Below are positions 1-32,000 of a DNA stretch of 32,000 nt, piece by piece (positions within the stretch are counted from its first letter, which is position 1; the number at the start of each line of letters is the position of its first letter). The stretch is taken from contig JAUWGH010000008.1 in assembly GCA_030606485.1 (NCBI GenBank), positions 90,001 through 122,000 on the forward strand, given 5' to 3'. The stretch is from Promethearchaeota archaeon (GTDB lineage Archaea > Asgardarchaeota > Lokiarchaeia > Sigyniarchaeales > SOKP01). The translations under genes were made by a program, and so were the position numbers. The notes beneath the pieces were generated by a model. That model made no database searches, was not told where the DNA came from, and saw only the letters and a program-made list of their open reading frames with translations.

Positions 1-449
1 AATACATTCTCAATTTGAAATATCATATCAATTCATGCTCATTTAATCGTTATCTATGGTAAAATTTGATATTATTTTTATTACTTTTTATTCAACTTAA
101 TTCTTTAAAAACGTTTTCTTTTTCTAATTCGATTATTAAGTTATTAATTTATTAACTTTATAAGCTAATTCTTTTAGAGGTTTGTTTATTTTTCTTAATA
201 ACACTCTTACTTTTCATAAAAATTATTTTAAATCGTTAAATAAATAATTTTAAGGATATAAAAAAGTTAAACAATAAATTCTAATAAGATAATGAAATTT
301 CATTTCTTTTGAGATCATCTAATTTTTTTAAAAATTTGAACCTAAATTCTGATTTTAAGATAGATAAATTAATAAAAATGGGTAAAAAGAATAGTTGATA
401 TTATTAATTTAAAAAAAAAATAGAGTTAAATTTGTTTTTCTTGTTAAAT

Positions 450-1835
450 TTAATCGTTTATACCCCAAGATGGAAATGTAATTGGTGCTGTTACAATAGT
501 GTCTGGATAAAGAGCACCACCAGTTGTTATGCACTCTTTTGCTCCGCCCGCTTGCCATTGCACGAATAAGGTGACTCCATATGGCCAACCTGCCATTACA
601 TCATGAGATTTTGTCCATCCAAATTCTAGTGTCGATACTGAAGTTAGACTTGGGTTTTCAGGAGTGATTGTCTCCATTTGAGCCACAAGGTCATCAGAAT
701 CAATGGAATCACATGCTTCAATCACGTCTCTCATCATATATACGGTGTCATAGGAACCTACAGCCGTATAAAGGGGTGATTCACCGAAATTATCTATCCA
801 TCTATCCCAAAATGCAATTGATTTTGGTGTTTTAGCGGTACGACATAATGTTTGCATTATAATTTCGTGTTCGCAACCTCCATTCGTATCAAACCAGTAA
901 GAATCCAACTGTGCTTGAACATCAATTCCAGCAATAAGACATTTTGCTTGAATTTGTGCATATTGAGTGGTAAAAGTAATCCCTGTCGTTCCGGATATTA
1001 CGGGAATAACTAATTGGGCTCCAAGATCTTGTATGCTTTGCCATATTGTAGCGAAATCTTCGGATGTAGCAGTGATTGGATAGGCTATATCATCCAAGAT
1101 CTCATAACCGAATAAAGGTAAGTAAGCGTTTAGAGCAGCGTCCATTGGAAGTGTCCAGTCAAGATCCTCTCTTACAATCACAACTTTATTAACTGGTTTA
1201 TCTAACATTACTGGCAAAACCGCTGCAAATGCGGCAAAAAGAGTAATACATTGTCCTCCTAAGCTTGTAGAGTTGATAGGCATCGTTCTGAACATATATT
1301 TATATGTGTCGTAGTCATCAAGAACCTGTTGGGCGAAACAATCTGTAGACGCACCTGTATTAATAAAGACAATTTCTTCATCCATTACAATTTCTTGGTA
1401 TGCTAATAACGATTCCGTTCTGAATCCACCAATGATAAAGTGGGGTGTATGTTGTGTCATCATTTTCGTTGCGGCAGTCGTTCCCTTGGTTATATCGAGC
1501 TGGGCATCGGATTCAAAGGTATCCTCACCTACGATTCCAAAATAATACGTGTCAGTGCCGATTTTAAAGCCACCTGCAGTATTTATCTCATCTGCTGCCA
1601 TATATACTCCATTCCATTGACCTTCACCTTGTATATCAGTTAATGAGCCAAGAACTCCGATTTTAATTATTCGATTGCTTGCAACATCTTCTGGAGCTCC
1701 GGGAGTAAGAAGGATGCCTGGTTGAACTGCTCCATATTTAGGTACCAAAAAAATGATTCCGAGTGGAATACCTACTCCGGCAATTATAGCAATTATCACA
1801 ACGACAATAATTATATTTCTAGTTTTTGTTTCCAT
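450..1835 (-). CDS. ABC transporter substrate-binding protein, branched-chain amino acid (LivK-like) family, N-terminally membrane anchored
   Basis: 461 aa. Hydrophobic N-terminal anchor (IIIVVVIIAIIAGVGIPLGIIFLV). IKIGVLGSLT...G...AADEINTAGG start typical of type I periplasmic binding proteins; YDTVY motif near the C-terminus. No permease or ATPase of this type lies next to it in the window. Confidence 0.8.
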   Translation of the reverse strand: METKTRNIIIVVVIIAIIAGVGIPLGIIFLVPKYGAVQPGILLTPGAPEDVASNRIIKIGVLGSLTDIQGEGQWNGVYMAADEINTAGGFKIGTDTYYFGIVGEDTFESDAQLDITKGTTAATKMMTQHTPHFIIGGFRTESLLAYQEIVMDEEIVFINTGASTDCFAQQVLDDYDTYKYMFRTMPINSTSLGGQCITLFAAFAAVLPVMLDKPVNKVVIVREDLDWTLPMDAALNAYLPLFGYEILDDIAYPITATSEDFATIWQSIQDLGAQLVIPVISGTTGITFTTQYAQIQAKCLIAGIDVQAQLDSYWFDTNGGCEHEIIMQTLCRTAKTPKSIAFWDRWIDNFGESPLYTAVGSYDTVYMMRDVIEACDSIDSDDLVAQMETITPENPSLTSVSTLEFGWTKSHDVMAGWPYGVTLFVQWQAGGAKECITTGGALYPDTIVTAPITFPSWGIND

Positions 1836-2140
1836 ATTTCATATCACTTTTTAAAAAAATTTTTATTGTTATATCGATTTAATATTCATTTTATCTCTAT
1901 TTAAATATTATTACATTTTAATCAAAAAACCATATTTTTGTCTAAAAATCGTCAAAAATTTTTAACATTTATGAGAATATAAAAAAGTTTAATTAAATTT
2001 TTGTAAAAATAAAGAGAGATTTAGGAAATTGATATATTTTATGAAAGAAATCCCATAAAGTTCCCAATATTAATTATCATTTGTTAAGAAGATAGATTTC
2101 CTAAAATTGATGAAAATATAAAAAGAAAAATTTTAATAAA

Positions 2141-3418
2141 TTAATTATTCGATTCATCAATCAAATAGCCGATACAAATCTTTAGTGCATTTGTGAGTGC
2201 AATCTTATTTACTATTTCTATATTATCTGTTGGTTGATGATAGAAAGACAAAAATTTGCTGAAATCCATTGATGCAAAAGTTGCTGCCTTAATTTTAACT
2301 TTTGAAAATGCAGTTGCGTCAGTTCCCCCACTAATTTGTCCTATGAGTTTCTCTATAAAACCAGAACCAAATGGTTTAATATTAAGATCAACCAGATCTG
2401 CGGATTTATTTATTTTTTGCACTACTTCTGGTGAATGTCTCGTTCTTGTTGTAGGTTCGTATTCTATTATATAAAATTTTTCATCATTCTGAATGCCATC
2501 CATATTTATTATTTCTGCTTTTTTTTTTTTTAATTCTTCAAGATGACGTGTTACATAGCGATAAGCACCTCTTAAGCCAGCTTCCTCGCATCCAAAGGAG
2601 ATTAAACGAATTTCTATGTTATTCGGAATAATTTGTTTAAGAGTTTTGAGATATTTTCCGAGACCCAATATAACAGCAACAGCACTAAGATTATCAATAG
2701 CACCTGGTACTTTATTCGCTTTTTCGCCATTTGATACGAAGAAAAATAAACCAATAAAAGCAGGGATGCCAATTATAAAGAGAATAATTATAAAATTATA
2801 AAATAACAAATATTCTAAGTTAAAAAATACAAAAATAAATATAATTATTGAAACTATCATCCATATAAACAATACACCTAATCCTAAAAAAATAATAACC
2901 ACATATCCAAACTTTAAATATCGTAAAAGGTTAAATTGTAGAGCACTATCGTGGTGTCCTGAAAAAATGATAATTTTTTTCAATTCTCCTTTTGCTTTAA
3001 TCTTACCTATGACGTTTTGCGAATCTCTTTCTTTAAATAATTTATCTATAAACTCTCGATAATTAAAAAATTCGTTCCAAAGTATCAAGAATGCAAAGAT
3101 ATTAAGAATCACAGCGATAGTAATTAATAATATACGTGAGAACAAATTTGGTGCAATAAATGGCATTAATAAAAAGTTTAAAATTGAGATGCTAATTAGT
3201 AAAATGTCAATCCTTATCCACCCCAAAAAAGCCCGTGGGTGACATTTAAATGGTTCAACATTAACTTCATCACAAGTCTTTTCAAGTTCTTTTTTAATAT
3301 AATCGGCTGCTTGTGCTTCTGCAGGACTACATGGCATTCTTGGTCCAAATTTATCTATAATATCTTTTATAACATTATACATATATTCAGAATCATCATT
3401 TGAAATTTCAACTTTCAT
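2141..3418 (-). CDS. M28-family metallopeptidase with inserted transmembrane helices
   Basis: 425 aa. Zn-ligand motifs SGHHDS, GAIDNLSAV, GCEEAGLRG, INMDG and YHQPTD; four hydrophobic segments interrupt the catalytic domain. Confidence 0.8.
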   Translation of the reverse strand: MKVEISNDDSEYMYNVIKDIIDKFGPRMPCSPAEAQAADYIKKELEKTCDEVNVEPFKCHPRAFLGWIRIDILLISISILNFLLMPFIAPNLFSRILLITIAVILNIFAFLILWNEFFNYREFIDKLFKERDSQNVIGKIKAKGELKKIIIFSGHHDSALQFNLLRYLKFGYVVIIFLGLGVLFIWMIVSIIIFIFVFFNLEYLLFYNFIIILFIIGIPAFIGLFFFVSNGEKANKVPGAIDNLSAVAVILGLGKYLKTLKQIIPNNIEIRLISFGCEEAGLRGAYRYVTRHLEELKKKKAEIINMDGIQNDEKFYIIEYEPTTRTRHSPEVVQKINKSADLVDLNIKPFGSGFIEKLIGQISGGTDATAFSKVKIKAATFASMDFSKFLSFYHQPTDNIEIVNKIALTNALKICIGYLIDESNN

Positions 3419-3512
3419 TATTATCGCAATAATTATGATTGTTAAAAGATAATTAGATTTTCTTTAATAAAAGAGTTTAATAAAAAAAGAATTAAAATTG
3501 ATTTAGTTTTTA

Positions 3513-5033
3513 CTAATTAACAACATCTTTCAAAGCAGATTCAGTTGCTCTAATGAAAAGATGTTTGGAAGTATTAAGTGAACCATTGTATACAATCTTA
3601 GAGATCACCATCTCAGAAGGATAATATTTTATTCCAGGAGGATATGAACTATCTTTCCAACCCCCTAAAGCTGTACTAATATTAGCCTGCATCGGTTCAT
3701 TATTAATATATATGCTTCCTGCCTGCAATTCATTGACAAATCTTTCAATATTTTCTGGAGGAGTGTAGACTACAGCACGCATTCCATAGTTAGAATGATT
3801 TGCGAGAAAAATAGCATCATCAATATTTTTGGCTTTAGTTACACTTCTTACGGGACCAAAAGCTTCTTCACGCCAGAGAAAAGGAGCTTTATCAAAATCA
3901 AGTATATTTTCGCGAGGAATCTCTACTAAAGTTGGTTTATAAAAAAGGCCATAGCTTTTCCCGGTATCTATTTTTTCAGCACCACATAAGATTTTCACAC
4001 CCTTATGTTTTGTGGCTTCACCAACCATTACTTCCATCATCATCAAGATTCTCCGAGATCCAAGAGGTCCAATATCTGTGGACATATCTCTGGGGTCTCC
4101 CATCTTTAATTTTTCAATCCCTTTTAGCAATAATTCAATATATTCATCATATATATCCTGATGTACAATTATTCGCTTCATTGAAAAACATTGTTGTCCT
4201 GAATTTGTATAGGAAGCAATTACATTCCATTTAGCTACTAATTCTAAATTTACTCCGGGCATTACGATTCCTGCATCATTTCCAGCACTTTCGAATATAA
4301 ATTTTTTGAATGGAAAATTTATCATATTAACTCCAAGAAACTTCTGGGTATATTTTTTTAAAATTTCAGCGTAATCGATTAGAATCTGTTTTGCTGTATG
4401 CGAAGCGGCTACGCAAACAATATTTTTAATTAATTTTGATTCAATAAATATTTTGATAGCAAAGTTGCCGGGACTAATAACTAAATCATATGCTTCATTA
4501 AATGGAAAATCACTCTCATTAATTCTTTCTATACAATATTTCATTGTCAAGGGACAAGCTGTGGAAGGCTTTATAATAGCAGGGTTTCCTGTCATAAAGC
4601 TTGATCCCCAAAAGTACATTGGTAGACTCATAGGAGTATTACGGGGAGTTATACCTATAGTTAATCCCATAGGTTGATATTTTATGAGTGAAACTTGTCC
4701 ACTTTCAAGATCACGTTGTGTTTTGTCTTTTACCAAATCGATAAACCAGTCAACATAAGAATATCCCTTTTCAATCATAGCAAATTCCCATTCTGAATAG
4801 CGAATGGGTAATCCTCCTTCAGCAACTATGATATCTTTAATTTTTTTCTTTTCTTTAAATAACACTTTAGCTATATCTTTGATTACATCAATTCTTTCTT
4901 CTAATGTGGTGTTTAAAAGTCTCTTTTCCCACTGAACTGTTCTTCTAATCTTATTTTGAATTGTCTCTTCAGTATCTGCTTCAATAGATTCTATTACCTC
5001 CCCCGTATATTTATTTAAAACATCTAATTTCAT
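3513..5033 (-). CDS. Aldehyde dehydrogenase family protein
   Basis: 506 aa. ITPRNTP (cf. ITPWNFP), IIKPS, FESAGND (catalytic Glu), NSGQQCFS (catalytic Cys), EEAFGPV, ANHSNYGM. GAGGT ribosome-binding site upstream. Confidence 0.85.
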   Translation of the reverse strand: MKLDVLNKYTGEVIESIEADTEETIQNKIRRTVQWEKRLLNTTLEERIDVIKDIAKVLFKEKKKIKDIIVAEGGLPIRYSEWEFAMIEKGYSYVDWFIDLVKDKTQRDLESGQVSLIKYQPMGLTIGITPRNTPMSLPMYFWGSSFMTGNPAIIKPSTACPLTMKYCIERINESDFPFNEAYDLVISPGNFAIKIFIESKLIKNIVCVAASHTAKQILIDYAEILKKYTQKFLGVNMINFPFKKFIFESAGNDAGIVMPGVNLELVAKWNVIASYTNSGQQCFSMKRIIVHQDIYDEYIELLLKGIEKLKMGDPRDMSTDIGPLGSRRILMMMEVMVGEATKHKGVKILCGAEKIDTGKSYGLFYKPTLVEIPRENILDFDKAPFLWREEAFGPVRSVTKAKNIDDAIFLANHSNYGMRAVVYTPPENIERFVNELQAGSIYINNEPMQANISTALGGWKDSSYPPGIKYYPSEMVISKIVYNGSLNTSKHLFIRATESALKDVVN

Positions 5034-5055
5034 ATAAAAACCTCATTTCTTTTTT

Positions 5056-6054
5056 TTATTCTTTTTTCTCCTTAATTAATTCAATATATTCCTTATACCA
5101 TACAATAGTATCTCGAAGACCTTCTCTTAAAGGTGTTATTTTATAATTTAACTTTTCTATTGCTTTTTTTGATGAATAAGATCTATTATATTTTATACTT
5201 TTAAGAGTAGCTCGAGTAATATATGGTATTTTTTTAGTTATTTTAGATTTAATCTCACATAACCAGGCATAAAAACTAGCTGCCCACATTGGAAAATGTC
5301 TAGGTTTTTTCACTTCTGCAATCTCGGCAATTAAATTAAGATATTCTCCTAACTCTACATTTTCTCCGCCAAGGATAAAGTCTTCACCTATTAGATCATC
5401 CCGATTAATTATTGATGTTAAAATATTAATCAAATCTCCTACATATGAAAAGCAAGCGACTGAATCCCCCTTTCCTGGACAGCCTAAAAATTTCCCCCTT
5501 ACTATATCAAAAAGCGTTTGACCGAAATAATTAAAATCACCCGGACCATAAACGACTCCAGGATAAAAAATTGTTGCATTAAGTCCCTTTTCTATATATT
5601 CTTTAATTTTTTTTTTCCCATAAAACTTAGTTCTCTCATAATCCATATAAAAAAGTTCATTTTCAAAAGTTTCATCAACGGGTTCTTCAGGAGTTGGTCC
5701 AATGGCAACAAATGAACTCATATAATAAAGCTTTTTATTCTTTTCTAATGCAATTTTAGCAATATTTTCTACACCGCCTACATTAATGTCTTCATAAATA
5801 GATTTATCAGGAGCCCACATCCCGGTGTATGCAGCAAGGTGATAAATTATATCGACACTATCAACAGCTTGATATAAACTATCAATATCTCGAACATCAC
5901 CAATAATATATTTAATGTTTTTTAGATCATTAAATGGTTCAATATTACTATTTTCTCTTATAAGAAGTTTTAAATTGTGTCCTAATTCATATAAACGTTT
6001 AACCAAATGAACACCAATAAATCCAGTGCCACCAGTTATTAAGACATTAGTCAT
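5056..6054 (-). CDS. NAD-dependent epimerase/dehydratase (extended SDR; DFR/3-beta-HSD/HpnA-like)
   Basis: 332 aa. TGGTGFIG Rossmann motif, YHLAA, SS, YERTK (YxxxK) and PGVVYGPGD. Ends 22 nt before the ALDH start, so the two are probably co-transcribed. Confidence 0.85.
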   Translation of the reverse strand: MTNVLITGGTGFIGVHLVKRLYELGHNLKLLIRENSNIEPFNDLKNIKYIIGDVRDIDSLYQAVDSVDIIYHLAAYTGMWAPDKSIYEDINVGGVENIAKIALEKNKKLYYMSSFVAIGPTPEEPVDETFENELFYMDYERTKFYGKKKIKEYIEKGLNATIFYPGVVYGPGDFNYFGQTLFDIVRGKFLGCPGKGDSVACFSYVGDLINILTSIINRDDLIGEDFILGGENVELGEYLNLIAEIAEVKKPRHFPMWAASFYAWLCEIKSKITKKIPYITRATLKSIKYNRSYSSKKAIEKLNYKITPLREGLRDTIVWYKEYIELIKEKKE

Positions 6055-6212
6055 TTTAGTTAATATCTAAAATTTCATTCAAGAAAATTAAGAGGGTTAT
6101 TTTCAGATTATTAAAATCTCGTTATTATTTTATTAAAAAGGTTTTCCGAAGTTTCATAATATTAAAGATTAAAATTTATTCTAATTTCTCTTGTATGAAT
6201 TATTTTAAAATG

Positions 6213-7094
6213 TTATATACTCGCAAAAATAAAAGCAATTAAGCCGAGAAAAGCCCCTAATTTTAAGAATAAGCTTATTTTTTTAAAATCAGCGGTCTGT
6301 AGATCACTTTTAAGAGACAATATTAACGCATAAATAACGATAATTATTCCAAAAATCATTGAAATAAAAAACAAAACGGGATTTATAATTGGTGTAAATA
6401 TTGGTAAACTAAAAAAGATTATAGCTAAAATATCACAGACTACAGAGAATTTAGCGGTTTTTTCAATTCCAATCTGAATTGCTAAAGTCTTTATTCCATA
6501 TTGTTTATCTCCTTCAATATCTTCACATCCTTTTATAATCTCGCGAGAAAGCAAAAGAAAAAAACAGGTTAAAAAGAAATAATAAATGTATAGTGGAATT
6601 ATTGAACTATTCAAAATCGCGCCATATATTAATCCTATTGAAAATGATAAACTAACAACTAAATTTCCTAGAAAACCTTGTTTCTTACCCCATTTAGCAT
6701 ACACCCATCCTAAAAAACCGAAAAACATTGCAAATACTATATTGAGAAAACCCAAATTAAAAATTATACTATGAATGATTGATAGTGCTACTCCAATGGT
6801 TAAAATAATCAAGAAAAGTATTTTTGCTTGCTTTAGAGTTATTGATCCTCTTGGAATAGGACGTTCTGGGCGATTAATTTTATCAATTTCGATATCATAT
6901 ATGTCATTAATAACCATCCCTGAGCCTGCAATAAAGAAATAGGTCAATATACCTAATATTAAATTAATGAGTAATATTTCAATTAATATTCCTGTTCGAG
7001 TATTTAAAATACCTATTATTACTGTAAGTGATCCCATAATACAATTTATGGGTCTTATAATTTCTATAGCATCCTTGAATTTCATGACTAGCAC
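6213..7094 (-). CDS. Digeranylgeranylglyceryl phosphate (DGGGP) synthase, UbiA prenyltransferase family
   Basis: 293 aa, multi-pass membrane. IIRPINC, INDIYDIEIDKINRPERPIPRG (NDxxDxxxD), REIIKGCEDIEGD. Directly downstream of GGGP synthase. Confidence 0.85.
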   Translation of the reverse strand: MLVMKFKDAIEIIRPINCIMGSLTVIIGILNTRTGILIEILLINLILGILTYFFIAGSGMVINDIYDIEIDKINRPERPIPRGSITLKQAKILFLIILTIGVALSIIHSIIFNLGFLNIVFAMFFGFLGWVYAKWGKKQGFLGNLVVSLSFSIGLIYGAILNSSIIPLYIYYFFLTCFFLLLSREIIKGCEDIEGDKQYGIKTLAIQIGIEKTAKFSVVCDILAIIFFSLPIFTPIINPVLFFISMIFGIIIVIYALILSLKSDLQTADFKKISLFLKLGAFLGLIAFIFASI

Positions 7095-7110
7095 TCTACA
7101 CTTGTTTTAA

Positions 7111-7932
7111 CTATTTTTTTTCATATTTTTTATCGTAAAGCTTACCACAAGTTTTAATCTCATCAATGATCTCTTTCAGTGAGGTTCCTTTATCATTTAG
7201 TGTATTATTCTCGAGAAATGTGCCCATAACAACGATATCTGCTCCATTTTCAATGTAACTTCTTGCATCCTCTTTATTATTAATTCCCCCACCAACAATT
7301 ATGGGAATTTTTAAATAATTAGATGTCATTTTGATAATTTTAACCGGAATTCTTTCAGAACCAGAACCAGATTCTAAATAGATTAACTTGAATCCAAACA
7401 TCTCCGCGGCAAATGCATAAGCTGTTGTTAATTCTGGTTTGTTTCTTGGTAATAATTTTGCATTTCCAATCCATCCTGCAGTTGAACCTGGTTCGATTAT
7501 TAAATATGCCATAGATATGCTCTCTAAATTAGCCATTTTAATTGGAAAACATGCGAGTGCCTGTTGACCAATAATAAAATAAGGATCTGTTGAATTCAAT
7601 AAAGACATAAATAAAATTGCATCTGCCTTAGGAGAAATATTACTAATTCCACCCGGAAATATAATAACGGGCAAATCTACCTTATTCTTTATTGATTCAA
7701 TTGTTTTATCAATAAACGCTTGGTCAAATGCAGTGGATCCTCCAACTAAAATTGCATCAGTTCCAGCGTCTTCAGCATATTTAGCAATTTTTGCTGCCCG
7801 AGAAGGACTTTGACGAATAGGGTCAGGATCTATAAGAGAGAAATGAAGGGCTCCATCTTCATTAATTTTATTAATGATATATCCGTAAGTCGTTTGCTTT
7901 TCAGATTCGTTTAGAATGATGTCCATTATCAA
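7111..7932 (-). CDS. Geranylgeranylglyceryl phosphate (GGGP) synthase, PcrB/GGGPS family
   Basis: 273 aa. LIDPD, DAILVGGST, IFPG, FMSLLNS, YLESGSG, VGGGI, VVMGT motifs. The start may be the ATG at 7926 rather than the TTG at 7932. Confidence 0.9.
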   Translation of the reverse strand: MIMDIILNESEKQTTYGYIINKINEDGALHFSLIDPDPIRQSPSRAAKIAKYAEDAGTDAILVGGSTAFDQAFIDKTIESIKNKVDLPVIIFPGGISNISPKADAILFMSLLNSTDPYFIIGQQALACFPIKMANLESISMAYLIIEPGSTAGWIGNAKLLPRNKPELTTAYAFAAEMFGFKLIYLESGSGSERIPVKIIKMTSNYLKIPIIVGGGINNKEDARSYIENGADIVVMGTFLENNTLNDKGTSLKEIIDEIKTCGKLYDKKYEKK

Positions 7933-8063
7933 TCATATTGTAAAACAATTAAAGATTTTAAAAGCTTTTAAAATCAATACGAATATTATTTTTGTGAAAT
8001 ATATTAAGAGGAGTGATATAATTAATATTTTAACAAATATAATTACTTTTAATTGATGTAAAA

Positions 8064-9455
8064 ATGGAAAGTCTACCAAAATCATATGATGTAATAGTTG
8101 TTGGTGCAGGAACCGGTGGAAGTACTGCAGCCCGATTTGCAGCACAATACGGACTCGACGTGTGTTTGATTGACAGCAAAAAAAGGGATCAAATTGGAGA
8201 TAAGATCTGTGGGGATGGAATTGGAACTGAAATTTTTGAATTTCTGAACATCAATCCACCAAAAGGAAAAGAATTAGCATGCCACATAAAAGGTGCTAAA
8301 TTGTATTCTCCAAATTTAAAAAAATGCATAATAATGCTTGACCCAAAGCAAGCAGGATATGTTATCAATCGATTAGAATTCGGTCAACGATTATTAAATG
8401 AAGCAATTGATGCAGGAGTAAGGCAATTTTTAGATAATACTATGGCGTTAGATTTATTATATAAAAGTGGAGCAGTAAATGGAATAAAAGTTAAATTAAG
8501 CAATGGAGAAAAAGCCGATCTGCATTCAAAAATAATAATTGATGCAAGTGGATTTTATTCTCCATTGAGAAGAAATATAAAAAGTTCTATAATTGAGAAG
8601 GAAATTTCTAAAAAGGACTCAATTTTATGTTATAGAGAAATTGTAGATTTTGGTCCTGAAAATCCAAGAGTTAATGATCCAGATTATATAACAATTATTC
8701 TTGATCAAGAAAAAGCACCTGGCGGGTATATCTGGTATTTCCCGAAAAATGAACACTCAGTCAATATAGGATTAGGTGTATTTATGGATTTTAAAGGTAA
8801 AGTTAAAGAATTATATCGAAAAAATGTATTTGAGAATTACGTGAAGACTTCTGAATATAAGATAATATCTTCAGGAGGAGGGGTTGCGCCTGTGAGAAGA
8901 CCAATTTGGTCTTGTGCAGACAATGGGATTATGTTTATTGGAGATGCTGCATGTCAAGTCAGTCCACTTCATGGAGGAGGGATTGACCCTTCAATGCGAG
9001 GTGGATATTTTTCAGCACTTAGTGCAAAAGATGCAATTGAAAGCGAAGACTATTCTATAAATGCTTTATGGAATTATAATTATAATGTAATGACTACTTT
9101 TGGTGCAGAATTTGCCGCTCTTGACCTGTTAAGAATTACTTTACAAAATCTTTCTAATGAAGATTTAAATTTTGGTTTAGAACGTGATTTATTAACTGGG
9201 AAGGAAATATTAGAGATAGCCTCAACGGGAAAAGTTGAATTATCTCTGTTTGATTTAATCTCTAAGGCGATTAAAGGTATATCTCAACCTAAGCTGCTAT
9301 TGGATTTAAATTATATGAGAATTAATATGAATAATATCTCAAGGCATTATAAAAAATTTCCAAAAACAATGGAAAAATTTGAAGATTGGAAAGAAAAAAC
9401 ACAACAAATTTATGGGAAAATAAGAAAACCTAACCACCATAATAGTTCCACATAA
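8064..9455 (+). CDS. Geranylgeranyl reductase family FAD oxidoreductase (probable digeranylgeranylglycerophospholipid reductase)
   Basis: 463 aa. VVGAGTGG, KICGDG, YIWYFPK (YxWxFP), GDAACQVSPLHGGGI. Divergent from the GGGP/DGGGP synthase genes. Confidence 0.85.
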   Translation: MESLPKSYDVIVVGAGTGGSTAARFAAQYGLDVCLIDSKKRDQIGDKICGDGIGTEIFEFLNINPPKGKELACHIKGAKLYSPNLKKCIIMLDPKQAGYVINRLEFGQRLLNEAIDAGVRQFLDNTMALDLLYKSGAVNGIKVKLSNGEKADLHSKIIIDASGFYSPLRRNIKSSIIEKEISKKDSILCYREIVDFGPENPRVNDPDYITIILDQEKAPGGYIWYFPKNEHSVNIGLGVFMDFKGKVKELYRKNVFENYVKTSEYKIISSGGGVAPVRRPIWSCADNGIMFIGDAACQVSPLHGGGIDPSMRGGYFSALSAKDAIESEDYSINALWNYNYNVMTTFGAEFAALDLLRITLQNLSNEDLNFGLERDLLTGKEILEIASTGKVELSLFDLISKAIKGISQPKLLLDLNYMRINMNNISRHYKKFPKTMEKFEDWKEKTQQIYGKIRKPNHHNSST

Positions 9456-9717
9456 AGTTCAGGCGGTCGCCATCTTTTAATCCAGCATCAAGCCCTCCTT
9501 GAAACCTAAAGTGGATGCCATTGATTGTTAAGACTAAGTCTTCTACCATTTCTTCCATATTTTCTTTAAAAAGTACTTCTCTTAAAGGTTCTCCGTTTCT
9601 TTCAATCAAATCTAGAAGTAATTCTCTTAGAGTTATGGGTCTATCTAATTTGATCTCCATATCCCATCGTTGCATAATTGTAATAAATGGAGCTGAAAAT
9701 ATTAAAGTAACACTCAA
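9430..9717 (-). CDS. MoaD/ThiS/SAMP/Urm1-type ubiquitin-like protein
   Basis: 95 aa, TTG start. INGIHFRFQGGLDAGLKDGD beta-grasp motif and C-terminal Gly-Gly. Overlaps the convergent reductase gene by 26 nt. Confidence 0.75.
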   Translation of the reverse strand: MSVTLIFSAPFITIMQRWDMEIKLDRPITLRELLLDLIERNGEPLREVLFKENMEEMVEDLVLTINGIHFRFQGGLDAGLKDGDRLNFMWNYYGG

Positions 9718-9873
9718 TATATTTCACATGTCTGAAATTCAAACTCTATGAAATCAATATTCACTTCTCTTTTAATATTTTTATTTTATAAAATATAAAT
9801 ATTCAAGAATAAATTCTTCTGACTTATCTATTGAATAATTATTAAAAATTTAGATTTAAAAAAGGGTTTCATA

Positions 9874-10551
9874 TTATTTTTGCAATGCATTTAAAGCAAT
9901 TTTTGTAGAAATCTCTGCTTGCTCAACACTAACCATACCTATTGCCACAGAACAGATATTATGTTTAGAAATATAATCAAAAGCTTTTTGTGGCTCTATT
10001 TTTCCTGCCGCTAAAGTTTTCATTCCTAAAAAAGAGTAATTTTTATTTTGGTTAATAAGTGCTTCCAGCTTTTTTTGATCATTCATGAAGATCCCATTTG
10101 TGTTAAAGGGAATTAAAAATGCTTTAACATTTAATGATTTTTCAAAAGCATATGTTAGAGTGGAAATTGGGTTATGAGCAGCTATTCCTGGAATCACACC
10201 TCGGGAGGAGATCTCATCCAATAAATTAATTAATTTAATATTTTTATTATCAGCCACCATTCCGTGTACAAAAATTAGTTTTGCACCAACATCAATCAAA
10301 TCTTCAATTAAGGGATCAGGTCCTGGAAATGTAGAACCGGTAATTACATAATCATTGTGTGTTTCTTTCATTATTTTAGCAGCTTCACAAATTTTTCCAG
10401 CGGGTATTGCTTCAATACCACGACCTCCAGCTTTATAACACGCTTCTAAAATTTCAAGCATAGCATCTATATGATTTAAAAATTTTCTACGCCAAATCCG
10501 AGCATTAGTTCCGAATTGACCTGCACCTATAAATGGAGAAGTTCCCGTCAT
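9874..10551 (-). CDS. Conserved archaeal hypothetical protein, probable TIM-barrel/aldo-keto-reductase-like fold
   Basis: 225 aa ORF with GTSPFIGAGQFG and GMKTLAAGKI motifs. The true start is probably upstream of 10551 (see findings). Confidence 0.6.
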   Translation of the reverse strand: MTGTSPFIGAGQFGTNARIWRRKFLNHIDAMLEILEACYKAGGRGIEAIPAGKICEAAKIMKETHNDYVITGSTFPGPDPLIEDLIDVGAKLIFVHGMVADNKNIKLINLLDEISSRGVIPGIAAHNPISTLTYAFEKSLNVKAFLIPFNTNGIFMNDQKKLEALINQNKNYSFLGMKTLAAGKIEPQKAFDYISKHNICSVAIGMVSVEQAEISTKIALNALQK

Positions 10552-10678
10552 AACAAGTGGAATATTTTCTCCATCAATTTTACAAAAAATACAATCCCCT
10601 CCTAAACCCTTTTATTTTAATTATAAGAAAACAAGTAAAAATTAGTATAGAATTTAAACCCATTTTTTATTAAATTAT

Positions 10679-11524
10679 TTAATGTCCTTCAAATATTGAA
10701 TCTCGTTTTTCTTTTAAAGCTTGCATTGATTCCTTAAGATCATAAGAAGTCATGGCTTTTCTCAATCCTCTATTTTCTAAATCCAAAGTTCTTTCTAAGA
10801 TATCCTTAAAATAAGAATGCATAGTTTTTTTCATCAATTTTATTGATAGGCTTGGACCTTTTGGAGGTATCAATCTCAAGGCAATGTCTCTAGTGTATGG
10901 CATTAATTCATCCGGTGGAAGAACTTTATTAATACCTAAACCCATTTCATATGCTTGTTTAGCTGTTATTTTATCTCCAAAATAGATAATTTCTTTAGTC
11001 TTTTGAAATCCTAAATAAAAAGGCAAAATAAAATTCATTCCAAATTCAGGTATAGCAGCTCTTTTTACAAAATAAAAACCTAACCAAGCATCTTCCGACA
11101 TATAAATCAAATCTGCCCCAACTAATGACATTGTTATGCCTGCCCCTACAGCTAGACCATTAATAGCTGCAATAACTGGCTTAGTAAAATTCCAAAATTT
11201 CATGCACAGTTTTTTTTGGGCAATATCCATTATATTAAGTTCCTTTTTAATTTCTGGAGGAATTTCATCAAGAAATTTCAAATTAAAATAGCCACCTGAG
11301 GAGTAGGCATTGGCTTCTTTACATCCAGTCATTATTAAGACTTTTGTATTGCGATCTTTTTCCATATCATCCAATACAGTGTAAATTTCTAAAAAAGTTA
11401 AAAAAGATAAAGCGTTCTTTCTTTCAGGTCTGTTGAAAGTAAGTGTACAAATACCATTTTCTTCTTTTTCATAAGTAATATCTCTAAAATCCTCAATCTT
11501 CAATTCGAAAACACCATTTTTCAT
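10679..11524 (-). CDS. Enoyl-CoA hydratase/isomerase (crotonase) family, probably isomerase-type
   Basis: 281 aa. TFNRPERKNAL, YSSGG, KPVIAAINGLAVGAG. The two hydratase glutamates appear replaced (GAGITM, GFYF), and a single acidic residue sits in IPEFG, as in PaaG/ECI-like isomerases. Confidence 0.88.
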   Translation of the reverse strand: MKNGVFELKIEDFRDITYEKEENGICTLTFNRPERKNALSFLTFLEIYTVLDDMEKDRNTKVLIMTGCKEANAYSSGGYFNLKFLDEIPPEIKKELNIMDIAQKKLCMKFWNFTKPVIAAINGLAVGAGITMSLVGADLIYMSEDAWLGFYFVKRAAIPEFGMNFILPFYLGFQKTKEIIYFGDKITAKQAYEMGLGINKVLPPDELMPYTRDIALRLIPPKGPSLSIKLMKKTMHSYFKDILERTLDLENRGLRKAMTSYDLKESMQALKEKRDSIFEGH

Positions 11525-11576
11525 TTAAGATTTTTTAATGTTAATTTAGTATCATCTTTTTGATTTTTAAATATAA

Positions 11577-12662
11577 TTATTCGATTACATTTTCCTCGAA
11601 CATTTTTTTGTTTATTTCAACGCCTAAACCTGGTTTTTCCAACGCTTTTACGATTCCTTTTTCAACCTTTATTGGTTCTTCAAGTATTTGATATTCATCT
11701 GGAATGAATGGATATTCTAACCATGGACATCTTGATGCCATTACAAAATGGATATTAGCAGCTAAAATATGCCCCATACCAAAAACATGGGGGATACAGC
11801 GGATTCCTTTAACTTCAGCCATCGCATCAATTTTTTTCAATTGCAAATAACCTCCACTACGAGTTACATCAGGTTGAATTATGTCATACGCTCCTTTAGT
11901 AAGAATTTCATCGAATCGATACATTCCGAAATCATTTTCTCCACCAGCAATCTCCACAGGTGATTTCCTCCTTAGTTCAGCAAGTCCATTAAGATTATCA
12001 GAAGTTAATGGTTCTTCGAGCCATGTGATGTTATATTTTTCACAAATTTTCGCGATTTTTAGGGCTTCATTAACGGTTTCATAACCTGAATTTGCATCAA
12101 CCATTATTTCAATATCTGGAAAAACATCTCTTACCGTCTTTATAAGTGCCTCATCCTTTTCAGGAGTTTTTCCAATCCTTAACTTAACTGCATTAAATCC
12201 CCCCAAATCTAATGCAGCTTGAATTGCGCCTACAGCAGCCCTAGGATTTTTGTATGGTCTAAACAATGATGCATAAGCCCTTACCTTTTTCTTCATCCCT
12301 CCTAGAAGACGATAAATAGGAGTCTTTACAGCTTTTCCCACTAAATCCCAGAGAGCTACTTGTATGACCGATGTAGCCATAGGAATACCAAATAGAATTC
12401 TGTTACTTGTATGGTAAATTGTATGAAAGATATCCTCAATCATAAAAGGATCTTTTTTTAATAATAGAGGTTTTAAAGCCTCATCAATAAAGCGCTTTTG
12501 GGCACTATTTGACAAGTTCCAATGAGATAACCCCCATCCTTCAATACCCTCATCGGTCTTGATATTTACATATAAACCAGTAGCTTTTAGGGATGGCATT
12601 GCACCAATTTTAATCTTAAAATCTAATTGTAATACATGCGTTTGAACATCTGTTATTATCAT
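11577..12662 (-). CDS. Mandelate racemase/muconate lactonizing enzyme family (MR subgroup, probable acid dehydratase/racemase)
   Basis: 361 aa. ALWDLVGK, KLRIG (KxR), metal ligands in MVDAN / WLEEP / GGEN, QPD...PH dyad. Confidence 0.9.
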   Translation of the reverse strand: MIITDVQTHVLQLDFKIKIGAMPSLKATGLYVNIKTDEGIEGWGLSHWNLSNSAQKRFIDEALKPLLLKKDPFMIEDIFHTIYHTSNRILFGIPMATSVIQVALWDLVGKAVKTPIYRLLGGMKKKVRAYASLFRPYKNPRAAVGAIQAALDLGGFNAVKLRIGKTPEKDEALIKTVRDVFPDIEIMVDANSGYETVNEALKIAKICEKYNITWLEEPLTSDNLNGLAELRRKSPVEIAGGENDFGMYRFDEILTKGAYDIIQPDVTRSGGYLQLKKIDAMAEVKGIRCIPHVFGMGHILAANIHFVMASRCPWLEYPFIPDEYQILEEPIKVEKGIVKALEKPGLGVEINKKMFEENVIE

Positions 12663-12693
12663 ATTTTTTCTAAATCAACGGGAATTATTTAAT

Positions 12694-14115
12694 TTATTGT
12701 GATGAAATAAATTGATTATATTCATACATCATTTTTAAGGCCGTAATAGCTTCTTTTACTCGGTTCATTACTGGAATTTGAAATCTCAATGCTGGTTTTA
12801 ATATATAATCAAACACCCACCGAGAACCAAAAACACAAATAATGCAAGGCTTTTTAAATTTAGAGGAAAGATTTTTTATAATTCTTAATGATGGCATAAT
12901 GCTTACACCTAGCAATTCTAAGGGTAATCTTGGTACAGTAAAAAGGAACAATACACTATCAACATTATTGTCGTTGAAAATTGCCTTTAATGTAGGATTA
13001 AGAGTAATCATTTGAGATGGTCCTAGATCTACCGGATTTTTTAATGACACCCAATCGGGAGCCACTGCTCTCATCGATTGAATTGTATTTTCCCCAAGTT
13101 CAGCAAGAATAAGTCCTTGTTTTTCTAACTCATCGCATGCCAAAATTCCGATACTACCAGAGCCGGTTATAATGGCTACATTTTTTCCCCTAGGTAAAGG
13201 TTGTATAGCAAAAACTTGAGCAATATTAAACATCTCATAAAAATTATCTACTCGAAAAATACATGGATATTGCTTAAAGATAGCGTCAAATATCCGATCA
13301 TTACCAGCTAATGACCCAGTATGACTTTTAATTGCGTTAGAACCCAATTCACTTCTCCCATTTTTAAGAATTATAATTGGTTTTGTTATTTTTTTCAAGA
13401 CTTCGATAAAAGCATCACCTCTCTTTACTCCTTCTAGGTAAATGGTTATCACTTTAGTATCTGGATCATTTTCAAAATATTCTATCATATCAATTTCATC
13501 GACATCAATCTTGTTCCCTAGCGTTACAACCTTTGAGAAACCAATTTTCTGACCTACACTAGCCCAATCAATAAATACATTTCCTAAAACACCAGATTGA
13601 GCAATGATTGCAATATTACCTTTCACCGTTTTTGAAAAATCTACATCAGAACTAGTGAATTCATTATAAAAATTCGTAACACCTACACAATTAGGACCAA
13701 TTATACGAATATTAGAACTTTTAACGATTTCCTCTAATTCCTCTTGATATTTAATGTATTTCTTAATACCTGTTTCTGCAAAACCAGCTGTTTCTATTAT
13801 TATTCCTTTTACATGCTTATCTACGCAATCTCTTACAGCTTGAACTACACTCTCATTTCCTACTAAAATTATTGCTAAATCAATATTATCAGGAATATCC
13901 TTTATGTTTTTATATGCTTTATGTCCAAAAATTTTATCTTTATATAAATGAACTGGGTATGTCTTAAATTTTGAATTTAATAGATATTTTGTATTCCAAA
14001 ATCCAAATCTTGGAGAATCCGAAGCTCCAATTATTGCAATCGAGTTGGGAGCAAAAAATAAATTTAAGTTATTACATTCTGAATTATCGTTATTATGTTT
14101 AATTTCCTTCTCCAT
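12694..14115 (-). CDS. ADP-forming acyl-CoA synthetase alpha subunit (CoA-binding, AcdA-like)
   Basis: 473 aa. PNSIAIIGAS, AGFAE, IIGPNCVG, AQSG, LGNKID, YLEG, SHTGSLAG (phospho-His), NPVDL. No beta subunit in the window. Confidence 0.85.
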   Translation of the reverse strand: MEKEIKHNNDNSECNNLNLFFAPNSIAIIGASDSPRFGFWNTKYLLNSKFKTYPVHLYKDKIFGHKAYKNIKDIPDNIDLAIILVGNESVVQAVRDCVDKHVKGIIIETAGFAETGIKKYIKYQEELEEIVKSSNIRIIGPNCVGVTNFYNEFTSSDVDFSKTVKGNIAIIAQSGVLGNVFIDWASVGQKIGFSKVVTLGNKIDVDEIDMIEYFENDPDTKVITIYLEGVKRGDAFIEVLKKITKPIIILKNGRSELGSNAIKSHTGSLAGNDRIFDAIFKQYPCIFRVDNFYEMFNIAQVFAIQPLPRGKNVAIITGSGSIGILACDELEKQGLILAELGENTIQSMRAVAPDWVSLKNPVDLGPSQMITLNPTLKAIFNDNNVDSVLFLFTVPRLPLELLGVSIMPSLRIIKNLSSKFKKPCIICVFGSRWVFDYILKPALRFQIPVMNRVKEAITALKMMYEYNQFISSQ

Positions 14116-14332
14116 ACTTTTTTTAATATTTTCACGTTTAATAATTAATTGATATATCGATTAAATTCAGATATTTTATTTTCCATTAAATTTTTAAAAA
14201 CTTTTAAACAATATACCTTTTTAATCCATAACAAATAATAATTTATTATTTAAATCTGAAAGCTAATTAGAAATTATTAAATTAAAATAATTATAGAGAA
14301 TAATGGAGGTATTTTACAAAAAGGTGTAAAAA

Positions 14333-16261
14333 ATGTCTGAAATTCGCATTGGAGTATTTGTTTGCAGATGAGGAATAAATATTGCGGGGATATTAGATGT
14401 TCCAAAAATTGTCGATGAAATAGGTAAAATGGAGAATGTTTGGTCTTGGGAGTATTTAAATATATGTACAGATCCAGGAGCGACCTTTATTATTGAAAAG
14501 ATTAAAGATCTCGAGTTAGATCGGGTTGTAGTTTCAGCTTGAACACCAATAACACATCAACCGGTTTTTCATAGTGTCTTAGAGGATGCAGATTTACCAC
14601 CACGATTTCTTCAATTTGTTAATATTAGAGAACACTGCAGCTATGTCCATCAACAAGAACCAGAAATGGCTACACAAAAAGCGATTGAATTAATTAAGGC
14701 AGGCATTGCAAGAGCTGAGGTTTTAGAAGATATACCAACTAAAACAGTTCCAGTAGAGAAAGCAGCATTAGTAGTTGGTGGAGGAATAGCGGGATTGACA
14801 GCCAGTATTGATTTAGCAAATGAAGGGTTCAAGGTATACCTTGTTGAGAAAAAATCCACCACTGGTGGAAGAATGGCTCAATTGGATCGAACCTTTCCAA
14901 CCGATGATTGTTCCATATGAATTCTCGGACCTAAAATGTTGGCAGCCAATAGAAATCCAAATATTACGACAATGACAATGGCCGAAGTTTTAGAAGTGGA
15001 TGGCTATATTGGTAATTTTTCCGTTAAGGTGCGTAAGAATCCAAGATATGTTTACGAAGATATCTGTACTGGTTGTGGTGCATGTTCAGATGTATGTCCC
15101 ATATATATGCCAAATTATTTTGATGAAAATCTCTCGGCTAGAAAATGTATAGATGTAGCTTTTGCACAAGCAGTTCCTGCAGTTTGGGATCTTCAAACTG
15201 ATTGGTGTGTAGAATGTTACGCTTGTGTTGATTCTTGTGATGTTCATTGTATTGATTTAAGTCAAGAACCCGAAATTGTTGAATTTGAAGTAGGAACAAT
15301 TATTATTGCTACTGGTTGGGATATATATGAACCAGAAGAATATGGCTACGGAAAATATGATAATGTTATTACACAAATTCAACTTGAAAGAATTATCGCT
15401 CCGAATGGTCCAACTCTTGGACACTTAAAGCGGCCATCTGATGGAAAGAGACCAAAAAATATTTTGTTCATAAATTGTGTTGGGTCTAGAAATGAAGAGC
15501 ATCCATGGTGCAGTAATGTGTGTTGTTTATTGTCGATTAAAAATTCGAAATTAATCAAATCAGAATATCCAGATTCTAATATTGTAGTATCATATATCGA
15601 TATGAGATGTGCTGGAAAAGCATATGAAGAGTACTACAAACGCTCTAGAGACGCTGGAATCATGTTTATAAATGGGAAAGTGGGAACTTTACGAGAAAAT
15701 CCAGAAACAAAAAATCTCATTGCTACTATGGAGTCAATCGGAACTGGGGGTATTATTGAATATGAAGCCGATTTAGTGGTATTATCTTCGGCATCGCTAC
15801 CCTCAGCAGGTACAAATGAAATTGCAAATATTTTAAAGGTAGAAAAAAGTCCGAGTGGATTTTTAAAAGAATTCCACTCAAGACTTGATCCAATTGAGAC
15901 AAAAATAACTGGGATTTATATTTGTGGTTCGTGTCAAGGACAAAAAGATATCGGTGCAACTGTTAATCAAGCAAGAGGTGCAGCACAAGCTGCCTCAATC
16001 CCAATGACTGCTGGAGAATATACAATAGAATTAATTCGTGCACAAGCAAATGATGAACGTTGTGCCAAATGTTATAAATGTATTGAAACATGTCCTTATA
16101 GCGCTATATCAGTTGATGAAGCAGGGAAAATCGTAGTTGACCTTATTAATTGTAAAGGTTGTGGTATGTGTGCAGCAGTTTGTCCATCGATTGCTATAGA
16201 ATTACGTTATTATAGAGATTATCAATATAACGCAATTATTGATACATTATTTGAAGCGTAA
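14333..16261 (+). CDS. hdrA: Heterodisulfide reductase subunit A (flavin-based electron-bifurcating subunit), selenoprotein with 3 Sec, 642 aa
   Basis: One continuous frame from ATG 14333 (AGGTG RBS at 14322-14326) to TAA 16259-16261. In-frame TGA at 14369-14371 (codon 13, VFVCR-U-GINIAG), 14540-14542 (codon 70, VVSA-U-TP..HQ) and 14918-14920 (codon 196, FPTDDCSI-U-ILGPKM), each where HdrA has a conserved Cys. Also VVGGGIAG, two ferredoxin inserts, QLER and CSNVCCLLSIK. Merges track ORFs 14666-14920 and 14936-16261. Confidence 0.93.
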
Positions 16262-16279
16262 ACATAAAGAGGTAAAAAA

Positions 16280-16708
16280 ATGAGTTCTGATATAAAAATT
16301 GCGTCTTTTATGTGTTGGAAATGAGGGTATGGGGCGGGTGACATGGCGGGTACAATTCGAGCGCAATATCCGACTACAATTAGAGCAATATTAGTACCTT
16401 GCGCAGGAAGAGTTGGCTCTGAATTAATAATGAGAGCTATTGGTCAAGGTGCGGATGGTATTTTAATAGTTGGATGACACCCAGGTGAATGTGACTATGA
16501 AATCGGTAATAAACTGGCATACAGAGAAGTTGAATATATTAATCAAGTTCTAAATGTACTGGGTCTCTCAGATAAAAGAGTAAAGATGGAATATTGTAGT
16601 TCTGCAGAAGGGCAAAAATTTCAGCAAGTAGCAATTAATTTCGACAAGCTTATACGAAATCTTGGGAAAAATCCCCTTAATAAGAAAAGTTCCGACAAGA
16701 ATGAATAA
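16280..16708 (+). CDS. vhuD: Hydrogenase iron-sulfur subunit delta (MvhD/VhuD), selenoprotein with 2 Sec, 142 aa
   Basis: Absent from the ORF track. ATG 16280 (GAGGT RBS) to TAA 16706-16708: MSSDIKIASFMCWK-U-GYGAGDMAGTIRAQYPTTIRAILVPCAGRV...GADGILIVG-U-HPGECDYEIGN...YCSSAEGQKF...LGKNPL. TGA at 16322-16324 (codon 15) and 16475-16477 (codon 66), both at [2Fe-2S] Cys-ligand positions of MvhD. Confidence 0.93.
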
Positions 16709-16759
16709 TACGAGAAAATTTTAGTCGTGTTATGACTACCTGTTGCAGAGGTGTTGGAA
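16690..16759 (+). promoter_or_regulatory. Eukaryote-like SECIS element (selenocysteine insertion RNA structure)
   Basis: AUGA (16701-16704), then a 9-bp stem AUAAUACGA/UCGUGUUAU (16705-16713 with 16725-16733), an apical loop GAAAAUUUUAG and GA (16734-16735). Lower stem is CGACA/UGUUG (16693-16697 with 16741-16745) or UUCCGACA/UGUUGGAA (16690-16697 with 16752-16759). Lies at the 3' end of two TGA-containing genes. Confidence 0.82.
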
Positions 16760-16880
16760 ATAAAAAGTTTTTTAAAAAATATATAGAAATTTGTTCAAAA
16801 ATTAAATTGGAAAAAATAACGTTAAAAGATTCATAAAATTAAAAGTTAGGTTAATATTTATCTAAAGAAATATAAAATTC

Positions 16881-18017
16881 GTGATATTCATGGAGCCAAT
16901 GGAAGAATTACTGATAAAATATGATGATGTTAAGAGTATAATGGCAACGTTATTAAAAGAGAAAATAGTTTCTAAAATCATTAGTGGAGAAATTAAAAAA
17001 GGACATTTTAATGTATCCCCGAAATTGGTTTCAAAACTTGAAGAATTAGAAGATTTGCCACTTTCTCAACTCATTTCTTATGGTTATGCTCGAACCGATA
17101 GTGCATCTAAATTTTTACATAAAAATGCAAATGGCGCATTAGACGAAAAAGTTGGACTTATTGCTCGTCCTTGCGATACAAGAGCGATAATTGAACTTAT
17201 TAAATTACATCAAATCAATCCTGATAATTTATTTATTATTGCAATTGAAGATATGGGGATGATCCCGTCTTCAATGATTACAAGGATATTTAACAAAAGA
17301 AAGGAGTTTGATCAGAGTAAAATTATTCGGGATAAATTAACCGCTGAAAATCTTACCCTTATTTTAGATGGTGGGAGTTTAGAGGTTTTAGAGTTTAATG
17401 AAAATTTAAAAATAGCAGATAACTGTTTGAGATGCCTAAGAAAAGTTCCTGTTATGGGTGATTTATCGATAAGTGATATCGGAATCTCTGTAAAATCAGA
17501 TGATTTGATATTGCGTGTTTATTCTGAGAAGGGAAAGTCTGCTGTTGAGAAAGCTGGAATCAAAACCAGAAAAATTCCCGATGACCTAAAAAATCACAAT
17601 TCTGAAAGAGTAGAGACTATTTTAAAAAATGCTGAAGAAAAACGCACTAAAGATTTGGAAGAATGGAAAACTATGAATCAAGATGAAAAATTGGAAATGT
17701 TAAACAAATGCACTATGTGTGGTCTCTGCATTCGAGGTTGCCCCGTATGTTACTGCATTGATTGTATTTTAATGCAAAAACGAAAGGAAAAAACAATTAA
17801 TAATATTACATTTCAATTAACCCGCGTTGCACATGTCGCTGACAGATGTGTAGAATGTGGTAATTGTGCCAATAATTGTCCAATGAACTTACCATTATCT
17901 GAATACTTCCAATCATTAATTGAAACATTTAAAGAGAAATTTAATTATATTGCTGGAGAATCAGTTGATGATATTCCATTCCGTTCAGGAAAAGCAATTA
18001 AGGAAATGGAATTATAA
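16881..18017 (+). CDS. FdhB/FrhB-family (F420-dehydrogenase beta subunit-like) iron-sulfur protein with C-terminal 4Fe-4S dicluster
   Basis: 378 aa. ARPCD..AIIEL....QI..DN, NCLRC, CTMCGLCIRGCPVCYCIDC, FQLTRVAHVADRCVECGNCANNCP. Confidence 0.8.
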   Translation: MIFMEPMEELLIKYDDVKSIMATLLKEKIVSKIISGEIKKGHFNVSPKLVSKLEELEDLPLSQLISYGYARTDSASKFLHKNANGALDEKVGLIARPCDTRAIIELIKLHQINPDNLFIIAIEDMGMIPSSMITRIFNKRKEFDQSKIIRDKLTAENLTLILDGGSLEVLEFNENLKIADNCLRCLRKVPVMGDLSISDIGISVKSDDLILRVYSEKGKSAVEKAGIKTRKIPDDLKNHNSERVETILKNAEEKRTKDLEEWKTMNQDEKLEMLNKCTMCGLCIRGCPVCYCIDCILMQKRKEKTINNITFQLTRVAHVADRCVECGNCANNCPMNLPLSEYFQSLIETFKEKFNYIAGESVDDIPFRSGKAIKEMEL

Positions 18018-18095
18018 AAACTGCATAAAAAAATGATTTTTTTATTAAATTCTTATCTATTATATATCCAGACAGTGAGATAAAGTTGCACCCTG

Positions 18096-20150
18096 ATGCT
18101 GGATGATGTTAAGATGATTACAAACAAAAGAATGATTAAGCATAAAATAATTGGTTTAACATTTATTTTTAGTGTTATTTTGTCTTCCTTTATTATTTTA
18201 AAATGTATTGATTTAAACAATAATTGTACCCGATATAATTCTACAAAGATTCTGACTTCTAATTCTAATAATTTTAACATATTGACATTTTGGGATCAAG
18301 AAATTGAACGCGTAAATAATACTTTATCAAATATTGAACTAGGAGAAAATTCTACTTTAAAATATACTAATCCTAATACAAAAGAAGAATATGATTTTAT
18401 TGTTCAAGAAATTCACTTTGATTCTCCAAATTGGGTCGATGCTACTCCCACAATTATAAAACTGCATGGATATCTTCTATACCCAGAAGAATTAAAAAAT
18501 AAAAATCCTGGATGTTTATGTATGCACGGTTTGGGTGGTAATGCTAACAAGTCTTTTGAGTTTGCTGCGCCTTATTTAGAAAATGGTTTTATGGTTTTAT
18601 GCCATTCTCATCCTGGGCATGGAAAATCCGAAGGGACAAACCCTACGCCAAATAATTTTTATTATGAAGGAGAATATAACAAATCATCACATCATTATTT
18701 GACTCTTTGCGGGGCTATTCAAGGGTTAAGAGTCTTGGAAAGTCTTAATCTTGTTAACAACTCAGAAATTATGGTTACTGGAAGTTCATATGGTGGATTA
18801 AATACCATGTATTTATCTGGTGTTTGTGGAGAGAGAATTGCGGGGGCAATACCATATATTGCTGTAGGTGATTATGAAAAGAATAATGAAGATCCTACGA
18901 AGCTTTTATTTTGGGTATGGAATAAAAATATTAATGAAATCCCTGATTCTTATTGGAATGAACAAAATCTAAGAACCGATCCAATATATTATTTAGCATC
19001 AGATAAGGTACCGCCAATTTTTTGGGAATTTGGCACTACAGATGAATTTTTTTATCATCATTGTATTATTAATACCTACGAAAAGGTTAATCATACTGAT
19101 AAATATCTTCAAATTCATCCTAATGGACACCATGGATTATTTGATTATGAAAATACGACAAAATTTTTTATTGATTATATTATTAGTAAGGGTTCAGCTC
19201 CTCCTAAAATTGATATTAAGGATCACATAAAAGGAAACAATATATTGGGTGATTATTTAGAAATTGAAGTGCATGTAGATTCGGATGTAAATATAGAATC
19301 AGTTCAAGTTGTATATAAATATCTTGATATTATAGGAACTTGTTGGGAAAAAGTTAATCTTGAAGAATCTGAAGAAGATATTTGGATAGGTATTTTAAAT
19401 CCAGGAGTTATTACATCAGATGTTGATTATTATATAATTGTTAATTTAGAAGGCGAAAATAATGTATGGTTCAGTTCGAAAATTTATACTGTAGGAAAAC
19501 TTATTAGTAATTTAACTATTCCATTTTATATTTTATTCATTGTTTTCATATCTTTTCCAGCAATTTTGTTAATTTGGAGGAGATATAAAAAAAATGTTAA
19601 AGAATTAGAGGAAAAATTTCAACGTGGAGCTAAAAAAAATTTAATCTTAGAAGTTTCTTTTTTGGGAATAACCGAAATGCTTTTTTTTATATCATTAATT
19701 TTACCAATAGCAGAATTTGGAAACAGTGGAGTATCATGGTCTTCAATATTTGTCTTTAACAAGTTATATACTTGGAAAGCGGTTTTTGGAAGTATGGCTC
19801 CATTTTTAACATCCATATTCCTTATTATATTTATATTATTTTTCCATATAAGCCTAATGAAACCAATAATTGCAGGTTTTTTCAAAATTGCTTATTTTTT
19901 ATACGCATTACTATTATATTCTGTCATTTCAGGTGTTATAGGGGGCTCGTCTGAGTTGGATAATTTTGGAATAATTAATTTAGGAATAGGCTTTTATTTA
20001 ATATTAATCGTGGCATTGATGTATATTAGTATAGGCGTTTGGAAACGATATTATCAAATAAATTTTAGAATAAGAGAACCTAAAAGGAAATTTTATAATA
20101 TTGACAGATGGTTTAGATTAAAAAGCTCAAGTAAGAAAAGGACTGATTAA
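18096..20150 (+). CDS. Surface-exposed alpha/beta-hydrolase (serine esterase/peptidase-like) with C-terminal multi-pass membrane domain
   Basis: 684 aa. N-terminal hydrophobic segment, MHGLGG, GSSYGG nucleophile elbow, GTTDEFF (Asp), PNGHHG (His), then about 5 TM segments. The start may be one of the downstream ATGs. Confidence 0.75.
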   Translation: MLDDVKMITNKRMIKHKIIGLTFIFSVILSSFIILKCIDLNNNCTRYNSTKILTSNSNNFNILTFWDQEIERVNNTLSNIELGENSTLKYTNPNTKEEYDFIVQEIHFDSPNWVDATPTIIKLHGYLLYPEELKNKNPGCLCMHGLGGNANKSFEFAAPYLENGFMVLCHSHPGHGKSEGTNPTPNNFYYEGEYNKSSHHYLTLCGAIQGLRVLESLNLVNNSEIMVTGSSYGGLNTMYLSGVCGERIAGAIPYIAVGDYEKNNEDPTKLLFWVWNKNINEIPDSYWNEQNLRTDPIYYLASDKVPPIFWEFGTTDEFFYHHCIINTYEKVNHTDKYLQIHPNGHHGLFDYENTTKFFIDYIISKGSAPPKIDIKDHIKGNNILGDYLEIEVHVDSDVNIESVQVVYKYLDIIGTCWEKVNLEESEEDIWIGILNPGVITSDVDYYIIVNLEGENNVWFSSKIYTVGKLISNLTIPFYILFIVFISFPAILLIWRRYKKNVKELEEKFQRGAKKNLILEVSFLGITEMLFFISLILPIAEFGNSGVSWSSIFVFNKLYTWKAVFGSMAPFLTSIFLIIFILFFHISLMKPIIAGFFKIAYFLYALLLYSVISGVIGGSSELDNFGIINLGIGFYLILIVALMYISIGVWKRYYQINFRIREPKRKFYNIDRWFRLKSSSKKRTD

Positions 20151-20299
20151 ATTTCTTTGAAGTGTAAAAAAAAAATTTAATTTCAATATTATCAGACAAG
20201 AACTACGAGAAAAGAGACTGCTTATAAATATAGATTAAGGTAAATTTGAAAAAATGTTATGGGTTTTTATTTTTTATAGTTCATTAGTGAGTAGATCGG

Positions 20300-20370
20300 T
20301 GGGATCAGACCGTCCGTCGTAAATCATCCATTAGATAGATGTCATTAACTTGTTAAGTCATCATTTCCCA
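20300..20370 (-). ncRNA. Box C/D 2'-O-methylation guide sRNA
   Basis: Minus strand reads UGGGA-A-AUGAUGA (box C)-CUUAACAAGUUA (12 nt)-AUGA (D')-CAU-CUAUCUA-AUG-G-AUGAUUU (C')-ACGACGGACGGU (12 nt)-CUGA (box D)-UCCCA. It has a 5-bp terminal stem, two canonical k-turns and two 12-nt spacers. A possible TATA (TTTAAATA) lies at 20396-20389. Confidence 0.87.
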
Positions 20371-20508
20371 AATTTATATTGAATTTGATATTTAAAAAAA
20401 ATATGTGAAAAGTAGAATAATTATAAAATATTTTTTAATATAGAATTATTTAAGTAATTATTCTAAAACAGATAATAATTATATAAAAAAAATATAGTGT
20501 GAAGAAAA

Positions 20509-21237
20509 ATGTCTTTACCGTCCAAGAAAATTATTGAAATTCAAGATAATGTTTACTCTCACGAGTTCAAAATGTTAAATCATGTGAGTGAATTAATTTT
20601 TAATAATGATAAATGCATTGAATGTGATTTTTGTGCAAAAGTATGTCCTAAAGAATGCATTGGCTCTCCAGAAGATATGGGAGTTGAATCAGATTTAAAA
20701 AGATATGTCGATATTGATAAATGTATATTTTGTGGTATATGCGCTTTCACTTGCTCAGGATTTGCATTAAATTTACGAATTAATGGTGAGCCCAAACTTC
20801 TTCTTATAGAGAATGGATCTCTTCCTGAATTAAAACCAAAAGAACTTAAAATTAAGGAAACAGGTCAGAAAATTCAAAAATTGGTAGAAGGAACTACGAA
20901 GATTGAAAGCACAGAAAAGAAAGTTAAAACTGTTGAGGATTTTGTAAAAGAATGCGTAGTTGGAGCACTCTCAAATAAAGGAACCGAAATTATCATAGAT
21001 AAAGATCAGTGTATTAACTGTTTTAAATGTCAAAAGGCATCTGAAAAGAGTTATCCAAAAATAAATGTTGATATTACCCGTGCTCGTATCCCAAATGAAG
21101 GTGAAGTCTCATCTGTATGGAAAAGAATTACTGAAGCATTATTAGGCTTGCCAGCAGCTATTACAGATCTTCAAGGTCCAACAAAAAAGAAAATGACCGA
21201 GCAAGTACTTAATTTATTAGGAAAACAAGCAAAATAA
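20509..21237 (+). CDS. 4Fe-4S ferredoxin-domain protein (polyferredoxin-like)
   Basis: 242 aa. CIECDFCAKVCP, CIFCGICAFTC and a degenerate CINCFKC motif. Confidence 0.75.
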   Translation: MSLPSKKIIEIQDNVYSHEFKMLNHVSELIFNNDKCIECDFCAKVCPKECIGSPEDMGVESDLKRYVDIDKCIFCGICAFTCSGFALNLRINGEPKLLLIENGSLPELKPKELKIKETGQKIQKLVEGTTKIESTEKKVKTVEDFVKECVVGALSNKGTEIIIDKDQCINCFKCQKASEKSYPKINVDITRARIPNEGEVSSVWKRITEALLGLPAAITDLQGPTKKKMTEQVLNLLGKQAK

Positions 21238-21406
21238 ATTTTTATTTAACTCTTTTTCAAACTTTTCCTGATTTTTAATCCTAAATAAATAAGATCTTTT
21301 TTTAAAAAGATTAAATATTAAGTGAAATTAAATACAATTATCTTACATTAAAATTAATTAAAATAATCTGATAAAAATTAAATAAAATAAAGTAGGTTGA
21401 AAAAAT

Positions 21407-22408
21407 ATGGTAAAGCGTGTAGCTATTAATGGCTTCGGGCGAATCGGCAGAAATTTTTTCAGAGCTGCTTGGGGAAATCCCGGTCTTGAGATTGTTAGTA
21501 TTAACGATCTCTTTGCCCCAGAATATCTAGCATATGTGTTAAAATATGACACTGTATTTGGCCGATTTAAAGGAGATATCAAACACACTGAGAATAGCCT
21601 AATAATTGATGGACGCGAGATACCCATAACGGCAGAACGAGATCCTGCAAATCTTCCTCACGCAAGTAATAATATTGACGTCGTATTAGAATCTACGGGA
21701 TTTTTCACTAAGCGAGATGGAGCTGCAAAACATCTTGCTGCTGGAGCAAAAAGAGTCCTAATTAGTGCTCCTGCCACAGATCCTGATGTCACTGTAGTCA
21801 TTGGAGTAAATGATGATATAATAAAAGATGAACATAAAATTATCAGCCTTGCGAGTTGTACAACTAACTGTTTGGGGCCAGTCGCCAAAGTGTTACATGA
21901 TAATTTTACTATTACTAGCGGATTTATGACAACAATTCACTCTTATACCGGAGATCAAAGAACAGTAGACACAGCTCGAAAAGATTCTCCAATTAAAATG
22001 ACTCGTGGAAGAGGTGCGGCTGCAAATATGATACCAACCAGTACAGGTGCTGCAAAAGCAATTGGTGTAGTAATTCCTGATTTACAAGGGAAGATAGATG
22101 GTGTAGCGGTTCGTGTACCAACTCCAGATGGTAGTGTTGTAGATTTAACGGTTGTAGTTGAGAAGGATGTAAGCGTAGATGCTGTAAATTCTGCCATGAA
22201 AGTGGCAGCAGAAGGTCCACTAAAAGATATTCTCGAATATACTGAAGACCCAATTGTTTCAAGTGATGTTATTGGTAACCCTCACAGTTCTGTCTTTAGC
22301 GCTATGATGACTAAAGTTATTGGTAAAACTGTTAAAATATTTTCATGGTATGACAATGAATGGGGCTATTCCATGAGATGTGTTGAACTAATTGTAAATA
22401 AATTATAG
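21407..22408 (+). CDS. gap: Glyceraldehyde-3-phosphate dehydrogenase, type I (bacterial/eukaryotic class)
   Basis: 333 aa. AINGFGRIGR, ESTGFF, ASCTTNCL, IPTSTGAAKA, RVPTPDGS, WYDNEWGYS. Confidence 0.95.
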   Translation: MVKRVAINGFGRIGRNFFRAAWGNPGLEIVSINDLFAPEYLAYVLKYDTVFGRFKGDIKHTENSLIIDGREIPITAERDPANLPHASNNIDVVLESTGFFTKRDGAAKHLAAGAKRVLISAPATDPDVTVVIGVNDDIIKDEHKIISLASCTTNCLGPVAKVLHDNFTITSGFMTTIHSYTGDQRTVDTARKDSPIKMTRGRGAAANMIPTSTGAAKAIGVVIPDLQGKIDGVAVRVPTPDGSVVDLTVVVEKDVSVDAVNSAMKVAAEGPLKDILEYTEDPIVSSDVIGNPHSSVFSAMMTKVIGKTVKIFSWYDNEWGYSMRCVELIVNKL

Positions 22409-22675
22409 AAAAAATCTAATTTCTTTTCTTTTTATTTTTTCTTTTTAAATTATTTAATTTAATTAATGAGCTATGAGTCTATTAAAAATAGAAGAATTTT
22501 CTTTTATATTGATACTCAAGAATATGAAATAATGATTAAGGAGATTATTAATAGGATATTTTTACAAGGCAATATATTAATTAGGTTTTTAAGTATATAT
22601 ATAAGTGAAACTTAATATTACAATAACTAAATTTTAATAAATAAAAAATCAAAATTTTAAAAGAAGTGAAATTAT

Positions 22676-23065
22676 ATGGCAGAAAAGGAAGTATCAAAAG
22701 TGTTAAAAATAACATTCCTCGTCCATTTTGTTGTAGCTGTTCTCTTGGGTTTTTTCTACTTGTTTTTACCAGATGAATTTGTGGCTTTGTTTAGTTGGCC
22801 TTATTCTGACCCAGTCGCAATTAGGTTGCTTGGTGCAGCTTTTCTGGGTCTTGGAATTAGTTCCGCATTGGGTTCAAGAGAATCTGATTGGGAGAAAGTT
22901 AAGATTGTAGTAGTAATGGAAATAGTTTGGCTCGCTGTGGCTTTTGTGGTTATGCTTTTGAGTGTAATTATAGCTGGCACAGGATTGGGAGGCTTATTAT
23001 TTGTTTTCATAAGTGTTGCATTTTTAGGATTATTTATATTCTCCTATTTCCAGACTACATGGTAA
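22676..23065 (+). CDS. Hypothetical 4-TM membrane protein
   Basis: 129 aa with four hydrophobic segments and a WPYSDP..IRLLGAA motif. No function recognised. Confidence 0.65.
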   Translation: MAEKEVSKVLKITFLVHFVVAVLLGFFYLFLPDEFVALFSWPYSDPVAIRLLGAAFLGLGISSALGSRESDWEKVKIVVVMEIVWLAVAFVVMLLSVIIAGTGLGGLLFVFISVAFLGLFIFSYFQTTW

Positions 23066-23114
23066 AACAAATTAAAAACATATAAATAAATTTTTTATTA
23101 CTCTTTTCTTTTTT

Positions 23115-24527
23115 TTAAAGATTCATAACTTCTCGTCGATATTCTGCCATATTAATAACTTCTCCTTCAAGTCTTGACTTTTCCGCGGCAAATGCCATTA
23201 TATGGCTTTCAAGGGAAGCTTGGACATCTGTAAGAGGTTTTGAAATATTATGTTTCATTAAATCTACAAATGCATTCATAAGTCCGGTATCCCCTCCGCC
23301 ATGTCCAGTCAGTTCCAGATGTCCTTCAAATATTTTTTCTTTCTTTCCAGATAATTTATCATAGAGCCAGATTTGTTCTCCAGAAAATAAAAATTCTCCA
23401 ATTAATGTTGCCTTAGTCCCATCAATTCGAATACTTCTTCCTTCGAAGGCTGAATGACCATGAACAGTGAGATTTGCTGTTATACCATTTTCAAATTCTA
23501 TATTAACTGTTTGGTGATCAACTACATTATTATCGCAATGATACACACATCTCCCATAAGGACCTTCTTTAAGTGCTTTCATTTTTCCCTCATAGGTTAA
23601 ATCATCTGTAATCACACTTACTGGCCATCCATTCCATTCAACGGCATCTTTAAGCGGTGGAATTATTTTACTTAAGATTTTTGCTGTAGTTCTGTGTTTA
23701 ATTGCAAGCCATGCAAAAAATTTTATGATTTTAATGTCACAATCCAAACCCACCCGAAATAAAGGCGTATTATCAATATAAATAAAGGGAGCATAAAAAA
23801 TACATTTATCGGCATAAGGACAACCATCTAGGCAACGCTTAGGTGCACCTTCAGGAGCATTTTCTTTTTTATAATATAATAGATTTCCAAATGAACTAAT
23901 TTTTTTTGGTGGGACTCCAACCATCCAATACAATAAATCCAAATCATGACAGCATTTAGCAAGGATCATTGGGGAAGATATTTCAGAATTTCTCCAGTTT
24001 CCTCGTATGTAAGAGTGACTATAATGAAAATAAGATACATTTTCTTTACATTCAATATTAATTACTTTGCCTAATTTTCCATTTTGTATAGTATCATAAA
24101 TTGTAGAGTAAAAATCGGTATATCTCAACACATGACAGATTTGGAGGTGCTTACCGGTTTCTTGGGCTTTATTAACAAGTTGAACACACTCATCTAATTT
24201 ATTTGCCATAGGTTTTTCTAATAAAACATCATACCCTTGTTCCATAGCTAGTAATGCAGGTTGGGTATGCATATTATCTTGTGTAGTAATAATAGCAGCA
24301 TCCGCAAATTTATCCTCTGCTAAAATATCTTTCCATAAATTATAGCTTCTATTTTCCGGAATTTTATGGATTTTCATAAAATTATTGCGTTTAATAGGAT
24401 TTGGTTCTGCGACACCAATTATTTGTATTTTATCCTTATTACTTTCCGCATATCTTCCATATGCATCACGACCACGCTGTCCAGCACCACAAACTATGGC
24501 AGTAATTGGTTTTTCCATTTTTCTCAT
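23115..24527 (-). CDS. Gfo/Idh/MocA family oxidoreductase
   Basis: 470 aa. VCGAGQRG, IIGVAEP, LLEKPMA, CHVLRY, KCCHDLD, GHGGGD. Confidence 0.88.
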   Translation of the reverse strand: MRKMEKPITAIVCGAGQRGRDAYGRYAESNKDKIQIIGVAEPNPIKRNNFMKIHKIPENRSYNLWKDILAEDKFADAAIITTQDNMHTQPALLAMEQGYDVLLEKPMANKLDECVQLVNKAQETGKHLQICHVLRYTDFYSTIYDTIQNGKLGKVINIECKENVSYFHYSHSYIRGNWRNSEISSPMILAKCCHDLDLLYWMVGVPPKKISSFGNLLYYKKENAPEGAPKRCLDGCPYADKCIFYAPFIYIDNTPLFRVGLDCDIKIIKFFAWLAIKHRTTAKILSKIIPPLKDAVEWNGWPVSVITDDLTYEGKMKALKEGPYGRCVYHCDNNVVDHQTVNIEFENGITANLTVHGHSAFEGRSIRIDGTKATLIGEFLFSGEQIWLYDKLSGKKEKIFEGHLELTGHGGGDTGLMNAFVDLMKHNISKPLTDVQASLESHIMAFAAEKSRLEGEVINMAEYRREVMNL

Positions 24528-24705
24528 CTTGATTTTAATTATAAAAACAATTAATTAGAATTTATAATTTTTGTTAAGATTTATCACTTTCATTCACTAA
24601 TTACTTAAAAGAATTTGAACTTATAGAAATCAGAAAAAAATAATTTAAATAATAGTAAATTAGAATAAAAAATAAGAAAAAGTAATTGATTTTAAGGATA
24701 AAAAT

Positions 24706-25014
24706 ATGAAAATATCAGCAATATTATGGGGTATTGTTTTTTTATTTGCAGCAGCGTTTTTTTTTGTTGTATCTACATGGTTTCTTGTTTTTTTATATCC
24801 CATTATTCAAGAGGAGATGGCATTAACATTGTTCTTAATTTTATTATATATTGTTGCAATATTAATTGGACTTATTTTTGTAGCGGCAATGGGTAGATGT
24901 TTCTATAACGCTAAAACAGGAGATATTGGGATTGCCAATTGGATTAAGATTTTTGGTCTAATTTCACTTGCCTTTTTCGCTTTATTTATTTTACTTTGGT
25001 TATTTCTTCCCTAA
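24706..25014 (+). CDS. Hypothetical small membrane protein (about 3 TM)
   Basis: 102 aa, ATG start, strongly hydrophobic, occupies its own intergenic slot. Confidence 0.55.
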   Translation: MKISAILWGIVFLFAAAFFFVVSTWFLVFLYPIIQEEMALTLFLILLYIVAILIGLIFVAAMGRCFYNAKTGDIGIANWIKIFGLISLAFFALFILLWLFLP

Positions 25015-25086
25015 GATGGAAGAAAATAGAAAAAAATAATTGAAATAAAAAATTTTTTAAATTAAAGACTAGTTTTTTATTTTTTT

Positions 25087-25893
25087 TTATCCTCGAAATC
25101 TTTTTTGTAATGTTTTTCCGTGTAGTTTGAATGACAAAAATAGAAATCCAAAGCCAAAAAGCAATAAAATACCAAAATCAAGTAGTAATCCAAACGATCC
25201 GAACGCACTATTTCCTGATAACCCGAAATTTATAATGTCTATAAAATAAGTCAGCGGAGATATCATTGCACCGGGCACAGATTCAATTGGCATAAAAAGT
25301 GGGCTTATAAAGATTAGTGGAAACTTGATTATTACTGTTAAAATCATAGTATTCGCAGGTGTGTCTGATGGTGGGACTGATAAAATGATGCTAATACAGG
25401 AAAATGAAAATGATGACACAAGAATTCCAATTATAATAATTACCAAATTTAATGAATTCCAAAATGAAAAAACCACAAGACCAAATATTAAAGGAACAAT
25501 TGAAATAATCGAACCAAATATAAATGAAGCCCAAACATCTCCTAATATAATTGTTTTTATTGAAATTGGACAAGTTATTAATCTTTCGAGGGTTTTTTGT
25601 CTTGTTTCCCATGGAAAAGCTATAGGTCCAATAGATGTTGCAGATAAAAAGAGAACCATCGCCATTAATCCTGAAATAATATAAATAGGAAGAATCTCTC
25701 GTCCAATTGTCATTGCAACAAATAATACCACCGGAAATAAAAATCCTTGAATTACTACTGGTCCTTTATTATAATAAATCCTTAAATTTTTTTTCGCAAT
25801 AGCAATAGATCTTTTCATTTGGGAACTAAATTGTTCAATCTTTGATTTTTTAGGAAATAATGATTCTTCTTTAATTTTAACCACCTCTTTCAA
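25087..25893 (-). CDS. ABC-2 type exporter permease
   Basis: 268 aa, about 6 TM. ERLITCPIS..TIILG and SPLTYFID motifs. Overlaps the upstream ATPase gene. Confidence 0.8.
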   Translation of the reverse strand: MKEVVKIKEESLFPKKSKIEQFSSQMKRSIAIAKKNLRIYYNKGPVVIQGFLFPVVLFVAMTIGREILPIYIISGLMAMVLFLSATSIGPIAFPWETRQKTLERLITCPISIKTIILGDVWASFIFGSIISIVPLIFGLVVFSFWNSLNLVIIIIGILVSSFSFSCISIILSVPPSDTPANTMILTVIIKFPLIFISPLFMPIESVPGAMISPLTYFIDIINFGLSGNSAFGSFGLLLDFGILLLFGFGFLFLSFKLHGKTLQKRFRG

Positions 25894-26800
25894 TTATCTT
25901 TAAAAATACTTCTTCTAAACGTGGTTGATGAGTATTTAATCGTTTTATTTCTAATTTATTTGTTTTAGCAAAATCTGTAATTTGTATAATAGCTTGATTC
26001 ACTTCATGAACAATAACGGAAAAACCATCTTTAACTTTCTGTACTTTTTTTATTGAACTTAATTTTTCGAATTCTTCTTTATTAATATCTTGATTGAAAG
26101 AGATATCAATTTCTTGAAATTCTTGAAATAATTTCTTGAGATTCTCTGGAGTATCTAAACTTACAATTTTTCCTTTATTTATTATTGCGATTCGATCGCA
26201 TAATTCATTGGCAACTTCCATATCATGAGTTGTTAAAAAAATCGTCGTTCCATTTTGGTTATATTCTTTTAATAATTGCTTTATTATTTTAGCACTTTGA
26301 ACATCTAATCCAACAATGGGTTCATCAAGAAATAATATTATAGGATCATTCATAAGCGCCATACATAATAATAATCGTTGTTTCATGCCTTTTGAATATT
26401 TTCTCGTTTTGAAATTTCGTTTTTCAAATAGTTCAAATTGTTTTAACAATTTTTCAGCGCGTTCTTTATTGATTTTTTTAGGTACACCATACAATTCACC
26501 TATTAACGTTAAGTTTTGCATACCTGTAAGATCTGGATAAACATTTGCCATTTCAGGGACATTTCCAATAATTTGCTTAATAGGAATAGGATCTTTCCAT
26601 ACATTTTTTTCAAATATTTGAATTTGCCCATTTGTTGGTTTTAATACTCCAGTCATCATTCTAATTGTAGTTGTTTTACCTGCTCCATTTGGACCTAAAA
26701 AACCAAATATTTCACCTTTATTTACGGAAAAATTAACTTTATCTACAGCATGGACCTGACCAAAATATTTCGAAAGATTTTCAACTTTTATAACATTCAT
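25877..26800 (-). CDS. ABC-2 type exporter ATP-binding protein
   Basis: 307 aa. Walker A GPNGAGKTT, signature YSKGMKQR, Walker B ILFLDEP, TTH switch. GGAG RBS upstream. Confidence 0.92.
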   Translation of the reverse strand: MNVIKVENLSKYFGQVHAVDKVNFSVNKGEIFGFLGPNGAGKTTTIRMMTGVLKPTNGQIQIFEKNVWKDPIPIKQIIGNVPEMANVYPDLTGMQNLTLIGELYGVPKKINKERAEKLLKQFELFEKRNFKTRKYSKGMKQRLLLCMALMNDPIILFLDEPIVGLDVQSAKIIKQLLKEYNQNGTTIFLTTHDMEVANELCDRIAIINKGKIVSLDTPENLKKLFQEFQEIDISFNQDINKEEFEKLSSIKKVQKVKDGFSVIVHEVNQAIIQITDFAKTNKLEIKRLNTHQPRLEEVFLKIIERGG

Positions 26801-26879
26801 TTTCGATGTTCTCCTTTTAAATTCTTATATTTTTTATTTTAATCTATGCTTTAAGTTTTTCTATAAATCATCAAAGATT

Positions 26880-27038
26880 CTATATGTTCCCTTCTTTTTT
26901 CAATTTCTCAAAGAATTCTTGTCCATGACATTTTATAATTTGATCTTCTGAGCATTGCCCATCTTCGAAGCCATCCCGAATTTCGGGTTTATCGCAATCA
27001 CAATCATCAGCATGTGATTTTTCTTTTTTATCAACCAT
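26880..27038 (-). CDS. 52-aa Cys/His-containing microprotein (possible metal-binding)
   Basis: Below the track cutoff. MVDKKEKSHADDCDCDKPEIRDGFEDGQCSEDQIIKCHGQEFFEKLKKEGNI. ATG 27038 with GGAG upstream, TAG at 26882-26880. Same strand as, and just upstream of, the ABC exporter. Confidence 0.6.
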   Translation of the reverse strand: MVDKKEKSHADDCDCDKPEIRDGFEDGQCSEDQIIKCHGQEFFEKLKKEGNI

Positions 27039-27085
27039 TTTTTATTTTCTCCAAAAATTTTTTAAGATTACCTATACTGTATTAA

Positions 27086-27143
27086 TTGAAGTATTTAAAC
27101 TTCAAAGAGTGAAGTATTGAAGTAGATGTTAATTATGGAAGTA
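27086..27143. promoter_or_regulatory. Candidate operator: palindrome TTGAAGT-N6-ACTTCAA plus four GAAGTA copies
   Basis: Inverted repeat 27086-27105. GAAGTA at 27088, 27111, 27119 and 27138. Lies between the divergent microprotein/ABC genes and the HxlR-family regulator. Confidence 0.4.
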
Positions 27144-27187
27144 ACTATCTAAAAATAAAGTGTTAAAAAGAAAGGAGTTATTTTAAA

Positions 27188-27586
27188 ATGGATCAAAATA
27201 TTAAAGATAAAACACAGGAAGAGTCACTCCGTTGGCATTGTATTCAGCATAAGGACACACAATATTGTCAAGATGAGTGTTATTTTCAAACTGCATTAAC
27301 TTTATTTGGAAAAAAGCATACATAAAGCATTATTCGATTGTTATTAATTCATGATAAATTACGTTTTAATGAGATATTAAAGGAATTATCTGCAAGTCCT
27401 AAAACACTTACTGAACGTCTAAAAGATCTTAAAAAACATGGCTTAATTGATAGAAAAGTATTTAATGAAATACCAATTAGGGTTGAATATTCTTTAACTA
27501 AGCATGGAAGATCGCTTGAAGATATATTTGAGCGAATTTCTATATGGTCAAAGAATGTTATGATGGAATCAAGGGCACAAAAATAA
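27188..27586 (+). pseudogene. HxlR/DUF24-family winged-helix regulator interrupted by an in-frame TAA
   Basis: ATG 27188 (AGGAG RBS) reads MDQN...CQDECYFQTALTLFGKKHT, then TAA 27323-27325, then in frame SIIRLLLIHDKLRFNEIL...ASPKTLTERLKDL...PIRVEYSLTKHG. The family motif C....AL..(I/F)G.KW.L.I crosses the stop. Confidence 0.75.
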
Positions 27587-27741
27587 ATCTTTTTTTTCTA
27601 AGTTAATCGTGATTTTTTCATTCAGTAAAATAAAATATTATATATTTTCCAAATCTCATATTTTAACAAACAAATTTATTTGAAAATAATGAATATTATA
27701 ATGTAGAATATGAATTTAAAATAAAAAATAAGAGGAATAAT

Positions 27742-28449
27742 TTGAGCTTATCAAATATTGGTTGGTTAAATGGTATAACAGCATCTGGAGTATTTATTTT
27801 TTCCTGTTTATTTGGATTATTTTTCATTTACAAATCTAGAAGATTAAAATTAAAATTGTTGTTATCTTTAGGTTTTGTTTATTTTTTTGCTGGACTCGTA
27901 TATTCAGGTGATGTACTTGATTTTATAACAATTCTCATAACTGGAAATAACGTAGATAATACGCATGGAATAATAGGATTAATCAATTGGATTTGGTTTC
28001 CCGGAGCAGTTGTATTTGCTATGTATATCGGTGCAGAATTAATCACGCCAAAGAAAAAATGGTTAATTTTTTCAATTTATCTTGCCTTGGGAATTATATT
28101 TGAGGTTTTTTTTCTATTAAATCCATCAGGAACGGTTACTTATGACAATCCAACATCTCCTGGAGAAGATCTCATAAATGATAATTTAGTGTTTGAATCA
28201 ATTCCTTCGATTATTGCATTAATTTTTCTTCTCTCAATAATATTATTTTTAGGCGTGGGATTTTTACATAAGTCATTCCAATCAACTGGTATAATAAGAA
28301 GAAAATTTTTATATTTATCCTTAGGATCTTTTGTATATGCCATCGGTGCCGTCTTGGATGGGTTATTTTCTCCGGGAATTATTTTAATTTTTATAAGATC
28401 TGCTATGATTGGAAGTTCTTGGTTATTCTATTACGGTTTAAAGGGTTAA
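27742..28449 (+). CDS. Hypothetical 7-TM membrane protein (sensor-domain-like, no output domain)
   Basis: 235 aa, TTG start with GAGGA RBS. Seven hydrophobic segments and one longer loop (NPSGT...DNL). Confidence 0.7.
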   Translation: MSLSNIGWLNGITASGVFIFSCLFGLFFIYKSRRLKLKLLLSLGFVYFFAGLVYSGDVLDFITILITGNNVDNTHGIIGLINWIWFPGAVVFAMYIGAELITPKKKWLIFSIYLALGIIFEVFFLLNPSGTVTYDNPTSPGEDLINDNLVFESIPSIIALIFLLSIILFLGVGFLHKSFQSTGIIRRKFLYLSLGSFVYAIGAVLDGLFSPGIILIFIRSAMIGSSWLFYYGLKG

Positions 28450-28512
28450 TTGATGATTTTAAAGCAAGGGAATTCAATTTTCTAAATATGGTATTACCTA
28501 ACAAATAATAGC

Positions 28513-28571
28513 AATTGAAAGAATCTAAAATTAGATTTGAGAAAAAAATTGAAAGAATTTTTAAAATTAGA
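28513..28571. repeat. Imperfect direct repeat AATTGAAAGAAT-(C/TTT)-TAAAATTAGA, 2 copies
   Basis: Copies at 28513-28535 and 28547-28571, upstream of the CoA-transferase-like operon. Confidence 0.4.
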
Positions 28572-28708
28572 AAGAATGAACGATTGGGAATCAATTGCCA
28601 TAAATTATAAGACAAGACAATATTACTAATTTTAATTTGAAAAACCATTATAAATTTTAAATATTAATTTTATACATACGATTACAATTCAATATAATTT
28701 CGTGATAA

Positions 28709-29572
28709 TTGATGGTTAATAGCAAATTAATGACATTGAAAGAAGCAATATCAATATATGTTCATGATGGCGATTTAATCGGGATTGGTGGTCTTTCTTT
28801 TTGGAGGAAACCAGCAAGTGCTTGTAGAGAAATAATTAGGCAAGAGAAAAAAGATCTTTCAATTTGCACTTTTGTTGGAGGGATTGAAGTTGATATGCTT
28901 ATAGGTGCCGAATGTGTTTCAGAAGTTAGAGCCTCATTTGTAGGAATGGAAGTTTTTGGAATGGCACCTCATTATAGAAAGGCTGTTGAGACGGGAAAAG
29001 TTAATATATCCGAAGAAAGTGAAGCCTCACTCGCCCTAGGGCTTAAATGCTCTTATTTAAAGGTACCCTTTATGCCCTTAAAAGGGATAATTGGAACGGA
29101 TTTTCCTAAAGTAAGAAAAGACATAAAACAATTTGAAGACCCTTTAGGTTCAGGCACCCAATTAATGGCATTACCTAAAATCGATCTAGATGTCGCTATT
29201 TTACATGTGCCATATGCTGATGAATTTGGAAATGGAAATATTGCTGGAGCTGTTTGGCTTGATGATGATATGGCAAAAACTGCTAAAAAAACAATCATAA
29301 TATGTGAAAATTTGGTCGAAACCGAAGATATTCGATATCTTCCCGGAAAAGCTCAATTACCCATGCAAACAACAGACGCTGTTGTGAAAATTCCATTTGG
29401 TGCTCATCCCACTTCGTGCTACAATCGCTACACATTCGATGCTCTACATATTCAAGAATATCTCAAAATGGAATTTGATGAATATAAACGCAAATTTATT
29501 GATGTTAAATCTCACGCGCAATACTTAGAAAATGCAGGGGGGGCACAGATGATTTTAAATATATTATTATAA
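28709..29572 (+). CDS. Family I CoA-transferase-like protein, subunit A (GctA/IpdA-like)
   Basis: 287 aa. MTLKEAI..YVHDGD.IGIGG...RKP, VPFMP, HVPYADEFGN, VVKIPFGAHPTSC. Confidence 0.85.
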   Translation: MMVNSKLMTLKEAISIYVHDGDLIGIGGLSFWRKPASACREIIRQEKKDLSICTFVGGIEVDMLIGAECVSEVRASFVGMEVFGMAPHYRKAVETGKVNISEESEASLALGLKCSYLKVPFMPLKGIIGTDFPKVRKDIKQFEDPLGSGTQLMALPKIDLDVAILHVPYADEFGNGNIAGAVWLDDDMAKTAKKTIIICENLVETEDIRYLPGKAQLPMQTTDAVVKIPFGAHPTSCYNRYTFDALHIQEYLKMEFDEYKRKFIDVKSHAQYLENAGGAQMILNILL

Positions 29573-29604
29573 TAAAATAAAAATAGAATAAATGGTGTAT
29601 ATGA

Positions 29605-30402
29605 TTGAATAAAACTGGTAAAAACAATAACACTTTAGAATTGATTAAGAACAGAAGGACTATTCGAACATATGATCCTAAACCACTTACTCAAGAAGAA
29701 ATTAATATGATTATATATGGAGCAATGAGAGCTCCTACAGCAGGTAACATGATGTTCTATTCCATTATTCAAGTAACTGATCAAAAAATGAAAGATAAAT
29801 TGGCAATAACATGTGATAATCAGCCCCATATCGCAAAAGCTCCCTTGGTTTTGATTTTTCTAGCTGATATGCAACGATGGTGGGATTATTTCAAAATCTG
29901 TAAAACACGAGAATTATGCGATGAAATTGGCGTAGAATTTCAAACACCACAGGAATCTGATCTACTACTTGCCTGTTGTGATGCATTAATAGCAGCTCAA
30001 AATGCTGTTATAACAGCGGAGGCTTTAGGAATCGGTTCATGTTATATTGGAGATATTGTTGAAAATATTGAAATTCATCGTAAAATGTTTAATCTTACTC
30101 GATGGGTATTTCCTATAATAATGGTCTGTTTTGGGTACCCAAAAGGCAATAAGGAAAAGATTCCTTTAACACCCAGATTTTCTCAAAAATTTATCCATTT
30201 TACCAACAAGTACAATAGATTAAATGAGCAAGATTTTACTGAAATGTTTCAAAATGTGAAGAGAAGTTATGATGTAAAACAAGCTAAGAATTTAGGCCAA
30301 AAATTTTATTTTGCAAAGTTAGCGGCGGATTATTCTATGGAAATGCGACGATCAGTTAAAGTAGCCATTAAAGATTGGAGTATGAAAAATAATAATATAT
30401 AA
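29605..30402 (+). CDS. Nitroreductase/NADPH-flavin oxidoreductase family (NfrA/Frp-like)
   Basis: 265 aa. RRTIRTY, APTAGNM..YSII, NQPHIAKAP..LIFLAD, DALIAAQN...AEALGIGSCYIG. Confidence 0.88.
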   Translation: MNKTGKNNNTLELIKNRRTIRTYDPKPLTQEEINMIIYGAMRAPTAGNMMFYSIIQVTDQKMKDKLAITCDNQPHIAKAPLVLIFLADMQRWWDYFKICKTRELCDEIGVEFQTPQESDLLLACCDALIAAQNAVITAEALGIGSCYIGDIVENIEIHRKMFNLTRWVFPIIMVCFGYPKGNKEKIPLTPRFSQKFIHFTNKYNRLNEQDFTEMFQNVKRSYDVKQAKNLGQKFYFAKLAADYSMEMRRSVKVAIKDWSMKNNNI

Positions 30403-30443
30403 ATTAAATTTCTGAAAATATTTAATAAAAGAGGGATAAAAGA

Positions 30444-31325
30444 ATGAGTGAATATTCAAAAGATTATACGATTGGTGAGATGATAACTGTTTTAATGGCA
30501 AGGGAAGTTAGAAATGATGATGTTATGATTGTTGGAGTTGCTACACCTTGTGTATGGGCAGCATTTACACTGGCAAAATTAACACATGCTCCAGATGCTA
30601 TTTATCATTATATCATGGGAAATACTTTTGTTTTTGAACCTCGTCAAGTTTCATTACTTTATTTAGAGATGAATACAGCAAGAGCATATAGATTTCAAAA
30701 TACAGGTGAATGTACTCTGGAAAGCTTACCTTCTGATAAACTTACTACAATAGAGTTCTTTAGACCTGCTCAAATTGACCAATATGGAAATACAAACAAT
30801 GTTTGCATTGGTGATTGGAATAGACCAAAGATTAGACTTCCTGGATGCGCAGGCATAGCTGACTTTAGCATGTTTTATTCTCGTGGCTCTTTCCTCTACA
30901 CACCAAGACATGATACGCGAACTTTCGTTCCAATAGAGAAACTTTACTTTATCTCGGGAGTTGGTTTCCCTAACGGAAAGCCAAGCATTTGTGGTGGTGC
31001 TGGACCCCAATGTGTAATAACTAATTTAGCGTATTTAAATTTTGATGGAAAGGTTAAGCGGATGAAAATCGCATCAATTCATCCTGGCATAGACATTGAG
31101 ACCATAAAAAATTCTACTGGTTTTGATTTAATCATTCCTGATAATTTGAAAGAAACGAAACCGCCTACTGTAAAAGAAATAAAACTTTTGAGAGAAAAAG
31201 TAGATCCATTAGGCATAAGGAAGTTAGAAATTTTCTCAGGTAAGGAACGAGAAGAATTGTTAGATGTGATTATAGAAAAAGAATTAGCAATGAAAAAAAG
31301 GTTTCCAAAATTACTTAATAATTAA
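30444..31325 (+). CDS. Family I CoA-transferase-like protein, subunit B (GctB/IpdB-like), canonical catalytic Glu apparently absent
   Basis: 293 aa. EM....AREV, AKLTHAPD, AQIDQYGNTN, RP..RLPG, ITNLAYLNFD, SIHPG..IE.I..STGF, DPLG.R. Confidence 0.85.
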   Translation: MSEYSKDYTIGEMITVLMAREVRNDDVMIVGVATPCVWAAFTLAKLTHAPDAIYHYIMGNTFVFEPRQVSLLYLEMNTARAYRFQNTGECTLESLPSDKLTTIEFFRPAQIDQYGNTNNVCIGDWNRPKIRLPGCAGIADFSMFYSRGSFLYTPRHDTRTFVPIEKLYFISGVGFPNGKPSICGGAGPQCVITNLAYLNFDGKVKRMKIASIHPGIDIETIKNSTGFDLIIPDNLKETKPPTVKEIKLLREKVDPLGIRKLEIFSGKEREELLDVIIEKELAMKKRFPKLLNN

Positions 31326-31625
31326 TTTTAATATCTCCACTATTTAGAGGATAAATTCATTTTTCCAGCACTTAAATAAATCAAGTTCGAAATTTTGAGT
31401 GGGATATAAAAATGGTTTTTTTTTAGCGCGTTTAATTTTGTCTCCACAAAAAAGCATAGTATGCATTTGAGAAGGGGGGTATGAATGGGAAAGAAAGGAG
31501 GAGAAAAAACCCATAATGAGGTTGTCTTTAATGAATGTCAAATATGTCTTATATTTGAAAAAAAAATCCAAAAAAAAAAAGGTAATTTAAAGAAAGTATA
31601 AGTTAAAAAAAACGCAATTTTTCAC

Positions 31626-31976
31626 TTATTTTTTTCTTTTGAATATCAAAAGGCCTATAGCCATGATACCGCCAATTATAATCCAGATTATAACAACCCA
31701 GATCCAGGCTAATTTATCACCTGGGATGTAAGGATAAAAAATCCATATAATTACCAGAATAACTGCCCAAATAACTCCAATTATTATTGTATTTTTTTTA
31801 CTTTCGCTCATGAATAATATTGTCCCCATGACACCGCCAATTATGCTCCAAATTATTGCCAACCACATCCAAAAAAATATATCCCCAGGAAAGAAAGGAA
31901 AGGAAACCCACAAAAATACTAAAATGACTACCCAAATAATTTCGATTATTTTTTTTGTTTTTTCTGTATCTCCCAT
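31626..31976 (-). CDS. Hypothetical 4-TM membrane protein built from two internal repeats
   Basis: 116 aa from ATG 31976 (GGTGA RBS 8 nt upstream; the track starts at TTG 31991). Two similar halves: IIWxVILVxxW..PxxPGD..W.W..IIWxIIGGxM. Confidence 0.65.
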   Translation of the reverse strand: MGDTEKTKKIIEIIWVVILVFLWVSFPFFPGDIFFWMWLAIIWSIIGGVMGTILFMSESKKNTIIIGVIWAVILVIIWIFYPYIPGDKLAWIWVVIIWIIIGGIMAIGLLIFKRKK

Positions 31977-32000
31977 TATATGTATCACCAAATGAATAAT

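Follow-up and report, generated by a model that had tools for sequence, protein, structure and literature searches.

A reading frame interrupted by three TGA triplets very probably encodes a functional Lokiarchaeia HdrA, in which UGA codons 13, 70 and 196 specify selenocysteine (Sec) and which stands together with a neighboring vhuD gene and one lokiSECIS element, as judged from sequence comparison. The frame lies in a 32,000-nucleotide stretch of an archaeal contig; this whole stretch is referred to here as the window. Translation with TGA read through gave an hdrA coding sequence of 642 codons plus a TAA stop (14333..16261, forward strand). TGA occurs in this frame solely at three codons, as had been claimed when the frame was first read and as our translation reproduced. 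The putative Sec codons are codon 13 (14369..14371, forward strand; motif C11-R-U13-G), codon 70 (14540..14542, forward strand; motif A-U70-T-P) and codon 196 (14918..14920, forward strand). The last of these is the canonical HdrA Sec site, within the pair C193-S-I-U196. Calling open reading frames with translation table 11 yielded an 84-aa ORF (14666-14920) and a 441-aa ORF (14936-16261), both lying in the 642-codon frame. Codon 112 begins at 14666, so the count of 111 codons upstream of the two ORFs given by the original prediction was correct. The reverse strand across 14333-16261 is full of stops and has no open frame. As anticipated for standard gene callers, the hdrA of the window is present in public collections as fragments of 441 aa and 84 aa. 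Public calls of 642 aa exist for close relatives and carry W at residues 13, 70 and 196; these W-containing calls are code-4 artefacts. For annotation, this means that public databases carry the gene either in fragments or with Trp in place of Sec.

We compared the read-through protein with curated families and solved structures. It matched the NCBIfam models HdrA2 (742 bits) and HdrA (603 bits) along its full length, both scores falling below the curated equivalog cut-offs (1100 for HdrA2 and 1400 for HdrA), so that the protein is an HdrA-family member of a non-methanogen and no proven CoB-CoM heterodisulfide reductase equivalog. Solved HdrA chains from the PDB matched residues 1-640 with E-values of 2e-210 to 4e-170; these full-length matches and the NCBIfam result agree in identifying the protein as HdrA, as predicted. 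Its domains comprise an N-terminal Fe-S domain, an FAD/thioredoxin-reductase-like domain, an inserted ferredoxin and a C-terminal ferredoxin. Pfam recognized NAD_binding_8, Pyr_redox_2 and FAD families at residues 145-223, together with both ferredoxin domains. An AF2 model of the N-terminal domain (pLDDT 92.5) superposed on HdrA chains with Z of 22-25 and rmsd of 1.2-1.3 Å, and its next matches were generic flavodoxin-like folds at Z of about 10-11, in a comparison that showed one chain per PDB entry, so that MvhD chains of those entries could not appear. The genome contains about eleven HdrA paralogues. Columns 11, 13, 45 and 70, 245/248/251/255, 292/295/298/302, 382/397, 577-587 and 607-617 are C or U in every paralogue, while columns 393 and 398 are Cys in the paralogues except the divergent C8:260530. 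The Cys sets of the N-terminal cluster, the inserted ferredoxin, the TrxR-domain cluster and the C-terminal ferredoxin are all kept.

Directly downstream, 18 nt after the hdrA stop, starts vhuD/mvhD (16280..16708, forward strand, 142 codons), which encodes the [2Fe-2S] delta subunit. Family assignment rests on Pfam FlpD (1.5e-39) and NCBIfam VhuD. This gene has two in-frame UGAs of its own, at codon 15 (16322-16324, forward strand) and codon 66 (16475-16477, forward strand). U15 aligns with MvhD Cys16 and U66 with MvhD Cys67, and among relatives TGA is found at position 15 in 77/77 and at position 66 in 76/77. Overlapping the vhuD stop codon, we read from the sequence a lokiSECIS (16701..16735, forward strand). 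It has a 9-bp stem (16705-16713 paired with 16725-16733) and an 11-nt loop, GAAAAUUUUAG (16714-16724), and runs in the order ATGA, ATAATACGA, loop GAAAATTTTAG, TCGTGTTAT and GA. The published lokiSECIS consists of AUGA, a 9-bp stem, an 11-nt loop with an A-rich start and an AG end, and GA (PMC4989117); compared with that description, 16701-16735 has every published feature. The original prediction concerned hdrA and mentioned neither vhuD, with its two further in-frame TGAs, nor this SECIS.

A relaxed scan of 14000-16950 returned no second mismatch-free SECIS candidate, whether before, within or directly after hdrA. The element at 16701-16735 is therefore the sole candidate for all five UGAs of hdrA and vhuD. 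The same architecture was found 3' of vhuD in 63/80 relatives. Because MAFFT placed two SECIS sequence classes 13 columns out of register, anchored positions were scored by script instead. Among the relatives, stem pairs 2-9 covaried, each showing three to six pair types of which 97-100% were canonical. For the pair adjoining the GA core the figure was 62%, as expected next to a kink-turn. The element 3' of the C1 hdrA paralogue does not fit the simple 9/11 pattern. Rfam reported no SECIS family in the whole window at the gathering score or in 16640-16820 at E up to 10, with chance sRNA matches only; this miss is expected, since existing SECIS tools overlook lokiSECIS according to PMC4989117. 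Further downstream lies a gene for an FrhB/FdhB-like flavoprotein (16881..18017, forward strand) with Pfam FrhB_FdhB_C and Fer4 matches and a C-terminal 2x[4Fe-4S] region. An FrhB-like gene directly follows hdrA-vhuD in 63/80 related loci, and by this gene order the flavoprotein may be a partner of the HdrA-VhuD module. Neither hdrBC nor hydrogenase genes adjoin hdrA-vhuD; more than 20 CCG-domain (HdrB) genes occur elsewhere in the genome, none of them next to hdrA.

Structure prediction suggests that the lokiSECIS is one part of a conserved three-way junction, a layout not described in the main texts of PMC4989117 or PMC11227280. Single-sequence folding predicted the junction at 16690..16759 (forward strand; MFE -17.9 kcal/mol, z = -2.7). 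Helix 1 pairs 16690-16696 with 16753-16759, the SECIS hairpin forms one arm, and helix 3 is a small hairpin (16738-16741 paired with 16749-16752) that lies 3' of the GA and carries GCA in its loop. Helices 1 and 3 were both present in the MFE structures of 48/66 related elements, compared with 15% of flank-shuffled controls. The two sides of helix 1 paired at a mean of -10.8 kcal/mol in their native combinations versus -5.5 kcal/mol when partners were swapped. Helix 1 varies in sequence between clades, with its complementarity kept. The VhuU SECIS of the same genome was predicted to have the same three-way layout.

We then asked which residues occupy the UGA columns in other HdrA proteins. When the read-through translation was aligned to HdrA homologues, as had been proposed as a check, Cys or Sec stood at all three positions. 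Codons 13 and 70 face Cys in the solved chains 9sfi_A and 8rvu_a; codon 196 faces X (Sec) in M. maripaludis 9sfi_A and Cys205 in M. marburgensis 8rvu_a, where C193 and U196 align with Cys202 and Cys205. Among Asgard relatives, column 13 is TGA in 76/77 and Cys in 1/77, and column 196 is TGA in 80/80. At column 70, 22 relatives have TGA and 56 have Cys; at a further column, 45, the counts are 12 for TGA and 66 for Cys. Residues other than Cys or Sec were absent from columns 13, 45, 70 and 196 across the 80 Asgard loci. The particular combination of TGA at 13, 70 and 196 recurs in 14/80 related loci.

These column counts bear on the possibility that the UGAs are recoded unevenly, with inefficient decoding, termination, or insertion of Cys via the Sec pathway at low selenium leading to mixed products. 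One such site might be codon 13, which lies 2.3 kb away from the SECIS. Decoding of five UGAs from one distal element has no precedent outside the clade (PMC4989117), and Methanococcus grown without added selenium still makes some selenoprotein (PMC11097638). Moreover, sites 70 and 45 switch between TGA and TGC/TGT among relatives, which indicates that Cys is tolerated there. Against this, the near-invariance of TGA at 13 and 196 points to selection favoring Sec itself and to UGAs that are decoded efficiently, and the genome keeps separate Cys-type HdrA paralogues, with Cys at columns 13, 70 and 196. We consider uneven recoding very unlikely, and Sec at all three codons remains our preferred reading.

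The gene could instead be a decaying pseudogene, its TGAs nonsense mutations and its product at most the 441-aa C-terminal ORF. Table-11 calling, which returns fragments only, and the public gene calls that contain these fragments are what such decay would produce. The comparison with related genes speaks against it. The nearest HdrA relatives are all from Asgard MAGs (Promethearchaeota/Promethearchaeia), the best being isolate ABR01 at 94% identity, and the 94%-identical orthologue has TGA at the same three hdrA codons. Four paralogues, namely the HdrA of the window and three others, are 47-55% identical and have TGA at precisely columns 13, 70 and 196. Over the 80 relatives, TGA is restricted to Cys columns; L030, an orthologue at 82% identity, reads TGC at codon 70. 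Relative to locus L029, 26 of codons 1-196 differ synonymously and 8 non-synonymously, the third position being the usual site of change, and in comparisons with the 94% and 82% orthologues codons 1-196 diverge in the same way as codons 197-642, mainly by synonymous third-position changes. On these codon comparisons, hdrA codons 1-196 are under purifying selection. In addition, the 642 codons contain no frameshift and no internal TAA or TAG in DNA of 30% GC. We therefore regard decay as very improbable.

The genome (3.75 Mb, 29% GC) was searched for the genes of the Sec pathway, a search that the original prediction had called for. A whole-genome search allowing introns found a tRNA-Sec (47.1 bits) whose anticodon is TCA and which contains a 24-nt intron; ARAGORN run on locus L001 alone gave no tRNA. 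Near the tRNA-Sec on the same contig are genes for SepSecS (487 bits) and an EFSec/SelB-like factor (264 bits). The genome also encodes SelD (184 bits, with one in-frame TGA of its own) and has a PSTK-like gene (E 7e-41, under the curated cut-off). Genome-wide, 201/1571 long ORFs (about 13%) end in TGA, which indicates that the code is not reassigned; neither a UCA-anticodon tRNA for Trp or Gly nor genome-wide in-frame TGA at Trp/Gly columns was seen. Contigs of three independent studies (cold seep, marine sediment and subsurface) showed no change at the TGAs, and one independent contig had a third-position C>T at 14914, four bases 5' of the third TGA. That TGA is a standard sense codon (Trp or Gly, codes 4 or 25), as some automated 642-aa calls of close relatives imply, or that the TGAs are sequencing errors, has a negligible probability given termination at TGA elsewhere in the genome, the confinement of in-frame TGAs to Cys columns, the dedicated tRNA-Sec and Sec pathway, and the identical letters in independent contigs.

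Together, the columns confined to Cys or Sec, the paralogues, the independent contigs and the signature of selection lead us to exclude the pseudogene, sequencing-error and reassigned-code readings. All three hdrA UGAs are best read as selenocysteine on this comparative evidence. The claim that all three are Sec and that none breaks the gene thus held up, supported by the Cys/Sec-only columns, the paralogues and the Sec machinery. A genome without that machinery, TGC or TGT at these sites in independent sequence, or homologues with residues other than Cys would have spoken against it; we looked for each and found none.

We propose that hdrA would be co-transcribed with the two-Sec vhuD and that the lokiSECIS at 16701-16735 most likely recruits archaeal EFSec/SelB with its Sec-tRNA(Sec) to decode all five UGAs, of which the most distant stands 2.3 kb upstream of the element. 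Service of two cistrons by one SECIS follows the proposal of Mariotti et al. 2016 (PMC4989117). The product would be a flavin- and Fe-S-containing electron-bifurcating subunit, with its three Sec residues in or next to the ligand shell of a single cluster, HA3, the mobile N-terminal 'shuttle' [4Fe-4S] cluster. The positions at HA3 would be supplied in cis by U70, U13 or both, and in trans by U196 of the other protomer; U196 would also form with C193 a redox pair, C193-x-x-U196, beside the FAD. Selenium would tune the hand-over of electrons among VhuD, FAD and HA3, a role that we infer from structures of methanogen homologues.

Several structural reports bear on these assignments. As summarized in PMC9012536, the N-terminal HdrA cluster is coordinated in the crystal structure by N-terminal Cys residues and by Cys197 of the other protomer. 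By analogy with this homologue, the crystal form implies that U196 is a trans ligand of the N-terminal cluster. Four N-terminal columns (11, 13, 45 and 70) are conserved as Cys or Sec; with Cys197 acting in trans, one of the four would be spare, so that at least one of U13 and U70 should be a ligand. The original prediction placed both N-terminal Sec residues on the cluster. What stood of this is ligation by at least one of them, not necessarily by both. It mentioned U196 neither as a trans ligand nor as a member of the CxxC pair. A profile alignment, weak in its statistics (E 0.015, probability 3%), placed HdrA C11/U13/C45/U70 onto VhuD C12/U15/C41/U66; BLASTP of the HdrA N-terminal domain against VhuD gave nothing meaningful. 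This correspondence suggests that U13 is the spare residue, like the non-ligand 'additional' Cys16 of MvhD, and that U70 is a ligand. The 2016 paper, which predates the HdrA structure, held that the Sec columns are not cluster ligands (PMC4989117); later structural literature suggests a different view of the ligand role at 196 and at 70/13.

Cryo-EM has described HA3 as a mobile shuttle cluster for the low-potential electron and placed the C-x-x-C pair between the HA3 and VhuD [2Fe-2S] clusters and the bifurcating FAD. In M. marburgensis, the Cys202/Cys205 pair binds an unidentified ligand in cryo-EM (PMC13580544), and for M. maripaludis a Sec197-Cys selenylsulfide relay has been proposed from the structure (PMC13518236). 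In cryo-EM papers of 2025-2026, the route by which electrons reach the bifurcating flavin through conserved additional cysteines in HdrA and MvhD is a standing question, and the Asgard Sec positions are those same cysteines. One tentative idea is that the Asgard Sec set (HdrA 13, 45, 70 and 196; VhuD 15 and 66) marks a ligand-swap or chalcogen-exchange gate in bifurcation. On this idea, which we consider possible but rather doubtful, the Sec set might correspond to the coordination sphere of HA3 and the VhuD [2Fe-2S] cluster, two 'spare' cysteines and the C-x-x-C pair, where the spare cysteines would be HdrA 13, corresponding to MvhD Cys16. If true, the gate would be the step that passes electrons among the [2Fe-2S] cluster, FAD and HA3 during bifurcation, and a three-Sec HdrA, with Se at up to three positions around HA3, would be a natural probe of it.

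We compared the module with known systems. The Cys-type HdrA proteins of M. thermolithotrophicus, M. wolfeii and M. marburgensis (5odc, 8rvu) keep every Fe-S Cys column together with the FAD domain and with the Cys202/Cys205 pair, and have Cys at 13, 70 and 196, where the protein of the window has Sec. Methanococcales HdrA(U) (M. maripaludis, PDB 9sfi; PMC13518236) shares its fold and the arrangement of its cofactor Cys residues with the protein of the window over 640 residues (E 2e-210). Sec stands at the same C-x-x-U site (Sec197 in M. maripaludis), and the two Sec of the accompanying VhuD occupy the columns seen in the window. A single Sec is present in the methanogen HdrA, whereas that of the window has two more in its N-terminal domain. 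Methanococcal genes use a GAA_A-type archaeal SECIS, while the window carries a eukaryote-like AUGA/GA element, and the methanogen enzyme partners with HdrBC, Vhu or Fdh, and Fwd, where the window has an FrhB-like neighbor.

With eukaryotic SECIS elements and SelP-like multi-Sec mRNAs, the lokiSECIS has in common the AUGA...GA kink-turn core and the A-rich apical loop. Like the eukaryotic elements, that of the window lies at the 3' side and would act at a distance on several UGAs. It differs in its shorter upper stem, in serving two cistrons of a polycistronic mRNA, and in lacking an Rfam SECIS match. No SBP2 is known in Loki (PMC4989117).

The closest system is that of the Lokiarchaeota, for which a multi-Sec HdrA class was already known, as the original prediction stated (PMC4989117, PMC11227280). 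Tandems of hdrA and vhuD were described there, in which the several Sec residues of HdrA can fall at five Cys columns and a single SECIS stands 3' of vhuD (PMC4989117); Huang et al. 2024 (PMC11227280) catalogued the arrangement in a survey of hundreds of Asgard genomes. In these pairs, as in the window, hdrA lies directly 5' of vhuD on the same strand with a tiny spacer, HdrA has several Sec at conserved Cys columns, the canonical site near position 200 always among them, VhuD contains two Sec, hdrA ends in TAA, and a lone lokiSECIS follows vhuD (PMC4989117, PMC11227280). We found no essential difference between these pairs and the hdrA-vhuD of the window, which adds one more case, from a Lokiarchaeon of a cold seep or marine sediment. 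The hdrA of the window is a real three-Sec HdrA of a class already published in 2016.

One HdrA paralogue of this genome (contig C1, 56637-58577; positions 638-2578 of the extracted locus L025) carries a fourth TGA at column 295, in the residue numbering of the window HdrA, as do three relatives (L097, L098 and L100). Within the C-x2-C-x2-C-x3-C motif of the inserted ferredoxin domain of HdrA, column 295 is the second Cys and therefore an unambiguous [4Fe-4S] ligand position, at which the TGA, on sequence grounds, is read as Sec in place of Cys. TGA codons at columns 245 or 298 were found rarely, in relatives. Two public gene calls (P0004 and P0014), which cluster with window 14936-16258 and derive from short contigs of close relatives, are 642-aa full-length HdrA proteins in which residues 13, 70 and 196 are Trp. 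Evidently, the gene caller had switched to a code in which TGA encodes Trp. Large protein collections contain HdrA with Sec sites mistranslated as Trp.

Directly 3' of hdrA-vhuD lies a gene for an FrhB/FdhB-like protein that carries a 2x[4Fe-4S] domain at its C-terminus (window 16881-18017). Its retention beside hdrA-vhuD in 63 of the 80 Asgard loci suggests that the products may form an HdrA-VhuD-FrhB-like complex. At a distance from all four Sec-type hdrA-vhuD pairs, a locus on contig C5 (253265-256097; L028) looks like the hydrogenase/HdrBC partner set. It comprises, in order, a [NiFe] hydrogenase large subunit (435 aa, lacking the C-terminus), a small VhuU-like Sec ORF, and HdrC-like and HdrB (CCG) genes. 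The VhuU-like ORF has its own lokiSECIS (254780-254814), with a 3' core of AA rather than GA. Contig C8 encodes a Cys-type HdrA-MvhD fusion (258275-260821, minus strand), an open frame of 848 aa in translation, whose first ~75 residues look like a winged-helix DNA-binding domain.

A perfect 9/11 lokiSECIS on the minus strand of contig C1 (354946-354980) lies 3' of a 51-codon ORF (L027, 1517-1672, minus strand). The product begins with a basic segment, continues with a single hydrophobic helix and finishes in a Pro/Gly tail with a terminal G-G-G-U-C. This layout resembles that of eukaryotic SelK-type small membrane selenoproteins.

The lokiSECIS hairpin itself appears to belong to a conserved three-way junction, of which it would form one arm. 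The junction is predicted by MFE folding at window 16690-16759 (plus strand), with counterparts at L024 (3212-3288), at L026 (649-725, minus strand) and 3' of vhuD in the relatives (L029-L108). The main texts of Mariotti 2016 (PMC4989117) and Huang 2024 (PMC11227280) contain no description of such a junction. Besides the SECIS arm, it comprises a lower helix 1, which shows covariation between clades, and a small helix 3, whose loop contains GCA. Both helices were present in the MFE structure of 48 of 66 elements, compared with 15% of shuffles. Helix 3 is inserted immediately behind the 3' GA, in the kink-turn strand that lacks the bulge, and the overall arrangement resembles a k-junction.

Follow-up and report, generated by a model that had tools for sequence, protein, structure and literature searches.

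How five in-frame UGA codons distributed over two adjacent genes could all be read as selenocysteine (Sec) is the question raised by the hdrA-vhuD locus of this Promethearchaeota genome. Within the window, the stretch of 32,000 nt that was analysed, hdrA (encoding a homologue of heterodisulfide-reductase subunit A) occupies positions 14333..16261 of the + strand (642 codons, TAA stop) and has in-frame TGA codons at 14369-14371, 14540-14542 and 14918-14920 (U13, U70 and U196 of its product). It is followed on the same strand by vhuD/mvhD, of the FlpD family, at 16280..16708 (142 codons, with a TAA stop at 16706-16708), in which the in-frame TGA codons are at 16322-16324 and 16475-16477 (U15 and U66). 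Once TGA is read as Sec the two are adjacent open frames, separated by 18 nt (16262..16279, + strand) that include a Shine-Dalgarno-like GAGGU at 16269-16273. This gap is too short to have room for either a promoter or a SECIS, the latter being a point already made in the preliminary description of the locus. The vhuD product is a full-length member of the FlpD/MvhD family (1.5e-39 for Pfam FlpD), and solved HdrA chains match the hdrA product end to end (2e-210); in the alignment to these chains U13 and U70 fall on conserved cysteines, and U196 aligns with a non-standard residue (printed X) of chain 9sfi_A. Homology between the Sec-site pairs of HdrA and VhuD was also considered, and since the N-terminal domain of HdrA gave no significant BLASTP match to VhuD (E 1.8), none is claimed.

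The element that might answer the question lies at the end of vhuD, at 16690..16759 of the + strand. Its core (16701..16735) consists of AUGA at 16701-04, a perfect and uninterrupted 9-bp helix II (16705-13 with 16725-33), an apical loop of 11 nt at 16714-24 (GAAAAUUUUAG) and GA at 16734-35, exactly the arrangement of AUGA, 9-bp stem, A-rich loop and GA that had been reported from inspection of the letters. The vhuD stop codon (16706-08) is inside the 5' strand of the stem, and the AUGA is within the last sense codons of vhuD. Measured to the AUGA, the last UGA is 226 nt upstream and the first 2,332 nt upstream, in hdrA, so the earlier estimate of about 2.3 kb and a different open reading frame was accurate. 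A strict SECIS pattern occurred once in the window against 0.002 occurrences expected (2/1000 simulated windows) and four times in the whole 3.75-Mb genome, three of the four directly behind UGA-containing genes, and the fold of 16685-16770 gave z = -2.7. The motif is also strongly conserved: the AUGA is invariant in 21 aligned orthologues of the vhuD element, a pattern scan found GA as the 3' core in 73/74 orthologous loci, and the loop is 11 nt long in 58 of the 74, in all 58 of which loop positions 3-5 are AAA and the last loop base is G. The AUGA of the orthologous loci starts between -7 and +22 nt relative to the end of vhuD. An iron-sulfur gene of the FrhB/FdhB type, itself without a UGA, lies downstream of the spacer that holds the element (16881..18017, + strand), and because such a gene is present at +117 to +260 nt in 75/80 orthologous loci the SECIS can be placed within the conserved spacer of a three-gene cluster. 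A conserved motif upstream of the frhB-like gene, considered as a promoter or ribosome-binding site, proved to be coding sequence that includes an alternative start codon and was set aside.

The presence of a recognisable SECIS at one site does not by itself say whether it is the only one. A covariance model, R1, was built from 21 orthologous elements occupying the same place behind vhuD in relatives. With filters off, it scored the element at 16690-16759 at 50 bits (E 7e-10), whereas the next-best match in the 32 kb reached 13.5 bits, elsewhere in the window, and nothing within hdrA-vhuD exceeded 8.1 bits. Given this difference and the single occurrence of the strict pattern, the original statement that this is the only convincing SECIS in the window was correct. 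The same held among relatives. Twenty-seven loci spanning the whole of hdrA and its leader each gave a single strong R1 match, after vhuD (filters off), and across 80 orthologous loci taken from species-representative Promethearchaeota genomes one match after vhuD was returned by R1 in 79/80 and by a larger model, R2, in 80/80, with neither model finding a match inside hdrA in any of the 80. The best match upstream of any hdrA was 23 bits (E 0.035), at one locus. Thus, the second SECIS in or before hdrA that would have spoken for separate signals was seen neither in the window nor in the 27 extended or the 80 species-level loci, counts that overstate independence because the loci are related to one another. 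Both models recognise only Loki-type elements, that is, those resembling the known one, and R1 misses type-II-like variants (the selD elements, the hdrA-vhuD-like pair at C1:56637 and two relatives in family f2), which were read by eye from folds. No SECIS family of Rfam matched in the window at the gathering threshold, or in 14000-18200 at E values up to 10. This silence agrees with the published behaviour of Loki elements. One R1 match in an RtcB-like gene elsewhere in the genome (C6:119712, 28.9 bits) was weak and was taken as chance.

The preliminary description had also proposed that covariation and conservation of the AUGA/GA core be checked in orthologous loci, and here the core motif was retained as described above and all nine pairs of helix II (9/9) showed changes on both sides. 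The 74 loci contained 37 distinct stem sequences; helix II cells were paired in 93-95% of cases against about 40% when the partner strand was slid, and the observed covariation score was reached by 0/500 shuffles. Because the training set of R1 was picked by a pattern that demanded pairing, it is the covariation and the fixed position that are informative here, and not the percentage of paired cells.

The genome itself provided a comparison that ties the element to selenocysteine. It contains 11 hdrA-vhuD-like pairs, four of which contain UGA; a type-I element is found behind three of these four, and the fourth (C1:56637) has a variant whose loop contains a ministem. A pair of the Sec type is also present in two relatives whose genomes are closed single contigs (G032 and G038). 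The other seven pairs are of the Cys type, and behind them R1 gave no match above 15 bits, even with filters off. Genome-wide, the strong R1 matches are those behind UGA-containing genes. The element is therefore present, unique, conserved and covarying, and it accompanies UGA-containing genes only. The host can be counted as having Sec machinery, since a tRNA-Sec (47.1 bits with the Rfam model, against a threshold of 47) adjoins the gene for SepSecS (487 bits) and the SelD gene carries one UGA, although ARAGORN found no tRNA-Sec in the genome. A candidate small membrane selenoprotein was also noted elsewhere in the genome.

These observations bear on readings in which the hairpin has nothing to do with Sec, being instead a terminator, an mRNA-stabilising structure or a generic site for a kink-turn protein, or in which the TGA codons are real stops, sequence errors or a reassigned codon. 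A run of six U (16768..16773, + strand), 9 nt after the element, could be an archaeal terminator. However, the run is not conserved: at least five consecutive T were present within 160 nt after the element in 12/21 sampled orthologous loci, and within 45 nt in eight, and the terminator was rejected on this ground. The absence of the element behind the seven Cys-type pairs, and the restriction of strong matches to UGA-containing genes, likewise argue against any function unrelated to Sec. As to the codons, it counts against these readings that the UGA-containing frames stay open and conserved beyond every TGA in 72 complete orthologues, and that TGA remains an ordinary stop in this genome, where it closes 201/1,571 long frames (13%). 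We therefore give this group of explanations hardly any weight.

A harder question is whether the element, lying behind vhuD, also acts on hdrA. Complete hdrA orthologues have 2-4 UGAs and vhuD orthologues have 2, and the gap between the genes is 4-22 nt in 79 orthologous loci. One possibility is that the element works for the two UGAs of vhuD alone, those of hdrA being decoded through some other signal, such as a local hairpin, an element in the 5'-UTR or a SECIS of the euryarchaeal GAA_A type. That R1 and R2 see only Loki-type elements leaves some space for this idea, and the stretch after the first UGA does fold slightly better than shuffles (z -1.9). However, this hairpin was not kept in 22 orthologues and paralogues, which gave differing folds and a mean z of -0.27, none of the other four UGAs is followed by sequence that folds better than shuffles, the 5' leader, which is extremely rich in A and T, has a fold z of -0.7 to -1.0, and Rfam found nothing. 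A natural exception was also instructive. In G031, a relative from another family, hdrA lies about 660 nt from vhuD and ends in TGA, and here hdrA has its own Loki-type SECIS within 30 nt downstream, with vhuD keeping a separate one. As this element was detected, the model evidently finds an hdrA SECIS where one exists, and the hdrA signal that it found was Loki-type and directly behind the gene. A separate signal for hdrA in the window is accordingly considered unlikely.

The choice of stop codons points in the same direction. The hdrA stop was TAA or TAG in 79/79 loci (TGA in 0/79), whereas vhuD ended in TGA in 8/80, to be compared with the 13% of long frames genome-wide, a contrast that is drawn from related loci and so is not a clean statistical test. 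The lack of TGA at the end of hdrA would be expected if a TGA there were recoded and one adjacent to the SECIS were not. This also bears on the idea that an internal promoter or RNA processing puts hdrA and vhuD on different transcripts, in which case the SECIS would either work on hdrA in trans or have no effect on it. Processing does occur in some archaeal operons, but the 4-22-nt gaps, which carry a ribosome-binding site, are too small for a promoter, the order of the two genes is strictly kept, and the avoidance of TGA stops is what would be expected if the SECIS acts on the hdrA frame. Separate transcripts thus seem very unlikely, more so than a separate hdrA signal.

Taken with the absence of a second SECIS and the retention of the AUGA/GA core, this comparison of related loci supports the long-range, cross-cistron action originally proposed. 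We would put at roughly 85% the probability that 16690-16759 is a Loki-type SECIS located at the 3' terminus of a bicistronic mRNA carrying hdrA and vhuD, and the only Sec-insertion signal for all five UGAs, a judgement that is based on sequence comparison; co-transcription of the two genes and long-range action over the cistron boundary are what we infer from it. One SECIS would then serve both the vhuD UGAs, which lie 0.2-0.4 kb upstream of it, and the three of hdrA, at 1.8-2.3 kb upstream. At the foot of the 9-bp helix with its A-rich 11-nt loop, the AUGA/GA core probably folds as a kink-turn, and this core would be seated in a three-way junction whose other arms are the lower helix and a small hairpin on the 3' side. 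A SECIS-binding factor, or perhaps archaeal EFSec itself, would load Sec-tRNASec onto ribosomes, and recoding could then reach any UGA on the same mRNA, in either cistron. One feature sits uneasily with this model: since the vhuD stop codon is part of the element, the fold must be melted by each ribosome that terminates there, which is awkward for an element that serves ribosomes upstream. A lokiarchaeal SECIS has also been reported to be non-functional in Methanococcus maripaludis (Peiter et al. 2025, PMC11881835), and this failure may reflect just the missing cognate factor.

In substance the proposal is already known, being the published hypothesis of a lokiSECIS shared by HdrA and VhuD, which was rediscovered here. 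In the lokiSECIS as described by Mariotti et al. (2016, PMC4989117), AUGA and GA flank a 9-bp stem whose 11-nt loop begins with adenines and closes with a conserved G. The 3' dinucleotide of this class is rarely AA. All HdrA-VhuD tandems had the element behind VhuD and nowhere else, and the authors concluded that both genes share it as part of one polycistronic mRNA, that it supports as many as six UGAs within about 2 kb, and that UAA or UAG is invariably the stop of HdrA (PMC4989117); the same arrangement was repeated for >400 Asgard genomes (Huang, Xiao & Zhang 2024, PMC11227280). The window element agrees in its AUGA, 9-bp stem, 11-nt loop (A-rich, then AG), GA and site at the vhuD end, and in having directly upstream, across a very short gap, an hdrA with a TAA/TAG stop that encodes a multi-Sec HdrA including the canonical position. 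The five UGAs are within the published range, and nothing essential differs; the stop codon lies in the stem, and a similar overlap has been published for VhuU. In stem, loop, AUGA, GA, position, covariation and host machinery it therefore belongs to the lokiSECIS of type I. If the shared reading is true, a single 3' element recoding five stops in two frames over 2.3 kb would be the longest-range SECIS known and the only one to work across cistrons. Such a shared SECIS, claimed in the literature since 2016, also bears on the origin of the eukaryotic selenocysteine system. What is added here is that covariance models confirm the arrangement independently in about 80 species genomes, that the separated hdrA with a SECIS to itself serves as a natural control and the seven Cys-type pairs as a negative one, and that the three-way junction makes the model of the secondary structure more complete.

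Other SECIS systems resemble the window element less closely. With the type-I eukaryotic SECIS (Rfam RF00031) it shares a lower helix, the AUGA...GA quartet and an apical loop with unpaired adenines, and it too is located 3' of the coding sequence and would act at a distance. It departs from the eukaryotic elements in escaping the Rfam model at E values as high as 10, in its shorter helix II (9 bp) and in a further hairpin placed 3' in the internal loop, and it would serve two cistrons in a lineage for which both PMC4989117 and PMC11227280 report no SBP2. Vertebrate selenoprotein P mRNA similarly has many UGAs decoded at long range from the 3' end, but this mRNA holds a single cistron, carries two SECIS elements and requires SBP2 (summarised in PMC4989117). 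The VhuD SECIS of Methanococcales and Methanopyrus likewise lies in the vhuD 3' UTR and serves two UGAs about 50 codons apart, and it also has AUGA and an extra stem (PMC4989117). A separate hdrA SECIS is described as having degenerated in Lokiarchaeota (PMC4989117), which implies that hdrA has its own SECIS in Methanococcales and Methanopyrus. Euryarchaeal SECIS elements in general differ in having a GAA_A asymmetric internal loop between GC-rich stems, whereas helix II in the window has no bulge. The SelB-binding hairpin of bacteria shares only the recoding of UGA as Sec, as it must sit directly 3' of each UGA, and no conserved hairpin of this kind was found at hdrA-vhuD.

The published core and the window element differ in the parts that surround the core. 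In the window a lower helix and a mini-hairpin are added, so that the whole forms a three-way junction, scored by R2 at 74.6 bits. Helix I, the lower helix, pairs 16690-96 with 16753-59 (7 bp, + strand) and is joined to the core by the 5' internal loop, AAGA; on the opposite side a 3' mini-hairpin (ACCU / GUUGCAG / AGGU, 16738..16752, + strand) separates the 3' strand of helix I from the GA core. In a plain MAFFT alignment both-side changes were found in 6/7 pairs of helix I and in 4/4 pairs of the mini-hairpin. A model-fitted alignment of 81 sequences, which leans towards the model, gave covariation at 7/7 and 4/4 pairs, with 94% of helix I cells and 99% of mini-hairpin cells paired. The locus itself occurs in sequencing runs from cold-seep and marine-sediment metagenomes, with no RNA run among those listed, and a population variant, T16755C, seen in contigs from four runs (one of which, though labelled metatranscriptomic, is probably DNA), turns a G-U pair of helix I into G-C. 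The mini-hairpin is mentioned neither in the main texts of PMC4989117 and PMC11227280, supplements aside, nor in the results of a literature search, so that the three-way junction may be an addition to the published core, as judged from these alignments and folds.

The same three-way layout was recognised by eye in the ministem variant of the fourth Sec-type pair, in the two family-f2 relatives, in the hdrA-specific element of G031 and in the selD elements of about 20 relatives, where the hairpin loops are often Y-G-N-R-A. It is possible, though we hold the idea tentatively and at odds rather below even, that Asgard SECIS elements in general are three-way junctions and not simple eukaryote-like stem-loops, in which the non-bulged strand is interrupted, between GA and the lower helix, by a 4-6-bp hairpin whose loop has a conserved GC (and is often Y-G-N-R-A-like). 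The mini-hairpin could hold the kink, or could provide a second contact for an Asgard SECIS-binding factor; either role, if true, might explain how the element functions without SBP2, over 2 kb and two cistrons. Its place on the non-bulged strand of what we presume to be a kink-turn is, speculatively, reminiscent of a k-junction. The hairpin was also found behind a small membrane-protein gene.

A separated version of the hdrA/vhuD arrangement was found in G031, the genome of a relative from another family (locus L057, G031:C209, 2003-2108 and 3100-3185). In this genome hdrA ends in a TGA stop codon and has a Loki-type SECIS of its own, about 660 nt lie between hdrA and vhuD, and the Sec codons comprise one only in hdrA and one only in vhuD. 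This arrangement may represent the state that preceded the sharing of one SECIS by hdrA and vhuD, or it may be the product of a later split.

Within the shared element, position 16755 of the window showed a T>C population variant in several sediment metagenomes, which converts a G-U pair of helix I to G-C, and the closest relative carries this same base. The three-way layout of the vhuD element was also seen by eye in the SECIS of selD, which in the genome from which the window comes lies at C1:19411-20415 and contains one UGA. In the comparison set taken from G000 and its relatives (loci L155-L175), each selD had one UGA and a SECIS 3' of the gene, in which a 4-6-bp hairpin capped by a Y-G-N-R-A-like loop separates the GA core from the 3' strand of the lower helix. 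The ministem (type II) form accounts for most of these elements and the 9-bp/11-nt form for a few. At C2:188523-190018 (minus strand), the genome from which the window comes also has a tRNA-Sec gene (113 nt, 47.1 bits) that immediately adjoins the SepSecS gene.

An FrhB/FdhB-like gene (window 16881-18017) follows hdrA, vhuD and the SECIS in 75 of the 80 orthologous loci, and its N-terminus is conserved in relatives as M-S-W-K/N-x-M-D. As its start codon is TTG, ATG or GTG with no clear ribosome-binding site, the gene may have a leaderless transcript of its own. About 80 nt beyond the end of this gene, on the opposite strand, two loci of the same genus carry a well-formed SECIS-like element (L068:4757-4801 and L069:4757-4801, both minus strand) with AUGA, 9 bp, the loop AAAAAUGUUAG, GA and a mini-hairpin; no obvious reading frame was found upstream of it, and window 18018-18095 has no counterpart.

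Finally, an unannotated gene of 51 codons (C1:355019-355171, minus strand; see also loci L059 and L060) was found about 45 nt 5' of a perfect Loki-type SECIS (C1:354908-354997, minus strand), which scored 41 bits with R1, the covariance model built from 21 orthologous vhuD elements, and 43.5 bits with the larger model R2. The predicted product would cross the membrane once and has a Pro-rich tail with the terminus GGG-U-C, a layout reminiscent of eukaryotic SelK/SelS. A Pfam search with it returned no family above the cut-off, and it is absent from the archaeal selenoprotein families listed in PMC11227280 and PMC13188914. The gene, its UGA and the SECIS are kept in three further genomes of the genus with the C-terminus GGG-U-G/C, and a more distant homologue of the product is present in another genus of the same family.

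Follow-up and report, generated by a model that had tools for sequence, protein, structure and literature searches.

An MvhD/VhuD-family adaptor gene with two in-frame UGA codons, very probably decoded as selenocysteine, directly downstream of hdrA in a Lokiarchaeon

A reading frame at positions 16280-16708 in the DNA of a Promethearchaeota archaeon is crossed by two TGA codons, raising the question of whether it is one intact gene and, if so, what the two codons specify. The frame lies in a 32,000-nucleotide stretch, here called the window, and an earlier note on that stretch had described it as an unannotated gene of 142 codons with a ribosome-binding site, hidden from the ORF track by TGA at codons 15 and 66. 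This description was borne out. The read-through translation contains in-frame TGA solely at those two codons and ends at TAA, GAGGT is placed 6 nt before the ATG, and the frame is absent from the ORF list because translation table 11 splits it into pieces of 14, 44 and 40 codons. The TGAs fall in the motifs C-W-K-U-G (U15) and G-U-H-P-G-E-C (U66). The alignment of both UGAs with Cys, their conservation, the selection on the surrounding codons, a covarying lokiSECIS, the Sec machinery of the genome and the use of UGA as an ordinary stop elsewhere lead us to consider it very likely that 16280-16708 is an intact 142-residue [2Fe-2S] adaptor of the MvhD/VhuD family of a Lokiarchaeon, with both UGAs decoded as selenocysteine (Sec). 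The features discussed are collected in Table 1.

Table 1 Features of the locus (window positions) and of the wider genome (positions preceded by a contig or locus handle)
Feature	Position	Strand	Remarks
hdrA	14333..16261	+	642 codons; TGA codons 13 (14369-14371), 70 (14540-14542) and 196 (14918-14920); TAA stop (16259-16261)
hdrA-vhuD spacer	16262..16279	+	18 nt; Shine-Dalgarno-like GAGGT 16269-16273, 6 nt before ATG
MvhD/VhuD-family gene (vhuD)	16280..16708	+	142 codons plus TAA; putative Sec codons U15 (16322-16324) and U66 (16475-16477)
lokiSECIS	16701..16735	+	AUGA 16701-16704; GA 16734-16735; overlaps last two sense codons and TAA of vhuD
T6 tract	16768..16773	+	33 nt after SECIS; possible archaeal terminator (weak)
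FdhB/FrhB-like iron-sulfur flavoprotein gene	16881..18017	+	378 aa; Pfam FrhB_FdhB_C plus 4Fe-4S dicluster
tRNA-Sec	C2:189906-190018, L001:1501-1613	-	47.1 bits, just at Rfam cut-off
SelD homologue	C1:19411-20202	+	184 bits; one in-frame TGA
Sec-type HdrA-MvhD pair	C1:56652-58996		full FrhB/FdhB-family gene follows
Sec-type HdrA-MvhD pair	C8:215849-218229		>431-aa ORF without Pfam domain follows
Sec-type HdrA-MvhD pair	C10:156182-158550		full FrhB/FdhB-family gene follows
51-codon ORF with the fourth strict lokiSECIS match	C1:355016-355171, L139:617-772	-	outside the window

Comparison of the read-through protein with Pfam PF02662 (FlpD/MvhD), a check that the earlier note had proposed, gave a match with E=1.5e-39 and 135.3 bits against a cut-off of 22.3, in which residues 7-129 align with profile positions 1-123 of 123, over the full length and across both TGAs. 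This match, together with independent assemblies that carry both TGAs, places the gene far beyond chance. Solved MvhD, VhuD and ElpC chains in the PDB matched the protein with E=1e-29 to 1e-33, ElpC being the second-best match. The NCBIfam VhuD model NF045873 (Methanococcales F420-non-reducing hydrogenase subunit) was not reached, at 126 bits against a cut-off of 215, and the product is therefore a member of the MvhD family rather than a methanococcal-type VhuD. Since hydrogenase genes are also not adjacent, 'VhuD' serves here as a family-level name only; the identification as VhuD in the earlier note holds for the family and the two Sec sites, and its hydrogenase connotation is dropped, the neighbouring gene being FdhB/FrhB-like and not vhuAGU. 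The five-Cys set of the MvhD/FlpD family, made up of a CxxC close to the N-terminus, one central Cys and a GCxxxxC motif, is present at positions 12, 15, 41, 66 and 71, with Sec codons at 15 and 66, and all five positions are invariant in 97-99 orthologues, the nearest of which comes from a Promethearchaeota MAG and shows 96% protein identity. Scans of the window found no tRNA and, at gathering thresholds, matched 0 Rfam families.

In the alignment, chains 9sw2_D, 8rvu_F and 5odc_D have Cys opposite both U15 and U66, and Methanococcus maripaludis VhuD (9sfi_K) has its two non-standard residues there, which supports the statement in the earlier note that methanococcal VhuD carries Sec at the equivalent two sites. 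The same genome encodes four Sec-type HdrA-MvhD pairs (contigs 12, 1, 8 and 10), in each of which both MvhD sites are TGA, as well as seven all-Cys MvhD paralogues, each with Cys at both equivalent sites. Among orthologous loci of Promethearchaeota in the public genome collection, both TGAs were kept in 97/97 and 99/99, to about 56% identity, and they were also kept in the orthologues of about 40 relatives from four families of the order, to about 48% identity. The locus thus shows what is expected of an archaeal selenoprotein gene: UGA aligned with Cys, and UGA conserved with coding constraint downstream.

The gene directly upstream is hdrA, whose product matches the NCBIfam HdrA2/HdrA models over positions 5-640 (E=6.5e-223), yet scores under their equivalog cut-offs. 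The gap between the two genes is exactly 18 nt, and the tally of five recoding events for the pair stands as previously claimed, with three in-frame TGAs in hdrA and two in vhuD. HdrA U196 aligns with the non-standard residue of M. maripaludis HdrA (9sfi_A), which is Sec197 (PMC13518236), and with Cys205 of Methanothermobacter marburgensis HdrA; U13 and U70 stand opposite Cys in every solved HdrA chain. Across orthologous hdrA genes, codon 13 is TGA in 73/73 and codon 196 in 93/93. Codon 70 is TGA in 19 loci and Cys in 55, which points to repeated Sec/Cys exchange at a single site of the N-terminal domain. Adjacency of hdrA and vhuD is direct in 97/99 loci, the gap measuring mostly 13-19 nt, with GAGGT found within -16..-4 in 51/95. 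The two genes would be translated from one mRNA. Two runs labelled 'RNA?' (flagged as probably DNA) reach only short stretches of hdrA and of the spacer downstream. [quoted passage not shown]

The coexistence of Sec-type and Cys-type HdrA-MvhD pairs in one genome would also suit an account in which translation mostly terminates at UGA15 and yields full-length protein only when selenium is plentiful, with all-Cys HdrA-MvhD pairs used otherwise, like the Vhu/Vhc enzymes of Methanococcus; in M. maripaludis, a switch between Vhu and Vhc according to selenium supply has been described (PMC13518236). The strict conservation of the five UGAs argues that recoding is efficient enough to be selected for, and we regard predominant termination as improbable. 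Such partial read-through would concern the regulation of the gene and not its identity, and is compatible with the decoding of both UGAs as Sec.

The putative signal for this decoding lies at the end of vhuD. The lokiSECIS begins 5 nt before the TAA, which lies within its 5' arm, and consists of a stem of 9 bp (16705-16713 paired with 16725-16733; 9/9 pairs) and an 11-nt loop, GAAAAUUUUAG (16714-16724). It is the sole match in the window with nine pairs and a GA tail, and in form, position and compensatory stem changes it agrees with the lokiSECIS as defined by Mariotti 2016. An equivalent hairpin lies within about 25 nt of the stop codon in 81/91 orthologous loci, and the overlap with the stop recurs in the closest orthologues at an offset of -5, as a genus-level trait. 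The loop starts with G instead of the usual A, as it does in 9 of 52 distinct sequences, and its positions 3-5 are AAA in all 52.

Stem statistics from the 52 distinct sequences, which are inflated because hairpins were chosen for at least 8/9 pairs, gave two to five standard pair types at each of pairs 2-9 with almost no mismatches, 21-44% pairing in shifted registers, and 0/1000 shuffles reaching the observed pairing. Neither the compensatory variation, found at 8/9 stem pairs, nor the positional specificity is affected by that selection. Pairs were counted on a gapless stack instead of on a MAFFT alignment, in which eight of the 35-nt elements, those of the window group, were displaced by two columns. 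Folding of the whole of 16700-16885 gave an energy no better than that of shuffles (z=-0.21), and support for the SECIS therefore comes from pattern, position and covariation, not from energy.

All five UGAs lie upstream of the AUGA, at distances of 226, 379, 1783, 2161 and 2332 nt. The 18-nt spacer is too short to hold a second SECIS, and the single element at 16701-16735 would serve all five codons, a model already published for Lokiarchaeota. In the whole genome (7.5 Mb of both strands) the strict lokiSECIS pattern has 4 matches, of which 3 immediately follow MvhD genes with two TGAs; a search of the 300 nt downstream of the Sec-type pair on contig 1 found no canonical lokiSECIS pattern. 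A conserved terminator following the SECIS was considered and found no support: the T6 tract (Table 1) is not conserved, with a run of at least five T within 120 nt in only 30/81 orthologous loci.

The fourth strict match follows a 51-codon ORF on contig 1 (Table 1). The predicted product of this ORF combines a single hydrophobic helix with a tail rich in Pro and Gly that ends ...PPPNGGGUC, the TGA being the penultimate sense codon, and a perfect lokiSECIS begins 35 nt past the stop. Orthologues from the same genus retain both TGA and SECIS. More remote copies, from other genera, terminate in ...GSNSUPG and ...TGGGGUAC; these carry lokiSECIS elements of their own, whose stems differ in sequence. 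The ORF falls outside the seven Asgard selenoprotein families of PMC11227280.

The genome encodes the set of components by which an archaeal Sec machinery is recognised, namely tRNA-Sec, SepSecS, EF-Sec, SelD and a PSTK-like gene. The tRNA-Sec has a 9-bp acceptor stem and UCA in its anticodon loop. A 25-nt insertion directly 3' of that loop is probably an intron. SepSecS (387 bits) lies 229 nt from the tRNA-Sec gene, and SelB/EF-Sec (264 bits) about 3.4 kb from it. The SelD homologue also has a TGA in frame, which makes selenophosphate synthetase a selenoprotein too, in agreement with reports on Lokiarchaeota. The match to the PSTK-like gene covers its full length and scores 140.8 bits, under the TIGR03574 cut-off of 290.5. 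UGA also serves as an ordinary stop: of 1571 long reading frames in the genome, 201 end in TGA, and past these stops the next TAA or TAG is a median of 10 codons away, in line with the expectation for real stops.

Public protein collections, NCBI-sourced entries included, hold the vhuD product and its orthologues at full length with W at both Sec sites (P0004, P0007, P0015, P0018, P0048 and others, P0015 and P0018 being NCBI-sourced). Some gene callers had evidently chosen a code with TGA=Trp on such contigs, and Asgard selenoproteins are systematically mis-annotated with Trp in public gene calls. Taken at face value, these entries agree with a reading in which UGA specifies one of the standard amino acids in this organism (Trp under codes 4 or 25, for example), with Trp at positions 15 and 66 of an ordinary gene. 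We consider this extremely unlikely, given the frequency and spacing of TGA stops described above, the confinement of in-frame TGAs to positions that are Cys in homologues, the presence of tRNA-Sec, SepSecS, EF-Sec and SelD together with a conserved SECIS after the gene, and the unfitness of Trp at a cluster-ligand position in this family. A label of another kind in the public data also drew attention: the contig DATKTW010000168.1, assigned to 'Candidatus Nanopelagicaceae bacterium', has a Loki-type hdrA, a two-TGA vhuD, a lokiSECIS and the FdhB-like module, probably because its taxonomy was wrongly assigned or it was mis-binned.

Comparison of vhuD with its 96%- and 77%-identical orthologues revealed more synonymous than non-synonymous changes before and between the TGAs, and synonymous changes were common after them; third codon positions carry most of the substitutions in all three TGA-bounded segments. 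An independent assembly from another study differs by three vhuD variants, all of them synonymous and at third positions, with both TGAs intact; the gene with its two TGAs is likewise reproduced in metagenomes that other studies assembled independently. Near-identical DNA occurs in cold-seep or marine-sediment samples. The frame contains 0 other stops or frameshifts. These patterns indicate that purifying selection acts on either side of the UGAs. That the gene might be the decaying pseudogene of an MvhD paralogue, its TGAs being inactivating mutations and its function covered by the roughly seven all-Cys copies, can be dismissed as having a negligible probability, since conservation and coding constraint exclude it: the same two TGAs persist at the divergences given above, the synonymous bias extends before, between and after them, independent assemblies agree, and the divergence of the orthologues excludes assembly copies of a single sequence.

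With both codons very probably read as Sec, their roles can be approached through the solved homologues. Between the vhuD product and chain D of 9SW2, the MvhD of M. marburgensis, the alignment has no gaps and an offset of one, so that U15 corresponds to Cys16 and U66 to Cys67; positions 12, 15, 41, 66 and 71 correspond to Cys13, 16, 42, 67 and 72, and His67 and Glu70 to the conserved His68 and Asp71. According to PMC13580544, Cys16 of MvhD is a conserved additional cysteine located between the cluster and FAD that is not a ligand, and a bioRxiv report (10.64898/2026.04.10.717634) places the equivalent residue as a cysteine near the cluster, Sec19 in the MvhD-like BamF. U15 is thus most likely a non-ligand, redox-active residue beside the [2Fe-2S] cluster. 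The cluster needs four ligands, the family has five invariant Cys positions, and the Cys16 equivalent is a non-ligand, which makes U66 a probable ligand by elimination; Sec66 would then bind the cluster along with Cys12, Cys41 and Cys71. The accessible portions of the open structural papers give the non-ligand status of Cys16, and no direct statement of the four MvhD ligands was found in them. The claim in the earlier note that both TGAs fall at [2Fe-2S] ligand positions accordingly needs to be halved: it fails for U15 and is retained for U66, by elimination only. For the partner subunit, the Cys202/Cys205 pair of M. marburgensis HdrA has been proposed to take part in a thiol/selenol relay to FAD (PMC13518236 and PMC13580544).

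The gene that follows vhuD encodes an FdhB/FrhB-like iron-sulfur flavoprotein, whose product matches just the C-terminal FrhB/FdhB Pfam domain, in addition to the dicluster. Its best PDB matches are 9t1s_M, 7bkb_E and 8rvu_E, the FdhB/ElpB subunits of Hdr complexes (E=2e-35 to 2e-30). The order hdrA, vhuD, FdhB-like gene is kept in 94/99 loci, and two of the three other Sec-type pairs in the genome also precede FrhB/FdhB-family genes. Among the flanking genes scanned (8064-22408), no hydrogenase subunits were found, vhuG, vhuA and vhuU included. The best explanation appears to be that the adaptor does not link a hydrogenase here, and that the FdhB/FrhB-like protein is its likely electron-input partner. 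From solved homologous complexes and the adjacency to hdrA, the vhuD product is predicted to bind a [2Fe-2S] cluster and to dock on HdrA; our best reading is that it would connect, as a [2Fe-2S] adaptor, an input subunit of the FdhB-like kind with a bifurcating HdrA. Genes for cofH and cofE are present in the genome, over their cut-offs, and F420 can therefore probably be made, a plausible substrate.

A broader proposal, which we put forward tentatively and rate as possible rather than likely, is that Lokiarchaeia have a three-gene module, conserved and free of hydrogenase, for HdrA(Sec), MvhD(Sec) and an FdhB/FrhB-like subunit, by which a non-methanogen would supply flavin-based bifurcation with electrons taken from F420H2 or a similar cofactor. 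The vhuD orthologue group would be the adaptor of this module and not a hydrogenase subunit, and selenium would mark the whole of the disputed stretch that separates the HdrA flavin from the cluster in MvhD. In such a module Sec66 would give a Se-ligated [2Fe-2S] cluster, and Sec15 and the Cys193/Sec196 pair of HdrA might exchange electrons between the subunits via a selenenylsulfide or diselenide. A literature search found no paper joining Lokiarchaeota, HdrA, MvhD and FrhB.

For annotation, the consequence is that standard ORF calling loses vhuD and public calls mistranslate both of its Sec sites as Trp. The general interest of the published arrangement is that one eukaryote-like SECIS appears to serve five UGAs in two cistrons over 2.3 kb, in a host belonging to the archaeal lineage closest to eukaryotes. 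Added here are the apparently different roles of the two Sec residues, of which U66 is probably a ligand of the cluster and U15 corresponds to the non-ligand relay residue singled out by recent cryo-EM papers; the tight synteny of vhuD with an FdhB/FrhB-like partner instead of a hydrogenase; and a strict SECIS pattern specific enough for genome-wide use.

Several known systems invite comparison. BamF of the class II benzoyl-CoA reductase of Geobacter metallireducens shares an MvhD-homologous [2Fe-2S] adaptor beside an HdrA-like bifurcating subunit, and the non-ligand cysteine next to its cluster is the Sec19 mentioned above; unlike the protein studied here it comes from a bacterium and has extra domains, with a length greater by over 100 residues, and one Sec is mentioned in the accessible part of the report. 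In the ElpC-ElpB-HdrA and FdhB-MvhD-HdrA complexes (8RVU, 7BKB, 9T1S), an MvhD-type adaptor bridges an FdhB-type flavo-iron-sulfur subunit to HdrA, and the neighbour gene in the window matches those FdhB/ElpB chains; the window contains no FdhA/ElpA-like gene. The best solved relatives are the MvhD proteins of M. marburgensis (9SW2-9SW6 chain D) and Methanothermococcus thermolithotrophicus (5ODC chain D), with E=1.6e-33; all five Cys positions correspond, whereas the methanogen proteins are all-Cys and part of the MvhAGD hydrogenase.

[quoted passage not shown] It belongs to the same family and length class, matches over residues 7-133 (E=5.6e-30), has Sec at both equivalent sites and pairs with a Sec-containing HdrA, in which Sec197 corresponds to U196 here. 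It differs in its vhu hydrogenase operon, its methanogen-type SECIS and an HdrA with a single Sec.

The closest counterparts are the HdrA-VhuD pairs of Lokiarchaeota. Both this type of gene and the recoding signal common to the pair are already known from that group (Mariotti 2016, PMC4989117; Huang 2024, PMC11227280), and 16280-16708 is an instance of this type, because PMC4989117 describes exactly such an arrangement. Mariotti 2016 describes a VhuD some 150 residues long that contains two Sec; an HdrA in which five positions can hold Sec, up to four of them at once and the one near residue 200 in every case, and which stops at UAA or UAG; hdrA and vhuD always in tandem with a very short spacer; and one lokiSECIS, downstream of VhuD only, for which action on as many as six UGAs across about 2 kb was proposed. 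Huang 2024 extends the survey to 1439 selenoprotein sequences in 227 Asgard genomes. The locus in the window shares with the published pairs the lineage (Promethearchaeota/Lokiarchaeia), hdrA directly upstream on the same strand, a two-Sec VhuD, a multi-Sec HdrA ending in UAA with a site near residue 200, and a single element of AUGA, 9 bp, 11 nt and GA at the end of vhuD. Here HdrA has three Sec within the published range of up to four, the loop starts with G and not A, the SECIS overlaps the end of vhuD by 8 nt, and a downstream FdhB/FrhB-like gene is present that the available text of the two papers leaves undiscussed. None of these differences from the published pairs is essential.

Follow-up and report, generated by a model that had tools for sequence, protein, structure and literature searches.

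A box C/D sRNA with a conserved A opposite C1402 of the 16S rRNA decoding site in a genus of Promethearchaeia

Nucleotide C1402 of the small-subunit rRNA touches the codon in the P site, and the methyl group on its ribose belongs to the very few rRNA modifications common to bacteria, archaea and eukaryotes. In a stretch of 32,000 nucleotides from a Promethearchaeia (Loki-type Asgard) archaeon, here referred to as the window, an initial annotation had pointed to a box C/D sRNA whose D guide fits the universal decoding-site motif except at the very position where methylation would be directed. It proposed that the 16S rRNA of the organism carries an unusual U1402 together with G1408, or else that the mismatch is real and the guide serves as a chaperone. 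Does the guide really predict a non-canonical base, and if it does not, what might a guide with an A opposite C1402 do?

As read from the sequence, the locus holds a complete dual-guide box C/D sRNA of about 71 nt (Table 1). The initial annotation was right in this respect, since the boxes, a 5-bp terminal stem and conservation in the genus were all found. The one-nucleotide offset of the stem gives the correct k-turn register. The compensated C'/D' pair claimed earlier is also there, for U5 of box C' can pair with A1 of box D', which replaces the G-C of the consensus. D'/C' retains the sheared GA/AG and U·U positions and a k-loop or k-turn is possible, without covariation within the genus. 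Both guide spacers are exactly 12 nt in the genome from which the window comes (G000) and in its congener G002. Across the four genomes of the genus the D guide keeps its 12 nt, but the D' spacer is shorter (10–11 nt) in G001 and G003. The guide stands out as a GC-rich island within AT-rich DNA. The A/T-rich run upstream of the sRNA may be a TATA-like element, for which a genome of 29% GC makes such a run poorly discriminating, and G001 has a comparable run at equal distance upstream.

Table 1. Parts of the box C/D sRNA and its upstream element, in window coordinates.
Feature	Position	Strand	Basis and remarks
Whole box C/D sRNA	20300..20370	-	sequence reading, sub-threshold C/D family matches, orthologues in G001–G003
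5' half of terminal stem, UGGGA	20366..20370	-	pairs with 20300–20304; invariant in four genomes
Bulged A, extra k-turn nucleotide	20365	-	sequence reading
Box C, AUGAUGA	20358..20364	-	fits canonical RUGAUGA; invariant in orthologues
D' guide, CUUAACAAGUUA, 12 nt	20346..20357	-	N+5 = 20350; pairs 12/12 with own 23S
Box D', AUGA, variant of CUGA	20342..20345	-	identical in all orthologues
D'–C' spacer, 14 nt	20328..20341	-	8 nt in G001 and G003
Box C', AUGAUUU, degenerate	20321..20327	-	AUGAUUC in G001
D guide, ACGACGGACGGU, 12 nt	20309..20320	-	N+5 A = 20313; pairs with 16S 1398–1408
Box D, CUGA	20305..20308	-	invariant in orthologues
3' half of terminal stem, UCCCA	20300..20304	-	pairs with 5' half
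A/T-rich TATA-like element, UUUAAAUA	20389..20396	-	about 20–27 nt upstream of 5' stem

No Rfam family reached its gathering score on the sRNA; SNORD41 came closest, with 25.8 bits where 41 are needed. With the threshold relaxed, 16 of 16 matches were to C/D-box families and ran end to end over 20300–20370 on the minus strand. Curated Rfam C/D families are guide-specific, so a missing match at gathering level is no argument against membership in the C/D class. In this class at least one guide is expected to pair over about 9 bp or more with rRNA or tRNA around N+5; here D' pairs 12/12 with 23S, with a Watson-Crick pair at N+5, and D pairs over 4 + 6 bp with 16S, with a break at N+5. It is very improbable that we are looking at a chance constellation of motifs in AT-rich intergenic DNA with no RNA gene behind it. 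Scanning by boxes does give many spurious candidates (a box and stem census of G000 is not discriminating, as it gave 62 candidates compared with 17 once the genome was reversed, and the guide scores were distributed much alike in the two), and the lack of a gathering-level Rfam match would also fit. Against chance, however, the boxes are canonical, the spacers measure exactly 12 nt, the stem keeps k-turn register and the guide forms a GC-rich island; the conservation in four genomes, at a different location in G001, and the uniform class of the sub-threshold Rfam matches point the same way. On sequence grounds we conclude that window 20300–20370 is a genuine archaeal box C/D guide RNA.

The sRNA sits in a 358-nt gap between two plus-strand genes, which encode an alpha/beta hydrolase and a 4Fe-4S protein, and a GAPDH gene lies further along; all three are unrelated to ribosome biogenesis. 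G000 (3.75 Mb, 29% GC, 13 contigs) encodes an adjacent Nop5–fibrillarin gene pair and also L7Ae. DNA of the sRNA locus occurs in cold-seep and marine-sediment metagenomes. The 16S gene of this genome is split over two contig ends (C2:450044-451002 and C6:1-405), with about 130 nt missing. The 23S gene lies at C6:71617-74798, about 71 kb from the 3' end of the 16S gene, so the rRNA genes are unlinked. After the 16S gene comes an intron-containing tRNA (C6:536-675; tRNA-Lys UUU according to aragorn), and the same program gave many tRNA genes with introns, some at non-canonical positions, as well as a predicted tRNA-SeC at C2:189902-190018. A second dual-guide C/D sRNA was read on the minus strand of C2:444906-444965, which lies beyond the window and some 5 kb upstream of the 16S gene. 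Its boxes are fully canonical (AUGAUGA, CUGA, GUGAUGA, CUGA), its D' guide has 9 contiguous Watson-Crick pairs to 23S at about own position 2168, and its D guide has a match to 16S at about own position 573.

Three of four congeneric Promethearchaeia genomes have an orthologue of the sRNA, namely G001, G002 and G003. The genus sample consists of four genomes, two of which carry identical sRNAs (G000 and G002). Boxes C and D, the stem and positions 1–11 of the D guide, including A5, are invariant across the four, while the D' guide, the spacer, the flanks and the synteny diverge. In G001 the flanks have strongly diverged and neither neighbour gene is nearby, that is, the sRNA stands in a different genomic context. 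Strain variants from three independent metagenome studies show many differences in the flanks and none in 20297–20463, a stretch that takes in the sRNA. Between positions 20150 and 20520, the co-occurring strains of runs X6 and X10 differ at about 7 positions in 20243–20296 and about 9 in 20464–20492, and are identical over 20298–20463. The two strains of run X6 collapse there to one unitig with a depth of about the sum of both strain depths.

The base at 1402 was read directly from the 16S genes. With the numbering fixed by alignment to E. coli rrsH, the 3' part of the G000 16S gene reads ACACACCGCCCGUCGCUCC, with C at 1402 and G at 1408, where E. coli has A. C1402 and G1408 were likewise found in the 16S of G001, G002 and G003. 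The G1408 forecast by the initial annotation was therefore correct, and its U1402 was not. A U1402 in the gene is thereby refuted, and it is next to impossible that C-to-U editing of the RNA supplies one after all and makes the guide a perfect Um1402 guide. To our knowledge, no C-to-U editing of rRNA has been described in archaea. The guide would then be a perfect 11-mer, and G1408 had been foreseen correctly; but the single 16S gene of G000, together with those of G001–G003, encodes C1402, and C is also found in 47 of 47 Micrarchaeota 16S and in the 16S of Pyrobaculum and Thermoproteus (PMC4644070). Apparent ACCGUCCGUC sites in G376 and in the Micrarchaeota genome G400 proved not to be rRNA and were discarded as chance matches.

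With C at 1402, the D guide pairs with 16S 1398–1408 at 10 of 11 positions (4 + 6 Watson-Crick pairs, position 12 unpaired), and an A·C mismatch falls exactly at N+5. The guide itself is complementary to ACCGUCCGUCG, and N+5 is its sole internal disagreement with the universal ACCGCCCGUC, so that the geometry is as initially described. The register is exact as well, C1402 being opposite the fifth nucleotide from box D. The D-guide/16S duplex came to -16.6 versus -23.8 kcal/mol; the mismatch costs about 7 kcal/mol and the duplex is still stable. An acetylation-type guide (snR4/snR45-like) was considered and dropped, as the ac4C motif, which is CCG in archaea, would point to C1404 and not to C1402.

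Among all rRNA and tRNA of G000, 16S 1398–1408 is the best target of the D guide. We found no perfect target in 23S, in tRNA or elsewhere in G000–G003, where the perfect 10-mer ACCGTCCGTC occurs only as the antisense of the sRNA gene itself. The 16S of G001 is complete and has no perfect site, which covers the approximately 130 nt absent from the G000 16S assembly. The initial annotation had stated that C1402 together with a better perfect target in 23S or tRNA would speak against it; the former was found and the latter was not. In the shuffle controls, 81 of 2000 shuffled D guides (p about 0.04) and 48 of 2000 shuffled D' guides (p about 0.024) matched rRNA or tRNA equally well. Each guide-target match taken alone is thus only modestly significant; it is conservation that lifts the sRNA well above chance.

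The partner guide behaves differently within the genus. In G000 the D' guide pairs at 12 of 12 positions (10 Watson-Crick and 2 G·U) with 23S 555–566 in own numbering, its N+5 facing U559 in a Watson-Crick pair, with a duplex energy of -7.0 kcal/mol. In G000 and G002 the D' guide has gained this match separately and may direct 2'-O-methylation of 23S U559. The target lies immediately 3' of E. coli 23S position ~521, in a region that varies between lineages, and it is also present in G001 and G003, whose D' guides do not match it. These are short unrelated replacements with no rRNA complementarity above chance. A partner guide aimed at a nearby site of the same rRNA was accordingly not found in any of the four, the D' guide pointing to 23S in G000 and G002 and to nothing above chance in G001 and G003. 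Within the genus only the D guide is conserved as a specificity element, a sign that the mismatched guide matters by itself.

In all four genomes the base opposite C1402 is A, and the G that would make a Watson-Crick pair is absent. According to Lui et al. 2018, methylation cannot do without a Watson-Crick pair at N+5 (PMC6009581); for the in vivo and in vitro basis of this rule the same paper cites Appel & Maxwell 2007 and Cavaille et al. 1996. As N+5 has no Watson-Crick pair, we did not class the sRNA as a guide that methylates C1402, and from the A together with the reported rule, binding without methylation would be expected. We therefore favour, with somewhat better than even confidence, the reading that the D guide binds the decoding-site strand without methylating it, as a placeholder or chaperone. 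This was the second option of the initial annotation, in which the A·C mismatch is observed and the chaperone role is probable.

We think it rather unlikely that the guide has C1402 methylated in spite of the A·C, say by way of a protonated A+·C wobble, near-isosteric with G·U. Several observations would suit such an activity. Cm1402 is the one SSU ribose methylation common to E. coli, P. abyssi, yeast, plants and human (PMC11542601), and in G000 we detected no RsmI homologue and no second C/D guide in register for C1402. In three phyla full complementarity is preserved over the remainder of the guide, and the N+5 base of the real sRNAs among the matches listed is only G or A, never C or U. 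On the other side stands the need for a Watson-Crick pair at N+5, reported as essential in vivo and in vitro by a paper that cites the primary work for it (PMC6009581). Cm1402 is, moreover, not universal in archaea, since H. marismortui is without a 16S entry in the table of PMC11542601. Finally, G to A is the commonest mutational route, and a constant A says little when there are three lineages.

Binding without methylation is the role already proposed for guides of this kind. Four Pyrobaculum families with a conserved N+5 mismatch have been described, including sR25 at 16S C1368, and Lui et al. took such mismatches to mean that the interaction is useful while the modification is unneeded or harmful (PMC6009581). 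Dennis et al. 2015 counted one N+5-mismatched guide in 16 of 262 dual guides (PMC4644070). According to the supplement of that paper, the D guide of P. calidifontis sR25 is ACGACGGACGGA and that of T. tenax sR135 is GCGACGGACGGG, both directly before CUGA, and in its alignment the 16S of Pyrobaculum and Thermoproteus reads CCGCCCGUCG, i.e. C at 1402 (PMC4644070). Like the window sRNA, sR25 and sR135 have the core CGACGGACGG at box D, C1402 at N+5, A at that position and an unchanged C in the 16S. The D guide of PCAsR25 equals the window D guide at 11 of 12 positions, and sR25 is conserved across species as the window sRNA is across its genus. The features that define the sR25 type, namely extended pairing, a conserved non-Watson-Crick N+5 and an unchanged target, were all found in the window sRNA. 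Hence the mismatched C1402 guide design is already known from Pyrobaculum, and what is new is its occurrence in an Asgard genus.

The two are not alike in every respect. The hosts of sR25 are hyperthermophiles of another phylum, and their sRNAs have another C' box and spacer, whereas the window host is a cold-sediment organism. In the Thermoproteales the D' guide aims at nearby 16S (around E. coli 1360), so that the mismatched guide there may be seen as assisting a methylation close by. In the window's genus the D' guide is aimed at 23S or is empty, and this helper rationale does not apply, which counts somewhat against the binding-only reading. What the window sRNA shares with Thermoproteales sR25 is only the target-dictated guide and generic boxes; as the target dictates the guide sequence, this likeness speaks neither for nor against common descent.

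A second comparison is offered by a Micrarchaeota family (L052, L129, L157, L173, L175 and L176), which has CGACGGACGG followed by box D, A at N+5 and C1402 in the 16S, as in the genome of the window. Apart from belonging to a different phylum, it differs in its D' guide, UAGAGGUGAUC, which is complementary to the 16S 3' end (target GAUCACCUC, with a C near E. coli 1533 at N+5), and in a GC-rich hairpin inserted between D' and C'. In a sample of 61 genomes of the Micrarchaeota order, all 47 with an assembled 3' part of the 16S have C1402. The guide was found in 4 of the 61, always with A, and 3 of these 4 have C1402 in their own 16S; the guide-bearing MAGs of Micrarchaeota and Hermodarchaeota mostly have no assembled 3' 16S.

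Perfect guides for the same site also exist. Sulfolobus Sac-sR122, Ignicoccus IHOsR11 and Methanopyrus MKAsR114 have G at N+5 (PMC4644070). These and the copies found here address the same target strand in the same register as the window guide, and with their G they are predicted to methylate, whereas the window guide has A. In the three named sRNAs the guide lies in the D' slot and has a G·U at 1405; in the window it occupies the D slot. For an overview we scanned one genome per prokaryotic species with a descriptor (C'-like TGA, 4 nt, CGACGG[A/G]CGG, 1 nt, CTGA). Among the archaeal matches listed that have full C/D architecture, A at N+5 occurs in at least 4 Pyrobaculum, at least 2 Thermoproteus and at least 1 Thermoproteales genome, in at least 3 Micrarchaeota and in two congeners of the window's genome, and G in at least 2 Bathyarchaeota and at least 1 each of Hermodarchaeota, Thermoproteota and Nitrososphaerota. 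Every real sRNA of this register among them has G or A at N+5. About 100 bacterial matches among those listed had no C box and were set aside as chance. The A variant, with the other ten guide positions intact, is accordingly seen in three phyla, represented by Thermoproteales, Micrarchaeota and one Promethearchaeia genus.

When any base was allowed at guide position 1, the scan of 400 Asgard genomes gave perfect G guides in three genomes of Hermodarchaeota and in one from another family, and the A variant only in the window's genus. L055 and L178–L180 (Hermodarchaeota) and L177 (G067, other Asgard family) are proper C/D sRNAs with CGACGGGCGGA-CUGA. Asgard archaea thus do carry predicted Cm1402 guides, though patchily. 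A relaxed scan of the window's family (135 genomes) yielded no further sRNAs, the other 130 genomes being without the guide. The additional matches of this relaxed scan lay in coding DNA for the GxSMGG motif of alpha/beta hydrolases and were rejected as false. In L192 and L197–L200 (family f1), the nucleophile elbow Ser-Met-Gly-Gly is encoded as CGATGGGCGGnATGA, which looks like a C1402 guide followed by a D'-like box and can mislead pattern searches.

The narrow distribution bears on whether the D guide once directed Cm1402, lost this function by a G-to-A change and is now decaying, any function residing in the D' guide or having been lost. Confinement to one genus among 400 Asgard genomes would suit decay, as would the remodelling of the D' guide within the genus and the modest significance of the single guides. 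A neutral guide, however, should gather further changes, and in G001 positions 1–11 are identical despite diverged flanks and context. There the D' guide is targetless, so that conserved specificity resides in the mismatched D guide alone, and a guide intact but for the A persists also in Pyrobaculum/Thermoproteus and Micrarchaeota. Decay is in our view improbable.

The favoured reading, binding without methylation, can be spelled out as follows. The sRNA would be transcribed independently in this archaeon, would fold into C/D and C'/D' k-turn motifs and would form an RNP with L7Ae, Nop5 and fibrillarin. The D guide would anneal to the 5' strand at the top of helix 44 in nascent 16S rRNA (1398–1408, the decoding and P site). 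C1402 would then be presented to the fibrillarin active site opposite A, and catalysis would be expected to fail. The function would lie in a transient hold on the decoding-site strand during assembly, the role that has been proposed for the Pyrobaculum sR25 guide. The observations on which this draws are the architecture and its conservation, the mismatch between A and C1402, the lack of a perfect target in the genomes of the genus and the reappearance of the A variant elsewhere among archaea. We would further suggest, tentatively and with low confidence, that A opposite C1402 is a selected design, serving either methylation through A+·C or a stand-alone non-catalytic class of guides for 30S assembly. 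In favour of this are its retention in three phyla with the other ten guide positions intact, the lone conservation of the D guide's specificity in this genus, and the failure to find RsmI or another guide for C1402 in G000.

How does the sRNA relate to the eukaryotic guides for this site, of which the initial annotation had made it the Asgard counterpart? E. coli Cm1402 corresponds to P. abyssi Cm1369, yeast Cm1639, human Cm1703 and plant Cm1645, and the plant U43 guide covers the C1402-equivalent site, Arabidopsis Cm1645 (PMC11542601). The eukaryotic box C/D RNAs snR70 and SNORD43 are likewise directed at the equivalent of C1402, but they methylate it. We take snR70 to be the guide of yeast Cm1639 and SNORD43/U43 that of human Cm1703. 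In bacteria m4Cm1402 is made by RsmI and RsmH, which are stand-alone protein enzymes; they act on the same nucleotide as the window guide addresses, with protein only, and G000 has no detectable RsmI homologue. Beyond generic C/D features, the window sRNA has no sequence or Rfam similarity to snR70 or SNORD43. Being restricted to a genus among the 400 Asgard genomes scanned, it is an analogue of these RNAs with no demonstrable orthology. Since C1402 guides are widespread in archaea, with perfect ones in other Asgards, the proposed counterpart survives only as a functional analogy; genus restriction, the N+5 without a Watson-Crick pair and the lack of Rfam similarity tell against more.

For the comparison of Asgard archaea with eukaryotes, these results mean that Asgard C1402 guides exist but are patchy and not evidently orthologous to snR70/SNORD43. 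They also correct a tempting over-reading, as the guide sequence does not predict an unusual rRNA base. If methylation through A·C were true, the rule of a Watson-Crick pair at N+5 would not be absolute; if a non-catalytic class were true, the lineages concerned would have given up the otherwise pan-domain Cm1402 mark. Guides of this kind, kept by some archaea including now an Asgard genus, are a natural test case for binding-only roles of C/D RNPs and for the strictness of the Watson-Crick rule at N+5.

Follow-up and report, generated by a model that had tools for sequence, protein, structure and literature searches.

Family I CoA-transferases work through a glutamyl-CoA relay (summarised in PMC9813914), and in glutaconate CoA-transferase (GctAB, A. 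fermentans, 1POI) the catalytic residue is Glu54 of the beta subunit. Two characterised enzymes of the Gct family lack this glutamate and carry out enolate chemistry. IpdAB (R. jostii and M. tuberculosis; 6CO6, 6CO9, 6COJ, 6CON) hydrolyses the ring of COCHEA-CoA and has no transferase activity, with IpdB Gly57 at the position of GctB Glu54 (PMC5380842). AibA/AibB of M. xanthus (5MZW-5N03) is a 3-methylglutaconyl-CoA decarboxylase in which nearby AibB Glu72 is the proposed proton source (PMC7756340). CitF and MdcA are classed as family II transferases (PMC9813914). They share the fold distantly (2HJ0, 6MPR, 5VIT; Z 10-19) and, unlike the pair described here, to which their similarity is far lower than that of the other enzymes, they are single long chains acting on acyl-carrier proteins. 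CitF and MdcA transfer without the family I glutamate and form no covalent glutamyl intermediate. Loss of the glutamate need not mean hydrolysis, since AibAB is a decarboxylase and CitF/MdcA are transferases.

Gene organization of the locus

The window is the whole 32,000-nt stretch of DNA analysed (source contig 90001-122000), and all coordinates are positions in it (Table 1). The source genome is 3.75 Mb, and the named close homologs belong to Candidatus Lokiarchaeota / Promethearchaeota. Subunit A, a nitroreductase and subunit B are encoded by three co-oriented genes with intergenic gaps of 32 and 41 nt, A and B being separated by the nitroreductase gene. We consider the nitroreductase accessory because it lies between A and B in only 8 of 20 family loci, and in 10 the two subunit genes are immediate neighbours. 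A role as obligatory third subunit was rejected, as the gene is missing between A and B in 12 of the 20. The first-pass annotation of this DNA had considered neither this gene nor AibAB and CitF/MdcA.

Subunits A and B are the sole PF01144 matches in the genome. No cognate acyl-carrier protein and no lyase or decarboxylase subunits, the operon partners of CitF/MdcA, were seen at the locus; the steroid C/D-ring genes ipdC, ipdF and echA20 were not found near it, nor was a beta-oxidation operon found at the lokiarchaeial locus.

Table 1. Features of the A/B locus, in window coordinates
Feature	Position	Strand	Remarks
Subunit A (alpha), Gct-family CoA-transferase fold, 287 aa	28709..29572	+	TTG start; PF01144
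alpha-Glu81 codon	28949..28951	+	A/B interface; acidic as in IpdA-clade proteins (Asp)
alpha-Glu105 codon	29021..29023	+	= IpdA Glu105 / GctA Gln103 / AibA Gly
NfsA/FRP-like nitroreductase, 265 aa	29605..30402	+	PF00881, NF008033
Subunit B (beta), 293 aa	30444..31325	+	PF01144
beta-Ile57 codon (ATC)	30612..30614	+	Site of GctB catalytic Glu54
beta-Glu65 codon	30636..30638	+	Putative substitute, judged unlikely
beta-Glu75 codon	30666..30668	+	Subfamily-invariant acid, A/B interface
beta E104-F-F-R107	30753..30764	+	Clade signature; not in GctB, IpdB, AibB

Fold and predicted complex

Profile searches matched subunit A to 1POI_A (E 7.5e-42), 6CO6_A (2.3e-26) and 5MZW_A (1.9e-16), and subunit B to 1POI_B (E 2.1e-27). 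GctAB is the highest sequence match (34% for A, 29% for B) and has the same fold and subunit layout. The AF2 models (pLDDT 94.8 for A and 94.5 for B) gave VIA Z scores of 37.0 for A to both 1POI_A and 6CO6_A and 33.4 to 5MZW, and for B of 28.1 to 1POI_B and 6CON_B and 27.6 to 5MZW_B. Subunit B aligned to solved chains only up to about residue 265; its C-terminus continues past the solved Gct, IpdB and AibB chains as a conserved helical extension. Other transferases reached Z of at most 26 (A) and 17 (B), and by sequence and AF2 model the close structural matches of both chains were limited to three solved enzymes, GctAB, IpdAB and AibAB. This comparison with GctAB and IpdAB, which the first-pass annotation had proposed as a check, confirmed the shared fold.

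A predicted A+B complex scored 0.91 versus 0.00 for the best control and passed a mark that 58 of 80 solved pairs attain and 2 of 110 mismatched ones, although the pass may reflect likeness to, or memory of, solved GctAB/IpdAB. Contacts agreed between runs in at least 94% of cases, with partner pLDDT of at least 88. In the predicted dimer alpha-105 touches beta-Gly137, and the interface includes beta 58-61, 71-73 and 75-76 as well as alpha-Glu81. Sequence, models and predicted complex all place the pair among PF01144 alpha+beta heterodimers with the GctAB fold.

The catalytic glutamate of subunit B

Subunit B reads HAPDAIYHY-I57-MG. The residue at +7 from the conserved Pro of the HAP/YAP motif is Glu54 in GctB (1POI_B), Cys56 in AibB (5MZW), Gly57 in IpdB and Ile57 here. 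When B is profile-aligned with GctB and AibB, no gaps fall in the strand that follows the HAP motif and Ile57 comes to lie on Glu54/Cys56; Gly57 of IpdB aligns at the same site. Ile57 is found in 120 of 120 close (lokiarchaeial) homologs, and Ala, Thr or His occupies the site in distant subfamily members. The gap-free alignment and this invariance bear out the earlier claim that B lacks the GctB nucleophile. A sequencing error was rejected because Ile57 is invariant in the 120 lokiarchaeial homologs, and a pseudogene likewise, orthologs being widespread in genomes of the family (46 of 61 at 70% identity or more). The pair thus has Ile57 where the function of family I depends on a catalytic Glu at beta-54, and judging from the alignment the glutamyl-CoA relay would be unable to form at its usual site.

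Subunit A Glu105 and other conserved acids

Subunit A reads SEES-E105-AS. In the alpha-105 column GctA has Gln, AibA has Gly and IpdA has Glu, which is replaced by Ala in 6COJ, the IpdAB E105A-substrate complex. The residue thus matches IpdA Glu105 and, as the first-pass reading had it, lies at the GctA Gln position. It is present in every close A homolog and in 48 of 48 distant subfamily A sequences, the one exception being Asn in the clade member at locus L053, which still has beta-Glu75 and beta-Glu104. Among 53 sampled A/B pairs, alpha-Glu105 and beta-Glu54 never occurred together (36 with the alpha-Glu only, 9 with the beta-Glu only, 8 with neither), the 9 beta-Glu-only pairs forming one clade. 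Since alpha-Glu105 is found across many unrelated Glu54-less lineages, it appears to mark "not a Glu54 transferase" rather than "IpdAB".

Beta-Glu75 is conserved in 90 of 91 more distant subfamily members and aligns within one residue of AibB Glu72/Asp73. The subfamily also keeps alpha-Glu81, alpha-Glu102/103/105 and the C-terminal Arg259/Glu262/Arg269, with Ile, His, Ala or Thr at the 54 site; the invariance of beta-Glu104/Arg107 among loci L060-L139 is partly circular, as this motif was the search pattern. The first-pass annotation had cautioned that nearby beta-Glu65 could substitute for the missing nucleophile. Glu65 occurs in 118 of 120 close homologs, and in the 91 more distant members the position is Glu in 27% and Asp in 51%. 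In the AF2 model of B it is located after the return strand 61-63, and it is absent from the interface residues named in the predicted dimer, which is not proof. From the model position and the 27% conservation we rejected Glu65 as an unlikely substitute; beta-Glu75 and beta-Glu104 would be better candidates.

Comparison with characterised enzymes

Like IpdAB, the pair has the Gct fold, no beta-54 Glu (Gly57 in IpdB), a Glu at alpha-105, an acidic alpha-81 and an R-[KR]-P loop. Unlike IpdAB, it has beta-Glu104/Arg107 and the C-terminal extension, belongs to a separate clade, and shows a structural identity of 21-26%; sequence identity to bona fide IpdA and IpdB is 34% and 27%. As Crowe is said to have reported in 2018, IpdB Arg92 and Arg126 anchor the substrate. 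Both are conserved in sampled IpdB homologs and align with Thr102 and Ala136 here. A genome-wide search with ipd-cluster queries found no orthologs of ipdC, echA20 or ipdF; the best matches to IpdC, EchA20-like, SDR and ACAD proteins were at 25-30%, a family-level similarity.

GctAB and its Glu54-bearing relatives (CatIJ/PcaIJ-type) differ from the pair in having beta-Glu54 where Ile57 lies here, and GctA in having Gln103 in place of Glu105. AibAB shares with the pair the Gct fold, a non-acidic beta-54 site and an acid near beta-72/75. In contrast, alpha-105 is Gly in AibA, and the pair falls outside the AibAB-like clade.

Phylogeny and distribution

In a tree built from the joined A and B sequences of 53 pairs, the pair belongs to a clade of its own (UFB 100). 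IpdAB, the AibAB-like proteins and a single clade of all sampled Glu54-bearing transferases form separate clades (100 each), with AibAB represented by Asgard proxies only; the AibAB-like Asgard proteins L044, L045 and L051 thus lie in a different clade from the pair. The phylogeny, also suggested in the first-pass annotation, sets the pair outside both IpdAB and the Glu54 transferases. AU tests (2000 replicates, fast trees) did not reject sisterhood with IpdAB (p 0.44) and rejected AibAB or Gct sisterhood no more strongly, singling out no nearest relative among the IpdAB, AibAB-like and Glu54 clades.

The subfamily occurs in this lokiarchaeial family, a second Asgard family (f19), Helarchaeota, a Bathyarchaeota relative, and among bacteria in many Anaerolineae, Syntrophaceae, Aneurinibacillus (Bacillota) and Simplicispira. 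Literature searches found no characterised member of the clade, and ESM Atlas matches, mostly from Chloroflexota, carry only the name "putative CoA-transferase". Among the top distant representatives only about 13 have Glu at the 54 site, which suggests that much of the diversity of the Gct family consists of Glu54-less proteins.

Genomic context

The bacterial relatives sit among genes for ACAD/ETF, thiolase, crotonase, 3-hydroxyacyl-CoA dehydrogenase and ligase. Anaerolineae clusters, where other genes often lie between A and B, add an aminotransferase, threonine dehydratase and Liv-type transporter. Three clusters already hold a ligase, a family III transferase or a separate Glu54-bearing GctAB pair, and the host genome itself encodes a family III transferase, about 19 ligase-like proteins and a MenB/BadI-like crotonase. 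Two relatives adjoin genes of the hydantoinase/acetone-carboxylase family, enzymes whose known examples form beta-keto acids by carboxylating ketones. A link to acetone carboxylase was rejected: its gamma subunit occurs in 38 of 61 family genomes and is absent from genus g3, which has the pair.

Recurring neighbours at 20 lokiarchaeial loci were CobO (14), a membrane pair (13) and a block of MeaB and a B12 mutase (8). This mutase, most similar to 2-hydroxyisobutyryl-CoA mutase, has unusual specificity residues (RLFSGH / TMTVGY / GYN). In a set of 201 Asgard genomes it is confined to f1 and f19, the families with close orthologs of the pair, and in 23 family genomes the mutase and A genes lie on one contig no more than 36 kb apart. 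In f1 this proximity says little, since synteny extends over the whole region, as the CobO and membrane-pair counts show. A universal link between pair and mutase was rejected, as the two are physically unlinked in f19 and no ortholog of the mutase turned up in the 50 further genomes, most of them bacterial, that carry the pair (highest identity 47%).

A gcdA-type biotin carboxyltransferase gene (PF01039) was not found in the host genome, and PF01039 is near-absent in the families with close orthologs (f1 1/40, f19 0/6) and present in most large Asgard families. The chance of this at the family level is about 0.13, because eight other families lack both PF01039 and the pair. We treat the mutase co-distribution and the scarcity of carboxyltransferase as leads only, given two lineages and regional synteny. 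A bolder combination of these leads, which we regard as quite unlikely, is that the clade represents a third repurposing of the fold after IpdAB and AibAB and would work with the divergent B12 mutase in an undescribed anaerobic Asgard pathway, cleaving or decarboxylating a branched acyl-CoA without biotin in lineages that yielded no biotin carboxyltransferase.

Functional interpretation

The pair is best explained as a Gct-family heterodimer that would bind an acyl-CoA and be unable to carry out the classical ping-pong through glutamyl-CoA; it would work in the manner of IpdAB without being one. It is almost certainly not a Glu54-type transferase and quite probably not a transferase of any kind, and its family probably cleaves or otherwise converts an acyl-CoA. 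By analogy with IpdAB, we tentatively propose C-C cleavage of a non-steroid acyl-CoA with alpha-Glu105 as acid/base, a reading to which we give somewhat less than an even chance. It is favoured because the alpha-105 residue is the IpdA-type Glu and not the AibA Gly, and because relatives lie in beta-oxidation clusters with other means of activation. In this proposal, alpha-Glu105, possibly with beta-Glu75, would provide general acid/base catalysis towards both the thioester enolate and water, as in IpdAB, and a C-C bond would be cut (retro-Claisen or retro-aldol) in a 3-oxo, 3-hydroxy or cyclic acyl-CoA formed when a branched or cyclic acid other than a steroid is degraded anaerobically by a beta-oxidation-type route. 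Several observations run against it: AibAB, without the same Glu, is a decarboxylase; the IpdB arginines are not retained; L053 has Asn at alpha-105; a beta-oxidation operon is lacking at the lokiarchaeial locus, and the genome already has the MenB/BadI-like crotonase; and the only PF01144 pair of a genome would suit a general transferase. The first-pass proposal of a ring-cleaving or retro-Claisen hydrolase in place of a transferase survives in part, with Glu54 absent and the alpha-Glu matching IpdA; ring cleavage itself is not supported.

That proposal had named the IpdAB type specifically, and a true IpdAB ortholog opening the steroid C-ring intermediate COCHEA-CoA now appears highly improbable. 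The common alpha-Glu105 and acidic alpha-81 and the unrejected sisterhood with IpdAB are consistent with it, but IpdAB forms a separate long-stem clade, the AU test rejects the other sisterhoods no more strongly, and the low identities, the replaced arginines and the family-level matches to ipd-cluster genes argue against orthology. A CoA-transferase with a relocated nucleophile (alpha-Glu105, beta-Glu75 or beta-Glu104), or with ternary-complex acyl-anhydride exchange as in CitF/MdcA, is unlikely, though the likeliest of the rivals. Its role would be to set free or activate short branched acids that arise when amino acids are fermented, consistent with the aminotransferase, threonine dehydratase, ACAD/ETF and Liv-type transporter of the Anaerolineae clusters, the invariant extra glutamates, the fold shared with CitF and MdcA, and the status of the pair as the only PF01144 pair in the genome. 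However, the characterised Glu54-less Gct-family enzymes found (IpdAB, AibAB) are all non-transferases, the genome already has its family III transferase and ligase-like proteins, and several clusters already contain another activating enzyme.

A biotin-independent acyl-CoA decarboxylase like AibAB, acting for example on glutaconyl-, methylglutaconyl- or alkylmalonyl-CoA, also seems unlikely. Here Glu105 or Glu75 would protonate the enolate and the enzyme would replace the missing biotin carboxyltransferase; AibAB, which can do without Cys56 and may take the proton from Glu72B, offers a precedent, and HGD-D and MCM genes are present in a genome where PF01039 was not found. AibA and its Asgard relatives, however, have Gly at alpha-105 and belong to another clade, and the family-level chance given above weighs against the reading. 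The idea that a methylmalonyl-CoA decarboxylase fills a pathway hole is further weakened by families f8, f9, f15 and f21, which have MCM/ICM-type mutases with neither PF01039 nor the pair. An acyl-CoA thioesterase, in which alpha-Glu105 would activate water against the thioester and recycle CoA, is distinctly improbable: it would be energetically wasteful for sediment anaerobes and would leave the very high conservation of the charged pocket unexplained, even though the contexts are fermentative acyl-CoA clusters and a family I enzyme becomes a hydrolase when its catalytic Glu is slightly altered (PDB 9CQ2, "CtfAB E46D active site mutant hydrolase").

Implications

Only two Glu54-less Gct enzymes have known chemistry, and a repurposed transferase fold is a concept already known, which limits the surprise of a further case. 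Because databases annotate these proteins as "glutaconate CoA-transferase", published pathways reconstructed for Lokiarchaeia and Anaerolineae probably credit them with a reaction impossible by the known mechanism. The pair is near-universal and highly conserved in its Lokiarchaeia family, making it an easy biochemical target for the breakdown capacity of uncultured sediment archaea.

Divergent AdoCbl mutase and acyl-CoA genes

A gene for the large subunit of a divergent AdoCbl acyl-CoA mutase lies ~4 kb past the 3' end of the window. Its product carries RLFSGH, TMTVGYVPY, and GYN instead of RQY, ARNTY, and GYH, and its nearest match is 2-hydroxyisobutyryl-CoA mutase (4R3U). Among 201 Asgard genomes the gene was detected only in the source's own lokiarchaeial family (f1) and family f19, with ~70% identity between the two. 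MCM- and ICM-type mutases are present in the lokiarchaeial family despite the near-absence of PF01039 biotin carboxyltransferase, which was found in just 2 of 61 genomes (the source genome, G000, and 60 others). The acetone-carboxylase-like cluster of G000 comprises hydantoinases A and B and a PF08882 gamma subunit, the last present in 38/61 family genomes. A crotonase scoring slightly under both the MenB and BadI family cut-offs adjoins a 3-hydroxyacyl-CoA dehydrogenase gene, with an acyl-CoA dehydrogenase close by.

Coordinates of features in G000 and in individual loci (L)
Feature	Location	Strand
Divergent AdoCbl mutase, large subunit	G000 C12:126126-127796 = L144:8127-9797	-
Acetone-carboxylase-like cluster, three subunits	G000 C10:865091-869880	
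MenB/BadI-like crotonase	G000 C1:476866-477660 (L164)	
Glu54-less 'CoA-transferase' pairs	L188:2899-4721; L189:2992-4766; also L186, L190, L192	
Two tandem B-subunit genes	L064:3912-5611; L108:8983-10702; L111:7364-9181	
Sister Glu54-less pair, f19	L042:877-5939; L043:872-6054	
GctAB pair with Glu54 and downstream operon	L046:335-4745	
AibAB-like pairs, other Asgard families	L044:6339-8047; L045:6163-7868; L051:5467-7166	

Related Gct-family pairs

The 'CoA-transferases' of the Xanthobacter Py2 and Nocardioides JS614 alkene/CoM clusters lack an equivalent of the catalytic GctB Glu54, as do several further plasmid-collection pairs; alpha-105 in these is Cys or Glu. Some Anaerolineae encode a single A subunit followed by the tandem B genes. 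The f19 sister pair, with an RPGQ motif and alpha-Glu105, belongs to a series of genes on one strand that also encodes an SDR, an OB-fold protein, and the large subunit of a true methylmalonyl-CoA mutase. Immediately downstream of the Glu54-bearing GctAB pair is an archaeal thiolase/HMG-CoA synthase/DUF35 operon. For the AibAB-like pairs, in which alpha-105 is Gly, the best PDB match is the AibA/AibB structure 5MZW, and these pairs are candidate archaeal decarboxylases of the methylglutaconyl-CoA type.
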